A stretch of 64,000 nucleotides of DNA. Origin: Microcoleus sp. GTDB lineage: Bacteria; Cyanobacteriota; Cyanobacteriia; Cyanobacteriales; Microcoleaceae. Below, one piece after another: positions 1 through 64,000 of this stretch; position 1 is the stretch's first letter; every line of letters starts with the position of its first letter. A program made the position numbers and the translations under genes. Below the pieces are notes generated by a model. That model was given only the letters and a program-made list of their open reading frames with translations. It had not been told where the DNA came from and did no database searches. Location of the stretch: assembly GCA_042408215.1 (NCBI GenBank), contig JAYFMW010000017.1, positions 256,001 through 320,000 on the forward strand, written 5' to 3'.

Positions 1-195
1 CAATTGCAAATGCCACCGAGTTTGCTTGCGATCGTCTATGCAGTAGATTAAATCTCCCCCTGGTGTAAACAGAGCAATGCCTTTGAAAAATTTGGGCAAG
101 GTTGGGCGATCGGCTTTCAATGAAGTACACCAATAACAGTTAACAATTAACAGTTAACAGTTAACAATTAACAGTTAACTGTTAATTCTCGATTT

Positions 196-1533
196 TTAAA
201 CTCTACCTCGAAGCATTTGGGCCATTTCGTTAGGAGATGGGGACTGTTCGAGACAAATCTCCTCGGTGACACGACCCTCTTGATATAGCCCGTAAAGACA
301 CTTATTCATCGTCGTCATACCCTCATAGGTATCCTTGATCATGATTTGGTTAATTTCTTCACTCTGCCCCTTCATGATGTATTCCTTAACCACGTCAGTA
401 TTGATCAGAATGTCGTGGTAGGCTGCCCGCTTGCCGTCTGTGGTTTTGCACAGCATTTGAGCGATGATTGCCAATAGAGATTCAGCCATCGAAACCCGTA
501 GAGCCGGTTGCTCTTCGGAATTGAACATATCCAGAATCCGGTTCAGGGTTTTGACAGCGCTGTTGGTGTGCAGCGTCCCCGCTACCAAGTGACCCGTTTG
601 GGCCGCTTTCAGGGCGATTTCCACTGTTTCTCTGTCGCGAATTTCCCCTACTAGCATCATGTCTGGGTCTTGTCGCAGGGCCCCTTTCAGGGCGTTGACA
701 AACTTGAGGGTGTGTCGGCCCACTTCCCGGTGCTTGATCAAAGATTTTTTACTGGTGTGTACAAATTCTACAGGGTCTTCAATCGTGATGATGTGGTGAG
801 AATTATTCTTGTTGATGTAGTCAATCATGGCGGCCATTGTGGTGGACTTACCGGAACCAGTCGGCCCTGTCACCAAAATTAGACCTTTGTGATAGCCACA
901 TATTTTCCGAAACACCTCCGGTAGCTTCAATTGCTCCATTGTCAAAATTTCGGCCGGGATGAGCCGCAATACCATAGCAGGGCCGGCCAAAGAGTCAAAG
1001 GCGCTGATCCGAATGCGGACGAAACCAAAGTCGAAAGCGCCGTCAAAGTCCAGGTTTTTCTGGAAGTAGGCAATTTCTTCATCAGTCATGCACTCCCGCA
1101 GCCAACCCATAAAGACATCTAAATCAGTCGTTGGATAACCCGCATCGGTAATCTCACCGCGTTTGCGGAAGCGGGGGATCTCATTTACTCCCAAGTGCAA
1201 GTCAGAAATGCCTTCTTCTTTGGCTCGCTGGACGAGCTGTCTCAAAGTCGGGTTTCCGTTGTTTTCTGAGCTTGAGCTGACGGGCGTGGCCAAGGATTGG
1301 GGGGCTGGTGCAGCAGTCGCCGGTGGCGCGGGGGGAGCCGCTGGTGCAGCAGTCGCCGCTGGTGCGGGGGGAGCCGCCGCTGGTGCGGGGGGAGCCGCTG
1401 GTGGTGCTGGTGGCGGTGCTGGTGGCGCTCCTGCTGCTCTGGGAATGCCTGGAGCTGGAGGGCGTGGCATACCTGGGGGTGGGGGAGCACCGGGTGCGGG
1501 GGGGCGGGGAGCTGGCGGTGGCTGTTGTGTCAT
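196..1533 (-). CDS. pilT: Type IV pilus retraction ATPase, PilT2-like, with Pro/Ala-rich N-terminal extension
   Basis: Walker A GPTGSGKST, TIEDPVE Asp box, LVGEIRD Walker B, TLHTN His box; Pro-rich N-terminus and no AIRNLIRE motif, as in cyanobacterial PilT2. Confidence 0.9.
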   Translation of the reverse strand: MTQQPPPAPRPPAPGAPPPPGMPRPPAPGIPRAAGAPPAPPPAPPAAPPAPAAAPPAPAATAAPAAPPAPPATAAPAPQSLATPVSSSSENNGNPTLRQLVQRAKEEGISDLHLGVNEIPRFRKRGEITDAGYPTTDLDVFMGWLRECMTDEEIAYFQKNLDFDGAFDFGFVRIRISAFDSLAGPAMVLRLIPAEILTMEQLKLPEVFRKICGYHKGLILVTGPTGSGKSTTMAAMIDYINKNNSHHIITIEDPVEFVHTSKKSLIKHREVGRHTLKFVNALKGALRQDPDMMLVGEIRDRETVEIALKAAQTGHLVAGTLHTNSAVKTLNRILDMFNSEEQPALRVSMAESLLAIIAQMLCKTTDGKRAAYHDILINTDVVKEYIMKGQSEEINQIMIKDTYEGMTTMNKCLYGLYQEGRVTEEICLEQSPSPNEMAQMLRGRV

Positions 1534-1971
1534 AAAAAAGTTCGGTATGTGGGAAACTCAGTGGCTTGAGCTTAGAGAGGGAAACGACACGAGTGGTTTT
1601 AACCACCGTGAATCTTTTTTGTCCATTACCGCCTTGGGATTACTTGATTCGGTGTACTTTTGTAATGTACTTTCAGTGGGACAATTACCATTTCAAATTT
1701 CGCAATCCTGTACGCATAATGGTTTGCTCTTTTATAGCCTCCCTTGCGGGGTAATGTTCGCTTCGACCTGGTTATAAAGGCTTGTGAGACCTGCAACACT
1801 GTTTCAGTGACTTTAAAACTGTTTAATTGCAGATGACAGAGCTCTTAACTAGCGTCGCATTCAGAGGTGTCGTGACCTAAATAACGTTTACCTATTACTA
1901 GGTGGTCTGGTCAGTACAGCTTGCTCGATTACTCTTACAAGCTCAGTCCCGGAGCGGGCTGAGTTACTGAC
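1534..1971 (-). mobile_element. Non-autonomous IS200/IS605 (IscB-type) element lacking an intact ORF
   Basis: Diverged homolog of 10821-11192; both follow TCAT and end in TGAC on the + strand; subterminal hairpins at both ends. Confidence 0.85.
1738..1971 (-). ncRNA. HEARO / IscB omegaRNA scaffold, copy 1
   Basis: Minus strand GTCAGTAACTCAGCCC..GGGACTGAGCTTG..TGACCAG..ACGTTA..GACACC..ATGC..CTAGT..GCTCTGTC..TTAAACAG..CAGTG..CGAAGC..CATTACCCCGCAAGGGAG follows HEARO motif order; stems covary with copy 2. Confidence 0.8.
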
Positions 1972-2267
1972 GCGCTACCTTAAAGTTGGCGAGCAGGCGG
2001 ACTCGCTCGGATGATTTGCGGAAGTCTGGGAATGCTGAACGCGATTGTGAGTGTCTTGCACAAAAGCTTAACTGTTGAAATTAGTCTATCTCAAGAGCGA
2101 GTCAAACTGCTGCACCTGAACGGGAATATTCTTCCCTTTGCCCAATGCGATCGCCATCAATATAGGATAAGTAATGGATTTTCTACGTCTCTTGAGATTT
2201 TTTTTAGGTTCAGAGTTTTCACCGATCAAAAAGTATAAATTGTTACCGCTATTTCTATTTTAAGGAA

Positions 2268-3677
2268 TTGGATCAAATGAATTCTGTTGATTGGGCTTTG
2301 ACTCCGGCTCTGGAATTGGCGAAGTCGATCCGCACTCTTGAGGTGTCGCCGATCGAACTTGTCAACCTGTACTTGGAACGGATCGATCGACTAAACCCTC
2401 AACTGGGCAGTTATTTTACCGTGACAGCCGATCGCGCGATCGCCCTGGCCAAATCCCAAACAGAGCAACTAGCTGGGTTAAACAAGCTGCAAGAATTGCC
2501 ACCTTTTTTCGGAGTTCCGATCGCCATTAAAGACTTGACACCAGTGACCGGCGTTCCCTGTACCTATGGCACCCAGGCTCTACAAGGCAATATCTCTGGC
2601 TACGACGAGTCAGTAGTATGGCGGATCAAAGCAGCAGGATTTAACATTCTGGGCAAAACCGCAACAGCTCAGATTGGCTCCTTACCCTACACCGAACCAG
2701 AAGGTTTCCCACCGGCGCGCAATCCCTGGAACCCAGATTACACAGCAGGAGGTTCCAGTGGAGGCTCAGCGGCGGCTGTAGCGGCGGGTTTATGCGCGAT
2801 CGCCCAGGGTTCAGACGGCGGCGGTTCAATTCGAGGTCCGGCATCCTGCTGCGGTTTAGTGGGCATTAAACCCTCGCGGGGGCGCGTTTCCTGGGCACCT
2901 GTGGGAGATTATCTGAGCGGCATTTCTGCCAACGGCCCGATCGCTCGCACAGTGGCCGATGCGGCTGCACTTTTAGATGTAATGTCAGGCTACACAACCG
3001 GCGATCCCTACTGGCTCCCAGATCCAAATCCCACGTTTCTAGAGGCTGCAAGTCAAAAGTTGGGCAAGCTGCGAATTGCTTTTTCTACCGCTGTTTTCCC
3101 TGTGGGCGAGGCATCGCCTGTGTGTCAGCAAGCGGTACTCGATACCGTAAAATTACTGACTGATTTGGGTCACGATGTAGAACCTGGATGCCCGGATTTT
3201 ACAGGTTTGATCGAGCCGTTTACGGCAATTTGGCAGTCTGGGGCGGCAGCCAGTGGAATTCCGGCACCTGCTTTGGAACCGATGAATCGCTGGCTGTTGG
3301 AAAGAACTATTTCGGCTGGGGAGTATTTGCGGGCTGTGAATCAAATGCAGGTGATTTCGCGGCGGATTGTGGGATTTTTTCAGAATTTTGACCTGTTAGT
3401 TTTGCCGACTTATATGCACTCGCCAATTCGGATTGGTGAGTGGGCGGATTTGAGTTGTGAAGAAACTTTGGCTAATATTGTGAATTGGATTGCTCCATGT
3501 CCACCGTTTAATGCTAGTGGCCAACCGGCGATCGCACTTCCTGCGATTTTAGATTCTCATGGTTTGCCGGTGGGAATTCAAATTATCGGCCGGCCAGCGG
3601 CGGAAGCAACTTTAATTGCTTTGGCGGCGCAGATGGAAGCAGCAAAACCTTTTCCGATTTTAAATTTTGACAGCTAA
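2268..3677 (+). CDS. Amidase signature family protein
   Basis: GVPIAIKD, GGSSGGSAAAV, GSDGGGSIRGPA motifs. Confidence 0.92.
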   Translation: MDQMNSVDWALTPALELAKSIRTLEVSPIELVNLYLERIDRLNPQLGSYFTVTADRAIALAKSQTEQLAGLNKLQELPPFFGVPIAIKDLTPVTGVPCTYGTQALQGNISGYDESVVWRIKAAGFNILGKTATAQIGSLPYTEPEGFPPARNPWNPDYTAGGSSGGSAAAVAAGLCAIAQGSDGGGSIRGPASCCGLVGIKPSRGRVSWAPVGDYLSGISANGPIARTVADAAALLDVMSGYTTGDPYWLPDPNPTFLEAASQKLGKLRIAFSTAVFPVGEASPVCQQAVLDTVKLLTDLGHDVEPGCPDFTGLIEPFTAIWQSGAAASGIPAPALEPMNRWLLERTISAGEYLRAVNQMQVISRRIVGFFQNFDLLVLPTYMHSPIRIGEWADLSCEETLANIVNWIAPCPPFNASGQPAIALPAILDSHGLPVGIQIIGRPAAEATLIALAAQMEAAKPFPILNFDS

Positions 3678-3692
3678 TAATGTAATTTAACC

Positions 3693-4154
3693 ATGATTAT
3701 CAATCCTGAAAATGTGCCGAATAGTATCGGATCGAATTATCCTCAGCAATTCAAATCTGCTGTTTCGGGAAGAGTCAAAAAACGATTGGGCGATGCTGCG
3801 GGATTGAAGAATTTTGGCGTAAATTTAGTGCGGCTTGCACCGGGAAGTTGTTCTGCTCTCAGACACTGGCATACTTGTCAAGATGAGTTAATCTATGTTC
3901 TGGAAGGGGATGTTTCTTTGGTCACGAATTCGGGAGAGCAAGTGCTAAAACCGGGCATGGTGGCTGGTTTTCCGGCTGGTGATGCAGATGGGCATCATTT
4001 AGTCAATCGCACGAATTCAGATGTTGTTTATCTGGAAATTGGCGCTCGCACTTTGGGCGATGAAGTCACTTATCCCGATGATGACTTAATTGCCAAATTT
4101 ATCGGGAACAATTGGATATTTGGACACAAAAACGGCGATATTTATGAGGATTAA
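3693..4154 (+). CDS. Cupin domain protein
   Basis: HWH..DELIYVLEG and GFPAG..GHHL cupin motifs. Confidence 0.88.
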   Translation: MIINPENVPNSIGSNYPQQFKSAVSGRVKKRLGDAAGLKNFGVNLVRLAPGSCSALRHWHTCQDELIYVLEGDVSLVTNSGEQVLKPGMVAGFPAGDADGHHLVNRTNSDVVYLEIGARTLGDEVTYPDDDLIAKFIGNNWIFGHKNGDIYED

Positions 4155-4160
4155 AAAATT

Positions 4161-4820
4161 ATGAGTCAAGTCAATCTTTGGACTTCGGCGGAACACGCTT
4201 TGTGGTATCTCGCTAAAGCCGATAGTATCCCCCACCGCACGGAAGGTGAAGCTGTACTTTTGGGGGAAGTTCCGAAAAATGTCAAGCGGATTCTGGATGT
4301 GGGTACGGGAGATGGGCGTTTGTTGGGTTTGCTTAAGTGCGATCGGCCAAATGTTCAAAGTGTGGCGATCGACTTTTCGCCTACAATGTTGGAAAAAGTC
4401 AGAACTCGTTTTGCTGAAGACCAAAATGTCACAATAATCGAACATAATTTTGATGACTCGTTGCCGGATTTGGGCAAGTTTGATGCGGTTGTTTCTAGTT
4501 TTGCCATACACCATGTAGAGGACGATCGCAAACGTTCCCTTTACGCCGAGATTTTCAACCTCTTAGAACCGGGAGGCATCTTTTGCAATTTAGAGCACGT
4601 CGCTTCAGCAACTCCGGCTTTGCATCAGAAATTTCGAGAAGCACTTGGTATTAGCGATAGACCAGACGATCCGTCTAATAAATTGCTCGATGTCGAAACA
4701 CAATTGCGCTGGTTTAGAGAAATTGGTTTTACCGATGCAGATTGTTATTGGAAGTGGCGGGAACTAGCTTTGTTAGTTGGGGTGAAACCTGTTGACAAAA
4801 ATTTACCTAAACCTTCTTAA
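4161..4820 (+). CDS. Class I SAM-dependent methyltransferase
   Basis: ILDVGTGDG motif I, DFSPTML, FDAVVSSFAIHH, LEPGG. Confidence 0.9.
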   Translation: MSQVNLWTSAEHALWYLAKADSIPHRTEGEAVLLGEVPKNVKRILDVGTGDGRLLGLLKCDRPNVQSVAIDFSPTMLEKVRTRFAEDQNVTIIEHNFDDSLPDLGKFDAVVSSFAIHHVEDDRKRSLYAEIFNLLEPGGIFCNLEHVASATPALHQKFREALGISDRPDDPSNKLLDVETQLRWFREIGFTDADCYWKWRELALLVGVKPVDKNLPKPS

Positions 4821-4902
4821 ATCTCTCCAAAGACTACGCTATAATAGCTAGATGAGTAAGTAGCCCAGCTCTCAAGAAATCGCTCAAAAACTGTTACCAG
4901 AT

Positions 4903-5118
4903 ATGTACGCCATCAAGCTTGAAATCAAACTTACAGCAATTCCCGCTGTTATGAAACACGGTAGGGACACGGCAATGCCGTGTCCCTAGGAGGATTGAAC
5001 GATAAGTGAGTGTACCTCATAACAGCGGTTTCCGCTGTAATAACAAGGAACGTACCTTGATGGCGCGACATTCTGGCAAGACCAAGATTTTGCTACAATT
5101 ACGCCTTAGCCCTCTATC
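4903..5118 (+). pseudogene. tnpB 5' relic (N-terminal HTH) interrupted by a MITE
   Basis: Removing 4934-5037 plus one TA gives MYAIKLEIKLNNKERTLMARHSG, then RFCYNYALALY after a frameshift; resembles TnpB/OrfB N-termini. Confidence 0.7.
4934..5037. mobile_element. TA-flanked MITE with internal GTAGGGACACGGCAATGCCGTGTCCCTA REP-like hairpin
   Basis: Imperfect terminal inverted repeats CAGC..CGCTGTTATGA / TCATAACAGCG..GCTG; TA on both sides. Confidence 0.75.
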
Positions 5119-5875
5119 ATATCAATTCCGGTTGCACTCAGAGATGATTGTTGACGGTTGACGTTTGACCGTTGACAGTTAACAGTTAACAGTTAACAGT
5201 TAACAGTTAACTGTTGACCGTTGACAGTTAACAGTTAACTCAAATTTACTATTCCGATGAAGAGAGGATTTGAGATCGAGGAGCTAAAGACTTTCCTGGT
5301 AGTAGTAGCAAAATAATAGTACGGTTCACGATCAGACATGGACTGAGAAACTGTTATAAAGATTACCTATTGGGGGTCTGCTAATTTTTGACTTAGGCTT
5401 TTTAAACTTTACTTGGTTTGATGCCGAAAACTTTTTCAGAACGAGGATGAGAAATAAAATAGCTGAGAAAGTTACTGGTATCTTGTCGAGTGGAACTCTA
5501 TAAAGATGAGAAGATCAAAATGGGTAAGTACCGCTCGAATCCCTGTAACCATTAGGTTCGGTTAGTATCTGTGCTATGGGGAAAAACTTGGTACTATAGC
5601 CTTTCTCAGTAACAGTGTGGTGCACGCTTGATATAGGGCATAGGGGATTGGGCATAGGGCATAGGGCATAGGGCATCGGCTTGTACCTCATGGGGTTGAA
5701 AACCGCTAGATCCACCCGGTCACGAAAGCGGCCCCCCCTGAGCGAAGCGTTGGACGCTCGCCCAAGGACTACGCTCAGGATCAACTCCGCCGAAGTGTCG
5801 AACGGGTAGCCGAAGTGTTCCGAGAAACCGGGTTTTTTTGGCCTTAGTCCCTAAACTAATCAGCCGGACATGATA

Positions 5876-7312
5876 TCACTCGTCGGCAGTTAAAACTGAA
5901 TCTGGCTGCTGCGGATTGCTGTAAAAACTAGCAATAATTGCCACCATCAACCACCAGAGCATATTGACTTCCGGCCTATACCAAACAGTATCGACAAAAC
6001 CGTGGGCCATCATGCCGGCTAAAGTTGCGATCGCCCCAATCAACCAAAACCCCTGATTCGATTGGAGATTTGGATAGTTTTCGGTCAAGTTAGAACTGCT
6101 AAATTGCGCGTCACGCAATCTTTTGATTTGCAACAAACCTTGATTTACTGTTACTGTCAGCAGCCACAGAAAACAACTCAAACCGATAAAACCTGTTTCT
6201 ACGGCAATTTCTAGCAGCACTGAATAAGCGCTCAAAGCAGTGAACTTCGGCTTCATATAAAGCGGATAAACTTTATTAAAGGCAGTGTTTCCGGGGCCAA
6301 TTCCGAGAATTGGTCGATCGCGAATCATGTCAATCACCGCTGTCCAAACATTAATCCGAAAATTGTTACTGCTGTCGCCGCGGCCGATAAACATACTGGA
6401 AACTCGATCGCGCACGGGTTCCACCAAAGCCACTCCCAAAATTAACGCCCCAGCCAAACCTCCTAACCCTAACGGTAGAGCCCATTGCCGCCAAAACTTG
6501 GGCATCAAAGGATTGTACCAATACCACAGCAGCACTAAAAACACCACAAGTAAAGCTACAAAACCAATCCAAGCGCCCCTGCTGTCGGTGTAGCGCAAAC
6601 AGGCGCAATTCACCACCAACATCGTCAGCGCCAAAGCTCTAGTTGCCGATCCCTTCCACACAAAAAGTGCGGCTGCGCTGAATGCAATTGCTGGTAGCAG
6701 ATAGGAACCAAGCAGGTTGGGATTACCTAAAAAGCTGTAAACCCGCGTGACATTGGCTTGAGTAGAAGTTGGATCGTTCCAAGTAGCCAGCGGTGGCACT
6801 TTATCGATCCACTGTCGCACGCCGTAGAAACTGACGATGAGAGCGACGTTCAAATACACGGCGATTAACCACGAGCGTAAACGGGGCGATCGCAATATCC
6901 TCGCCATTAGCCCAAAAAACAGCAAATACAGCGTCAACTTCGTCCAGCCGGTAAAAGCGGCCGCCTTTACCGGAGACATCGCGGTTGCTACCGTCGCAAT
7001 GCCCCAGTAGAGCATTACCAGCAGGTGAATGGGTGTCAGGGCGATCGCGCGATCGTCCGAAACAGTCAGCAGCACCCAAAAAGCAGCACAAGCCGCCATC
7101 AACACACCCACTAGGGCATTGTTGACAAAGGGGCCTAAGCCAAACGTCAAAGCAAGCAAAACAAAACCTAGCGGTTCCGCCCACTGCATTAGCCAGCTAC
7201 TCTGCCGCCAACTTCGCGCATTGCCGATCGCTACATTCAATAAATAACTTCCACTTTGCCACTGTAAGAGCGGCAAATTTGTCAGAGTTAACTGTTGCCA
7301 AACTGAATTCAT
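5876..7312 (-). CDS. ictB: IctB family membrane protein (O-antigen ligase-like)
   Basis: MNSVWQQLTL start, RVYSFLGNPNLL, SRGAW, DSSNNFRINVW, GIGPGN, DTVWYRP; start set at the internal Met. Confidence 0.9.
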   Translation of the reverse strand: MNSVWQQLTLTNLPLLQWQSGSYLLNVAIGNARSWRQSSWLMQWAEPLGFVLLALTFGLGPFVNNALVGVLMAACAAFWVLLTVSDDRAIALTPIHLLVMLYWGIATVATAMSPVKAAAFTGWTKLTLYLLFFGLMARILRSPRLRSWLIAVYLNVALIVSFYGVRQWIDKVPPLATWNDPTSTQANVTRVYSFLGNPNLLGSYLLPAIAFSAAALFVWKGSATRALALTMLVVNCACLRYTDSRGAWIGFVALLVVFLVLLWYWYNPLMPKFWRQWALPLGLGGLAGALILGVALVEPVRDRVSSMFIGRGDSSNNFRINVWTAVIDMIRDRPILGIGPGNTAFNKVYPLYMKPKFTALSAYSVLLEIAVETGFIGLSCFLWLLTVTVNQGLLQIKRLRDAQFSSSNLTENYPNLQSNQGFWLIGAIATLAGMMAHGFVDTVWYRPEVNMLWWLMVAIIASFYSNPQQPDSVLTADE

Positions 7313-7579
7313 TTCAATTTTTATGGTAATTGGTAATGGGGAATTGGGCATCTGTAATATCATGTCCGGTTAATCAGTTATCATTCGAGTGCGAGCGTCC
7401 CGCTCGCGAGCGAGACGCTCGCACTCCGAAATAAATATAAGCGATCGCCCGGACTTGATATAATTGGTAATCGGTAATCGGTTATTGGAAGTTAGAACAA
7501 CAAATAACCACTAACAAATAACCACTAACAAATAACCACTAACTAATGACTAATGACTAATGACTAATGACTTCTTCCT

Positions 7580-8473
7580 TCATCCTTCCAACAACTCCGT
7601 AGCATTTGTGCAGGGGAGCCAGAGCAGGTAGCGATACCCTGATTCCGGCGATCCTTGAATCGAGAGTTGGCCGCCTTGAATTTCCACCAACTGGCAGCTC
7701 ATGAGCAGCCCCAAACGTTCCCTATCCCCGTAGCCAGCTAACAGCGGTGCAGTATCCGCCGCCTGAGCCGCCATCGAGGCCGCCAACTCTGAGAAGGAAA
7801 GGGTTAATCGTTCTTGATTCTGTGCCGACAGAGGTAGTGGCGATCCGAGTCCGAGTTCCCTGTTGTCCGAGTTCGATTCTGAACTCTGACCCGATCGGGC
7901 TTTCCACAAGTAGTCGGAGTAGAGTTTAGCATGGGGCAAACTTTCTCCCAACCAAGGGTGAAAAACCCAAACTCCGATGTTGATTCCGTCTTCTTTCCGA
8001 GAAACGTGCACTCGAATTACGCTACCAGCCCCAGCAGATTGAATGACACTAAAAATTAAGTGGTGTAGCATTTGCTGAACTTTATCCTTATCCGCCAGCC
8101 AAATCCGCGGACCGGGGCCCATAGACAGGTTAATTTCTTGCTCTCGTCTAGAAGCTGGCTGCAACAGGGTAGTCACTACCTGCTGGCACAAAGTTTCTAT
8201 ATCGACGGCGCTCCGCTTTAGGGTGAAACTGGATTCATGCAATTCTGTGAGTTCCAAAATTTCTTCGACTAGCGATCGCAAAGACCGGCTGCTGTCTTGG
8301 ATCACGTCGATATATTCTTTTTGCTTGCTCGTTAGGGGCCCGTAAATTTCTTGGCTCAACACACTTGCCATGCCCATAACTGAAGTGAGCGGGGTGAGCA
8401 ATTCTTGCGCCAAATAATTCAGCAGTTTTACCTTAATTGAGTTAGTAGACAAATCGATCGGTTTGTTAGTCAT
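7580..8473 (-). CDS. HisKA/HATPase-like protein with the phospho-acceptor His replaced by Gln
   Basis: LAQELLTPLTSV H-box variant; ADKDKVQQMLHHL N-box; degenerate G boxes; no sensor domain. Confidence 0.75.
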   Translation of the reverse strand: MTNKPIDLSTNSIKVKLLNYLAQELLTPLTSVMGMASVLSQEIYGPLTSKQKEYIDVIQDSSRSLRSLVEEILELTELHESSFTLKRSAVDIETLCQQVVTTLLQPASRREQEINLSMGPGPRIWLADKDKVQQMLHHLIFSVIQSAGAGSVIRVHVSRKEDGINIGVWVFHPWLGESLPHAKLYSDYLWKARSGQSSESNSDNRELGLGSPLPLSAQNQERLTLSFSELAASMAAQAADTAPLLAGYGDRERLGLLMSCQLVEIQGGQLSIQGSPESGYRYLLWLPCTNATELLEG

Positions 8474-8659
8474 TGGTGATTTTTATGGCTTTATTATCGA
8501 TCGTTTATTGTTAGGGGTTTATTCGACCTCTTTCCCAAGTCTATAACAACTTGTTTGCAGTTGCAGACATCAGTCTTTTTTTTTCTAACTATTCTAGGTC
8601 GAGGGTGCTTAGGTTGCACCCTACCTCTGTTCATTTTGTTTGTTTAGCTCGAAATTAAC

Positions 8660-9086
8660 CAATCACCAATTCCCAATTCCTAATTCCCAATTCCCAATTC
8701 CCAATACTTCGGCGTAGTTGCTCCTGAGCCCTTCGGCTACGCTCAGGAGCAACGCAGTCGTTGGGCGGTTCCTGAACCCTTCGACGCAGTTTACCCGCTC
8801 GCGAATTCGAAGGGCTCAGGGGCCACGTAGTCGAAGGGCAGTACAAGTTCCCAATTCCCAATTCCCCATTCCCAATTCCCCATTCCCAATTCCCAATTCC
8901 CAATTCCCAATTCCCCATTCCCCATTCCCAATTCCCAATTCCCAATTCCCAATTCCCCATTCCCAATTCCCAATTCCCAATTCCCCATTCCCCATTCCCA
9001 ATTCCCAAGTCCCAATGCCCAATTCCCAATGCCCAATTCCCAATTCCCAATTCCCAATTCCCAATTCCCAATTCCCAATTCCCAAT
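8660..9086. repeat. STRR heptamer array (CCCAATT/CCCCATT) with an embedded REP-like palindrome cluster at about 8707-8840
   Basis: Dozens of tandem heptamers; embedded CTGAGCCCTTCGGCTACGCTCAGG-type hairpins. Confidence 0.9.
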
Positions 9087-9088
9087 GA

Positions 9089-10531
9089 CTAATTAATCAT
9101 TCCTTCTAAAGCTGATTGTAAGTCTTGAGTGAGTTCGGCAACTGCTAACCTGCGGCTGCTTTGATATCCTTCCCAGCGATCGTCCACTGATATTGGCTCA
9201 CCCACGGTCATTTTTACTTGCTGTTTGCCCAAATTCGGTCGCCCGAAAGGATTTCCCCCTTTGATGCGAGCAAGTACGTCCCACAGCAGTAAAGTTGTTT
9301 CTGCTAGCCGTTCTGCGGTCAGCTTTTCTTGCACATACCTGCCGGTAACGGACACAAAACTTTCTACGAGTCTCATGTGCCACATCCGGAGACTTGCTTC
9401 TTCGGCGAGTCGATCGGCTAATCCTCTTTCTAAGGGACAAAGCGCTGCAATATCTTTGATATCTTCTCGATAAATATAGTCCCAACCTGCTTGTTCCAAA
9501 CGGCGACAGCGGTCTATCAAACTGCCTTTTGGCTTCAAGTTGAAATACTCTTCTGCTACAAGTAGTGCCACGTCTAAAAGTGCTTGCAACCGATCGTTCA
9601 TAACTTGTTCTTTTTCCGAATCTCCTGCTGTTGCCTTGGGGATTTCCACGGGTATCGAAACAGAGATTTTTGGCGGTAATTTTTGATGGTAAAAACGGGT
9701 ATAAAACTGCTCCATTACTTCTAGTAAATGGCTGCCCAATCGAATTAGGCGCATATATTGGAAGTTGTGATTTGGGTCTTGTGAACCTAAAATCTTCCTC
9801 GAAAAATTGGCGTTATTGCTACTATCCAATGGTGGCAATCCGCAATCTGCTTCTAATTGAGTTAAAAGTTGTTTTAGGGGTTCCCAAGGTGGCTGGACAT
9901 AGCGGTATTGAATGCCGATCGGCACAATTAACACTTTTTCATTTCTGTCAGCTTTACGCAGATCTTCAACGCACCAGAAGCCCATTTGAGCAATCCCTGG
10001 TTCGAGGGGGCTCACTATTTCATTGTGACCGTTGGTGGCACCTTCTGGGGCGGCGGCGATCGGGAATTTGCTATTAGCAAATAAATCGCGGGCCGATCGC
10101 AATCCAGCTCGATCGATCTTACCGCGAACGATCGGAGTGCCGCCGAGGTGGGAATACAGCCAGCCGACGCCCGCACCAGCCCAGAGGGGAATGCCGCGAT
10201 CGTAAATAAAGTGCGAATGTACGGGGAATTGCAGGGGAATGCCTTGTTGCCGCGCTGAAGCAGGAACCAGTTTCCAAACCAGTTGTCCCAAACAGTAGGG
10301 ATCCTCTGAGTTGGGGTGGCGGAAGGCTAGCAGGAAGCGAACTTTCTGATTTTGAAATTGGTGAAAGAGTTCGGCGAGGGTTTCGACGTTTTCGGCTTGA
10401 ATGTCGCTGATACTTGTCCGAAATCGCAGCCACCAGGGGAGCAATTGCTGACAGCCAAGCACTACTAGGGGGTTGTAGGCTGGGGGTATGAATTCTAGCG
10501 GCGGCTGAACTTGGCTAATTGAATTGGGCAT
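9089..10531 (-). CDS. Cyanobacterial phospholipid/glycerol acyltransferase (PlsC superfamily)
   Basis: HxxxxD motif (RHPNSED), [13 protein letters not shown]. Confidence 0.85.
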
Positions 10532-10820
10532 TTGCGATTTGAGATTTGCGATTTGAGATTACTCGCCTGCGGTAAAAATTTCTGATTTTTACTTTTTTGC
10601 TATTCTAATAGATACCCGACTTCTTAAAGAAGTCGGGTATCTGGGTATTCTGTTTTTTTAGATGCGCCTCAGCTTATTAACCACAGAGGACACAGAGGAC
10701 GCAGAGGAAAAGAGGAAGAAAGAAGATGGATAATTTTACAGCCTGAAGTCAGCAATTTTTCCCCAATCCTAAATCTCAAATCCCAAATCTCAAATCCTAT
10801 TGTGCGGCTTGAAAAATCAT

Positions 10821-11192
10821 AAAAAAAACTCGGTAAGTGGGAAACTCAGAGGCTTGAGCCTAGAGAGGAAAACAGCTCGGCGGTTTCAACCGCGTTGAAT
10901 CCCCAAAAGGGGTTGGAGGGGTATGGTTGCCCCTCCTTTCGAGGTATGGTTGCCTCGGTCTCCCTTGCGGGGTGATGTTAGCTTCGCCAAGGTTATAAGG
11001 GCTTGCGCCGGCTTGCAGCACTATCTCTGTTACCTTAAGACTGTTTAACCGCAAGCGACAGAGCAAGGGACTAGCTTCGCATCCACAGGGTGTCGTGACC
11101 CAAATAACGTAGTCAATGAAGACGATAGCTGGTCAGCATAACTTGCTCAATTACTCTTACAAGCTCAGTCCCTTTAGGGCTGGGTTGCTGAC
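10821..11192 (-). mobile_element. Non-autonomous IS200/IS605 (IscB-type) element inserted in the 3' end of rnb
   Basis: Homolog of 1534-1971 with the same TCAT|..TGAC junctions; precise removal restores an in-frame rnb C-terminus. Confidence 0.85.
10960..11192 (-). ncRNA. HEARO / IscB omegaRNA scaffold, copy 2
   Basis: Minus strand GTCAGCAACCCAGCCCTAAAGGGACTGAGCTTG..TGACCAG..ACGTTA..GACACC..GGATGC..CTAGTCC..GCTCTGTC..TTAAACAG..CCCCGCAAGGGAG. Confidence 0.8.
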
Positions 11193-13175
11193 TTCTTGGA
11201 AATGAACTGCGTCCGATCGCGGATCGCAGTGCGTGACTTTGACTTCTAGTCGATCGCCTATTTCGATCGATCGACCAAATCGCATGGCTAATTCTAACCC
11301 CAATTCTTCCAACAAAATCAATCCCACATTACTGTCTTCCCGTAGCCAGCGCAGCATTAAAGCCTCCCAGACTTCATCCGGGTTGCGCCGCAAATATTCC
11401 AATCCCCAATAGCGGTTGGTTTGACGTTCAACGCTAGAGGCTTCTCTGACTGCGGTGCCGAGACACATGACTATTTCCTGCATTTCTTCAGCACAAAAAG
11501 GCAACGGTTCGCCTCGCAAGTGAGCTTTGATTTGAAAGTGAGTCAGCAAGTCGGTATAGCGGCGGATCGGAGAAGTAACTTGAGTGTATGCTTCCAAACC
11601 CAAACTCGAGTGCCTTCCGGGGGTCAGACCCATTTCGCTGCGGGGCATACAGCGACGCACGGCGCAAGCCCGGGCTGGCCCGGCGGGCACAGCTAGCAGT
11701 TCTTCTTCGGGAGGAAGTTCTGGCTGGGGCTGATAGCGGTAGGGTATGGGTAGGCTGTGAACCTGACCGTAACGCGCTGCGAGTTCCCCAGCTAAAATCA
11801 TCATTTCGGCTACTAGCAATCGGGCTGTGGAGTCGTCGATGACGTGGATTTTGATGTCGTCGCCGTTGACTTTGATGACGGATTCGGGCATGAAAATGCT
11901 GATGGCGCCTTGGGTTTCTCGCCATTTTTGTCGCAGTTTTGCCAAATCCGCGATCGCACCTATTTCCGGTTCTGCTTCGATTCCCAACTCCAACATCTCG
12001 TCTACATCATCGTAGGTTAAGCGGTAGGTAGGTTTCACCGTGCTGATATGAATGCTGTAATCTTGGAATGCACCAGCTTCATCTAAGATCACACTAAAGC
12101 TGAGAGCGCTGCACTCTTGACCTTGATTTAAGCTCATCGGCCCGGTTGCCAATTCTGGGGGAAACATTGGTATCATCCCCGTGGGCAGGTAAACTGTGGT
12201 GGTGCGCTTTCTGGCTTCGAGGTCGAGTTCGTCTCCGGGGGAGAGTAAGCGAGTCGGATCGGCGATGTGTATCCACAGGCGCTGCTGGCCGTTTTCGAGG
12301 AATTCTAAGCTCAGCCCGTCGTCTATTTCGGTAGTGCTTTCGTCGTCGATCGTGTAAACCTTGAGGTGAGTTAAATCTAGACGACTGGTTTCGGAGTCCC
12401 TTGGGGGATTTTCTAGGCAGCGTTGCGCCACTTCTAATACCTTGGCGGATAGTTGTAGGGGAATTTGGCTACGCCGCAAAAACAGGTTTTCGTGGTGACT
12501 CCACAAGTCGAGATCGACTAAGAGTTGAAAGGCTGCTTCGGGTGTTTCGGGACGTTCTAAGCTGGCTAAAGTTTCTAGGGCTGGGGTGCGGTGTGTTGCT
12601 TCTTCTCCGATGGTCGCAAATCGTTCTAGGGCGTCGAGGCGAGTTCGATCGCTATTTGCCCAATCTACTTTTTCTCCTGCTAGTCGCTGCTTGACTCGAT
12701 CCCAAAATCCTTGGGATTCTTGGTGTCGCTGCTGTTCTACTTCTTGCTGGTGTTTGATTTCGGCTACTTGGGCGACGGAACGCGGTTCGTATCGATCGCC
12801 CTTTTGTTTGAAATACAGTTTATCTGTTGACAGCAAACAATAAGCTGCGTAGCACTGAGCGGAACTTTTCTCGGAAAATAGCAGCACTGCTAAGGATTCC
12901 GGGTCTGCGGTTTCTCCGTCCCCGACTAGCAGTTCCCAAGCTACCTCAAGACTCGAAGGATCTGAGTAAACTTCTACTTCTTTGAGAAATTTTGGAATGT
13001 CGGAGGGTTTGTAGGTTTCTCCGGCTATTTCGTAGGTGATTTGTTTAGGCGGTATGCTGTGCGGTTGACTGTTTTCGTCTACCAACACCCAGTTTTTTTT
13101 GCCGTCGGGGCGATCGGCAACGGCTAGACGGCGGTCGCCGTGCAGTCTAAATTCTACTAAGGTTCCCTTGTCCAC
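11157..13175 (-). CDS. rnb: Ribonuclease II/R family exoribonuclease
   Basis: TIDDESTTEIDDGLS, IHIADP, LVAEMMILA, TSPIRRYTDL; start set at GTG of VDKGTLVEF; last 11 aa come from the inserted element. Confidence 0.92.
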   Translation of the reverse strand: MDKGTLVEFRLHGDRRLAVADRPDGKKNWVLVDENSQPHSIPPKQITYEIAGETYKPSDIPKFLKEVEVYSDPSSLEVAWELLVGDGETADPESLAVLLFSEKSSAQCYAAYCLLSTDKLYFKQKGDRYEPRSVAQVAEIKHQQEVEQQRHQESQGFWDRVKQRLAGEKVDWANSDRTRLDALERFATIGEEATHRTPALETLASLERPETPEAAFQLLVDLDLWSHHENLFLRRSQIPLQLSAKVLEVAQRCLENPPRDSETSRLDLTHLKVYTIDDESTTEIDDGLSLEFLENGQQRLWIHIADPTRLLSPGDELDLEARKRTTTVYLPTGMIPMFPPELATGPMSLNQGQECSALSFSVILDEAGAFQDYSIHISTVKPTYRLTYDDVDEMLELGIEAEPEIGAIADLAKLRQKWRETQGAISIFMPESVIKVNGDDIKIHVIDDSTARLLVAEMMILAGELAARYGQVHSLPIPYRYQPQPELPPEEELLAVPAGPARACAVRRCMPRSEMGLTPGRHSSLGLEAYTQVTSPIRRYTDLLTHFQIKAHLRGEPLPFCAEEMQEIVMCLGTAVREASSVERQTNRYWGLEYLRRNPDEVWEALMLRWLREDSNVGLILLEELGLELAMRFGRSIEIGDRLEVKVTHCDPRSDAVHFQEVSNPALKGLSL

Positions 13176-13350
13176 TTGCCAGTTGTATATTTTATATTTT
13201 AGATTTTTACATTTGCCACTTGTCAAGTTTTGAGTTTGGGATTTTAGATTTTGGAGACTTGTATTTTTTCTGGTTAAATCACGTAAAAACGTTACTTTCG
13301 CCTAGCTTTTATGACCGTCCAAAATCTAAAATCTAAAATCCAAAATCCAG

Positions 13351-13566
13351 TTAACCTTCTTGGTTTACGAAGGGCATCAAAGCTACAATTCTTGCTCTTT
13401 TGATGCTTCTGGTCAGGTCTCGTTGCTGTTTTGCTGTCAAGCCTGTAATCCGCCTGGGCAGGATTTTACCCCGTTCTGTGACATATTTTTTGAGCAAATC
13501 GACATCTTTGTAGTCGATCGGATCTCCTGGTTTAATTGGCGAAACACGCCTGCGAAAGTAAGTCAT
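13351..13566 (-). CDS. rpsR: 30S ribosomal protein S18
   Basis: [35 protein letters not shown]; upstream ORF extension is STRR repeat. Confidence 0.97.
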
Positions 13567-13726
13567 GGTTTTTGGGTAATTGGTAATTGGGCATTGGGCA
13601 TTGGGCATTGGGCATTGGGCATTGGGCATTGGGCATTGGGCATTGGTTACTGGTAGCTCATCACAAATAACAAATAACTAATGACTAATGACTACTGACT
13701 AATGACTCATGACTAATGACTCATGA

Positions 13727-13915
13727 CTACTTGATCTCTTTGTGATTCGTGTGCTTGTTGCAGTGGGGGCAGAACTTTTTGAGTTCTAGCCGGGCCGTCG
13801 TGTTGCGACGGTTTTTGGTGGTGGTGTACCGAGAAACGCCTTTCGAGCGTTTGCTTACGTTAGTTCGGCACTCAGTACACTCTAGGGTAATTATGATGCG
13901 GACGCCTTTAGCCAT
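13727..13915 (-). CDS. rpmG: 50S ribosomal protein L33
   Basis: [34 protein letters not shown]; adjacent to rpsR. Confidence 0.97.
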
Positions 13916-13953
13916 AATTCTAAATAAATTTCGACTAATTTAAACACAATTTA

Positions 13954-14487
13954 TTATCTTCTCACATTGCTCTGCACTTGGTCAAGCAATCTTCTAATCT
14001 TGATGTCCAGGGAGTAGCCACGGCGGGTGCCGACGATGATCGTACCGGCGAGTCGATCGTGGAAAGCTTGGGGAAACCGAGCGGTGTCGGTGCAAGCACG
14101 GCTACAGTCGATCGCCAAGGGCAACATTAGCAGCAAAACACCAGCGTTGGTGGAGGTGAGTCCCCCTATACCTGCACAGGCTAGGGCCGCGCAGGCGCCA
14201 AGCAAAGCCTCGCGTTTGCACAGTTCTTGGAGGCCGGGAGTCCGTTGCAGTCTGGGGTCTACAATTTTGATGTCTACGGCCCAGCGGCCGAGACTTTGAC
14301 CTTGGTTTTTCCTGACGATGGCTACTCGCACGATCAGCCACAGCAGGATAAAAAATATGGTTTGGACGATCGGATTAGCGCCGAGAAGCAAGCTGGGCAG
14401 CCAAACGGCGATCGCGTCGATGCCTAAGGCACCGGCGCGACGGCCGATTGATACTTTGGGCTGGAGAGGAACTAGGTCGGAACTCAT
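13954..14487 (-). CDS. RDD family membrane protein
   Basis: RRAGALGID, GQSLGRW, QAFHDRLAGT; start set at MSSDL, where identity with the duplicate begins. Confidence 0.85.
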   Translation of the reverse strand: MSSDLVPLQPKVSIGRRAGALGIDAIAVWLPSLLLGANPIVQTIFFILLWLIVRVAIVRKNQGQSLGRWAVDIKIVDPRLQRTPGLQELCKREALLGACAALACAGIGGLTSTNAGVLLLMLPLAIDCSRACTDTARFPQAFHDRLAGTIIVGTRRGYSLDIKIRRLLDQVQSNVRR

Positions 14488-14496
14488 GGGCAAAAA
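14203..14496. repeat. 294-bp direct repeat, copy A (5' part of RDD gene)
   Basis: Apparently identical to 20105-20398 (offset 5902). Confidence 0.92.
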
Positions 14497-14509
14497 AGAA
14501 TTACTTTGA

Positions 14510-14845
14510 AATGCGTAAGTCCTGTTTCTATCATAGCTGGTAAAAGTATAGTCATCTATTACAGTGCCATGGGAGGCGTTGAGTCCCTCCCCTTTCGCTT
14601 TCACTTCGAGCGGATTAACCCTTCTAAAGCTGAACTACGCAGCTCTCTATCAAGAGTGCTAAACGCATTTGGGATTGCTTTTCTCAAAATATTGTAAGAC
14701 CCGTTAACATCGGCGTTAATCAATCGACCCTTCTGACTATATGATACTACCATTGTCTATTGATGCTTACAATCTTAATGAAGTTTTACAATACCTGAAA
14801 TCAAAGGGCTTGCAGCCGTGGGGCCTAGGGTCAAGGCGCAGCTAC
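14510..14845 (-). mobile_element. tnpB-derived mini-element: last ~44 codons plus probable omegaRNA/right end; boundaries approximate
   Basis: 14735-14601 reads QKGRLINADVNGSYNILRKAIPNAFS.. (RuvC-III NAD motif; compare LNADVNGAANIIRK in the tnpB at 42249); followed by GGGAGG..CCTCCC hairpin. Confidence 0.7.
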
Positions 14846-14848
14846 ATA

Positions 14849-15136
14849 TTAATAAACTTCATCATGGCTTCCAATATCAACCAATAGAATGACCATTTCT
14901 AATAATTCCTCATCTTCAGAAAAAATAAAAATTATTCTGCAATCGTAAGCAACAGAACAAGACCATAATCCTGCCAAGTCCCCTCCTAACTTGTGAGACT
15001 TCAAAGATGGCGTAAATGGATCATCTGCCAAACGCCTTAACACCTTAGTAATTTGCTCCTTTAATTGTGGATTTTTCTTTGTAATCTTCTTGAAAGACCG
15101 ATTAAATCCACTACTCCAGACAACTTCCATCATCAT
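14849..15136 (-). CDS. Type II TA toxin, RelE/YafQ family
   Basis: F.RSFKK..LKSHKLGGDLAGLWSCSVAYDCRIIF..DIGSHDEVY. Confidence 0.9.
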   Translation of the reverse strand: MMMEVVWSSGFNRSFKKITKKNPQLKEQITKVLRRLADDPFTPSLKSHKLGGDLAGLWSCSVAYDCRIIFIFSEDEELLEMVILLVDIGSHDEVY

Positions 15137-15341
15137 CTCCTAGTAAATCTGCGATCAAATCATCAACGGTTCCCCTCTTTGCTGTCCCATTCTTAAAAGC
15201 TTCCATCACTTCCTGAGCATTAGCCAAAATTTCAGCCCGCCGATTTTCAATCCGTCGCTTGCGGATTAACTCAAACAACTGATCCTGATCTTCTATTGAT
15301 AAACTTTCCACTTGATCGATAATTTCTTGTAAAGTCATCAT
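15111..15341 (-). CDS. Putative cognate antitoxin
   Basis: Small protein with acidic C-terminus, upstream of and overlapping the toxin. Confidence 0.7.
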   Translation of the reverse strand: MMTLQEIIDQVESLSIEDQDQLFELIRKRRIENRRAEILANAQEVMEAFKNGTAKRGTVDDLIADLLGDDDGSCLE

Positions 15342-15379
15342 ACAGACTCCTCTAAAGTAAAATTGACTAAAGATTACGC

Positions 15380-15663
15380 CTAGGCCAAAACCCGATTCTT
15401 AATCAAACGGCTTAATCCCTGTTCCGTCACAATATCTACCTTACAACCTAGCATATCTTGCAAATCCATCCATAGTCCCCCTGGGAACCAAGGCGAAATT
15501 TTCTGTAAATCATAATCCACCAACAGATCAATATCACTACTCTCAGTCTCCTCACCCCGCCGCCCACCGAACCAAACACCCACAAATTAAACGCCCCATG
15601 TCGCAGCGCCACTGCCAGAATATCCTCGCGCTTGGATTGTAATAACTGTTGTAACTTCATCAT
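15380..15663 (-). pseudogene. Minimal nucleotidyltransferase (MNT), frameshifted
   Basis: Frame 1 gives KREDILAVALRHGA..VFGS; frame 2 gives RGEETESSDIDLLV..LQDMLGCKVDIV; shift near 15565. Confidence 0.8.
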
Positions 15664-15877
15664 AATATTTCCTCAAGCATCTGGATGATCTAGGGGTAGA
15701 TTGACACATGGCCGTAAATCAGCGACCTTTTTTTAATTCTGGCTCATAACCTTCTCTGCTAAACCAGTATTGTAACGGTTCATCAAAACGAGAGTTTAGG
15801 ATAGGTTCGTTTACTTCGTAGGTTATTTTTAGTAATTAGTAATTAGTCCTTGTGAATTGAGCAGCATATAATTTTTT

Positions 15878-16279
15878 TCATGCTTCATCTGACTCTTCAT
15901 CTGACTCTTCATCTGATGCTTCATCTGACTCTTGATCTGACTTTGCTCTTTTTATATCTAACATATCTAGCAATTTATCTAAACAAAACTCCGAATTAGC
16001 TGAGGCTTTTCTTTCAAAGAGATAAACATTTCTTGTGTAATCTATCAATTTGCCGGAATCTGTTTTACCATAATAATGTTCAGGGGTAACGCTAAATAAT
16101 TTCCAACCTCGACTTCCTAAGTTATTAAATAATGTAATACAGTCATCTTCCATCTTTATGTTATTTGTGTATGCCCCTCTAATTCTCAACCCATAAAAAC
16201 CATATTGTCAACCCCAAAAAATAGACAGTAATTCGTCATCGTAATAAACTATAATATATTCATATTGGGGCTTAATCAC
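15878..16279 (-). pseudogene. DUF4177-like protein with an in-frame TGA at 16208-16210
   Basis: Same frame reads VIKPQYEYIIV..WG*QYGFYGLRIRG..NNLGSRGWKLFSV..YLFER. Confidence 0.55.
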
Positions 16280-16591
16280 TATTGGTTATACCAAAGAGAG
16301 TAGTCCCCCTATAAATTCTTTGTTTTCTAAACAATTCTTGATTTTATCTGAAGTGTTCATAATAATACCCTCAAATGTTCAAATTTTTAATATCCTACAG
16401 ATCATTATCGCTTCTCAAGTTCACTCTACCAGAAAAAACCCTGGAAGGAGAATTGCGCGATCGCTCACTTTCAACAATCAACAGTATCTCACTTTTGCTG
16501 CATTACTGCATTAACCTGCAACAACTTGTAACAGCTCAACATTAGATAGCCACATAGGATACAGCGATCGCACATAGTCATGGCTTTAATT

Positions 16592-16966
16592 TCATTCTTT
16601 TGGCAAATTTGGATCTTCGCGACAAGTCGAGAGTGGTAATGCTTCACCACCTTGAATCATGAGAATCCTCATCTGACTGCTATCTACAACAACATTTAAA
16701 CAAGCACAGCTATATCCATAATTGCCATTGGTTCGCACAACTTCTTTGTCGTCACCGATGGGAATAGTTTCCATTCCTTCGGCTCGATATCCACCTTGGA
16801 TTGAAATAACCCAAGTGCCATCTCTGTCTTTTAAATACCAATTTGCTGGCGTGGGAACTTGCAACCATCCACACCTAGTTTCTGTCGCCTTAACAGGCAA
16901 AGCTATGACAGAAATAAATGAGATTATAGCCAGTATAAACAAGCTTCTTTTCATAACTATAATCAT
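16592..16966 (-). CDS. DUF4087-like secreted protein
   Basis: Signal peptide, then ETRCGWLQVPTPANWYLKDRDGTW..QGG..TNGNYGYSCAC. Confidence 0.75.
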   Translation of the reverse strand: MIIVMKRSLFILAIISFISVIALPVKATETRCGWLQVPTPANWYLKDRDGTWVISIQGGYRAEGMETIPIGDDKEVVRTNGNYGYSCACLNVVVDSSQMRILMIQGGEALPLSTCREDPNLPKE

Positions 16967-16970
16967 TTCA

Positions 16971-17576
16971 TCACCTTTTTGGCAAAGTATCACTACAACC
17001 AGCTTCTTTAAATTGTTGAAGCAACCGATTTCTATCCGCTTGGGAAATGTAACTCATTAATTTAGCTGGATCGACTAGCGGTTTAGGCCAAGCGTATTCG
17101 TAGATACCAGCTTGATTGTTGCTAGTGTTAATAAAAGTCACCCCTAAATAGTTGCCTTGTTGAACCAAAATCGTGCGTTCGCTTGTTCTGACTTGTTTAC
17201 CAGAGATAGTTCCTTGAGCAAAACTTATCCCGATGTCATTGGCTGTGGGAATAAAAGTTTCTATAATACAAACTTTACCTTTAATAGTTGAAGGGTAAAT
17301 ATTTTGTGTTTCTTCTAGCGCCGTCCATTGACCGAGAAAAGGTGCTACATCAGGATTAACTGGCAACCAAGCTCTAACAAATGCTTGCAATTTATGAGTC
17401 TCATTTTCATTACGGCGATCTCGAATATAAAAATCACGATTTCCTGGCGACGGCGAAGCCACAAAACTGAGAAACTGCTTCATTAATTGCTGTAATTCAT
17501 TTTCAGTTGGGTATCGTTTAGATTGTTGTGCAATAATTGGTAAACAGCAACCCAAAATTATAAAATTCACCATCAA
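16971..17576 (-). CDS. Hypothetical protein, possibly exported
   Basis: 201-aa ORF co-oriented with and adjacent to the DUF4087-like gene. Confidence 0.6.
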   Translation of the reverse strand: MMVNFIILGCCLPIIAQQSKRYPTENELQQLMKQFLSFVASPSPGNRDFYIRDRRNENETHKLQAFVRAWLPVNPDVAPFLGQWTALEETQNIYPSTIKGKVCIIETFIPTANDIGISFAQGTISGKQVRTSERTILVQQGNYLGVTFINTSNNQAGIYEYAWPKPLVDPAKLMSYISQADRNRLLQQFKEAGCSDTLPKR

Positions 17577-17661
17577 GGCTATTAGGCGGCGTTTTTTTCA
17601 TAAGTAATACTTTCAAGTTCTGTTAACCCTTAGTTTACCAGCAAATCAGCACATATCCTCC

Positions 17662-18363
17662 TTGCTCATAAAACCTATGTATAAGCCACCAATCGCACAA
17701 CCCCAACTCGATCGCACTGTGCTAAGTAAAATATACGCGATAGCCAAAAAAGTAGAGCGTCACAATTTGGCAAAACTAATAACCTGTGCGATTATATTAC
17801 TGCCTGCAAACCTCGCTTTTTCTACACCTATTTACTTGGGTAGCACAGCAAGTGCTGAGGCTGACAGCGCTAAATTTACTCAAAAGATTAACATCATCTT
17901 GGCTCAAGACAGCACCCAGTTACCGCTGAGCGTTCGGTATGGTGGCACAGAAGCTAGGGGAGGCTTTGTCCTCATGCAGCTTACAGTACCTGATCAAGAT
18001 ACAACTCAACCGGCTTACGGTGGCAAGCTTCGTCTCTACGATGTTCATCTTGCCAAAATGTTTGAAACTTCCCATTTTTTGTGCCAGCAATTTAGAGGCG
18101 TTTCCGGTTATGAATGGGTTTATTCAGCAGGTAATGGAAGTATTCGCATGGGAAACTTTAGAATTTCCTGTAGTTTAGCTAACGAAATGGCTTCAACCTA
18201 CGGTTTAGGTAAGTCAGAACGCACAAGTATTGCCAAAGATACGGAGGGAGGTACTCCCGAATCAGATGTCTATTCTATTCCGATCTTAGACATTAGGGGT
18301 TCTAAGATTCAGCGGTGGATTAATTTTGTGCAAAATTTTAAACCAACGAGCAGGTCGCTGTAG
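17662..18363 (+). CDS. Hypothetical protein with hydrophobic signal-like segment; start uncertain
   Basis: 233-aa ORF followed by a terminator-like hairpin. Confidence 0.6.
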   Translation: MLIKPMYKPPIAQPQLDRTVLSKIYAIAKKVERHNLAKLITCAIILLPANLAFSTPIYLGSTASAEADSAKFTQKINIILAQDSTQLPLSVRYGGTEARGGFVLMQLTVPDQDTTQPAYGGKLRLYDVHLAKMFETSHFLCQQFRGVSGYEWVYSAGNGSIRMGNFRISCSLANEMASTYGLGKSERTSIAKDTEGGTPESDVYSIPILDIRGSKIQRWINFVQNFKPTSRSL

Positions 18364-18414
18364 CAACCTGCCCAAAAATTGTGATTGGTTACAAAACTCT
18401 ACGTCTTGTCCTAA

Positions 18415-18444
18415 TTTTGGGGGTATTTCGGCTATACCCCTTTT
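18415..18444. terminator. Hairpin between convergent genes
   Basis: GGGGTAT-TTCGGCT-ATACCCC followed by TTTT. Confidence 0.5.
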
Positions 18445-19645
18445 AGCTGGTTGATTGACTAATATGTTTTATTTTTTTCTGAACTTTTGCTATCTGCCCA
18501 GGTTCAATTTCACTCATATTAACAACTTCAGAATTACTATCAATAATTAGTTTATTAATATTAATATTAAACTTATTTTCTGTATCCCATATAAGTTCCG
18601 TATTTTTTTCAGTATAGATATTTCTTGCAGCTTGGTATTTTGATAAAAATTCCTTAATATCTTTAATCTCTTCGGGAGAATTTGTGCGAATAGTTACATA
18701 ATAGCAAGCATCTTGTTTTTCTTTTTCACTCAATTTTTCAATATGTTTGAAATTTGTAAAACCACTCTCCTTTTGCTGAAAAGAATAATATCCATTTTCC
18801 AACTGGGGAAAAAAGTTCGGTTCTAGTTGAAGTTCTTTTTTGCCCACTATCTTACCTTCAAAGAAACTACCTGAATTTGAGTTAATAGAATTTCGCAAAA
18901 CTAAAGATATGTTTGTCATATTACTAATAATTTTAGGATTATCGTCATTAAAAAGCAAATGAAAGACGGTGGTGTTGTTAGTATTTCCAGCTAAACCGGT
19001 AGATGATATATTTTTCTCGTCTAACCATGACTCAAGATATAAAAAAGTTGGTTCTTGCCTTTGAGCATTTTTATATACTTCTGCTAATTTAGGATTAACT
19101 TTATGACATTGATCTTTGATCTTAACAAGCAAGTCTTTTACTTCTCGATATATTCTGTTACTTCTATCAACTAAAATCTCAAGAGATGTTTCAATGTTGA
19201 TGCCAGACAGTGCTCTCTTAGTCCAATTATGACTACCTATCCAAATACTTGCTTGTTTATTAGGAAGGTCAAACAAAAGAATCTTAGAATGCAAGAGATG
19301 ATTGTCCATAAATTTATCATACTCTGGGCTCTTCTTATCTTCTTTAGGTAAAGACTGAGTATGGAAATATACAGTCTTTGTTTTGTCCGCAATTTGACAT
19401 ACCATATCAACATTTGTTGGAAGAGATATATCAATACAAGCGAATGAATCTCCCTTAGTTAAGAGATTTACTAAATCAGAAGAAAAATACTTCTCACTTA
19501 TTGTCCAATAGGCCACAGACATTTGAAGACACTCCGCTTGCTTAATAAGCTCATTTAATCTTGGCCTTACGCTGTTATGTAATATTGTACTATATAAGTT
19601 AGTTTGAATTGACATACTGATTCTCCTAAATTTATTAAATTTCAA
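18443..19645 (-). CDS. PLD (HKD) superfamily nuclease-like protein with unknown C-terminal domain
   Basis: SVAYW, HSKILLFD, WIGSHNWT..ALSGINIE; visibly AT-rich; true start may be MSIQTN. Confidence 0.8.
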   Translation of the reverse strand: MKFNKFRRISMSIQTNLYSTILHNSVRPRLNELIKQAECLQMSVAYWTISEKYFSSDLVNLLTKGDSFACIDISLPTNVDMVCQIADKTKTVYFHTQSLPKEDKKSPEYDKFMDNHLLHSKILLFDLPNKQASIWIGSHNWTKRALSGINIETSLEILVDRSNRIYREVKDLLVKIKDQCHKVNPKLAEVYKNAQRQEPTFLYLESWLDEKNISSTGLAGNTNNTTVFHLLFNDDNPKIISNMTNISLVLRNSINSNSGSFFEGKIVGKKELQLEPNFFPQLENGYYSFQQKESGFTNFKHIEKLSEKEKQDACYYVTIRTNSPEEIKDIKEFLSKYQAARNIYTEKNTELIWDTENKFNININKLIIDSNSEVVNMSEIEPGQIAKVQKKIKHISQSTS

Positions 19646-19784
19646 GTTACACTAAACACTTTCATTGAATGTATAACTCAATAGTTTTTCGACCTCTACA
19701 GTATCACTCTTTACTGCGTTACTGCTTTAATCCTTAACAATTTGTAACTCGTCACCATCTGTTACCCTGTACGCAAACAACCCT

Positions 19785-20096
19785 CCTCAGTTTTGCACCG
19801 GGGGTAAAAGCGCAGAACCTCTGCGCTTTTGATGGGGCGATCGCGTTGTACTATTAAACCCTTAGTTTTGCGCGGGGGTTTTGTCGGGGTGTTGAAGGTT
19901 AGCGCGATCGCGTTGTACTCTGTTGGGCAAAATGAAACCCTCAGTTTTACGCCGGGGGTAAAAGCGCAGAACCTCTGCGCTTTTGATGGGGCGGTTTTGA
20001 AGCGCGATCGCGTGTTCGGACGGACGAATAAACCCCCCTAGTTTTGCGCCGGGGGTAAAAGCGAAGTACGCTTCGCTTTTGGTGGGGGCGATCGCG
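19785..20096. repeat. Four diverged hairpin-HIP1 repeat units
   Basis: Units CC(T/C)(C/T)AGTTTT..GGGGGT[AAAAGCG..CGCTTTT]..GCGATCGCG at about 19785, 19856, 19935 and 20030. Confidence 0.8.
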
Positions 20097-20104
20097 TCGA
20101 TGCA

Positions 20105-20398
20105 CAAAGCCTCGCGTTTGCACAGTTCTTGGAGGCCGGGAGTCCGTTGCAGTCTGGGGTCTACAATTTTGATGTCTACGGCCCAGCGGCCGAGACTTTG
20201 ACCTTGGTTTTTCCTGACGATGGCTACTCGCACGATCAGCCACAGCAGGATAAAAAATATGGTTTGGACGATCGGATTAGCGCCGAGAAGCAAGCTGGGC
20301 AGCCAAACGGCGATCGCGTCGATGCCTAAGGCACCGGCGCGACGGCCGATTGATACTTTGGGCTGGAGAGGAACTAGGTCGGAACTCATGGGCAAAAA
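20105..20398 (-). pseudogene. Truncated duplicate of RDD gene 5' end (direct repeat copy B)
   Basis: Matches 14203-14496, then runs into the repeat array after ..CKREAL. Confidence 0.88.
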
Positions 20399-20484
20399 GG
20401 GCGATCGCGACTAGCTACTTTTTTATCTTAAGCTCTGGAATAGTCGATCGGCATCAATCAACCGACAAGCCAACCCCTAATAAT

Positions 20485-20727
20485 TCAAGCCGAAAACGGA
20501 TCTTCGCCGACTCCCAACTGCTGTTTCGACTTCTCCACCTGTTGCCAAAGCGCGTCTATCTGAGTAAATGCCTGTTCCACTGACATTTTACCGTTAGATA
20601 CCAGAGCGCTAATATAACCCACGCGCTGGGTAAACTGTTGTAAATTCGCATTAAACACCAAATTCTCTGGCTTTACTTCACCGTAGTAGCGATTTTGGGG
20701 ATATAAAAAATTTGAAAGTGCTACCAT
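20485..20727 (-). CDS. Small conserved cyanobacterial protein (FLYP..RYYG..PENLVFNANLQ family)
   Basis: Recognisable 80-aa motif; start set at MVALSNF. Confidence 0.8.
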   Translation of the reverse strand: MVALSNFLYPQNRYYGEVKPENLVFNANLQQFTQRVGYISALVSNGKMSVEQAFTQIDALWQQVEKSKQQLGVGEDPFSA

Positions 20728-20983
20728 TGCTTTAACCTCAGATAAAAACTTATTTTCTTCATATATCAATACTATAAACTGCGCTTCCCTTCTAGAGGTG
20801 TGATGAAAGTAGCAAAATTTATGTGATCTTTTGTTACTTTTTGAGTGATGGCAATTACACACATATCTCCTCGGCAACAAAAAAATAAGCAATCGCAGTC
20901 CTTGACAAAGTGACACAAAAATTAAAAAATAGACATAACTACTGTTGTCAAAAATAGTTAGACTTTTTGTCAAAAACTGCGTA

Positions 20984-21838
20984 ATGTCTCCAAATGCGCG
21001 ATCGCCAAGTCCCAAACCCCCACTCAAGCAAGTTTTAATCAGACTTGCACTCGCAGTAATTGCTGCTTTCATCGTCATCAACATTCCTCACTCCTTAATT
21101 CCCGTGTTCAAAGAACCCGTATCCGAAGCGACGCCACCGCCGGAAATCCAAAACCTGCTCGCCGGTAAGCGCAAAATTGTGACTATTGGCGACAGCATCA
21201 CAGAAGCTGGGAAATATCCCGGAGGTTACGTTTGGCTGCTGGAACGCTATCTGAATGCTCTTTATCCCGAGCGCGCGATCGAAATCATCAACGCCGGAAT
21301 CTCCGGGCACAAAGCGACTGATATGCAAGCACGTTTCCAGAAAGACGTAATTGACAAAAAACCCGATTTAGTGATGATTAATGTCGGTGTCAACGACGTT
21401 TGGCACGCTTTCTTTGACTTCCAAAACCTGCAATTTTATCCCCAGGGAAACTTACCGACAGGAGTACCCTTGGCAAAATACCGAGAGAAATTAACTCAAA
21501 TGGTGGAAGCGGCTTCTTCAGCGGGAATTCGAGTTGTACTGCTTTCTCCTACTCCCATTCGCGAGGTTCTCGACGGCCCGGAAAACCGCCGATTGCAAGA
21601 GTATATCGCGGCGATGCGAGAAATTGGCTTGCAAAATAAGTGCTTATTTATCGACTTGAATGCACCTTTTCGGGAAGTGATCGGCACGTTTCAAAAGCAC
21701 GCCGGAAAGACTCTGAATTTGTTAGCAGCAGATGGAGTACACCCAAATCCGTCGGGGTATCGAATTATGGCTTTTACTATTTTGCGAGGTTTGGGAGTGC
21801 CACCAAAAGATCTTGAGAATTTGCAAGTCAAAAATTGA
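20984..21838 (+). CDS. SGNH/GDSL hydrolase
   Basis: GDSIT, NAGISG, GVND, DGVHP. Confidence 0.92.
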   Translation: MSPNARSPSPKPPLKQVLIRLALAVIAAFIVINIPHSLIPVFKEPVSEATPPPEIQNLLAGKRKIVTIGDSITEAGKYPGGYVWLLERYLNALYPERAIEIINAGISGHKATDMQARFQKDVIDKKPDLVMINVGVNDVWHAFFDFQNLQFYPQGNLPTGVPLAKYREKLTQMVEAASSAGIRVVLLSPTPIREVLDGPENRRLQEYIAAMREIGLQNKCLFIDLNAPFREVIGTFQKHAGKTLNLLAADGVHPNPSGYRIMAFTILRGLGVPPKDLENLQVKN

Positions 21839-21963
21839 ATTTTTGAATTCAGTTAACTGTTGACTGTTGGACTTACGCAAGGAAGCAATTTTGACAGTAA
21901 GGTGCGCCCATAAGCACCCTACAAGTAGAGTTTGTGCGTCTAGGAATATGGTATTATATTTTT

Positions 21964-22860
21964 TCATTCTGGCGGATGATAGCGTTTTAACCAACAGCTA
22001 CCAATAATAACCAACGCAACCACAACGATAATTTCCGTCCAAAAAAACGACAGGAAATCACTTGCAGTCCCCACTGGCGGCACTCCCGGTTGAGCGTTGC
22101 GAATCGCCGGAAAAGCAAACAGCATCACAGCGGTCCAACTTAGCATTCCAACTTCCGGCAACTTACCCGATTTCATCACTTTTAATGCTAGCAGCAAGGC
22201 CATAATTGACAGTACCCACATAATTATGATAATCACTAAAGCAAAAAATTTCACCGGGAGCGATCGCGTTGTATAGACATCTATATAAATAAAGATAGAA
22301 GAATTTTCTGCCATCGGCTTGTAAGTGATATCGAAACCGGGAACATCAGCATCAAACTTAAATACTAGCGGCACTGGTTTGAGTTCAAAAGGAGCAAACT
22401 TTTTCCGAATCGAAGGCAGCGGATCGATGGAAATAGCGACTCTCGCCATGTGTCTATCAAACGGATAATTATTAGTTTTTCCCTCCACTAAGTTGAACTT
22501 TAAAGCAGGGACAATCATCGGTTTACCTTCTTTAAAGGTAATTTCTGAATCTGCTATATTTGCACCGTTAACTGTCATTAACAAATCTTGAGCCGGGTAG
22601 GTAGGCCCTTTTTTGTAAATGCCTTTGAGTTCAAATTCTAAACGGGCTTCTACTTCGTTTTTAACTGGATCGACTCCGATCGCAGTCATTTTAACTTCTA
22701 CTAAGCCTGTGGGAGCCGGAGAGCTATCTGGAGATGGGCTGTAAGGCTCTTGGGCCTTAGCCATTTGAGAGTAAATAGATAAAATAATTGCAAAAATTAC
22801 GATCGCGCTGCCAATTAAAATAAATATTTTTTTAATATTGTTTCTGTTGACAATTTGCAT
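21964..22860 (-). CDS. DUF4436-like membrane protein
   Basis: YPFDR; MLFAFPAIRNAQPGVPPVG..DFLSFFW. Confidence 0.8.
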   Translation of the reverse strand: MQIVNRNNIKKIFILIGSAIVIFAIILSIYSQMAKAQEPYSPSPDSSPAPTGLVEVKMTAIGVDPVKNEVEARLEFELKGIYKKGPTYPAQDLLMTVNGANIADSEITFKEGKPMIVPALKFNLVEGKTNNYPFDRHMARVAISIDPLPSIRKKFAPFELKPVPLVFKFDADVPGFDITYKPMAENSSIFIYIDVYTTRSLPVKFFALVIIIIMWVLSIMALLLALKVMKSGKLPEVGMLSWTAVMLFAFPAIRNAQPGVPPVGTASDFLSFFWTEIIVVVALVIIGSCWLKRYHPPE

Positions 22861-23039
22861 TGATTATGAGTATAAAATATTAAGTTTATTGTGGGGTGGG
22901 CATCTTGCCCGCCCAGAAACCGGGTTTTTTTACGAATACTTCGTTACCGCCGGCAGATTCGGCAAAAAACCCGGTTTCTTTCGTCGGAGTGCGTCCAGGA
23001 ATGAACGGGAAAGATGCCCACCCCACAACAGATAAAGAA

Positions 23040-24560
23040 TTAAGGAAGCAATACATTTGACGTAAAACTTCCGTGCAAACCGTAGGGAATATGATTTTTT
23101 AAATGCAGCCGCGCTACAGGGCCTTTGGTGATATCGCGAGCATCTAAAATTACTAAGCTCGATCGATGTTTTGCCGCATCATACATTAACATGAGCAACC
23201 AACCATCATCCTCAGCCGTTGCGGTGTCAGGCGTTGCAGTGTCAGGCGACACGCCTAATCCACGGGGAACAAATACCGGTTCCCCAGCAAAACCGCGCGG
23301 TGCCGCACTCCAAATTTGCTGCTCTCCCGTCAAGAAATCTACTTTAAGAATAGCTTGTAAAGGAGCATTACCCGTCGGAGCATCAGCAGCACCAATGTAC
23401 AGATACCGATAAGGTTGTCCGACATGATTTGGATGCAAAGTTGGAAACTCGCAGCACCGACTTTCGACAACTTGATGCTGCACGGTTTTGTCTTGCACAT
23501 TCAACTTGAACCGCCACAATTCACCGGCGGGTATACTGTCAAAATTAATCTCGCGAAAATCACCATCTGGCCCGACATTGGGGAATGATTCGTAGCAAAC
23601 TGAATCTACAAAAACTTCGTCTCCTTCTTCCCATGCGTTGCAGTGGTGGAAAACAAAACAAGGTTCAGTTTCTAGGATTTGTACTTCGTCGGTGCCGTTG
23701 CGAGGAATCAAAATTGCTTGCGTCGGCTTGTCTGGCGAAAATTGAATGCACTGGGAAGCACTCCGCATTCCTAACACAAAAGGTAGAGGATTGAAGGAGA
23801 CGGGATTTTGGAAGAATATGCAGTAATTTGGGGTCACTACCATATCGTGCAGAAATGCAAACCCCGGAATTGTATGGGCGTGATTTTGCAAAAGTTTGCC
23901 GCTTTCGTCGAGTTCATAAATGGTGATTGTACTCGACAAACCTGGTTTTACAGAAAAGTTGATTAGTCTGTCTCCGGCTCCATTTTTGCCCTTTTCAATT
24001 CTGGGGTGAGCAGCGAAGGGTTCACCTGGTTGCAATATCCCGTCTAGGGTATCTAAACCTATGGTTTCTAAGGTGCAAGGGTCGAGTCTGTAGGGTTCTG
24101 CTGCTTCCCAAAGTGCTAAGAGTTTTTCTCCCCAATATATGATGTTGGTGTTGGCAATGTTTTTGATTTTGAGGTCAAAGATATTATTTAGCCAGCCTCC
24201 TGCTTTCTGTGTGCCGAAAACGCCTCGGTGGAGGATTTTTCCGGCTGTTTGTTCTGCTAAATAGCCTTCGGTGTGGACGAATCGGTTGCGGAAGTGGGCG
24301 CGCCCGTCGGAAATTGCGATCGCACAAACCATCCCATCACCATCAAAGGGGTGGTGGATGCGCTCGCCGTTGATATCTAGCAAGCCAGGCCCGTTGCGAA
24401 AGAATGTGCCTTGTAAGTCGGCGGGGATTTCGCCTTCTATGTCGTCAATCCAATAATCGGATTCGTTGGGTTGGGATTCGTAGCCGCGCTGCCAGTCTGT
24501 GCGATCGTATGATAAGTTTTGGGCTGCTGTTTTGGTTTGGGAAGTTTCTATGTTTTGCAT
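23040..24560 (-). CDS. Carotenoid/apocarotenoid cleavage oxygenase (RPE65 family)
   Basis: RNGPG, HPFDGDG, AHP, LHD, FHH, CEFP, GEP, EDDG, GLHG. Confidence 0.95.
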   Translation of the reverse strand: MQNIETSQTKTAAQNLSYDRTDWQRGYESQPNESDYWIDDIEGEIPADLQGTFFRNGPGLLDINGERIHHPFDGDGMVCAIAISDGRAHFRNRFVHTEGYLAEQTAGKILHRGVFGTQKAGGWLNNIFDLKIKNIANTNIIYWGEKLLALWEAAEPYRLDPCTLETIGLDTLDGILQPGEPFAAHPRIEKGKNGAGDRLINFSVKPGLSSTITIYELDESGKLLQNHAHTIPGFAFLHDMVVTPNYCIFFQNPVSFNPLPFVLGMRSASQCIQFSPDKPTQAILIPRNGTDEVQILETEPCFVFHHCNAWEEGDEVFVDSVCYESFPNVGPDGDFREINFDSIPAGELWRFKLNVQDKTVQHQVVESRCCEFPTLHPNHVGQPYRYLYIGAADAPTGNAPLQAILKVDFLTGEQQIWSAAPRGFAGEPVFVPRGLGVSPDTATPDTATAEDDGWLLMLMYDAAKHRSSLVILDARDITKGPVARLHLKNHIPYGLHGSFTSNVLLP

Positions 24561-24731
24561 TGGTAGAATAAGCTTTTATTGATTTAACCGCAGAGAGCAC
24601 AGAGGGCGCAGAGAGAAAGAAAAGATATCAAAATATCACAAGTTCAATATCTTTCTTCCTTCTTTCTTTCTTTCTTTCTTTCTTTCTTTCAATCCGTTAC
24701 ATCCCTTAGATTGCCAGTTGCCGAACTTCCT

Positions 24732-26186
24732 TCATTTGCTATCTTGGCTGCGGGATTCTGACCTTAATGTTGGCACTAAGTCGGGAAAGTATTCGGGCAT
24801 GAAATGCTGTCCGCCTGGTTTGGAACTGCCCATTTCTGGTTCTAATACGGGGAGAGACTGTCGATAGTTTGGATCGTCGCTTTCTGTACTTTCAGCGGGC
24901 AGCCAACCTAGGAATGGTAGGGGCAGAAGTGTGGACAGGTTGGTGATGACTACTAGCAGCCAGAGGTTGTCGAAATTGCGATCGGTAATTCCCAGCCAGT
25001 GAGTCAAAACTGCACCGAATTCGTAGGACAAAAGTCCGGCTAAATTGGTGATGGACATCAGCAGGGCAAATAAAGTTGCTTCGACGCCACGGGGACACAA
25101 TCGCGCCGAGAGTACCAGCACTGGCATATAAGCAATTTGCCCGATCACTGTTAAGATGAGGCTGTCTCCGATGCTGAACCACTGGTCGTCAATTCCTAAA
25201 GTTCGGTTGGTGTGAGTTACTAATAGTAAAGTTGTCAATCCCAAGGCAGTTGCAATGACTGTTGACCAGCCGAAAATTACTCGAAATGGAATTGTTTTGA
25301 GGAAGTGCTGAAACAGCCAGATACCGACGAGGGCGGCAATGCTGGTAACGAGGCGCACTCGGCCGAGAAATTCGGGTTGAAAGCCTAGTTCGTTGGTGGT
25401 GAAAAAGAAGAAGGCGGAGTCGGAAGTTGGGGTGGCTTGCCACAGGAATAGAAAGGCTGTTGGTAACCAAATTGTTTTTTGGGTAACAGCTTGCCGCAGT
25501 TGTTTTAATTGGTCTTTGACAGTTTCAAAGTCGGTTTTTTTGTGGGTTTTTTCTTCGGCAATTAACCAGGCTGTTGCTGATACGATTAGTGGGAAAGATG
25601 CCGTGATTAAAAAGATGGTGTGGGTGCTGAAGTTTTGGAGCAGGGAACCGCTGAGGTAGGCGGTGATTAGTCCGCCGAGGGCTGATGCGCCCCAGGATAG
25701 GGATTGCAGGGAACCGGCATCGGTAACGGATTCTTTGCGGGCTCTTTCGACTACTAGGGAGTCGGCGATGACGTCGCTGACGGCTAGGGAAAGGGAACTA
25801 AGGGCGATCGCCCCTGTAGCGGCCAAGGGCGTGTGTACTATTGTGGCTAGGGCAACCCATGCTGACGTACCCAACAGCCCGGAGAGGACGATGTAAGGGC
25901 GTCTGCGGTAGCCGAATATCGGCAATCCGTCGGACATGAAGCCGAATAGGGGTTTGATAATCCAAGGTAGGGCGACGACGCCCAGCATTGCTGAGACTTC
26001 GGCGGGGCTCATGCCGAGTTCGTCTTTGAGGAAGAAGCTGACGGCTAAGCGGGCTAGTCCGAGAATGCCTTGGACGAAGTAAATCAGTAAGATGGCTATG
26101 AGTTCGGGGGTTGGCTCATTCCCAAAGAATACTTTTTCTTTTAAGGATTCTTTGAGTTTGCTGACGCCGGATGGGGAAACGAGCAT
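24732..26186 (-). CDS. Folate/biopterin (BT1) MFS transporter
   Basis: PWIIKPLFGFMSD, GYRRRPY, ARLCPRGVEATLFALLMS. Confidence 0.93.
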   Translation of the reverse strand: MLVSPSGVSKLKESLKEKVFFGNEPTPELIAILLIYFVQGILGLARLAVSFFLKDELGMSPAEVSAMLGVVALPWIIKPLFGFMSDGLPIFGYRRRPYIVLSGLLGTSAWVALATIVHTPLAATGAIALSSLSLAVSDVIADSLVVERARKESVTDAGSLQSLSWGASALGGLITAYLSGSLLQNFSTHTIFLITASFPLIVSATAWLIAEEKTHKKTDFETVKDQLKQLRQAVTQKTIWLPTAFLFLWQATPTSDSAFFFFTTNELGFQPEFLGRVRLVTSIAALVGIWLFQHFLKTIPFRVIFGWSTVIATALGLTTLLLVTHTNRTLGIDDQWFSIGDSLILTVIGQIAYMPVLVLSARLCPRGVEATLFALLMSITNLAGLLSYEFGAVLTHWLGITDRNFDNLWLLVVITNLSTLLPLPFLGWLPAESTESDDPNYRQSLPVLEPEMGSSKPGGQHFMPEYFPDLVPTLRSESRSQDSK

Positions 26187-26706
26187 TTGAGCAATATTTC
26201 TTAATGAATCTCAATATTTATAACACACTCTGTAGTGGAAGGGTAACAAAAGGAGGTGGGATGCGAGAGTGACGGGGAGTTTTCAATGGTAGATTTTTTC
26301 GATTCCGGGCGAGGAAAAGGAGGGGGGAGAATGGAAAAAATATTCGATCGCTCTCTGTAGACGGCACTGATGCGCCCGCTGAGCTGTTGGCCAGAAATAA
26401 ACATCATGTTTCGCATTGGCCTGCTGTAATTTGTGACCAATAATTTCAAAGGTGGTACAAGCCCCCGGATTTATCCGTGGAATCAATCCAAAATCCCAAA
26501 TCTAAAATCCTCAAGCCCCCGCATTTATACGTGGGGTAAATCTAAAATCTAAAATCTAAAATCTAAAATCGATTGACCAGGTGGCTCTCTGGCTTCTAAG
26601 TCTTTAACTTTGGCGATCGCACTTTACACAGCCTATTTCAGCATAATTTTAATTACCAACAATGACTTGACTGTTCGATATTAGTATCAATTAAAACCTA
26701 AAATTG

Positions 26707-26808
26707 ACGTGAGTTCGATAAAAATTTCTGTTCAGATAAATTATGAAAGCTTCAGGCTAACAACCTCTAGGAAAAACCCTAGCTTTCAACTTTCCGTCGA
26801 ACTCACGT
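26707..26808. mobile_element. Small MITE-like element
   Basis: Perfect 12-bp terminal inverted repeat ACGTGAGTTCGA/TCGAACTCACGT. Confidence 0.6.
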
Positions 26809-26824
26809 ACAATCAATTGCCTGA

Positions 26825-29509
26825 CTAGATAGAGAACACCTTGCAGAGAGGTTCAGTATTGACTAATCCTGAATGCTCAAGTTGCAACCCAGTTCCCTGA
26901 CCACAAACCTGAAGATTATTCAATCTGTATGACTCTAAAGTTCCAGAGGAACGGGATTCACCAAAGGAAGACAACCTTACACTTAATAGGCAATCTTTCC
27001 CTGGGCTACGCAACTTTTGCTCTCCCTGGTTTCCTATTACAAAGTCATTCAACTCATCATCGTCATTAGCCCCGGAAACAGAAGTGCAAATAGGTACTAG
27101 AGTTTGCCTTGGGTTGGCAATCAGCGATCGGTTGTCCATAGTAGGTGTTTGACAATTCTGACGATCGCGGACTTGATTTTTGCTCGGGCAAATTAGAGGA
27201 TCATATCCATCCTCACGATCGTCGTCGGCGATCGAAATCGGAATAGATACTGGCGCTGATGTCGGCCGATCGATCGGCGTTTCCGTTGGCTGGCAATTGC
27301 CGACTATGCGTTTCCGAGTTGGTGTCGCCGTCCAGATCGGTGTCCGCGTCGGTGTGTGCATCGGCATCGGCATCGGCATCGGCATCGGCATCGGTATCGG
27401 TGTCGGCATCGGTGTCGGTGTCACAAACTGTGTCACAAGCTGTGTCACAAGCTGTGTCACAAGCTGTGTCGGTGTCGTCACAATCGGCGTCACAATCGGT
27501 GTCACAATCGGTGTCGGCGTCGTCACAATCGGGGTAGCGGTCGGCGTCGTCACAATCGGTGTAGCCGTCGTTGTCTCAACAATCGGGGTAGCCGTCGGCG
27601 TCGTCACAATCGGGGTAGCCGTCGGTGTCTCAACAATCGGGGTAGCCGTCGTTGTCGTCACAATCGGGGTAGCCGTCGTTGTCTCAACAATCGGTGTCGT
27701 TGTCTCAACAATCGGGGTAGCCGTCGGCGTTGTCACAATCGGTGTCGTTGTCTCAACAATCGGGGTAGCCGTCGGTATCGTCACAATCGGCGTCGTTGTC
27801 TCAAGAATCGGGGTAGCTGTCGGTGTCTCAACAATCGGCGTCGTCACAATCGGCGTCGTCACAATCGGCGTCATCACAATCGGGGTAGCTGTCGGTGTCT
27901 CAACAATCGGCGTCGTCACAATCGGCGTCGTCACAATCGGCGTCGTCACAATCGGTGTCGTTGTCTCAACAATCGGCGTCGTCACAATCGGCGTCGTCAC
28001 AATCGGCGTCGTCACAATCGGTGTCGTTGTCTCAACAATCGGCGTCGTCACAATCGGTGTCGTTGTCTCAACAATCGGCGTCGTCACAATCGGCGTCGTC
28101 ACAATCGGCGTCGTCACAATCGGTGTCGTCACAATCGGTGTCGTTGTCTCAACAATCGGCGTCGTCACAATCGGCGTCGTCACAATCGGGGTAGCCGTCG
28201 GTGTCTCAACAATCGGGGTAGCCGTCGTTGTCTCAACAATCGGGGTAGCCGTCGGTATCGTCACAATCGGTGTCGTCACAATCGGCGTCGTCACAATCGG
28301 GGTAGCCGTCGGTATCGTCACAATCGGCGTCGTCACAATCGGCGTCGTCACAATCGGGGTAGCCGTCGTTGTCTCAACAATCGGGGTAGCCGTCGGCGTC
28401 GTCACAATCGGGGTAGCTGTCGGCGTCTCAACAATCGGCGTCGTCACAATCGGCGTCTCAACAATCGGCGTAGCCGTCGGTGCAATATTGACTGTAAATG
28501 TTCCCAAATTGCCAGCTACACCAAAATTGTTAACCGTGTCGCTTACTTGCTGAGCTTGTAGTTGTATTGTGTAAATGCCATTATCTGCCGTATCCCAAGC
28601 ATCACCAGGGGGAGTAAATGAGTAAGTGGCGGTGCGGGGAGTGCCATTACCTAGAGGCGTGAAATTTACTAGAGTTGCCGGTTGGCTTTTGCCATCGGGC
28701 CCAGCGACGAGGATATCATTACTATCTAAGCTAGTAACGTTGACGGCTGTATTGTCGCTGTAGGTAACAGTGAAATTGTAATTAGTCCCACCTGCTGTGT
28801 TGATATTGGTTAAGCTGGTAGAAGCGATCGGCAAAGTGAAGTCGGAACTCCAAGTATTGCTAGCATTTGTATTCAGAGAATTGCCAGCCAAGTCGGCGAT
28901 ACCAGAACCAGTAGCAGTGAGGGAGAGTTGGTAATTGCCATCGCTACTGGTTAATCCCGTCAGGTTATCTAACGTCCAGTTAGTATTGTTCCTAGTGCTT
29001 AGGGTAGCCCCTGCGAGGGGAACGGGTACTCCATTTTGAGTCAGACTTAAATCGGCTATGTCAAAGCCTGTTACAGGTTCACTGAAAGTAATGGGAATTG
29101 TACTGACACTACTGTTGCGCGGATCGGGAGTAATTGGGTCAAAGGTGACAGTGGGGAGAGTTTTATCCACTGTATAAGTCTCTCCTGTAAAGTCGCCGTT
29201 GCCTTCACCGTTCCCTCCTAATGGGACAAATAGGGAATTATTAATCGAATCATCATCGACGATATTTAATCCTAGGATGCCATCACCAGTGCCCGTGTTA
29301 ACACTTACATTGTAGGTGTTGTCGATACCTGTCACTCCAGTGATACTTGCACCCGTTGGCCCTGTAGATGTCAGGCTAAAGTCTGTGGGATCTACTCCAC
29401 TCACATTCTCATTAAAGGTGACGGTGTAGTTGACATTATTTGATTGAGTTGGGTTGGGGTCGGCAAGTTTGATGTCACTGACTGTGGGGTTGTTGGATAT
29501 AAAACTCAC
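26825..29509 (-). CDS. Ig-like domain surface protein with long Thr/Pro mucin-like repeat; C-terminus appears degenerate
   Basis: VTFNENVSG / ITFSEPVTGFD..DLAGN Ig-like repeats; TPIVT repeats at about 27350-28480. Confidence 0.75.
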   Translation of the reverse strand: MSFISNNPTVSDIKLADPNPTQSNNVNYTVTFNENVSGVDPTDFSLTSTGPTGASITGVTGIDNTYNVSVNTGTGDGILGLNIVDDDSINNSLFVPLGGNGEGNGDFTGETYTVDKTLPTVTFDPITPDPRNSSVSTIPITFSEPVTGFDIADLSLTQNGVPVPLAGATLSTRNNTNWTLDNLTGLTSSDGNYQLSLTATGSGIADLAGNSLNTNASNTWSSDFTLPIASTSLTNINTAGGTNYNFTVTYSDNTAVNVTSLDSNDILVAGPDGKSQPATLVNFTPLGNGTPRTATYSFTPPGDAWDTADNGIYTIQLQAQQVSDTVNNFGVAGNLGTFTVNIAPTATPIVETPIVTTPIVETPTATPIVTTPTATPIVETTTATPIVTTPIVTTPIVTIPTATPIVTTPIVTTPIVTIPTATPIVETTTATPIVETPTATPIVTTPIVTTPIVETTTPIVTTPIVTTPIVTTPIVTTPIVETTTPIVTTPIVETTTPIVTTPIVTTPIVTTPIVETTTPIVTTPIVTTPIVTTPIVETPTATPIVMTPIVTTPIVTTPIVETPTATPILETTTPIVTIPTATPIVETTTPIVTTPTATPIVETTTPIVETTTATPIVTTTTATPIVETPTATPIVTTPTATPIVETTTATPIVTTPTATPIVTTPTPIVTPIVTPIVTTPTQLVTQLVTQLVTQFVTPTPMPTPIPMPMPMPMPMPMHTPTRTPIWTATPTRKRIVGNCQPTETPIDRPTSAPVSIPISIADDDREDGYDPLICPSKNQVRDRQNCQTPTMDNRSLIANPRQTLVPICTSVSGANDDDELNDFVIGNQGEQKLRSPGKDCLLSVRLSSFGESRSSGTLESYRLNNLQVCGQGTGLQLEHSGLVNTEPLCKVFSI

Positions 29510-30563
29510 TGTTTTTCTCCCTGTATTTTATAGTTTATTTGATCGCACTTAGCCATGTTAGCATTGCAATTGCATTCAGTCAAACGATCGATCGATCCCA
29601 TATTGCTCACACTCATTTTTTTTTACATAAATGGTATCTAGGTTAAGAGCAATATCAGGAAGATTTCTCGATATTTGGGATAATTTCGCTGAATTTCCCA
29701 ATTTTGAGCATATGGTGATGTATTCTCTTTCTCTGCATCCTGTAATCAAGCCAGAGACACCACCTAAGACAGCGGAATTTCAACGCTCAACTCGGTTCCT
29801 TCTCCTGCTGCTGAGTTACATTCAAGCGTGCCGCCGTGCTTTGCGGCGACAATCCAGTGCGAAATAGATAATCCTAATCCGGTACCTTTTGCTGCTGGTT
29901 GTCAACAAGGGCGACAGCAATTTCGATCGCACTTCTTCTGTCATAGCGGGGCCATTGTCAATAATCGAGATAGCAAGGCGATCGAACTTGTTACCTTACC
30001 TCAGCCAGACAGCCTGAGTAAAGCAGCAGCATCAATTATATAATTTTTAATTTGACAGTGGCAAGAGAGAGTCTGATCGGAGAATATCATAGTACAAATT
30101 ACTTAAATATATCCTTTCTCAGTAACAGTGCGGTGCAGGCTTGATAAGCGGGCCTAGGGCCTAGGGCCTAGGGCCTAGGGCATACCTCATATCGTTTCCG
30201 GTTGCATCGGAATGATACCGAGTGACAAGACAGTCGTGTCCCTACCCCATTAATTGTAGGTGACAAGACAGTCGTGTCCTCCGTTTATATCATTCCGATG
30301 AAGAGAGGATTTAATATCACTTTATTGAGAACTGCTATAAAGATAAATTAATAGGTAAGTACAGGGAAAGTCGGAAAGATTTTGCGAGGCGCAAGCAACA
30401 GCAGTAGGTAAAGCCTACAAGGTAAAATTTTATTGGCGATCGCTACATTTGCTGGCGGTGTCCACGGGGAATTTCTCGGCAGAAAGCCATAGTTTTCCAG
30501 ATCCAGAAAAGTTTTTGAGAGTATTGTGATTGTGGATATATTAAGAATTGCGATCGAGTAAAA

Positions 30564-32219
30564 ATGGGTAACAAATTAGGATGTAAGTGGTTGTCGTCCC
30601 TGGTAAGTATGTTTAGCGTTATGGCCGGCACTTTCAGTGGTATCGCAAACCCTGTGAAAGTGGCGGAAACGGTGGTTGTTCGCAAAGGAATTTTGCGGTT
30701 GTCAATATCTGTTACTGATTTGCGATCGCTCGTGGAAACGGGAAAAGTCCCCGATCGATTGCAAACATACGCTAATCAGTTGTCTGGGGAACAGCGGAGT
30801 CAAATCTTTGGCGCGCTACAAGCTAAAATTCCCCTGAATGTGGTCGGTTTGAGCAATTTGCTAAATAGTCGCGTTGGTACTGCGATTCTGGCGGATCTGA
30901 CTACGGTAATACCCGGGCGCGACGGTGCGGGAGTCGAAGCGCTGCGATCGGCCTTAGTTTTGGGAGCGAAAGCGCCAGAAGGCTTGTCGGTACTGAGTTT
31001 TCTTGAAAATTATCCAGGTAGGCGGGTAGTGGTGGATCTCGATCGAGCCTTCGCTGTTATGGGACAATTGAATAGGAGTTTTTGGGAAACTCAGCGGTTT
31101 ATGGCCGCGATCGCACCTCAATTAGCAGCCTCTAAACCTGCGCTGAAGCTGCCGATTGATCCGACTCAACCTGGGCCTCATTCGGTGCGGGTAATGAGGC
31201 TAGATTTAAACGATAGCACCCGCAATCGGCACATTCCCCTTGATGTTTATTGGTCGCGGGCGGCGACAATGGACAAACCGACGATCGTGTTTTCTCACGG
31301 TTTGGGTTCTGTGCGTACCGATTTGCGCTACTTAGCCGAACATTTGGCGTCTCACGGCTATGTGGTAGCTGCTTTGGAACATCCGGGAAGCAACGAAAGC
31401 AACACGAATTCTGCGATCGCGGGTAAGTCGCCGCCGATCGCACCTCAAGAGTTTTTAGACCGTCCCAAAGATATCAGTTTTGTACTCGATGAATTGGCAA
31501 AGTTAAACCAAACTGATGATAATTTGGAGGGGAAAATCGCGATCGGGCGATCGATGATCGTGGGATATTCCTTTGGCGGCGCAACTGCTTTGTCCGTAGC
31601 CGGTGCCGAGTTGCAACTAAGCGGTCTCAGACAGCGCTGTCAGGAGGATTTAATTACTTTAAGTTTCGGCGAAGGAATGCAGTGCGAGGCGGCCGGATTA
31701 CCAGAAGAACGCTATCAACTGCGCGAACCCAGGATTAAAAGGGCGATCGCCATGAATCCTACAACTTCTTTATTATTTGGAGAAACTGGTTTAAGTGCGA
31801 TTGAAATTCCCACCTTAATAGTCGCATCTTCTGGGGACAAAACTACACCCGCTTTCCGGGAACAAATTATCGGCTTCCCCAAAATTCCCTCTCCGAAATG
31901 GCTGGTGGGTTTTGTGGGCGGAACTCACCTCAGCGTTAAAGATCCGAGTACAACTTTAGAGCAAGTTGGCAGGCCGAGTACAGTGATGACGGGAGATGAA
32001 GTAGTTGGCGATCGAGCTGTTAGCATTCGCAACTATATTAAAGCTATAACTTTAGCAATGGCCGCTCAAATGACTGATGATGCTGACAAATATGCCATCT
32101 TTTTAACACCAGAATACGCGCAATTTGCATCTACAACCGCAATTCCCGTGCGGCTGATGACAGAGATTCCCCCAGAAGCTAATGCAGTCGTGCAAAGTTT
32201 CATGCAGCAGCATAAGTAG
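30564..32219 (+). CDS. Alpha/beta hydrolase (DUF1400-type N-terminus plus dienelactone/PAF-AH-like domain)
   Basis: SHGLGS, HLASHG, HPGS, DRPKDISFVLD, GYSFG nucleophile, GGTH. Confidence 0.88.
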   Translation: MGNKLGCKWLSSLVSMFSVMAGTFSGIANPVKVAETVVVRKGILRLSISVTDLRSLVETGKVPDRLQTYANQLSGEQRSQIFGALQAKIPLNVVGLSNLLNSRVGTAILADLTTVIPGRDGAGVEALRSALVLGAKAPEGLSVLSFLENYPGRRVVVDLDRAFAVMGQLNRSFWETQRFMAAIAPQLAASKPALKLPIDPTQPGPHSVRVMRLDLNDSTRNRHIPLDVYWSRAATMDKPTIVFSHGLGSVRTDLRYLAEHLASHGYVVAALEHPGSNESNTNSAIAGKSPPIAPQEFLDRPKDISFVLDELAKLNQTDDNLEGKIAIGRSMIVGYSFGGATALSVAGAELQLSGLRQRCQEDLITLSFGEGMQCEAAGLPEERYQLREPRIKRAIAMNPTTSLLFGETGLSAIEIPTLIVASSGDKTTPAFREQIIGFPKIPSPKWLVGFVGGTHLSVKDPSTTLEQVGRPSTVMTGDEVVGDRAVSIRNYIKAITLAMAAQMTDDADKYAIFLTPEYAQFASTTAIPVRLMTEIPPEANAVVQSFMQQHK

Positions 32220-32432
32220 TCATTAGTCAGTAGTCAGTAGTCATTAGTCATTAGTTAGTAGTCATTAGTTAGTAGTCATTAGTTAGTAGTCATTAGTTAG
32301 TAGTCAGTAGTCATTAGTCAGTAGTCAGTAGTCAGTTGTAGTCAGGACTTTAATCCTTATTAGCTAAAAGCTTTAAGAAAGGACGGTCGTCCTCACTACC
32401 AACTTATGATGGTTAGATCGCCTGACATAATA

Positions 32433-32763
32433 CAGCAGATTCCACGTTTATGAAGTACACCCCAGATCGATCCCCGTAGGGACACTCAAGCGTGCCTATT
32501 TGTGTCAACTTAAGCCTGAAACCCTTGAGAAATCTGGGTTTTACGCCAAGTCTAGATCCCCCTAAATCCCCCTTAAGAAGGGAGTAGGGTGTGAGTAGGG
32601 GGTGACTTTGAGAAGACTCCTGTCCCCCCCTTCTTAAGGGGGGCTAGGGGGGATCTGGCCTTAATAGTCAAACAGCAGTCTCTGACTGGGTTTCAGCCTT
32701 AAGTTGACACCTATGGGCACGCTTGAGTGTCCATACTACACTTCATAAACCTGGAATACGCTG
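32433..32763. mobile_element. Nested MITE: TA-flanked outer element containing a GTGTCAACTTAAG-TIR element (32502-32710)
   Basis: Outer CAGC..TTTATGAAGT / ACTTCATAAA..GCTG; inner element is an inverted homolog of 40744-40940. Confidence 0.8.
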
Positions 32764-32769
32764 TATCAG

Positions 32770-32802
32770 AGCATAAATTTGCTAAAATAGCAAATTTATG
32801 CT
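32770..32802. terminator. Perfect inverted repeat between convergent genes
   Basis: AGCATAAATTTGCTA-AAA-TAGCAAATTTATGCT. Confidence 0.5.
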
Positions 32803-32864
32803 TCCAGTCAAAAAGCTTTTCACGCGCTACTTTTCAGGTTGTGTGGGCTTCGCGATATTTGTGA

Positions 32865-35800
32865 CTAAATAGCCAGAAAAAGAGAGTTGTTGATAGAAGC
32901 AGCTTGCACTCCTATCAAAGTAGCTAAAACTTCATTGGTAGCTGTTACCTTGATGATGGTATTGGCAGGATTGGAGTCTGAGGCAATGGTTAGCTGAGCA
33001 AATGTCAAGCCACCGGCTAGGCCCAGAGTGTCTTTATTGCCGCCTGTAGCAGTGAAGTCAAGTAAAGTATCAACTCCGTTTCCAGAAGCAAAAACAAATA
33101 AGTCCTGGCCGTTTCCGCCCGTGAGGGTGTCGTCACCCATTCCGCCCGTGAGGGTGTCCTTGTTAGCCCCACCATCGAGCCAGTCATCACCAAAGCCACC
33201 GAATAGGGAATCAGTACCATTTTGACCTGTGAGGGTGTCGTTACCGGCTTCGCCGTCGAGGTAATCATTGCCGGTGTCGCCGTTGAGGGTGTCGTTACCA
33301 GCACCACCGAGAATGCTGTCATCGCCTGCATTGCCAATCAGGGTGTCATCGCCTGCATTGCCCATCAGGGAACTGGAGCCTGAGTTACCTATTAGGAGGA
33401 TACCAGGGACGGGGGAAGGTGCAGGTGTGGGCGTTACCGATGGTGTCGGTGTTACCGCAGGCGTTGGTGTTACCGATGGCGTAGGTGTTACCGCAGGCGT
33501 AGGTGTTACCGATGGCGTAGGTGTTACCGCTGGTGTTGGTGTTACCGATGGCGTAGGTGTTACCGCTGGTGTTGGTGTTACCGCTGGCGTTGGTGTTACC
33601 GCAGGCGTTGGTGTTACCGATGGTGTTGGTGTTACCGCTGGTGTGGGTGTTACCGCTGGTGTTACCGCAGGTGCTGGCGTTACCGCTGGCGTTACCGATG
33701 GTGTCGGTGTTACCGATGGTGTCGGTGTTACCGATGGTGTCGGTGTTACCGCAGGTGCTGGTGTTACCGCAGGCGTTACCGATGGTGCTGGTGTTACCGA
33801 TGGCGTTACCGATGGTGCTGGTGTTACCGCAGGTGTTACCGCAGGTGCTGGTGTTACCGCTGGTGTTACCGCTGGTGTTACCGCTGGTGTTACCGCTGGT
33901 GTTACCGCAGGTGCTGGTGTTACCGCAGGTGCTGGTGTTACCGCTGGTGCTGGTGTTACCGCAGGTGCTGGTGTTACCGCAGGTGCTGGTGTTACCGCAG
34001 GTGCTGGTGTTACCGCAGGTGTTACCGCAGGTGCTGGTGTTACCGCAGGTGCTGGTGTTACCGCAGGTGTTACCGATGGTGTGGGTGTTTCCCTTGGTGT
34101 TGGCGTTACCGATGGTGTGGGTGTTTCCCCTGGTGTTACCGATGGCGTGGGTGTTTCCCCTGGTGTTACCGATGGCGTGGGTGTTTCCCCTGGTGTGGGT
34201 GTTACCGATGGCGTGGGTGTTTCCCCTGGTGTTGGTGTTACCGCAGGCGTGGGTGTTTCCCCTGGTGTTGGTGTTACCGCAGGCGTGGGTGTTTCCGCAG
34301 GCGTTGGTTTTTTCCCTGGTGTGGGTGTTTCCGCAGGCGTTGGTTTTTTCCCAGGTGTGGGTGTTTCCGCAGGTGTGGGTGTTATCGCAGGTGTAGGTGT
34401 TGCCGATGGTGTGGGTGTTTTTGGCGTGCCCAATTGCAAGTTTTTGAGGATGGCTAAAAGTTCATTATCTTTACCTTTGCCACGCCAGACTAAGGTATCT
34501 TTGGCATTTTCACCAGTGCCGTTGGTAAACTCTAATTCGTCATTTCTCAGTCCCTTCAAAACTCCTAGATTATCTTGACCGATCGCGTAATCCCAGATGA
34601 TATCTACTCCCTCACCAGGAGAAAGCATAAAGATATCTTGACCGCCACCACCATAAAGGTTATCGTTGCCAACTTCGCCGTAGATTACGTCGTTGCCGTT
34701 GCCACCAAGGATGGAATCATCGCCGCTGTCTCCGTAGAGAGTGTCACCATCTTCGTTACCTAAAAGGGTGTCATTGCCGGCACCGCCGTAGATGAGGTCG
34801 AAACCGAAACCGCCGTCGAGGGTGTCGTTGCCGGCACTGCCTTCGAGGATGTCGTCGTCGCCGCCGCCACCCATGTTGTCGTCGCCGGAACGTCCTAAAA
34901 GGGTGTCTTTGCCGTCGCCGCCTTTCATCCAGTCGTTGCCTTCGCGGCCGTCCATGTGGTCGTCGCCGCCACCGCCAATTAGGGAGTCATTGCCTACTTT
35001 GCCGTCAAGGATGTCGTTGCCACCTAAACCGCTGATGACGTTGGGGCCGTTGTCGCCGATGAGGGTGTCGTTGTAGTCGGAACCTTCCAGGTTTTCGACG
35101 TTTTCGATTCTGTCGCCTTCGGCATCGCCTCCTACACCTCGGCCTGGTTGCAGGTGGACGTACACGGGTGCTTTTGAGTCAAAGTAGGAAACGGTGTCGT
35201 CTCCTGTCCCGCCGTCTTGGAAGTCGGCACCGGAGCCACCGACGAGAAAATCATTGCCGCTGTCTCCGTAAAGACGATCGTTATCTTCGCCGCCCAATAA
35301 GCTGTCGTCGCCTGCATCGCCGTGTAGGGAGTCTTTGCCAGTTTCGCCGTAAATGAGGTCGATGGCATCCCCACCACTCATTTCGTCGTCACCACTACCG
35401 CCGTAGAGGGTGTCGTCGTCGGCATCGCCGGCCATGATGTCGTTGTCGCTGTCGCCATAGAGGAGGTCGGCGCTGTTGCCGCCGCTGAGGTTGTCGGTGC
35501 CGTTGCCGCCGTAGATGAGGTCTTCGGCGTTGTCTCCTGCTAGTTTGTCGTTGCCATCTTCGCCGTAGAGGGTGTCTGTGTCTTCGCCGCCGCTCATTTG
35601 GTCGTTGCCAGTACCGCCGTAGAGGGTATCGCTACCGTTGTCGCCGGCCATGATGTCGTTGTCGCTGTCGCCATAGAGGAGGTCAGCACCGTTGCCGCCG
35701 CTGAGGGTGTCGGTGCCGTTGCCGCCGTAGATGAGGTCTTCGGCGTTGTCTCCTGCTAGTTGGTCGTTGCCATCTTCGCCGTAGAGGGTGTCTGTGTCTT

Positions 35801-38800
35801 CGCCGCCGCTCATTTGGTCGTTGCCAGTACCGCCGTAGAGGGTATCGCTACCGTTGTCGCCGGCCATGATGTCGTTGTCGCCGTCGCCGTAGAGTTGGTC
35901 TTTGTCGTCACCGCCGCTGAGAATGTCGTTGCCTGCGTTGCCGTGTAGGATATCTTGACCTTGTTCGCCTAAGAGTTGGTCTGCGCCGTCGTTGCCGTTG
36001 AGGATGTCGTCGCCGGTGTTGCCGTTGAGGAAATCGTCGCCCGCGTTGCCGTTCAAGATGTCGTTGTCTTCGTTGCCGAAAAGTTGGTCTGTGCCGTCGC
36101 CGCCGTTGAGTAAGTCTTGGCCAATTTGACCAAAAAGGCGATCGTTACCTGCGTCACCGTTGAGGATGTCGTTACCGTTACCGCCTTCTAGGAGGTCGTC
36201 GTCTTCGTTGCCGTTGAGTTGGTCTACACCTTCGCCGCCGTAGAGGTTGTCATTGCCTGCATTGCCGTTGAGTTGGTCTTCGCCGTCGTCGCCGTAGAGG
36301 TTGTCGGTGCCGTCGCCACCATTTAGGGAGTCGTTGCCTGTGTCGCCGTGTAGGAGGTCGTTACCGCTGTCGCCTTGCAGGAGGTCGTTGTCTTCGTTGC
36401 CGGAAAGGGTGTCATTGTCTCCACCGCCGTTGAGGGTGTCTTGACCAAGTTGACCTAAGAGTGAGTCGTTGCCGGAGTCACCATTTAAGGAGTCGTTGCC
36501 GATTTCACCGTAGAGGGTGTCTTCGCCGTCGTTGCCGTTGAGTAAGTCGTCGTCTTCGCCTCCGATTAGTTGGTCTTGTTCTGTACCGCCGTTGAGGGTA
36601 TCTTGACCAAGTTGACCTAAGAGTGAGTCGTTGCCTGCGTCACCATTCAAGGAGTCGTTGCCGATGTCGCCGTAGAGGGTGTCTTGGCCGTCGTTGCCGT
36701 TGAGTAAGTCGTCGTCTTCGCCTCCGAGTAGTTGGTCTTGTTCTGTACCACCGTTGAGGGTGTCGTTGCCAAGTTGACCTTGCAGGATGTCGTCGCCTGC
36801 ATCGCCATTTAGGGAGTCGTTGCCAGTGTCACCGTAGAGGGTGTCTTGGCCGTTGTTGCCGTTGAGTAAGGTCGTCGTCTTCGTTGCCGTTGAGTAAGTC
36901 TTGGCCATCGCCTCCTGAGAGGGTATCATTTCCAGTGTTGCCTGCGAGTTGATCATCGCCTTCTTCGCCGTAGAGAATATCGGCGTTGTCTCCGCCGTTG
37001 AGGATGTCGTTATCGAGGTTGCCATAGAGGAAGTCGTTGCCTGCGTCACCATTTAGGGAGTCTTCTCCTTTACCGCCATAGAGGTTGTCGTTGTCTGTAC
37101 CGCCGTTGAGGGTGTCATTGCCAAGTTGACCTAAGAGTGAGTCGTTGCCCGCGTCACCATTTAGGGAGTCGTTACCGGTTTCGCCGTAGAGGGTGTCTTG
37201 GCCGTCGTTGCCGTTGAGGATGTCTTCGTTGTCGCCGCCGTAGAGTTGGTCTTGGTCGGTGCCACCGCTGAGGGTGTCGTTTCCTTCTTGGCCAAACAGG
37301 ATGTCATTTCCCTCGTCACCGCTTGCTTGGTCATTACCGAGTTCGCCATAAAGGATATCTTGACCCTCATTTCCGTTAAGGATATCGTTGCCTTTACCTC
37401 CGTAGAGATTATCATTTCCGCCATCTCCTTGAAGTGCATCATTTCCTACTTCACCATACAGGTTATCAACTCCTCCGCCACCACTCAGAAAGTCGTTGTC
37501 TTCTCCACCGTAGAGTTGGTCTTCGTTATCACCACCGTAAAGATTGTCTGCACCAGTGCCACCTAAAAGGATGTCATTGTTACCATCACCATAAAGGTAA
37601 TCGTTTCCATTACCGCCTTCTATAGCGTCGTCACCATTACCACCTGAAAGGGTATCGTTACCATCAAACTCAGTAGTATTAAATTCGACAATGATCGAAT
37701 TGTCAGGATTTTCCTCATAAGAGGTTACATCTATTTCGTCATTGTTTGTACTGCCATTAAAACCTAGAAAGCTGTTTTGATTGGAGCCTGGAGTATTAGC
37801 ACCATCCTGTATAATTTGATCGCCAGATTGACTCTCTCCTTTAGTTCCTCCTCCATACAGTTTGTCATTGCCATCTCCACCGTAAATCTTATCATTGTTA
37901 CCTCCTCCAAGTATCATATCCTGACCCTTGTTTCCATATATCGTATTTGCTTTGTTGTTTCCCAATATCAAGTCATTAATTGGTGAACCAATTAAGTTTT
38001 CAATGGTTGCATCAAATGACGGAAGACCGGGACTGTAAGCAAGTTCAGTACCATATTCCATGACTTTCTTATAATTACTATAAGCAGATAGTTCACTAAG
38101 CATACCGCCTGGGTTCATATCAAATACGTAATCTAATTTTAATAAGATACTGATTTCTTTAGAAATAAGGCCAGTAACAGAACTAGCAATACTTTTGATT
38201 ATTTTAGTAGTTCCGCCTATGATACCTCCTAAATCTAAATTCTTTACATCAGAAAAATCTAGGGTGTCATTTTCTCCACCACTATCCCATATAGTTGATT
38301 TTACTGGTTCTCCCTTAAACGTATTTTTGTAATAGTCCTTGATTCCATCTGAATAGCTATACACATTATAAAATTTGTATGTAGTATCTCCATGATTGTT
38401 TTGTTTCGCCTTGTAAAGAGATTGCAGTGCAAAAATATCATAAGGCATCAATGAAACAGCATTGCTACCAGGGCGGTTGTAGCTCATTACTGTATTGGTG
38501 TTGTTATCATGTAAACCTGGTAATAATGGTTGTGGTTGATCCTCGTATGCTCCTGCACTGAAAGGATGCTTCAAACCTAAAGTGTGTCCAATTTCATGAA
38601 TCATCGTTTCATAACCATCGCCACCAGGACCAGCTAACCATCCACCAGAGAATCCAGAAAACAAAGAGAAACCATTTTCATATTTAGGATCAAAGTAAAC
38701 ATCACCGGTTAATTCAGTACTCCTGTCTGGCCTATTGTTTAGATTGAGAGCATCGGCTGTGGGCCACAGGCCTTCACCATGTTTCTCTTGTACTTCTCCT

Positions 38801-39159
38801 TTATCATTTGTAGTGGTGAGGTTAGAATACATAAAACGCAACTGCCCGGTATTTCCAGTTTCATAACGAAGGAAATTGCCGTTATTGTCATACTTAGGTC
38901 TTAAAGTTTCTGTTTCTGGTTTAAAATTGATTGGTATAACCGAGCCATAAACATCATTGAGAATATTTGTGATATACGTTTGAACACTAGAAGGCTGAAC
39001 ACTAGAAGGCAGGGGACGAATATCCTTTCCATTACCAAAATCTGCCACGTATAAATCATCAGTATCATCATTAATAAAGCTATATGTTAGTTGAGAAGTA
39101 CCTTGCGGCCATCGAGAACCACTAAGTAATCCTTGTAAATTAAAATTAGGTGTAGCCAT
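32865..39159 (-). pseudogene. Serralysin-like M10 metalloprotease-RTX protein (~2097 aa if intact), split by a 1-nt insertion at 36870-36871 (real or sequencing error)
   Basis: HEIGHTLGLKHP zinc motif, VMSY Met-turn, many GGxGxDxL repeats, PT repeats, RTX-type C-terminus; GAGTAAGGTCGTC at 36864 versus GAGTAAGTCGTC in sister repeats. Confidence 0.85.
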
Positions 39160-39340
39160 GATCCTTTCTCCTTTGAATTATGTTAGTGAACCCTGAACAA
39201 TGTAAATGCAGATACGCGAAACTTACTCGCCTTTTTTCCCAAGCGATACTATGAGGAAATAATGAACGCGATCGCGCTAGTATTACCTTCTATAAAACCT
39301 ATTGGGGTTAACCCCTAATTTTTATGCAGCTTTGCCGAAT

Positions 39341-39825
39341 TTGTTACAAAACTTTGCATAAAGCCCGTCACATCAAAATACGCCCCTGGAAAATTCCCCA
39401 GTGCGCCCTTCCCTAAAACCTTTCATATCAATCTTCATGCACCCTCCAAAAGAGAAACTTTGTAACCTCTGTCTATCTATCAGTCTCAGCCCGTGACTTT
39501 TATGCAAAAACTCAGCTTTTTGTTACAAAACTTTACACAAAGCCCGCCCAATCAAAATACGCCCCTGGAAAATTCCCCAGTGCGCCCTTCCCTAAAACCT
39601 TTAATATCAATCTTCATGCACCCTCCAAAATCGAAACTTTGTAACCTCTGTCTATCTATCAGTCTCAGCCCGTGACTTTTATGCAAAAACTCAGCTTTTG
39701 TTACAAAACTTTACACAAAGCCCGCCCAATCAAATTACGCCCCTGGAAAATTCCCCAGTGCGCCCTTCCCTAAAACCTTTCATATCAATCTTCATGCACC
39801 CTCCAAAAGAGAAATTTCGTAACTT
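39341..39825. repeat. Tandem ~179-bp repeat, 2.7 copies, upstream of the RTX protease
   Basis: Units start TTGTTACAAAACTTT at 39341, 39520 and 39698. Confidence 0.92.
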
Positions 39826-40407
39826 CGATCTATCTCTGTTTTTCTTCCGAGCTGATACTAATTCGTATTTACTAGCAATATTACACCAAAATTACGTTTG
39901 CAACAATCACGTAAACGCCCGATCGCAATTAATTTCTCTCATTGGTGCGATCGGACTAATTACGTGCTCGTAAAAACCTGTATAAAATTGTCAGCATAAT
40001 TGCTAATTTACTCACAAAAAAATAGGTGATTTACTATTACTTCACACAAACTTGATTTTTCGCACGTAAATATTGCGTAGACCAATGGAGCGTAATCGCT
40101 CAACTCAGTATTTGTACTGAATCCCGTAGAACATAATTGTTATGAAACCATGACATAATATCGTACAAGTCGCATCTTAGGGAAATAGGGCTGACACACG
40201 ATCACTCATTACCATTATTTGCCCGTAGTAACCTTGACGATAGTCAGTAGTCAGTAGTCAGTTGTTAGTTGTTAGTTGTTAACAGTCAACAGCTAACAAT
40301 TCCCAATTCCCCAGGCCCAATTCCCATAAATTATTAGCGATATTTTATGGCTGTTAAATGGCAAAATATAAATAAAGCAATTTCACAAACTCTACTCGGA
40401 AACTCCT

Positions 40408-40632
40408 ATGGCTAAAAAAAATTTCATCCCGCTGTTGCTACTGTTAACAGCACTTTTTATCACCTATGGTGACAGTTGGACTTTTCTCCCCAAACCTGCA
40501 AGAAATGCCAGTCTGACAAGTCGAAAATTCGTAGTCGGGCTGTGGCCGAGTTGGGTGAAGCCGAGGGATTTGAACGAGAAAAGGCAACGGGAACTTGACG
40601 AACTACAAAAAACTCCCACTCCCAACCGTTGA
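40408..40632 (+). CDS. Small membrane-anchored hypothetical protein
   Basis: Hydrophobic N-terminus, GD..FLP.P..NAS..R pattern. Confidence 0.65.
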   Translation: MAKKNFIPLLLLLTALFITYGDSWTFLPKPARNASLTSRKFVVGLWPSWVKPRDLNEKRQRELDELQKTPTPNR

Positions 40633-40684
40633 TGGAAAAAACAAGAATTCTGTTAGATACCCGACTTTTTTAAGAAGTCGGGTA

Positions 40685-40996
40685 TAGCAGTTTTCAATTC
40701 TATGAAATACGGCAGAAGGCTGTAGGGACACGGCGCCGTGCCCATTGGTGTCAACTTAAGCCTAAAGCCCGCCAGGGACTGCTGTTTGACTATTAAATCT
40801 AGATCCCCCCTAGCCCCCCTTAAGAAGGGGGGGACAGGAGTCTTTTCAAAGTCCCCCTTCTTAAGGGGGATTTAGGGGGATCTAGACTTAGCGTAAAACC
40901 CATATTTATCAGGGGTTTCAGCCTGGTTGTTGACACCAATAGGCAGTGCCTAAGTCCCTACCGGACATCTGTACTTCACTCAACTGAGAAATGCTA
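40685..40996. mobile_element. Nested MITE: TA-flanked outer element inside a REP-like repeat, containing an ATTGGTGTCAAC-TIR element (40744-40940)
   Basis: Removal restores GATACCCGAC..GTCGGGTATCTGG.TATTCTGTTTTTT, as seen uninterrupted at 10611-10660. Confidence 0.8.
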
Positions 40997-41030
40997 TATC
41001 TGGCTATTCTGTTTTTTTAAGTTGGTTGAC

Positions 41031-42026
41031 TTAGTTCTTTTTCAACCAGCTAAACATGGCGCGCAAATCTTTGCCGACTTCTTCAATCGGATGTTCTGCT
41101 TCCTGACGGCGCATTGAAATAAATCCTGGTTTGCCGGCTTGGTTTTCTAGAACGAATTCGCGGGCGAATTGGCCTGATTGAATTTCGCTGAGAATTTTAC
41201 GCATTTCGGCGCGGGTTTCATCGGTGACGATGCGGGGGCCGCGAGTTAAATCGCCGTATTCTGCGGTATTAGAGATGCTATCGCGCATTTTGGCGAGGCC
41301 TCCTTCTACTATTAAGTCAACGATTAGTTTGACTTCGTGCAAGCATTCAAAATAAGCTAATTCGGGTTGGTATCCGGCATCAACTAAGGTTTCAAATCCA
41401 GCTTTGATTAAGGCAGTTAAACCGCCGCACAAAACTACTTGTTCGCCAAAAAGATCGGTTTCGGTTTCTTCGCGGAAAGTGGTTTCGAGGATGCCGGCTC
41501 TAGTGCCGCCGATACCTTTAGCATAGGCCATTGCCCGATCGCGCGCTTGGCCAGAAGCATCTTGATAGATTGCAAACAAGCTGGGAACACCTTCTCCCTG
41601 TTCGTAAGTCCGCCGCACCAAATGTCCGGGGCCTTTGGGAGCAACCATTACTACGTCTACATCGGCTGGGGGCACAACTTGGCCGAAGTGAATGTTAAAA
41701 CCGTGGGCAAAAGCCAGAACTTTTCCTGCTGAAAGATGCGGTTCAATCTGTTCTTTGTAAACGGTTTTTTGTACTTCATCTGGCAACAAAATCATGATGA
41801 AGTCAGCGGCGGCGGCTGCTTTGTCTACTGGGTGAACTGTTAAACCTGCTGCGGTTGCTTTGGCTGCCGATTTACTGCCGGGATACAAGCCGACAATGAC
41901 GTTCATGCCACTGTCTTTGAGGTTGAGGGCGTGAGCGTGTCCTTGAGAGCCGTAGCCGATGATGGCAATGGTTTTGTCGGCTAATAGGTCTAGGTTGGCG
42001 TCGGTGTCGTAATACATACGGGCCAT
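41031..42026 (-). CDS. ilvC: Ketol-acid reductoisomerase
   Basis: [40 protein letters not shown]. Confidence 0.98.
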
Positions 42027-42136
42027 AGTGCTTGTCTCCTGCGATGCAAGTGGTAATTGACTGCAAAACTCTTATTTTATCAAAGTATGGTACTTTTTTT
42101 ACAAGAATTTATGGATTCAGATTTAGGCTGTAGGAA

Positions 42137-43584
42137 TTGACACTCCCCGGTCTGAAGACGCGGGGATTCTTAAGGATAAACTTTGGGGGATGAATCCGCC
42201 CAAAGTTTAATTCTTAAAGGGTTAGTCAGCAACCCGCTACCCACTCGCTCAACAATTGAGTCTATGGCAAATGATTGATTTTCGGATGATGTTGGCTGCG
42301 CCGTTAACATCTGCATTCAGAGTTAATCCCTGAGCCGAACGGTACAAACCTCGTTTAATTCTTTTACCTGATGGTTGCCAATTGTCAGGTTTTTCACCGA
42401 CTGTCACTGGCAGTAAATCTCGGTCTAAGAAGCTGGCTTTTGAGGTGTAAGATTCATCTTGTTCTACAAATCGCCAGCCCCTTAAGTCACATTCCTGTTG
42501 CCATCTATCTTTGACTTTAGCTGTGGGTATTTGGACAAAGTTTTGATTGGTCACGACCCCCATATTGACTTCCTGCTTCTGCCCCTTATTCCAGCCAAAA
42601 ACTATGACGTTAATTTGGTGGTCTTCGCAATGTTTGATTCTGGTTCTGACTGCTTTATTGATGGCATCCCGCATCCTTCTGGCGCGATTTTCTGACAACT
42701 GTTGCAGCCTTTTTGAAGAGAAACCTTTGGGTAACTTGCATTGAGCGTGAGTCGATTGGACGAGGGCTTTTTCCTTGTTCAACCACTGATTCCAAGATTT
42801 CAGTTTCTGACCATCAATGATGAATGGCTTACCATTGCTAGAAACACAAGTTAACCAGTTGTTGATGCCGTGGTCAATTCCCAAAACTCCCGTTACTTCC
42901 AGACTACAACTAGGAGCTTGTTCAGTTAGACTTTCGTGGACATACTCAACCCAGACCACGCCATTTCTAGGGATTAGTCTGAGTTCTTTAATCTGGCATT
43001 TTTTCAGCCGTTCTGGCAATGTCACCCAAAGAGCATCCGTCCCAAAGTGTTCTTTTCCTCTGGTTCCCAGAGGTAGCCTTACCCGATTGCCGACTATTTT
43101 TAAAGCTGGCCCAGGATATGAAACCTGGTACATTGCCCCCTTAGTTCGGTACTTGGGCCGTCTCGGTTTTTGGTTAACTTCTCCTTTCTTCGCTAACTTT
43201 TCTAAGGCTCGGAAAGAGCTAAAGGATTCAGCGACAGATTTGAGGGATTGTTGCGCCACTTGCGAGTAGAGTAACCCGTAATTCTCGTTGGCTTTGGCAA
43301 TTTTGTACAAGTCAGGGTATTTAATGGCACCTTTGTCCTTAAAGTACCGTTGCCGACTTTCGTAAGTCCCAACATTAAACAGGTTGTTTGACCATCTCAA
43401 CAGTTGCTCGACAATAGTTTTGTCAAGTCCCGTTAAATGCCAAACATCTTTTTGCACTGCATACATCTGTTTCACCTCCTTGATTAAGTTTACTATATTT
43501 TGGTAATATTTGACTGGCAGGATAAATCCTGCAACGCCCTTTCATCCCTGGACTAAAGTCGCAGGGTTTTCAGGGTATTCTTTT
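42137..43584 (-). mobile_element. IS200/IS605-family tnpB-only element
   Basis: Left end after TTAT with hairpin CCCTGCGACTTTAGTCCAGGG; right end GAATCCCCGCGTCTTCAGACCGGGGAGTGTCAA; no tnpA. Confidence 0.88.
42249..43466 (-). CDS. tnpB: RNA-guided endonuclease TnpB
   Basis: GIDHG (RuvC-I), DESYTSKASFLD, NADVNGA (RuvC-III); AAGGAGG RBS upstream of ATG at 43466. Confidence 0.93.
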   Translation of the reverse strand: MYAVQKDVWHLTGLDKTIVEQLLRWSNNLFNVGTYESRQRYFKDKGAIKYPDLYKIAKANENYGLLYSQVAQQSLKSVAESFSSFRALEKLAKKGEVNQKPRRPKYRTKGAMYQVSYPGPALKIVGNRVRLPLGTRGKEHFGTDALWVTLPERLKKCQIKELRLIPRNGVVWVEYVHESLTEQAPSCSLEVTGVLGIDHGINNWLTCVSSNGKPFIIDGQKLKSWNQWLNKEKALVQSTHAQCKLPKGFSSKRLQQLSENRARRMRDAINKAVRTRIKHCEDHQINVIVFGWNKGQKQEVNMGVVTNQNFVQIPTAKVKDRWQQECDLRGWRFVEQDESYTSKASFLDRDLLPVTVGEKPDNWQPSGKRIKRGLYRSAQGLTLNADVNGAANIIRKSIICHRLNC

Positions 43585-43754
43585 ATAAAAGGCCGATCGC
43601 CCTTAATTTGGGATGGGTGACGTCGGATTTTAGATCCCCGACAACTTCGGCTCAGTCGGGGAGCTGGGTATTCTGTTTTTTGAGGTGGGTTTACTTATAA
43701 TTGTAAATGCTGTGCTGTGCTGTCTTGAAAATGCGATCGGCTAATTTTTAAACT

Positions 43755-44141
43755 ATGAAAATCACCAAGATACATCATGTGGCCATAATTTGCTCAGATT
43801 ACGAAGCATCCAAGAAATTTTATGTACAAGTGTTAGGATGTTCGATTGTCAAAGAAACTTTCCGAACCCAGAGGAATTCTTACAAACTAGATTTGCAATT
43901 TGGAAACGGTGACAGGATCGAGCTTTTCTCATTTCCTCATCCTCCTGGAAGGGTGAACAATCCTGAAGCTTGCGGTTTAAGGCATTTAGCTTTTGCAGTT
44001 GAGGACCTCCAACAATCGGTGGCTTATTTAAAATCTCAAAATGTCGATGTGGAAGAAATTCGCATCGACGAGATTACAGGAAAGCAGTTTACATTTTTCC
44101 GAGATCCCGACAATTTACCATTAGAAATATATGAATTTTAG
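43755..44141 (+). CDS. VOC/glyoxalase family protein (YaeR-like)
   Basis: IHHVAIICSDYE.SK.FY, IELFSF, GLRHLAF, FFRDPDNLPLE. Confidence 0.92.
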   Translation: MKITKIHHVAIICSDYEASKKFYVQVLGCSIVKETFRTQRNSYKLDLQFGNGDRIELFSFPHPPGRVNNPEACGLRHLAFAVEDLQQSVAYLKSQNVDVEEIRIDEITGKQFTFFRDPDNLPLEIYEF

Positions 44142-44204
44142 ACCGATCAGTCAGTCTAGGGAACAGAGCGATCGACCCGATCGCCCTTTGGCCCTCAAAA
44201 ACAA

Positions 44205-44726
44205 TCAATGTCCGTCGGGGCCGATGGTGGTGCGATCGCACTCAGCGTCAGATAAGTCTCCCAAACGCGATCGAAATAAATTGCACCCAGCTAATTGAGC
44301 TTTGGTGAATTTGGCAAATGCCAAATTAGTTCTGCTTAAATCAGCATTCCTCAAGTCTGCATTGCTCAAATCTGCATTGTACAAATCCGCACCTTGCAAA
44401 TTAGCTTTCTGCAAATTAACACCTTGCAAATTCGCGTGGCGCAAATTAGCTCTTGACAAATTAGCACCGGACAAGTTGGCTTCAGACAAATTGGCTTGAT
44501 AAAGTTGAGTGTCACCCAATTCAGCATCTTGAAACTGAGTTTTAGAAAGATTAGCTTGAGTCAGATTTCCGTAGGGTAAATAAGTTTGCCTCAAGTCGCT
44601 GCCAGAAAGATTTATTTCTTGCAAATCAGCTTGGAACAAATTGTTTTCACTTAAATCTACGGCGTCAAAGTTTCGCTTCCCCTCAGAATACTGAGCCAGC
44701 AATTCCTTAGCGCTTAGCTTTTGCAT
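44205..44726 (-). CDS. Pentapeptide repeat protein
   Basis: A(N/D)Lxx repeats after ELLAQYSEGKRNF. Confidence 0.92.
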   Translation of the reverse strand: MQKLSAKELLAQYSEGKRNFDAVDLSENNLFQADLQEINLSGSDLRQTYLPYGNLTQANLSKTQFQDAELGDTQLYQANLSEANLSGANLSRANLRHANLQGVNLQKANLQGADLYNADLSNADLRNADLSRTNLAFAKFTKAQLAGCNLFRSRLGDLSDAECDRTTIGPDGH

Positions 44727-44949
44727 TTTTACCCCTTTATGACTACAGCTAGTGCTGCCCATCCATTAGAATAATTAATGGATTTTTTTTTTGCGTATTT
44801 ATACTTATTGATTCCCTTATGTTAAGCTTGTGTAACAACGATCGCATTTTTTCTAAGATTTTTTTTATATTTGTCCATTGATGCGCTGCTACTAAGTAGT
44901 TTGTAATGTCAAGATCAAATCAGCAACCAAAGAGGCTCCGACTCTGACT

Positions 44950-46488
44950 ATGCCAGAAACTCCAGTATCCATTGCTCAGCACTACCACCAACGGACAAAA
45001 TATGACCCTGAAACCATTGCGGCCAAAAGCAGACAGCTAGATTGGGAAGAGCAACCTGTTCCTTTCAAAGAATATAAAATTGGAGCATATTTTGACCTCA
45101 AGCCCTATCTCAAAGAGACATCAGAGGAGTCCCAGGCCGATTCTGATGGCAGTTGGTGGCACCGATTGTCCAACTTCCTGCTGTGCAGCTACGGCTTGAC
45201 AGCCAAAGTCTCCACGATGGATGGGAGCCCGCTGTATCTGCGATCGGCACCGTCGGCTGGGGGGCTTTACCCCGCAGAGGTTTATTTGGTGTCGCGCGGC
45301 ACTAAGTATCTGCCAGCCGGACTTTACAATTATCAGGCGAGAACTCATTCCCTAGTTCACTTTTGGGATAGCGAAGTTTGGCTGGCTCTGCAAGCGGCTT
45401 GTTTTTGGTCGCCAGCTTTGGAAGATGCCAAATTTGCACTTGCAATTACCAATGTCTTTTTCCGTTCTTCTTGGCGCTACGAAGACCGAGCTTATAGACG
45501 AATTTTCCTAGACACAGGTCATTTATTGAGCAACATCGAATTAGCCGCGGCGCTGAATGACTACCGACCTCACCTGATTGGAGGATTCGCAGATGAAGCC
45601 GTCAATCAATTGCTTTACATCGACTCAAAGCAAGAAGGAGCAATCTGTGTAGTTGCTTTAGCGGACTTGCTAGATATCAACCAAAAGTTGCCAAGATTCA
45701 GAACAGCTTTACCTGGAAAAAGCACCACAGATTACCAAAACATCCCCGAAGGTCAACTGCTAGAATACCTCCATCAAGCTACACAGTTGGAGTCAGATAC
45801 GACAGGTGCTGATGGCTGGAAAATGAAGGAAAATGAAGAGGGAATAGAAGATAAATATAACTTCCCATTTTGTACTAAAGTATCGACGGTAACTCCTTCT
45901 ATAAGTTGGGGATTTCACCTAGAGAATTTAGAGAATACAATTCTGAAACGCCGTTCTACTCGTTCCTATACAGGTGCTTCCTTGAGCTTGGCAGAACTGC
46001 TAGCCATGCTGGATTTTACTTATCAGCCACACCACTACACTGACCAAGGATTAGATGGTTATCCTGACTATTTCGATTTGAGTTTAATCGAGACTTTTGT
46101 GGCGGTGTCTGGTGTGAATGGTCTTGAAGAAGGCTGTTATTATTATGCTCCTAAAGCTCAAGAGTTGCGGCAAATTCGGTTTAAAAATTTCCGTAGGGAG
46201 TTGCACTATTTGTGCTTGGGGCAAGAATTAGGCAGAGATGCGGGGGTTTTGTTGTTTCATACGGCGGATTTGAAGAAGGCGGTGGGAAAATATGGCGATC
46301 GCGTTTACCGTTATTTGCACATGGATGCAGGTCATTTGGGCCAGCGGCTGAATTTGGCGGCGATTCAACTGCGTTTGGGTGTGAGTGGGATTGCGGGTTT
46401 TTTTGATGATAAGGTGAATGAGGTTCTGGGAATTCCGGCTGATGAAGCGGTGCTTTATATTACTACTTTGGGTAGGCCTCGATCTTGA
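44950..46488 (+). CDS. SagB/ThcOx-family nitroreductase (two domains)
   Basis: LRSAPSAGGLYP, RAYRRIFLDTGH, RRSTRSY, YRYLHMDAGH. Confidence 0.9.
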   Translation: MPETPVSIAQHYHQRTKYDPETIAAKSRQLDWEEQPVPFKEYKIGAYFDLKPYLKETSEESQADSDGSWWHRLSNFLLCSYGLTAKVSTMDGSPLYLRSAPSAGGLYPAEVYLVSRGTKYLPAGLYNYQARTHSLVHFWDSEVWLALQAACFWSPALEDAKFALAITNVFFRSSWRYEDRAYRRIFLDTGHLLSNIELAAALNDYRPHLIGGFADEAVNQLLYIDSKQEGAICVVALADLLDINQKLPRFRTALPGKSTTDYQNIPEGQLLEYLHQATQLESDTTGADGWKMKENEEGIEDKYNFPFCTKVSTVTPSISWGFHLENLENTILKRRSTRSYTGASLSLAELLAMLDFTYQPHHYTDQGLDGYPDYFDLSLIETFVAVSGVNGLEEGCYYYAPKAQELRQIRFKNFRRELHYLCLGQELGRDAGVLLFHTADLKKAVGKYGDRVYRYLHMDAGHLGQRLNLAAIQLRLGVSGIAGFFDDKVNEVLGIPADEAVLYITTLGRPRS

Positions 46489-46632
46489 TGTTTGTTTGTT
46501 ATATCAAATCCGGTAGCATCGGAATTATTCATCTCTCTCTTCTCTCCCTCTGCGCCCTCTGCGCCCTCTGCGGTTAAATCATTCCGATGCAACCGGAAAC
46601 GATATTATTCGTTAGTTTAAGACTTAGGGACT

Positions 46633-46868
46633 CCGCCAAAGAAACCGGGTTTTTATTAATTTTGTCAGTGGGAACGAAGTATTGTCGTAAAAAACCCGGT
46701 TTCTGAACCCCCGCCAAAGAAACCGGGTTTTTATTAATTTTGTCAGTGGGAACGAAGTATTGTCGTAAAAAACCCGGTTTCTGAACCCCCGCCAAAGAAA
46801 CCGGGTTTTTATTAATTTTGTCAGTGGGAACGAAGTATTGTCGTAAAAAACCCGGTTTCTGAACCCCC
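46633..46868. repeat. Three tandem 78-bp copies of an AGAAACCGGGTTTTT..AAAAACCCGGTTTCT hairpin element
   Basis: Units at 46633, 46711 and 46789; single relatives near 22915, 58194 and 61962. Confidence 0.92.
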
Positions 46869-46923
46869 ATGATGCCCTATGCCCAATGCCCAATGCCCAA
46901 TGCCCAATGCCCAATGCCCATGC

Positions 46924-48309
46924 TTATTTTCCAATACAAAATCTGCTAAATATTCTGTCCAAGACTGATTCTGTTACCTCTTCTCCTGTAACTTCTCCTA
47001 GTGCTTTAATTGCACCGCGTAAATCTATTGTCCAAAAATCTAAGGGCAATTTGTTGTTGATAGTAACTAGGCATTGTTCTATACAAATTTTTGCTTTGGT
47101 GATGGCTGCTGCTTGTCTTTGGTTAATGGCTAAGTCTGTGTTTGCTGCTTGTAAATTCTTCCCGCTGACGGCATCTAAGATTGCTGTTTCTAAGTCTTCT
47201 ATTCCTCGATATTGGGCGGCGGCTGTGGTGACTATTCGGTGAGTTTCAGAGGCAAAAGGTAATTTTGGGGTTGTTTTTACTAGGTCGATTTTGTTGATGA
47301 TTATGATTAGCTGGCGGTGTTTTACTTGTTCGTAAATTTCCGAATCGCCTTCTGTCCATCCACATACCGCGTCAATTGTCAATAATACCAGATCGGCTTG
47401 CTGTGCTGCTGCGCGCGATCGCTCGACTCCAATTTTTTCTACTTTGTCATCCGTTTCCCGAATGCCCGCAGTGTCGAGCACCTGCACCGGAATGCCGCCT
47501 ACAACTAACTGGGATTCTACCACATCCCTGGTTGTACCGGGCAAATCGGTGACGATCGCCCGATCGCACCTACTCCACGCATTCAACAAACTCGATTTTC
47601 CCACATTCGGGCGGCCGACTATCGCTACTTTCAAACCGGTTCTCAACAACTCTCCGCGATCGGCTGTTGCCAAAATAGTTGACAATTCCTCTAAAATATG
47701 CTTAATTTCAAATACTGTTTGAGCTTCATCTAAAGGCGGCAAATCTTCCTCAAAATCAATTCTCGCTTCAATTTCTGCTAACACATCCAAACAATTTGTT
47801 CTCAGTAAGCGAATGGGCTGCGCCAATTTTCCCTGCAACCCCGCCAAAGCACTTTGTGCAGCAGCGGGGGATTGTGCTCCCACCAAATCTGCGATGCTTT
47901 CAGCTTGAGTTAAATCGAGTCTCCCGTTCAAAAAAGCCCGCAGCGAAAACTCTCCCGGTTGTGCCAATCTCGCCCCGTTTTCCAAACACAATTGCAAGAC
48001 TTGCTGCACGGCGATAATCCCACCGTGACAGTGAAATTCCACCACATCTTCGCGAGTAAAAGAACGTGGCGCTTTCATGATTAGTAGTAAAGCTTCATCG
48101 ACTAATTCTTGAGTTTGGGGGCGGCGGATGTAGCCGTAAAGTATGCGGTGAGACTCCCTAATTTGCCGTCCTGGGGTGCGAAACAGAGTTTCGGCAATTT
48201 TTAAAGCTTCGGAACCGGAAACTCGCACAATGCCGACGCTGCCTTGTTGGGGAACTATGGCAGTGGCGATCGCGGCGATCGTTCCTCCTTTTGTTAGTGA
48301 TTCAGACAT
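46924..48309 (-). CDS. mnmE: tRNA modification GTPase MnmE
   Basis: [35 protein letters not shown]. Confidence 0.97.
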
Positions 48310-48334
48310 TTTTAATTGCTCTCTTGTTAAATAT

Positions 48335-48544
48335 TTATCTTGATTCTTCTCTGGTGTAAATATCTGGTTCGTCATGCAAAAACTCAAAACAGCCGCCCTT
48401 TTGAGCAAGTTGCACGAGTTCCTGAGTCGAAGGGTAGGGGATGTTTGCAAATAATTTTTCGGCGCTCGCTAATTGCTCGTCTGCTGAGAGAGATAAGATC
48501 ACTTGAATTAGGGAGTCAACCAGTTGTACGTTCATTTTATTCAC
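48335..48544 (-). CDS. Small hypothetical protein, antitoxin-like
   Basis: 69 aa; [13 protein letters not shown] tail. Confidence 0.5.
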
Positions 48545-48838
48545 CTGTTGCCCGGTTGTTTAATTATACAGGTTTGATTTACAGGAGCAACAAGTTTAGC
48601 AAAAAAAACTCATATTTCAAAATTAGGTCTATAATAATTAGACAGAACCCGATTTTCCCCCCGCGAGTTGAATTATACTATCAGTTGAGGCTTCCCATCT
48701 ACCGTCAACGGATAGGGGCAGCAGATTGGGGCGAATCTTCAAGCTAGCTTCGAGATAAAACTTAAAGGTACTTCGGCTTCAGAGTTGGTTATCCTGATTT
48801 TATGCGATAATTTAGGATTAACAGGGATGAGGTAGAGC

Positions 48839-51085
48839 ATGAGTAGTCAACTTCTCGACGGGCGTTATCGCATTATTAAAGTCACAGGCTCCAATCCAGT
48901 TGGAAAAACTTATCTGGCCGCAGATACTCATCGTCCGGGGTATCCGCAATGCACGGTTAGAGAAATGCGACTACCCGATACAATTTCGCAAACTCCCGAA
49001 TTAATCAAAGTTATTTTTCAAAGCAACGCAGAAATAATAGAAAAGTTGGGAAAATACGACAAAATTCCCGAATTATTGGCGTATTTTGAGGAAAATCAAA
49101 GTTTATACTTAATTGAAGAATTTATTGCCGGGTCAGCTTTAAGTCAAGAATTGATACCGGGTCAATGTTGGGCAGAAGACCAAGTAATTGCTCTGCTCGA
49201 AGAAGTATTAAAAATTTTGGTCTTTATACACAAAAACGGCTTCATCCACGGCAGAGTTCAACCGGCAAATCTGACTAGGCGAGAGTCTGACCGTAAGTTG
49301 GTGTTAATTGACTTTAGGTTAGACAAAGAGATTAACCGGGAAATTGTTGGTCACTTGTTCCCTCAAAATTCTTCAAACTTAGTCAAAGGGCTTGTTACAA
49401 AAAAAGAGCAAAAACTAAAACCTGAGCTTGTTGTCCAGACCGTATATACGCCGATCGAGCAATCTGAAGGCAACCCTCGTTACAATAGCGACATCTATGC
49501 TCTAGGTACGATCGCCCTGGTTGCTCTGACGGGGCTTTCGGCTCCTGAACTGGCTTGTTTGAAAAACCATAAAGGCGAATTCGATTGGCGCGATCGGGCA
49601 ATTTGTTCTGTAGCGCTAGCAGATATTATTGACAAAATGGTGCGCTCTAACTTCGAGGAACGCTATCAGAAGGCCACGGAAGTTTTAGCCGACCTCAAAC
49701 AAATGGCTTTCAAAACCGCCCACAAAACCAAGGTTGAGCTGTCACCAGCAACTATGATTACCCGTACTCGTGCTATGAGTCAACGGCCGCCACAGCCAAT
49801 CAGCCAAACCCTTCTGCTGACTCTTCGATCTAGTATCGCTCTGGGCGCCGGAGCTTTGATCTTGACAGTCGGAATAATTTACTTTTGGCAGAGTAACAAT
49901 CCGGCGAGGGCAAAAGAATTGTTCGCTCGCGGTCAGCAGAAGGCACTGCAAGGGGACAAAGCAGGTGCGATCGCCGATTATACAAGCGCGATCGCCCTGA
50001 ATGACAGCGATGCGGAAGCTTTCTATCATCGAGCTAACGCTCGCTACGACATCGGAGATCGCGAGCAAGCAGTACAGGACTACACGCAAGCCATTAAAGT
50101 CAATCCCAGCCACAGCAAAGCCATCTACAATCGAGGTCTGGCCCGCCGCGACATCGGGGACAAGCGCGGAGCCCTTGAAGATTTCACCATCGCCATTAGG
50201 CTGAATCCCAGCGACGCAGAGGCTTACTACCAGCGGGCTCTAGCCTACTACGATTTGGGAGACTACCGCACTGCAATAGAAGACTACACTCAAGCAATTC
50301 GACAGGCTCCCAATGATGCTACAGCTTACAGCAACCGGGGTTTAGCTCGATCGGCGATCGGCGACAAGAGTGGGGCGATGGCAGATTTTACCCAAGCGAT
50401 TCAAATTAGCCCCAATGATGCTGGGGTTTATTACAGTCGGGGTCGATCGAGATTTAATCTGGCAGATTATCAAGGAGCGATGGCAGATTATAGTAAGGCG
50501 ATCGAATTGGCACCCGATCGAGCTGATGCTTATACCAACCGATGCGGTGCTTACTTGAATTTGGCAAGTTACGACAAAGCGATTGAAGATTGCACTCAAG
50601 CAATTACCATCGATCCAAAAGACGAAGCTGCTTACAATAACCGCTGCATTGCTTACCTGAATTTAAAACAATTTCAGAAAGCTGGTGAAGATTGCAGTTT
50701 GACTATCGGACTCAACGGCAACAATCCTAAAGCATACAGTAATCGAGGGTTGGCTCGCGCGGCTTCGGGAGACAAGGGCGGGGCGATCGAAGATTTTACT
50801 CAGGCAATTCGCCTCAATCCCAGTGATGCAGTTGCTTACAGCAATCGCGGTACTATTTACTCTGAACTCAAAAACTACGCTTTAGCCGTTGAGGATTTTG
50901 CCCAGTCACTGCGGCTCAATCCCAACAATGCTACAGCTTTCTACAGCCGTGGCCTCGTCCGCCGCCAACTCAAAGATCGTACCGGGGCGATCGAGGATTT
51001 TCAGAAAGCTGCAACCCTGTTTCTAGAACAAGGGAGGGCTGATGGTTTCCAAAACGCGCAATTACAGATTAACGAAATTAAGTAA
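48839..51085 (+). CDS. Ser/Thr pseudokinase-TM-TPR protein
   Basis: Kinase fold with TGSNPVG, TVRE, HGRVQPAN, DFR in place of Gly loop, VxK, HRD and DFG; TM; many TPRs. Confidence 0.85.
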   Translation: MSSQLLDGRYRIIKVTGSNPVGKTYLAADTHRPGYPQCTVREMRLPDTISQTPELIKVIFQSNAEIIEKLGKYDKIPELLAYFEENQSLYLIEEFIAGSALSQELIPGQCWAEDQVIALLEEVLKILVFIHKNGFIHGRVQPANLTRRESDRKLVLIDFRLDKEINREIVGHLFPQNSSNLVKGLVTKKEQKLKPELVVQTVYTPIEQSEGNPRYNSDIYALGTIALVALTGLSAPELACLKNHKGEFDWRDRAICSVALADIIDKMVRSNFEERYQKATEVLADLKQMAFKTAHKTKVELSPATMITRTRAMSQRPPQPISQTLLLTLRSSIALGAGALILTVGIIYFWQSNNPARAKELFARGQQKALQGDKAGAIADYTSAIALNDSDAEAFYHRANARYDIGDREQAVQDYTQAIKVNPSHSKAIYNRGLARRDIGDKRGALEDFTIAIRLNPSDAEAYYQRALAYYDLGDYRTAIEDYTQAIRQAPNDATAYSNRGLARSAIGDKSGAMADFTQAIQISPNDAGVYYSRGRSRFNLADYQGAMADYSKAIELAPDRADAYTNRCGAYLNLASYDKAIEDCTQAITIDPKDEAAYNNRCIAYLNLKQFQKAGEDCSLTIGLNGNNPKAYSNRGLARAASGDKGGAIEDFTQAIRLNPSDAVAYSNRGTIYSELKNYALAVEDFAQSLRLNPNNATAFYSRGLVRRQLKDRTGAIEDFQKAATLFLEQGRADGFQNAQLQINEIK

Positions 51086-51439
51086 ACTATTAGTCATTAG
51101 TCATTAGTCATTAGTCATTAGTCATTAGTCATTAGTCATTAGTCATTAGTCATTAGTCATTAGTCAGTGGTTATTTGTGATTTGTTAGTTGTTATTTGTT
51201 ATTTTTTAGTGGTTAGTTGTTATTTTTGGGTTATTATTTGTTAGTTGTTAGTTTTGGGTTGTGAGTTTTGGCGATCGTAACTAATGCCCAATGCCCAATT
51301 CCCAATGCCCAATTCCCAATTCCCAATTCCCAATTCCCAATTCCCAATTCCCAATTCCCAATTCCCAATTCCCCATTCCCAATTCCCAATTCCCAATTCC
51401 CCATTCCCCATTCTCTATTTCCCATTCTCCATTCCCAAT

Positions 51440-53635
51440 ATGAATATGGTTGGTCAACTTTTAGACGGACGTTACCGCGTAGTACAAATCCTCAGTTCAG
51501 GGGCTTTCGGACAAACTTATTTAGCCGTCGATACTCGCCGTCCGGGACACCCTCAATGCGTGGTAAAACAACTCCGCCCTCCGAGCAATACTTCCACAGT
51601 TCTCAAAACGGCATACCGCTTATTTAAACAAGAGGCAGAAATTTTAGAAAAGCTGGGAAAACACGATCAAATTCCGTTTTTATTGGCTTATTTTGAAGAA
51701 AGAAATCAATTCTACCTCGTCGAAGAGTTTGTACCTGGTCATGCCTTAAATAGGGAAATTATAGCGGGTCAAGCTTGGCGAGAAGAACGAGCGATATCGC
51801 TCTTGGAAGAAGTCTTAGAACTGCTCAGGTTTGTACACTCTCAGGGAGTGATTCACCGCGATGTTAATCCGTCCAATTTAATCCGCCGGAAACCCGACGG
51901 TAAATTGGTTTTAATTGACTTCGGATCGGTCAAAGAAGTTGCGAATAACATCAGCGATTATGATACTGAATTTCCGAGAACAATTGCTACTGGAACTCCG
52001 GCTTATATGCCGATCGAACAATTTCAAGGCAACCCGCAATTTAGCAGCGATCTATATGCAGTCGGGATGATGGCTATCCAAGCTCTGACGGGTTTACCCG
52101 GTACGGATTTGCCAAAATTGCAAGATCCGAACCCTTCTCACACCGGAGAAATTGTCTGGCGAAACCGAGTTCAATGTTCGACAAATTTGGCGAATATAAT
52201 TGACAAAATGGTCTGTCACCAGTTTGGTAAGCGCTATAGGTCGGCTGAGGAAGTTTTGGTAGCTCTGAGCAAAATCAAGAACCGCCCAGATGCAGTGGCT
52301 ACGGCTCCAAAGGCTAGCATTTATCCTGCTACTTTACAGTCTAATTCTGGTTTTTGGGATCGTTTTGGTTCTAGTTTCGGGCTGATCTTGGCTGGGTTGG
52401 GGGCTGCGATCGCTTTAGTATTTTTGTTGAATTATTTAAATCGCCCGAATCCAATTAAAGCTAGGCAATATTACGAAGAAGGGGTGGAAAAATCTCGCCA
52501 TAAAGATGCTGCTGGGGCTGTGCAGGCTTTTAACAGTTCAATTCAGTTAAATCCTCACAATCCTGAGACTTTTTATCAGCGGGGAAATGCTAACTATGAT
52601 TTAAAAAAGTATCAGGAGGCGATTGCAGATTATTCTCAGGCGATCGCTCTCAATCCGAATTATTTTAAAGCTTATTTTAACCGGGGATTAGCCCGTCACG
52701 ACTTCAACGACAAACGAGGGGCATTAGAGGATTACACTCAGGTTTTGAATCTCCAACCCAATGATGTTGACACATATTATGAACGAGGAGTTGCTTATTT
52801 AGAACTGCAAGATTACAAGACTGCTATTCAAGATTTTAACGAGGTAGTTCGATTGCAGCCGACTCTTCCTAAAGCTTATCATTCCCGGGGGTTGGCTCGG
52901 GCTGGGGGTGGCGATTTGCCCGGGGCGATCGGCGATTATACTGAGGCAATTCGGCTCGATTCTCAGAATGTTGATGCTTTCTATAGTCGGGGGAGAGCTC
53001 GCTTTCATTTGGGAGATTATAAGGGAGCTTTAGCAGATTATTCTCAGGTAATTGCGATCGATCCTAAAAGTGCAGATGCTTACGCTAATCGGTGCAGCAC
53101 CCAGTTGAATTTGGGAGCGCATCAAGCGGCAATAGACGATTGCACTCAGGCAATTTCGCTGAGTAGTGAGGATGCGGTTCCTTACAACAATCGCTGCATT
53201 GCTTATTTAAACTTAAAGGATTATCCAAAAGCAATTGATGATTGCACTCAAGCGGTGACATTAAATCCAAATGATTATCATGCTTTTAGCAATCGGGGTT
53301 TAGCTCGCAACGAAGCGGGAGACGCACAGGGGGCGATCGCCGATTTGACCTCAGCAATTGGGCTCAATCCCAACGATGCTGAAGCTTACGCCAATCGAGC
53401 TAAGATTTACCAACAGTTAAATAATTACAATAGTGCGATCGCCGATTACGTCCAAGCTATTCGGATCAATCCGAATTATGCTGCGGCTTACTACGGTAGA
53501 GGCATAGTTCGCCGCTCTTTGGGAGACAAAGCCGGAGCCCTTAGCGATTTTGATAAAGCAGGCAAAATCTTTCTCGATCAAGGGCTTACCAACGGTTACA
53601 AAGATGTTCAATTTGAGATTGACAAGCTCAAATAG
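51440..53635 (+). CDS. Ser/Thr protein kinase-TM-TPR protein
   Basis: [29 protein letters not shown]; upstream ORF extension is STRR repeat. Confidence 0.92.
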
Positions 53636-53896
53636 TCAGTAGTCATCAGTCATTAGTCAGTAGTCATTAGTCAGTAGTCAGTAGTCATTAGTCATTAGTC
53701 AGTAGTCATTAGTCATTAGTCAGTAGTCATTAGTCATTAGTCAGTAGTCATCAGTCATTAGTCAGTAGTCATTAGTCATTAGTCAGTAGTCAGTAGTCAG
53801 TAGTCAGTAGTCAGTAGTCAGTAGTCAGTAGTCAGTAGTTATTGGTTGCTTCCAATGCCCTATGCCCGATGCCCCATGCCCGATGCCCCATGCCCT

Positions 53897-55324
53897 TTAC
53901 GACTCTTGAAGTTGCTTCACCAATTCGTAAAACGGTTCCCAATTATCCTCAACAGCTATCTGCTCCCAAACGGCTTCAATCGTCGGCCTTAACAGCGATT
54001 GTTCGGGATTGTATCGGCGTAACCTGTCCGCCATTTTATCCAGATCATCCGCCGACAAAGTTTGCAAAACGTGACAATAAAACTGCCGCCAATGTGCTAT
54101 AAACTCCGTCGGTTCCGCCTCGGCAAAAATTTGACTAGCATCATCTCGCCAAGTGCGATTGAACTGTTTTCGCAACTCAAAAAAGAAACCTTGATAATCA
54201 ACTTGACTCTCAGCCAGCAGTTTAATTGTCAGTTGCAACAACTCATCAGCATCAGCATCCGGCAATTCCTCAAATCCCAACCTGTTGAGCATTAACTGCC
54301 GATAAGCTGTATTATAATAATTGCCAAACTTTGCCAAAGCAGCATCCATATCGGCTTGGTCAATCGCCCAAGCTAACGGTTGCTGAAGCTTCTCTAAATT
54401 CCCCTTGCAAATAAACGGTTGATTCCCGTAACAATAAAGACCATAATGGTCAAAATAAGCTGCCGTAAACTGAGGATTATAAGTTGGGATAAAAGCAAAA
54501 GGCCCATAATCAAAACTTTCTCCAGTAATCGACATATTATCAGTATTCAGCACAGCGTGACAAAAACCCGCCGCCATCCACTGAGCAACTAATTCGGCAA
54601 CTCTCTTGACTAATTCAGCATAGAACAGTGCATACTTTTCCGATTGAGAAATATCCCTATTGTTTGCTTCTAAATGCAATTCTGGATAGTAATATTCAAT
54701 CACAAAATCTAAAAGTTTTGTAATTAAATCTTGGCGACGGATGTAATGCAATCTTTCAAAAGTACCGAACCGGATGTGAGAATGGCTAAAACGCACCATT
54801 ACAGACGATCGCGTCGGAGAAGGTTCGTCCCCTCGCCACAAAGATTCCCCCGTTTCAACTAAACTAAAACAGCGAGATGTACGCACTCCCAATCGGTGCA
54901 AAGCTTCAGCAGCCAAAACTTCCCGAACTCCCCCTTTCAGAGTGAGTCTACCATCAGCAGACCGCGAATAGGGCGTGCGGCCGGAGCCTTTTGTGCCGAA
55001 GTCATAAAGTCTGCCATCAGTGCCGCGAACTTGACCATACAAAAAGCCTCTACCGTCGCCTAAATTGGGGTTATATTCGTTGAATTGATAGCCGTGGTAG
55101 CGGAGTGCGAGGAAGGGGCGGACGCAGTGAAATTCGCCGAATGCTTGGGTGAAATGTTCGTCGGTAACTTGGGCGGGGTCTAAACCCAATTTTGGTAATA
55201 ATTTGTCGTTGCGGAAGCGGAGGATGTGCTGGGGAAAATCGGCCGCAGGGACTTCATCAAAGTAGTCGCCACCGAGGGATTCGAGGGCGGGTTCGTAGTT
55301 GAGGGACAGCAAGGGATTTGACAT
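53897..55324 (-). CDS. selO: Protein adenylyltransferase SelO (YdiU)
   Basis: [46 protein letters not shown]. Confidence 0.93.
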
Positions 55325-55571
55325 TTTTGTATTTTATGCTGAAATTGGCGATCGCTCCAAATTATATACGGGTAAGGTGCGGTGTGCATGGAACTATACA
55401 GTTTCTATGGCAATTATATTTCATTTTTGAATAAGATTTTTTTTATTTACCGCAGAGGGCGCAGAGGGCGCGGAGGTGCTAGAAAAGAGAGAAAGAGGGA
55501 GAGGGAAATGTTCGCAAGTTAATGCAATTAGGTAAGGGTAAGGTGCGCACTGCGCACCCTACGGTTTCCAG

Positions 55572-57188
55572 TTAAACTGCAACGAGAGTAGGCTCTAAAG
55601 TGGCCACTAATTTGAGATTGTACTCATCTTCAAAGGCGGGCTTTTTATAATCCAAGCTCCAGACTTCTAGGGCGCAATCATCAGCGGGATTAAGGGGTTG
55701 GATACGCAAATGAAACTCTCTCACTTCCGGTCTTAATTCACATTTGAAATCAGAAATTGCACCTATTTGTCGCCTATCTAAAGCCACAGCTAACCGGAGA
55801 AAAGGATGCAAATTACTAACCATCACCCGGTATTTTTTCGGCAATATCATAAAAGTCTCATGCTTCTTTTTAGGAGAACTTTTCCGGTGATAGCGAGCCA
55901 AATTTGCAATGACTTCAATCTCTGTTTCAGTGTATCCCAATAACTCACCATTGCGAATTAAATAGTACGAATGCTTGTGGTGCGCCGAATGACTGACATA
56001 CAAACCGCTGTTGTGTAAAATTGCGGCCGCCCACAACAATTCCCGTTCTTCCGTTCCCCAATTATGCAGAATTCCTTGGGTTTGGTCGAACAAATTGAGC
56101 GTAAATGCTGCGGTTCTTTCGCTGTGTTCTAAATTGACTTGATATTTGTCAGCCATGTGCAGAATGCTGCGCTGGCGGATTGAACCTTGGTAGCGCAAGC
56201 GGTTTTCAATTAAACCGCGAGACAGCATCCAGTCAACAATTACGCCTTCTCTCAGAGATCGATCGCACACAGTCAGAAATTCCATTCCTAATAGTGTCAT
56301 GGCTTCCTGCAAAATCAAAGCACCCGCCAGAATAATTTCTGCCCGCTTGTCCGACATTCCGGGAATTGCCAACCTTTCGGTATAAGAAAGTTTGCGAAAA
56401 CGATTGACTAAATCGCGCAAATCTTTTAAACTTAATTGATAGCCAGCCAGGGGACTTGGTACGGTTCCAAACTTTTCGCGAGCATTAATTGCAGCTAAAG
56501 TTTCGATGGTTCCAGCAGTACCAATTAAACGGAGAGTTTCGCCAGCATTGAATTGAGCCCGCAATTCGTCGATCGGTCTTTCCAGCGCAATCCGAATATA
56601 AGCTTGCAAATAGGCAAACTCTTCCCTGCTAATCGGGTCAGTTTTGACAAATTCTCCCGTGAGGCGAACAGCGCCAATTTTGGTACTCGTGAGACAGAGC
56701 GGCTCGACACTGTCCCCTAGAATTAATTCGGTAGAACCGCCCCCAATGTCAATAATCACCTGGGATTGATTGTTGAATTCCATCCCCGAAAGTACGCCGA
56801 GATAAATTCTCCGCGCTTCTTCCTGACCGGAAATTAAGCTAACATTAAGGTCTAAGTCATCAGCAACTTGTTTGAGAAAATCTCGCCCGTTAGGGGCTTC
56901 TCGAACAGCACTGGTAGCCACAGCGATCACTTGTTCAGCATTGAAAGTTTTCGCAATACCTTGAAAACGGCGCAAAGTCGCGATCGCCCTTTCCATCACT
57001 TCTAACTTCAAACACCCTGTTTTTGTTTCGCAATCACCCAATCGAACCGTATCTTTTTCTCTAGCAATAATCGTAAAAGCAGGCAATTTCGCATCGATTC
57101 GCGCTACCACCATATGAAACGAGTTAGTACCCATATCAATGGCAGCAATAATGCGATTTGACTCCGCAGAAGCAAGTGAATTAACCAT
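55572..57188 (-). CDS. ppx: Exopolyphosphatase Ppx/GppA
   Basis: AAIDMGTNSFH, ATSAVREA, DIGGGSTE, LREG, HHKHSYYLI. Confidence 0.95.
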   Translation of the reverse strand: MVNSLASAESNRIIAAIDMGTNSFHMVVARIDAKLPAFTIIAREKDTVRLGDCETKTGCLKLEVMERAIATLRRFQGIAKTFNAEQVIAVATSAVREAPNGRDFLKQVADDLDLNVSLISGQEEARRIYLGVLSGMEFNNQSQVIIDIGGGSTELILGDSVEPLCLTSTKIGAVRLTGEFVKTDPISREEFAYLQAYIRIALERPIDELRAQFNAGETLRLIGTAGTIETLAAINAREKFGTVPSPLAGYQLSLKDLRDLVNRFRKLSYTERLAIPGMSDKRAEIILAGALILQEAMTLLGMEFLTVCDRSLREGVIVDWMLSRGLIENRLRYQGSIRQRSILHMADKYQVNLEHSERTAAFTLNLFDQTQGILHNWGTEERELLWAAAILHNSGLYVSHSAHHKHSYYLIRNGELLGYTETEIEVIANLARYHRKSSPKKKHETFMILPKKYRVMVSNLHPFLRLAVALDRRQIGAISDFKCELRPEVREFHLRIQPLNPADDCALEVWSLDYKKPAFEDEYNLKLVATLEPTLVAV

Positions 57189-57283
57189 TAGAGTGTATCG
57201 GGGTTGACAGATATTTTTCATTATTTCACGAATTTACTGAGCGATCGGCTTAAAATATTAAAAATCTCAAATCTAAAATTAAA

Positions 57284-58168
57284 ATGTCTACCGAGCCCGA
57301 TCGCCCAACCGAATCCACATTGCTAGCCATCGTGAGGCTTTTGAGATGGGACAAGCCAGCAGGACGCCTAATTTTAATGATTCCAGCCCTCTGGGCGGTC
57401 TTTTTAGCGGCCCACGGAAAGCCGCCCGCAGCATTGGTGGGTGTGATTGTCTTGGGCACCTTAGCCACGAGTGCGGCGGGATGCGTCGTCAACGACTTGT
57501 GGGATCGGGATATCGATCCCGAAGTCGAAAGAACTCGATCGCGCCCCCTAGCATCCCGCGCCCTGAAAGTGCAAACTGGAATCGGAGTTGCTTTAATTTC
57601 CTTTGCTTGCGCCGCCATTCTCGCATTTTATCTCAATCCATTAAGTTTTTGGCTGTGCGTCGCCGCCGTACCTGTAATTATCTGCTATCCCCTAGCAAAA
57701 AGATTCTTTCCAGTACCACAATTAGTGTTATCAATCGCCTGGGGATTTGCAGTTTTAATTAGTTGGAGTGCCGCCGTTGGGAAACTAGAATTAGCCACCT
57801 GGTTGTTGTGGGGTGCTGTGGTGCTATGGACTTTGGGATTTGATACAGTTTATGCCATGAGCGATCGGGAAGATGACCTGCGTTTGGGCGTGAATTCCAG
57901 CGCTATTTTTTTCGGAGATTCTGCGGCTAATGCGGTGGGTTTTTTCTTGATAGCTACAGTCGGTTTATTAGCAGCAATGGGGATTAATTTACAGTTGCAT
58001 ATTGGTTTTTGGATTGCAATTTTGGGGGCGGCGATTCTGTGGTTCTTGCAGTACAGTCAACTGCGAAAAGCCGACATTCCTAGGCCTGTTTACGGTCAAA
58101 TTTTTCGCCAAAATGTTTGGGTTGGGTTTGTATTGTTGGCGGGGATGATTGTTGGGGAGATTTTTTAA
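57284..58168 (+). CDS. ubiA: 4-hydroxybenzoate solanesyltransferase (UbiA family)
   Basis: LLRWDKPAG, NDLWDRDID..RTRSRPL, DTVYAMSDREDD. Confidence 0.93.
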   Translation: MSTEPDRPTESTLLAIVRLLRWDKPAGRLILMIPALWAVFLAAHGKPPAALVGVIVLGTLATSAAGCVVNDLWDRDIDPEVERTRSRPLASRALKVQTGIGVALISFACAAILAFYLNPLSFWLCVAAVPVIICYPLAKRFFPVPQLVLSIAWGFAVLISWSAAVGKLELATWLLWGAVVLWTLGFDTVYAMSDREDDLRLGVNSSAIFFGDSAANAVGFFLIATVGLLAAMGINLQLHIGFWIAILGAAILWFLQYSQLRKADIPRPVYGQIFRQNVWVGFVLLAGMIVGEIF

Positions 58169-58292
58169 TCCATGCCGGGCGCGCTTTGATCGAAGAAACC
58201 GGGTTTTTTACCGAATCTGCGGGCTATAACGAACTATTTTCGTAAAAAACCCGGTTTCTGGGCCCCATGCGTAAGTCCTATAGTAATTATTT

Positions 58293-60383
58293 TCAGGTGC
58301 AAAAACGCCACATCTTAATAGTTCTATCTCGGCTACCACTTACGAGAGTTTGTCCGTCAGGACTAAAGGCCAGACAATAAACAGTGTCTGAATGTCCGAG
58401 AGTGTGAATCGGTTCTCCGGTAAATAAATCCCAAATTCTAATAGTGCGATCGGCACTACCGCTGGCGAGATATTTGCCGTCAGGGCTAAAGGCAACAGCA
58501 TAAACATCATCCGTATGCCCTGTCAAGTTGCTTTTGATTTCTCCACTGCTTAAACGCCATAGTTTAATCGGTTGCTTCGCCCCGCCGCTGGCGAGAGTTT
58601 GTCCGTCGGGACTGAAGGAAACAGTATAAACGATGTTGTCGCTAAAAAAAGAACGAGTCCAACCAATAGGGCCGTCCCCAGGGCCGTTTAAATTGCTGAT
58701 TTCTCTGCCTGTTTGAAGATTCCAAAGCTTGATATTGCTGTCGAAACTTCCACTAGCCATTATATTGCCGTCGGGAGCGATCGCAACGTCATGAACTGCC
58801 CAAACATGACCTCTGAGAGTGTGTCGCAATTCCCCGGTTTCGAGGTTCCAAACTTTCACGGTACTGTCAGCGTGGTGTCCGCTGACTAAAGTTTTGCCAT
58901 TAGGAGTTAGGGCGATCGACCATACAGAAAGAACCACCCAGTCATCGCCTTTGAGAGTGCGTTTTAGTTGCCAGGTTTGAGTATCCCACAATTTAATAGT
59001 GCCGTCAGGATTGGCGCTGCTGCTAGCAAGAGTTTTGCCATCGCTGCTGAAAGTAACGCAAGTCACGCCGCCAGAATGTTCGGTGAGATTTTCGAGAAGT
59101 TCTCCTGTTGTCAGGTTCCATACTTTAATCGTTTGGTCCAGACTGCAACTAGCGAAAATTTGACCGTCTGGGTGAATGGCGACTGATTTAATAATGTCTG
59201 AATGATCTGTGAGAGTATGTTCGGTTTTCCAAGTTTTTTTAAGTTCCCGAAATGATTCTTGAAATTTTGTTTCTGTTTTACTGAGAAAACCTTGCCAAGT
59301 CGGAGGTTCTACAGCGGGATTTTGGCAAATTATGGGCAACCAAGTCGCCCCCGGAAATTCCTTGTCTAGACCTTCTGTCTCCAAACGTTCCCGTGCTTTC
59401 CGTGCTGCTAAATATAAAGGTTCTCCACTTGAGTACGCCGTCAGAAAATATTTCAAAAACTCTTGAGCAATCCGATCGGGTACAGGTTCCCGCATCACAA
59501 TAACTAGCGGAATGTGCAAATCAGCTAAATTTTCTGCTAACTTCAAACCATCACAGGAATTAAAAATAGCCAACTGCAAGCCGTTTTCTATAGCGCAGCG
59601 CAAACCGTGCTTCAAATCTAGCAGGGTGAGTGTTTCATCGGAATTGATAGCAAGATTGCCACTGTTATTATCACTCCAACTGTGACCAGCAAAAAATAAT
59701 ATATCCCAGTTTTTCTCCCAAAGGCTATCGCTTAATTGTTTCCGTCGAGGTTCGGGAAGAAAAAGTGGTTCTGTATTAGGTAAACTTTTGAGAAACTTCT
59801 GATCGACTTGAACATCAATTCCTTGGCTACAACCCAAAATAGATAATATTTTTATGTTAAACTTTCCTCTTGACGCTGTAACATTTCTGGGAATTTCTGT
59901 ATTTTCAGGGGGGCTGAGGACAATTTCAGAATTGGTGTATGTATCCGCAAATAAATCCCATTCCTGCCAAGGAATTTTTTTCAGTAACTCATCTTTGGTT
60001 TGAATGAATACCCTAATTTCGTCTTTTTTATCTAATTCTCCTATAAGTCTTTCCCTGATTTTTTGAAACTCGCTATCATCAGACTTTCTCAACCACTCTT
60101 TAATGCTTTCTCTTAATTTTTGAGATGATTGGCGACAATCTTCGGGAACCTTGCCAACATCGTTGATAGTTTCTCCCTTCCTGGCTCGAAAACACCAGTC
60201 CATGCGTAAATATTTTTTCTGCCAACTTTGATATATTTCAGGAATCTTTGGTGCTGCGGGCAATCTGCCATCAGCTTCTAAAAAAGCAGAATTTCCGGCT
60301 TGGTAAATTCGCAAGTTAACTTTAAACCCTTGGTCAAAATTGCCATGATTAATCTTTAAGAAAACCAACTTTACACCTGACAT
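58293..60383 (-). CDS. CHAT (caspase-like) domain plus WD40 repeat protein
   Basis: IPWQEW, FFAGHS and IFNSCDG (His/Cys dyad present), seven GH..WD-type repeats. Confidence 0.9.
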   Translation of the reverse strand: MSGVKLVFLKINHGNFDQGFKVNLRIYQAGNSAFLEADGRLPAAPKIPEIYQSWQKKYLRMDWCFRARKGETINDVGKVPEDCRQSSQKLRESIKEWLRKSDDSEFQKIRERLIGELDKKDEIRVFIQTKDELLKKIPWQEWDLFADTYTNSEIVLSPPENTEIPRNVTASRGKFNIKILSILGCSQGIDVQVDQKFLKSLPNTEPLFLPEPRRKQLSDSLWEKNWDILFFAGHSWSDNNSGNLAINSDETLTLLDLKHGLRCAIENGLQLAIFNSCDGLKLAENLADLHIPLVIVMREPVPDRIAQEFLKYFLTAYSSGEPLYLAARKARERLETEGLDKEFPGATWLPIICQNPAVEPPTWQGFLSKTETKFQESFRELKKTWKTEHTLTDHSDIIKSVAIHPDGQIFASCSLDQTIKVWNLTTGELLENLTEHSGGVTCVTFSSDGKTLASSSANPDGTIKLWDTQTWQLKRTLKGDDWVVLSVWSIALTPNGKTLVSGHHADSTVKVWNLETGELRHTLRGHVWAVHDVAIAPDGNIMASGSFDSNIKLWNLQTGREISNLNGPGDGPIGWTRSFFSDNIVYTVSFSPDGQTLASGGAKQPIKLWRLSSGEIKSNLTGHTDDVYAVAFSPDGKYLASGSADRTIRIWDLFTGEPIHTLGHSDTVYCLAFSPDGQTLVSGSRDRTIKMWRFCT

Positions 60384-60392
60384 TTTTATCGC

Positions 60393-61019
60393 CTACCTTG
60401 TTGGGAATAAAAGAAAATTTTCTATTTGCTTGAAATCACCCAAAGAAACTTCTATCCGAAATGCTTCTCCTGGTAAAAAGAATAATTCTTGTATCATTCC
60501 CTCACTTTGTAATGGTGCTTGAAGTTCTACTAAAGTTTCTTCTGATTCATACACATCCAGCTTAAGGTTTTCTGGCAGATAAGTTTGACTGCCAATAGGA
60601 TAGACTCCTAATATTGTGCTGATTTCTTGGTTTTCGGCTGTTGCTATATCGAGAATTAAAGCTACTGTACGATCGCCTAATTGAATTGATTTAGCTCGTT
60701 TTACAGCTTGCGATCGAAAAGCTGGATTCCGTATGCTCTTACCAAAAACTTCTTCTAATGTCAGCCATGCTTCCTGAATCGCTTCAACAAAATTATTCTG
60801 GAACCATTGGCTCAAATTTATGACTTTTGGCTGTGCTACCAGTTGAGATTCTACAATGGCTCCTACATCCAGCACTTCTATCCCCAGTAAATCACTCAGT
60901 TCCCCTGCTTCAAAGAGGCTCATCATCCGGTAAAAATCTTCCTGAGAGCCTTTGAAAACAAACAAAGTGCTGCTACTCATTTCTGCTTGTTGCTGATTTT
61001 TATCAATTTCATTATTCAT
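60393..61019 (-). CDS. DUF1822-like protein
   Basis: INLSQWFQN..WLTLEEV..FR..VKRAKSIQL..YLPENLKL..PGEAF.IEVSLGD. Confidence 0.8.
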   Translation of the reverse strand: MNNEIDKNQQQAEMSSSTLFVFKGSQEDFYRMMSLFEAGELSDLLGIEVLDVGAIVESQLVAQPKVINLSQWFQNNFVEAIQEAWLTLEEVFGKSIRNPAFRSQAVKRAKSIQLGDRTVALILDIATAENQEISTILGVYPIGSQTYLPENLKLDVYESEETLVELQAPLQSEGMIQELFFLPGEAFRIEVSLGDFKQIENFLLFPTR

Positions 61020-61542
61020 TTCTTAGCATCTCTATAATTTCTATTTCAATCCCAAGTGTTTTCAATTGTTTTTGCATTTCAATGTCAGATATCTTATTAC
61101 CTTTGACTCTGGCAATGAACATAAATCTTTGCATTTCTACTTGAGGTAATTGCTGATTTTTTTTACATCCTGTATCGCGCATAAATGAGACAACTTTAGG
61201 CCAAGGTGGCAAGCGTTTTTCTTCATCTATGCTCATTATTTCTTTAAGATAAAGGTGTACTGTTTTTGACATATCTGCACTCAGATTTTCACCCTTTTTA
61301 CTGATTTCTGGATCTTTGGTATTGAGCTCTTCTATTGTCGGGGTTTTATATTTAACCATTCTAAAAGCTTTTTCATACCTTGACAACAAACATAAACACA
61401 AACATAAATAGGAAATTTCCCTATAAGAAAGTTGGCTTTTTTTTACTGATTTTAGTCTATTTAAAATACAGTTAATATCGAGATTCTCTCTCTGTTCTGC
61501 TTCCTGACATTCCAGGCAAGGGGGATTTGATATGTTGGTCAT
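61012..61542 (-). CDS. Hypothetical protein, possibly the N-terminal half of the DUF1822-like gene
   Basis: 176-aa ORF overlapping the next start by 8 nt. Confidence 0.6.
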   Translation of the reverse strand: MTNISNPPCLECQEAEQRENLDINCILNRLKSVKKSQLSYREISYLCLCLCLLSRYEKAFRMVKYKTPTIEELNTKDPEISKKGENLSADMSKTVHLYLKEIMSIDEEKRLPPWPKVVSFMRDTGCKKNQQLPQVEMQRFMFIARVKGNKISDIEMQKQLKTLGIEIEIIEMLRNE

Positions 61543-62164
61543 CTTAGCAACGCTCTTTAAGGTTGAGTAACAGACTTCACGTACAGCAATCTATTAGGAG
61601 AGGTATTTTTAACCTTTCCAACTTAATTCCCCAACTTGTTTTGGATTGTTGGGTTCCATGTTGGAATCAGACATTTATAGAGTGGGTATGTAGACAGCAG
61701 TTAGGCCTAACTCAGTTGTCCTTTGTTCAAAAAAATTGACTTGGAGACAAGAGTATGAATTGCAAAGTCTTGATTTCACCCCTCCTCATTGGCTCGATCG
61801 CGATCGGCGTATTAACTTTGATACCAGCCGCAGTTTCAGGTACTTCAATCACTCGGATAGCCTTTGGGTCAGCCACAAAAATCATACCGCGAATTTGTAT
61901 CGATCGAGATGGCAATGAATACCCATGTCCTTGATTAATTAGTCATGGACTCATGGGGTATCAGAAACCGGGTTTTTCTAAGAAAATACACAGTTTGCAG
62001 CCCGCAAATTTAGTCAAAAACCCGGTTTCTTTAGTCAGAGTGCGATCGCACTTCAGTAAATCCACCTAAAAAACAGAATTGCCCGATACCCGACTTCTTT
62101 AAGAATTCGGGTATCTCACAGCGCGATTCCCTAGGGGATAGCTACGCACGCGCGTACTTTACCT

Positions 62165-63082
62165 TTAATTCGAGCCACCTAATTGCTTCAGACGCTGACG
62201 AGCCTTACCAATGTAAACATCTTCATCTCGCTCATCCGACTTAGCATATTCCAGAACTTTTTTCCAAGCTTTCACAACTTCTGCATCATTCCCCAGATTT
62301 TCTTGCACTTGAGCCATAATGCCATAAGTTAAACCCCGAACGCTATCTAGTTTAACAGCCTCTTGCAACTTAACCAAAGCTTCTTCATAGCGTCCTTGTT
62401 CCTTCCAAGCCCAAGCAAGATAGGTTAACAACCCAGCTTTGACTATTTTGTCATCCTTAACTTTCTCGGTTTCCACCAGCTTTAAACCGTGTCCGATTTT
62501 TTCAACAGATTTATGAAAATCTTTATATTCAATAATGTACAAACGGGCCAAATTGCAATAAGCAGCAGCAAAGCCACGGAATGCTGCATCCTGATATAGT
62601 TGCATAGCGCGATCGACTATTCCAGCTTCTTCATACATCAATGCCTGATTGTAGTAAGTTGCTGCATTATCTGGGTTAATTTTAAGAGCAAGCTCGAACT
62701 CCTTTCTAGCTGCGACGAATTCGCCAGCTTGTTTTAAATTCACCCCCCGATTGTTAGCATCCCTCGCCGCATCAAAAAAAGTCATTTCTCTTGCTGGTGC
62801 TTCCGGGCGCGATCGCTTCTTGATTGCTTCTTCCATCGCCAGCTTGGATGTTTTTTTAGTAACTTTTTTCCCTTCTCCAATCACCTCTGATACTAGAGTC
62901 CACAAACCCTGAGCCAGCCTTCTCTCGACATAATTAGGGCTATAGCCAGAAATGTTCATATCAGCATAATCGACATCCAGCCAGCTTAGACGAATAATCT
63001 CTTTCTCCGCAAAATCCAGCGATTTGCCTTTCTTTTCCAAAACCCAGGCATCCAAGAGATTCAACATTTCTTCCACTTCCAT
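62165..63082 (-). CDS. TPR protein with N-terminal HTH-like domain
   Basis: L..AEKEII..SW....Y......YS..YV....A..LW..VSE..G...VTK N-terminus; NNRG..YYNQA..AYCNLAR TPRs. Confidence 0.8.
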   Translation of the reverse strand: MEVEEMLNLLDAWVLEKKGKSLDFAEKEIIRLSWLDVDYADMNISGYSPNYVERRLAQGLWTLVSEVIGEGKKVTKKTSKLAMEEAIKKRSRPEAPAREMTFFDAARDANNRGVNLKQAGEFVAARKEFELALKINPDNAATYYNQALMYEEAGIVDRAMQLYQDAAFRGFAAAYCNLARLYIIEYKDFHKSVEKIGHGLKLVETEKVKDDKIVKAGLLTYLAWAWKEQGRYEEALVKLQEAVKLDSVRGLTYGIMAQVQENLGNDAEVVKAWKKVLEYAKSDERDEDVYIGKARQRLKQLGGSN

Positions 63083-63375
63083 TGCTTTCCCCAGTTAATC
63101 TATTTTTTGGTAATTATAAGATGATTTTTGTGATTTTTGTGATTTTTGTGATTTCTTCATAAAAATTGTGAACTTTGTGTGTGAATTTTAGCCTTGTTTT
63201 GATTAGGCCACTCCGGGAAAATGTGTAGAAGTAACAACTGTACCAAACTAGGTTTAGGTGAGCTGTCCGAATTGTACCTAAAGTCTGCGAGTTAGTTTAA
63301 TCATTTTTCATCTCTACCAACCTAACCCAAAGTTTCCAGGGTGTTACATCGGGTACATTTACTAAAAGGGTGATT

Positions 63376-64000
63376 ATGGAGCGCATAAATGAATTGAGGT
63401 TGAGACTGGAACAATATTCCGATCGCACTCCCAAAGACGAATTATTATGTGAACTAATTCTAGCAATTTGCTCGGAATCACTGGATATTCCCCAGCGTCG
63501 AAAATTTGTCGATCGATTATTTCGGAAACTGCAACTCTCACCAAAATTGTCAAAAGTTTCTCATCCCTATTATTTAGAAGCCCAGAATAAAACTTGGCTA
63601 TGGTTAAACAAGCACCTTCACGAGTTTAATCCCCAACGTTCTCCGATTCAAGCCAGTCTCGTCACTTGGGTTAACGGTAATCTCAGGTATCGAATTCAAG
63701 ATTTATATACGGGCAAAAATGGCAAAAATCAAAACACACTTCCCTTAGAGGCTTTAGAATCCAGCAAATTTTACAAGGACTGTTTGGATGGTTGGGACGC
63801 GGAAATCGAACGGATTGAGAGAGAAGAAAAACAAGCTTTAGCACGGGCGATCGCCAATTATTTAAATGGAGATCCAGAACAGGAACTTCGCAACTGTCAT
63901 CCTCGCAACCGTCCCGACTGCAACTGTCAAATCATTGCTCAAAAATTGCTTTTGGATGAATCGCCAGCAAAAATGTCCACCATCGCCAGACAGTTGAATA
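63376..64000 (+). CDS. Sigma-70/ECF-like cyanobacterial protein, truncated by window end
   Basis: Open frame MERINEL..YYLEAQNKTWLW..SLVTWVNGNLRYRIQD..DPEQELRNCH..PDCNCQIIA; not in the ORF track because it has no stop. Confidence 0.7.
   Translation, partial: MERINELRLRLEQYSDRTPKDELLCELILAICSESLDIPQRRKFVDRLFRKLQLSPKLSKVSHPYYLEAQNKTWLWLNKHLHEFNPQRSPIQASLVTWVNGNLRYRIQDLYTGKNGKNQNTLPLEALESSKFYKDCLDGWDAEIERIEREEKQALARAIANYLNGDPEQELRNCHPRNRPDCNCQIIAQKLLLDESPAKMSTIARQLN

What the first reader, a model, noticed from the sequence alone, without database searches (positions are those of the whole stretch)
1534..11192. Two ORF-less HEARO/omegaRNA elements with identical ATGA target motif, each in the sense orientation of a host gene
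Seen: 1534-1971 and 10821-11192 are diverged homologs. Both start right after TCAT and end at TGAC on the + strand, share ~230 nt of structured sequence with compensatory stems (CTGCAA..TTGCAG versus CTTGCGG..CTGCAAG), and share an ~80-nt opposite end, while their middles differ. Established: this motif order matches the HEARO/omegaRNA of IscB elements, whose guide is the 5' flank and whose TAM lies 3' of the target; standalone omegaRNAs are known. Inference: these are guide-only elements that borrow IscB/TnpA in trans. Host transcription would produce guides against their own empty alleles, giving a possible homing system in a polyploid genome.
Basis: partly seen in the sequence, partly recalled or inferred. 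Interest (0 to 1): 0.78.

Follow-up and report, generated by a model that had tools for sequence, protein, structure and literature searches.

The report
Guide-RNA mini-transposons parked on start codons
Both stretches are protein-less mobile elements of a known kind that carry the guide-RNA scaffold of the Cas9 ancestor IscB and likely borrow their enzymes from other copies; three quarters of their family in this genome sit directly in front of host start codons, and one of the two carries an uncatalogued, predicted RNA fold where the lost gene was.

Summary
Both elements match Rfam HEARO far above cut-off, run from GTCA to ATGA, and have empty alleles in relatives. The genome holds 70 HEARO matches, two intact-looking IscB genes with the same ends, and a TnpA with a similar left end and the ATGA target. 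What I did not find in print (8 searches): 35 of 46 family members sit on or next to host start codons (rpsP, rplS, chlB, petL, petM, pilT), against 7% of all ATGA sites and 21% of tolerated ones. TnpB-type elements with the same target do so less (6 of 19), but they are younger. All 42 ORF-less copies carry a substitute module: a 120-nt covarying fold with no Rfam match (element 1; once also in a group II intron) or hairpins with one fixed loop (element 2). The scan reported start-codon docking and the fold before, on other DNA. Verdict: new variant of a known kind.

The parts
1534..1971 (-). Element 1: 438-nt ORF-less IS200/IS605-type element (GTCA end to ATGA target)
1751..1971 (-). HEARO/omegaRNA scaffold of element 1
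   Evidence: RF02033, 126.9 bits
1624..1743 (-). Module M2: 120-nt conserved, covarying predicted RNA fold in the slot of the lost iscB; no Rfam family
   Evidence: no Rfam match
1534..1615 (-). Left end of element 1 (type A), two hairpins and a T-run, shared with iscB- and tnpA-bearing elements
1530..1533 (-). ATGA target; its ATG is the start codon of pilT
196..1533 (-). PilT/PilU-family ATPase gene, 445 aa, intact
   Evidence: TIGR01420
1972..1991 (-). Predicted guide of element 1: native pilT leader with an SD-like AAGG, 2 nt shorter than in empty alleles
   Evidence: guide role inferred from Meers et al.
10821..11192 (-). Element 2: 372-nt ORF-less element of the same family
10972..11192 (-). 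HEARO/omegaRNA scaffold of element 2
   Evidence: RF02033, 132.7 bits
10915..10958 (-). Module M1: two tandem hairpins with the same 8-nt loop CAACCAUA
10821..10900 (-). Left end of element 2 (type A)
10797..10820 (-). Orphaned native tail of the RNase II/R gene (MIFQAAQ, stop); begins with the ATGA target
   Evidence: G005 allele ends HFQEMIFQAAQ
11157..13226 (-). RNase II/R-family gene; its last 11 codons and stop now come from element 2
11193..11212 (-). Predicted guide of element 2 (coding sequence); in register with the empty allele of G005
   Evidence: guide role inferred

Best explanation
Both are protein-less IS200/IS605-family elements carrying an IscB guide-RNA scaffold, inserted just before an ATGA, which are likely moved by a TnpA and served by an IscB encoded elsewhere in the genome, and which likely pile up on start codons because there the host promoter would transcribe a guide while the gene stays whole. 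Steps. (1) Shown: insertion 5' of ATGA, no duplication, mostly precise. (2) Shown: insertions in the body of genes are missing from this family; element 2 is tolerated because it swaps only 7 terminal residues. No sign of splicing. (3) Inferred: transcription through the host leader (element 1) or coding end (element 2) makes guide plus scaffold; IscB in trans cuts the scar left by TnpA excision and recombination with a filled chromosome restores the copy. (4) Inferred: the host gene is translated from a read-through or processed transcript whose new 5' context is the U-rich left end. (5) Inferred: modules M1 and M2 replace the ORF and act at RNA level, for stability, 3' processing or read-through.
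For: HEARO matches. 70 copies, 25 with iscB directly downstream. ORF-less copies score as high as iscB-linked ones (median 126.9 vs 133.1 bits, P 0.87). Two 423-aa IscB with the same ends pass NF040563; a 135-aa TnpA, in two identical copies, passes NF033573 and has a similar left end followed by ATGA. 35 of 46 mapped family members are start-like, against 3576 of 50012 ATGA sites (7.2%) and 20.8% of non-disruptive sites (P 1.5e-15). TnpB-type elements with A/B ends and ATGA, whose guide needs no host promoter, 6 of 19 (Fisher P 0.0015). The same start codons carry different elements in other genomes: pilT (G017, G018), rplS, psb27, DUF1816, CPP1-like. Relatives: 20 of 22 mapped ends open a coding-length ORF (several are the same site). 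M2: 14 of 28 pairs with two-sided changes, 0 of 500 shuffles reach it. Published: guide from the 5' flank, sense bias, retention (Meers passages); N|ATGA target in Microcystis (Kapitonov passages).
Against: No expression, loading, cleavage or homing was tested. Age confounds the control: 14 of 19 TnpB-type copies have a sibling at 99-100%, while most HEARO copies are 80-95%; a younger iscB family with ATGA is 6 of 12 start-like with 2 inside called genes, and G133 is 9 of 19 with one in-frame insertion inside a gene. Element 1's guide is out of register with relatives' empty alleles. A/B ends give no Shine-Dalgarno pairing (6 of 46 ends vs 16 of 46 native flanks below -4 kcal; element 1 -0.1 vs -4.0), so how pilT is translated is open. 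M2 plus left end persists at some sites without a scaffold (L307, L309), and bare left ends remain at hisG and other starts, which needs no guide. No co-conversion tract. Gene calls are from my own dicodon caller.
Confidence: 0.55

Rival explanations
1. Passive survivors: the elements are real PATEs but their guides do little; copies on start codons last longest because most deletions there would damage translation of the gene, while intergenic copies erode.
For: Start enrichment rises with apparent age: 32% (TnpB-type, young), 47-50% (G133; young iscB family), 76% (diverged family). Bare left ends and scaffold-less remnants remain at start codons.
Against: Scaffolds of ORF-less copies keep full HEARO scores despite up to 20-30% divergence; M2, found only in ORF-less elements among the loci read, covaries strongly; precise TnpA excision would remove a copy without harm.
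Confidence: 0.25
2. Targeting: the TnpA itself prefers ATGA in translation-start or promoter-proximal DNA, for example AT-rich or single-stranded DNA, so the bias exists at insertion.
For: The same start codons are hit repeatedly by different elements; even TnpB-type copies are at 32%, above the 21% of tolerated sites (P 0.19, not significant).
Against: TnpB-type elements with the same ends and target are mostly intergenic, 13 of 19.
Confidence: 0.1
3. Domestication: the elements, through M1/M2 or IscB binding, now regulate or stabilise the host mRNAs and are kept for the host's benefit.
For: M2 is conserved across genera and recurs in unrelated ORF-less mobile RNAs, including a group II intron; many host genes are central (rpsP, rplS, chlB, petL, petM).
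Against: Each site is filled in few genomes (RNase II site 2 of 30); host genes share no function; ends stay intact and near-identical sister copies exist (H1/H2, H45/H48 98%).
Confidence: 0.1

Closest known systems
Standalone omegaRNAs / PATEs of IS200/IS605 elements (Meers et al., bioRxiv 10.1101/2023.03.14.532601; PMC10691335)
   Same: Protein-less, hairpin ends, omegaRNA at the right end, guide from the 5' flank, enzymes in trans, same orientation as a host gene; GstIscB TAM written TTCAT, that is ATGAA on the other strand (passages).
   Different: The passages read do not mention start-codon docking or a substitute RNA module; Meers measured orientation to the upstream gene, whereas here the downstream gene's own leader is the guide and the upstream gene is often divergent.
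ISC transposons with N|ATGA target, such as ISC1-1_MA and IS605B-1_MA of Microcystis (Kapitonov 2016, PMC4810608)
   Same: 5' GTCA end, insertion upstream of ATGA without duplication, ends shared with TnpB-type IS605 elements (passages).
   Different: Those encode IscB/IsrB or TnpB; these encode nothing.
HEARO RNA, Rfam RF02033
   Same: Full-length match far above cut-off.
   Different: No ORF follows; M1 or M2 follows instead.
IStrons (group I intron plus IS200/IS605 or IS607 element)
   Same: Mobile omegaRNA elements living inside host transcripts (review passage).
   Different: No intron family matches; the family avoids gene bodies and element 2 rewrites the protein tail, so no splicing is indicated.

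Membership tests
HEARO / IscB omegaRNA (RF02033) | Covariance-model match above gathering score over the full model | tested here: met
   126.9 and 132.7 bits vs 83, positions 1-211
HEARO / IscB omegaRNA (RF02033) | iscB ORF directly downstream | tested here: not met
   No RRXRR match at either element; no significant IscB remnant in the middles (best E 0.013, in the scaffold tail). They are standalone copies.
HEARO / IscB omegaRNA (RF02033) | RNA is made, loads on IscB and guides cleavage next to a TAM | not testable with these tools
   Only assembled contigs were available
Non-autonomous IS200/IS605 element (PATE) | Subterminal hairpins at both ends, no terminal inverted repeats, no coding gene | tested here: met
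   CTCAG..CTGAG-type hairpins at both ends
Non-autonomous IS200/IS605 element (PATE) | Fixed short target, insertion without target duplication, empty alleles | tested here: met
   ATGA follows the left end in an unconstrained profile search. Element 2 precise; G017/G018 pilT insertions precise; 7 of 10 comparable relative junctions precise, 1 with +1 nt, 2 unclear; element 1 is 2 nt short.
Non-autonomous IS200/IS605 element (PATE) | A Y1 TnpA with matching ends in the genome | tested here: met
   C13:77171-77515 and C30:360795-361139, NF033573, type-A-like left end then ATGA; matching is by sequence likeness only
Non-autonomous IS200/IS605 element (PATE) | Excision and insertion by that TnpA | not testable with these tools
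   needs an excision assay
[quoted passage not shown] | Guide matches the empty site in register with the TAM | tested here: inconclusive
   Met for element 2 against G005; for element 1 only against its own scar
IStron | Self-splicing intron covering the element, tolerated inside coding sequence | tested here: not met
   No intron match; none of 46 family copies in a gene body
Catalogued ribozyme or riboswitch (for module M2) | Match to an Rfam family | tested here: not met
   No match at E up to 5 on element 1; one chance hit at E 5.6 in 8 other copies

The most novel reading that the evidence does not exclude
Start codons are a niche of their own for ATGA-targeting OMEGA elements: each copy turns a host gene's leader into its guide, and a new portable RNA module (M2, or the M1 hairpins) that fills the lost-gene slot of IscB-type elements, divergent HEARO-like elements and a group II intron actively makes this harmless, for instance by cleaving or protecting the transcript so that a mature guide RNA and a translatable mRNA both result.
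Probability: 0.3. Interest if true: 0.8.

Novelty: new variant of a known kind. Interest (0 to 1): 0.52.

Why it matters
If true, a selfish element can sit in front of ribosomal and photosynthesis genes without splicing, and dozens of host leaders per genome feed a shared pool of IscB guides. That gives a testable answer to the stated open question of what standalone omegaRNAs do (PMC10691335 passage), a natural case of translation after loss of the native leader, and an uncatalogued structured RNA worth a cleavage and stability assay.

Tried and rejected
Splicing or excision joints: none skipped the whole element in contigs of 4 runs laid on element 1 or 4 on element 2 (one run laid nothing). 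One RNA-library contig (X16, 11153-11700) crosses the gene-element junction of element 2; contigs cannot show transcription, so this is not counted. Homing tract: differences next to the junction are no lower for filled G008 than for empty G005 (3 and 5 vs 3 and 4 per 200 nt). Wider TnpB control: 30 loci mostly did not reach the left end, and 20 of the 29 copies of the G037 burst target ATAA; dropped. Middles as iscB remnants: no significant match. Promoter and terminator scans: at chance level. Guides aimed elsewhere in the genome: 1 of 46 has a 14-nt plus ATGA match (H16; not followed up). M2 as hammerhead, twister or hairpin ribozyme: compared by eye with recalled consensus features, rejected (no Rfam match; the stretch that looks like hairpin loop B is base-paired and varies). 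A supplied ribosome-binding site: rejected for A/B ends, plausible for the D end (-10.3 kcal; anti-SD recalled). Rows left out: 24 of 70 HEARO matches had no A/B/C end (21 iscB-linked, 12 of them scored apart as family D; 3 ORF-less); 3 doubtful TTGAC calls and 1 broken element were dropped from the control, and adding them gives 7 of 20 or 9 of 23, P 0.002-0.004. Weinberg 2009 and Altae-Tran 2021 are not held; nothing of them or their supplements was seen, and they may mention start codons.
Full report
Observation. Both match Rfam HEARO on the - strand over the whole model, 126.9 and 132.7 bits against a cut-off of 83. They share 233 nt at 75.7% and about 80 nt at 81% at the far end. Element 1 lies between the leader and the ATG of a PilT/PilU-family gene; element 2 lies eight codons before the stop of an RNase II/R-family gene and replaces 7 residues by 11. 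The host is a cyanobacterium, inferred from photosynthesis genes.

Empty alleles. Of 30 RNase II loci fetched (of 40 genomes with a match), 28 are empty and 2 (G000, G008) filled; G005 gives a precise junction. Of 19 same-genus pilT loci, 11 are empty where the junction could be read, G000 and G008 carry this element, G017 and G018 carry a different HEARO element with another left end at the same site, and the rest were cut short or not read. All empty alleles have AT before ATGA; G017 and G018 keep it, G000 lacks it. The G008 match runs without a length difference, and contigs of three DNA runs cross the junction without a gap. So the predicted guide of element 1 fits only its own excision scar.

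Family and helpers. G000 has 70 HEARO matches, 64 over cut-off, 25 with an RRXRR domain directly behind, and 20 Y1 transposase matches. Ends were mapped for 46 copies of the GTCAG-type family, 42 ORF-less and 4 with iscB. Two of my three end patterns required ATGA, but the profile search did not, and it shows ATGA after nearly every type-A end. Two family members encode 423-aa IscB proteins that pass NF040563 with RuvC and HNH motifs intact by eye and match solved IscB chains. A 135-aa TnpA passing NF033573 stands in two identical IS605 copies with a similar left end followed by ATGA; its tnpB is split. Use in trans is inferred from these shared ends.

Start-codon docking. With a self-trained gene caller, 34 of 46 junctions were start-like, and petL makes 35. 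One of them, H5, is an in-frame ATG four codons into its gene. Only element 2 has a long open frame running in from upstream, so these are not split genes. Of the 35 downstream ORFs scanned, 31 match Pfam and 19 match from their first 14 residues; they include rpsP, rplS, chlB, petL, petM and psb27. Background: 3576 of 50012 ATGA sites (7.2%) are start-like, or 20.8% of sites that would not break a gene (P 1.5e-15). TnpB-type elements with A/B left ends and ATGA are at 6 of 19 (Fisher P 0.0015). Against a simple reading: 14 of those 19 have a near-identical sibling, a young iscB family with ATGA is at 6 of 12 with two copies inside called genes, and G133, of another family, is at 9 of 19 mapped ends among 23 of its 24 copies, one inside a gene. 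Enrichment thus grows with apparent age. In loci picked by the M2 model, mostly the best per genome, 20 of 22 mapped ends (28 loci) open a coding-length ORF, several at the same gene. Different elements occupy the same start in different genomes: pilT, rplS, psb27, DUF1816, the CPP1-like gene; psbD and hemA recur too (psbD and hemA named from recalled N-termini).

What fills the gene slot. All 42 ORF-less copies carry one of two modules: 20 M2 and 22 M1. M2 (window 1624-1743) is predicted to fold into nested helices with a three-way junction; in 29 sequences 14 of 28 pairs change on both sides, 96% of cells pair, no shuffle of 500 reaches this and slid controls give 33-43%. The structure was derived from these sequences and they are related, so the shuffle count is not a probability; a second set fitted to the model gave 23 of 28. 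No Rfam family matches. A model finds 22 copies in G000, in 24 of 24 same-genus genomes and 3 of 16 other families, and in 16 of 151 genomes across the phylum. It follows canonical scaffolds, divergent HEARO-like ones (weak matches; IsrB type not tested), sometimes no scaffold, and in G028 it lies about 70 nt before domains V-VI of a group II intron of about 900 nt, a single case. M1 is one or two hairpins with the loop CAACCAUA; 28 of 32 such hairpins in the genome lie in HEARO elements. Function of both is untested.

Mechanism. Most likely TnpA inserts before ATGA, selection removes insertions in gene bodies, and copies in transcribed leaders are kept because the host promoter would make their guide and IscB would restore them after excision (0.55). 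Passive survival (0.25), transposase preference (0.1) and domestication (0.1) remain. A/B ends supply no Shine-Dalgarno pairing, so translation of pilT from the new context is unexplained. Sequencing data were contigs only and decide nothing.

What is known. I read passages only: Kapitonov 2016 (PMC4810608: N|ATGA targets, shared ends), Meers et al. (bioRxiv 10.1101/2023.03.14.532601: PATEs with omegaRNAs, sense bias, retention), PMC10691335 and PMC9581776 (standalone omegaRNAs work in trans), PMC13565253 and PMC9755519. Term searches for 'start codon' in four of them found no docking statement. Eight library searches, seen as listings, showed no paper on start-codon docking or M2. Weinberg 2009 and Altae-Tran 2021 were not held and no supplements were read. 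Earlier notes of this scan, on other pieces of this genome and other genomes, report both docking and the module (one search found none); I reached both before those look-ups, they are not independent support, and one such note is marked as partly fallen.

Verdict. The start-codon niche and the substitute RNA modules make it a new variant. Interest 0.52.

Noticed in passing
G000 C6:923550, C20:689448, C14:104256, C8:73284, C6:765727: Bare left ends with no scaffold sit directly before ATGA, at hisG and other likely starts; in relatives two of these sites hold full elements (L253/L254, L247), so they look like decay remnants kept as leaders.
   Followed up: partly
G000 family D iscB elements, e.g. 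C17:395607-397195, C20:209296-210900: A second, younger IscB family also targets ATGA; its left end ends in a purine run that pairs strongly with the anti-SD (-10.3 kcal), so it may supply a ribosome-binding site; 6 of 12 are start-like.
   Followed up: partly
L256:1350-2265 (G028): Group II intron of about 900 nt (RF00029 match), too short for a reverse transcriptase gene, at the end of a gene, with module M2 shortly before domain V.
   Followed up: partly
window 11124-11127 and orthologous copies H13, H57: At three separate loci G000 differs from G005/G008 by the same 4-nt block at element positions 66-69; differences come in patches, as from gene conversion among copies.
   Followed up: no
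G000 H1, H5, H46, H57: Four elements carry two left ends in tandem (type B then type C), and M1/M2 combine freely with A and B ends: the family is mosaic.
   Followed up: no
L303-L306, L310, L312, L313: Divergent HEARO-like scaffolds (36-39 bits or no match) plus M2 and a type-B end also stand before ATG-opened frames that read like rfbA, cysA and plsX starts (names recalled).
   Followed up: no
G037 C1, about 29 copies: A burst of near-identical TnpB elements; the 20 examined all target ATAA.
   Followed up: partly
window 8718-9090 and 13560-13660: Short tandem repeats of the GGGAATT and GGGCATT type between genes, usual in filamentous cyanobacteria (recalled).
   Followed up: no
window 14849-15663: Small toxin-antitoxin-like gene cluster (RelE-like, partner, nucleotidyltransferase-like pieces, the last apparently frameshifted); judged from translations only.
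   Followed up: no
L011 (G001), pilT leader: An unrelated insertion of about 420 nt lies some 35 nt upstream of the pilT start, so this leader is hit by other elements too.
   Followed up: no

Follow-up and report, generated by a model that had tools for sequence, protein, structure and literature searches.

An IscB-type transposon without a protein gene supplies the C-terminus of an RNase II-family gene in Microcoleus, one of ten independent gene-tail captures

We analyzed a 64,000-nucleotide stretch of DNA from Microcoleus sp. (the window) in which the exoribonuclease gene rnb ends inside a transposon. The insertion point lies seven codons ahead of the natural rnb stop, with ATGA at the last Met codon of the gene, and the current C-terminus, read from the frame translation, is DAVHFQE-VSNPALKGLSL-stop. 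The rnb event is not unique. It belongs to a recurrent class and is one of ten independent tail captures. The features are collected in Table 1; G000 denotes the source genome and other G numbers denote its relatives.

Table 1. Features of the rnb locus (window coordinates)
Feature	Position	Strand	Basis
rnb, RNase II/R-family exoribonuclease (probable start GTG at 13175, 672 aa)	ORF 11157..13226	-	open reading frame, domains, model
Element-derived 11 codons and TAA, also first omegaRNA hairpin and transposase right end	11157..11192	-	frame, covariance match, fold
Stranded native tail, MIFQAAQ-stop	10797..10820	-	in silico removal; native in G005
ATGA, first four bases of the stranded tail; target motif and predicted TAM	10817-10820	-	
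372-bp gene-less IS200/IS605 element, IscB type, PATE-like, inserted N/ATGA, without target duplication	10821..11192	-	removal test, genus alignment, DNA search
HEARO/omegaRNA scaffold, model positions 1-211	10972..11192	-	covariance match, 132.7 bits
Transposase left end: after TCAT; GAAA (10841-10844) at hairpin foot (10845-10867)	10821..10867	+	sequence; fold weak, z -1.0
Transposase right end: CAAG (11160-11163), hairpin, terminal TGAC (11189-11192)	11160..11192	+	sequence; fold weak, z -1.3
Predicted guide: last 16-18 nt of retained rnb coding sequence	11193..11210	-	IscB omegaRNA architecture

Domain searches of the rnb product found RNB, CSD, wH and HTH domains, and structure comparison matched its modelled fold to RNase II/R structures, placing it in the RNB family; between RNase II and RNase R, the product reached no NCBIfam equivalog cut-off. 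Deleting 10821-11192 by script produced FQE-MIFQAAQ-stop with the frame kept. The match to the HEARO RNA (Rfam RF02033) begins exactly at the codon following the Glu of FQE. A preliminary description of the locus had proposed that the first omegaRNA hairpin provides the present tail and that MIFQAAQ lies stranded 372 bp on; frame, HEARO match and in silico removal confirm this.

The same insertion is present in G008 (L002). The site is empty in G005 (L003), where the predicted junction is native base for base, so both boundaries of the element are established. The preliminary description had also predicted orthologs with FQEMIFQAAQ-like ends. This was borne out: 22 of the 24 same-genus rnb loci (G000 included; the locus of G012 is only partly assembled) are empty and end in [M/V/L]I[F/L][Q/E][A/P]A[Q/E/P], neither in VSNPALKGLSL nor in unrelated tails. 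When 79 genus genomes were searched at the DNA level, G000 and G008 alone among the matches listed spanned the whole stretch, and the other listed rnb matches end at window position 11193 or at most 4 bases from it; 78 weaker matches lie outside the list. Near-identical contigs cross the junctions in three independent DNA runs, and a 372-base skip was found in none of four DNA runs. We considered an assembly artefact, which is ruled out by the insertion in G008 and by the contigs of the three runs.

Over 1953 bases of rnb, the two filled genomes differ at 72 positions, while G005 differs from them at 49 and 39. The G000 and G008 copies of the element are 9-10 changes apart; the rnb element is thus no fresh jump. 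These copies (window 10821-11192 versus L002) differ in two small patches, the first of which, in G008, matches the intact IscB copy at C8 and suggests conversion between copies. On whether the empty site of G005 arose by excision or by recombination, the informative sites conflict (4/8/6), and the fork joining G000 and G005 is unstarred (92/93) in a tree that used 13 of the 24 same-genus rows, with L024 one codon out of register in the slice. Some 30 bp downstream of the site, the flank in G005 begins to diverge.

The HEARO match (11192-10972) is full length and scores 132.7 bits against a gathering score of 83. The element has a 5'-GTCA terminus and is inserted 5' of ATGA, as checked against the empty site, and the alignment with G005 shows no target-site duplication; these are the marks of the N/ATGA class of ISC elements. 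Among the open reading frames of the window, no iscB was found inside the 372 bp, which makes the element a gene-less derivative of the ISC class. It is short, has both ends, lacks a protein gene and has many related copies, as PATEs do. G000 contains 70 HEARO matches and two intact iscB genes, which share the left end of the rnb element and, by sequence comparison, carry scaffolds similar to its own. A candidate helper, an IS605 element on contig C13, has an intact tnpA, also follows TCAT and also has GAAA ahead of a hairpin; its tnpB is split over two frames. Because the rnb element has no iscB of its own while G000 holds intact iscB and tnpA copies, it is, judged by sequence, a PATE-like, omegaRNA-only derivative and an ordinary member of a known transposon family. 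We take the pairs GAAA/TCAT and CAAG/TGAC to fit the guide/cleavage pairing rule of the IS608 TnpA. The end hairpins fold no better than shuffled sequences (z -1.0 left, -1.3 right).

What does the exchange do to the protein? A structure model of the rnb product built from 115 sequences reached a pLDDT of 96.5 (an earlier model from 30 close sequences gave 52 and was unusable). In this model the junction coincides with the end of the last strand, E656-661, and confidence in the new tail is 69 and then 38. Thirty of the 115 aligned homologs have at most one residue past the junction and 55 have at most three; Val, from the first element codon, is natural at that position in 7 of 22 empty orthologs. 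An Anabaena RNase II with a C-terminal BFP fusion is described as growing like wild type, and the S1-containing region of that enzyme as binding RNase E (PMC7144899); rnb is described as essential in Synechocystis (PMC3293843). Both enzymes are likened to the rnb product by family name. The tail swap is likely harmless because the junction lies just past the last predicted strand. The earlier proposal of a near-neutral insertion is well supported by homolog ends, the Val of orthologs, the structure model and tolerance of the BFP tag in Anabaena. Counting against neutrality are the fair conservation of the native tail among genus members and the RNase E binding seen in Anabaena, and mild harm or drift may be at work, with only 2 carriers among 79 genus genomes.

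We searched other HEARO loci for genes that read into an element. At 69 of the 70 G000 loci (the weakest was omitted), a host gene does so three times: in rnb, in hypD (GIA-IH-stop versus GIA-IASTVN-stop in G008) and in pntA part 2 (KKK-DLLKS-stop versus KKK-EVKA-stop in 24/24 fetched loci). Among relatives we examined 116 of 175 HEARO matches in ten genomes. Sixteen of these loci have a sense frame of at least 80 codons running into the element, and eight are real genes, the shared rnb event included. The other eight frames (L084, L114, L135, L141, L165, L168, L169, L172) had no Pfam match and were dropped; that of L135 may be a real gene. The seven further captures affect a glycosyltransferase-4, hypD of G041 (an independent event), PmbA/TldD, a histidine kinase, a peroxiredoxin, peptide deformylase (def) and ycf54. 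The stranded native tails measure 1 to 8 codons, two of these lengths being taken from the G000 ortholog. Three captures struck ATGA stop/start overlaps; for def and ycf54, G000 holds the empty overlap.

All ten independent captures recognised lie within 8 codons of the native stop. By comparison, 664 of 32,731 in-gene ATGA sites (2.0%) fall in the last ten sense codons in a rough gene set. Across 185 loci, 128 of which had both ends called, we found no copy in mid-gene; antisense spans were judged spurious where the sense gene starts at ATG, and C10 was checked further. Of 27 further close copies, 21 were parsed, and none of the 19 with both ends called has a long upstream frame. Copies of the ATGA type also open reading frames: 35 of 55 in G000 lie at the start codon of an ORF of at least 90 codons, where a purge of coding sites only would predict about 17% and TnpB-type sisters with the same left end reach 2 of 10, although P values of such positional tests overstate, the copies being related by descent. 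Captures at gene ends only, with none mid-gene, argue against splicing and for tolerated, transcribed sites, which would comprise start codons, ATGA stop/start overlaps and last codons. The median distance to the first in-element stop is 5 codons in the ATGA-overlap phase and 11 in the rnb phase (n=161, without a control). This difference may be an effect of the hairpin loop, and we do not claim a built-in early stop.

We consider the following account of the rnb locus probable. A Y1 transposase (TnpA) supplied in trans likely inserted the gene-less IscB-type element 5' of ATGA at the last rnb Met, reading TCAT on the opposite strand, and the tail swap would have been harmless. Exact excision would restore native rnb. 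Read-through from rnb would yield a scaffold transcript headed by the last rnb codons, its 5' guide; that these codons are the putative guide follows the published IscB architecture. IscB from another copy could then cut the emptied allele, recognized by guide and ATGA, which would favour retention.

Reads were available as contigs only, without strand, ends or level, and such contigs are no proof of a transcript. Contig X14 of an RNA library continues without splicing from rnb and reaches 40 bases into the element; X17 covers the far junction with zero differences. No terminator-like site was found on the rnb strand, in a promoter/terminator scan that performed at chance level. The omegaRNA is likely the 3' UTR of rnb mRNA, as had been suggested before; X14 and the lack of a terminator-like site on that strand point this way. 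The preliminary description had also raised removal at the RNA level. An element removed precisely from RNA, IStron-like, would leave the native MIFQAAQ tail still made: 372 is a multiple of 3, excision restores the rnb frame, and a low-depth RNA contig, X16 (window 10656-11400), skips exactly 372 bases. On its rnb side, however, X16 shows 18 differences from G000 over 208 bases, and all 9 variants listed recur in distant empty genomes, while its downstream 165 bases are identical to G000. We read X16 as an empty allele of distant type; joined to a G000-type flank, it may be a recombinant, a chimera or an ancestral site. Exact removal is also the outcome of DNA excision, X14 is unspliced, no group I or II intron family matched in the window (HEARO alone passed gathering thresholds), and mid-gene insertions number 0 of 185 loci whereas IStrons sit inside coding genes. 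RNA-level removal is therefore disfavoured, and we regard it as the most improbable of the readings.

A stronger rival accepts the same insertion but holds it to be a silent passenger: rnb mRNA would yield no mature guide, IscB would load none, and the element would persist by drift and lost excision. Such a view fits the absence of iscB from the element and its presence in only 2 of 79 genomes, as well as the lack of the 372-base skip in all four DNA runs; ribosomes would moreover traverse the first hairpin to reach the UAA, and any guide would have to be excised from an mRNA of 2 kb. We nonetheless find it unlikely, because the scaffold is full length and well over the cut-off, the expected motifs are kept at both ends, the genome has intact iscB genes with similar scaffolds, and the family as a whole is biased toward transcribed sites. 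Much less credible is that the host has co-opted the insertion, a structured 3' UTR or the new tail tuning the level or activity of RNase II. The 36 tail-coding bases are indeed identical in G000 and G008, against 72 differences in 1953 rnb bases, and the region folds better than shuffles (z -2.7). However, the same 36 bases double as transposon end and omegaRNA hairpin, similar captures strike unrelated genes, and the equally close G005 lacks the element.

PMC4810608 already describes the family and its N/ATGA target, and the preprint of Meers et al. its bias toward host transcription. Cyanobacterial ISC elements of the N/ATGA class, such as ISC1-1_MA, are described as starting with GTCA and producing no duplication (PMC4810608). 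With ISC1-1_MA of Microcystis and its partner IS605B-1_MA (Kapitonov et al. 2016, PMC4810608), the rnb element has in common the 5'-GTCA, the position upstream of ATGA, the missing duplication, predicted subterminal hairpins, an end also found in TnpB-type elements and a cyanobacterial host; unlike ISC1-1_MA, it has no iscB. PMC4810608 has 0 occurrences of 'start codon', and its passages on these elements do not discuss position relative to host genes. Meers et al. (10.1101/2023.03.14.532601) describe IscB omegaRNAs as dependent on outside transcription, with an orientation bias to co-oriented upstream genes. Their PATE-like omegaRNA-only elements resemble that of rnb in being gene-less, with both ends, an omegaRNA, a guide outside the element and a need for host transcription. 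At rnb, in contrast, the predicted guide consists of protein-coding sequence, and the scaffold itself contains the host stop; their passages on transcription describe an orientation bias, not capture of gene tails. IStrons are reported to sit inside coding genes (10.1101/2023.11.20.567912). Like the rnb element, they are of IS605 type, lie within a coding gene and leave the frame restored once exactly removed; the rnb element, however, has no group I intron and, among 185 loci, no copies in the middle of intact coding genes, its relatives occur only at gene ends, and it supplies a stop instead of splicing. From the HEARO RNA as reviewed (RF02033, PMC13565253), the rnb scaffold, full length and over the gathering score, differs by having no embedded ORF. 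Literature searches (supplements outside their scope) found no report of start-codon or gene-tail capture by IscB/IS200-IS605 elements.

As a single event the rnb insertion is ordinary, and its value is that of a natural test. Ten independent tail captures and no mid-gene copies indicate where RNA-guided elements survive without splicing, and last codons and ATGA stop/start overlaps join start codons among the sites that are transcribed and tolerate insertion. Relatives with the site filled (G000, G008) or empty (G005) make the locus a ready system for studying IscB guide maturation from host mRNA. For annotation, odd C-termini in these cyanobacteria can derive from transposons. A bolder generalization, which we think doubtful, is that IscB-type elements, confined to gene ends, routinely rewrite termini, and that guide production of the rnb type and RNase expression are mutually exclusive fates of one transcript. 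If so, ribosomes must melt the scaffold to terminate at a stop codon inside the first omegaRNA hairpin, and the cut that frees the mature guide RNA would deprive of its stop the mRNA of an RNase that is probably essential; this would parallel, without an intron, the splice-or-guide conflict of IStrons. Our literature searches found no such translation-versus-guide conflict at tail sites.

Several further observations concern element copies and their neighbours. Within the window, a second gene-less HEARO element of 438 bp (1534-1971, minus strand) has its boundary precisely at the ATG of a gene for a type II/IV secretion ATPase of 445 aa, which we take to be pilT-like. Start-codon copies in G000 presumably include those at fusA, chlB, rplS, rpsP and rpaA, and small genes that we assume to be petL/petM-like, below the length cut, also follow copies. 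Two HEARO copies are nested or in tandem ahead of one ATG (G000:C6:209965-211487). In the pnt operon (L042, G000:C14:55000-60000) there are two elements, one on the pntA start codon; the other is an intact IscB element that lies within the final codons of pntA part 2 and splits the overlap with the next gene. An antisense IscB copy (L228:2678-3943, G000:C6) interrupts a conserved gene of 430 aa without a Pfam family some 13 codons from its start, and an in-frame GTG at the element end may restart that gene. For an IscB subfamily that begins with GCTAT, the insertion sites are GCGATCGC-like (L041:1874-1885 in G000:C5; L105 in G041), presumably the cyanobacterial HIP1 palindrome; this subfamily struck the hypD 3' end independently in two lineages. 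Finally, a multi-copy palindrome lies downstream of rnb (window 10609-10643), and window 8655-9092 holds long 7-bp tandem arrays typical of filamentous cyanobacteria.
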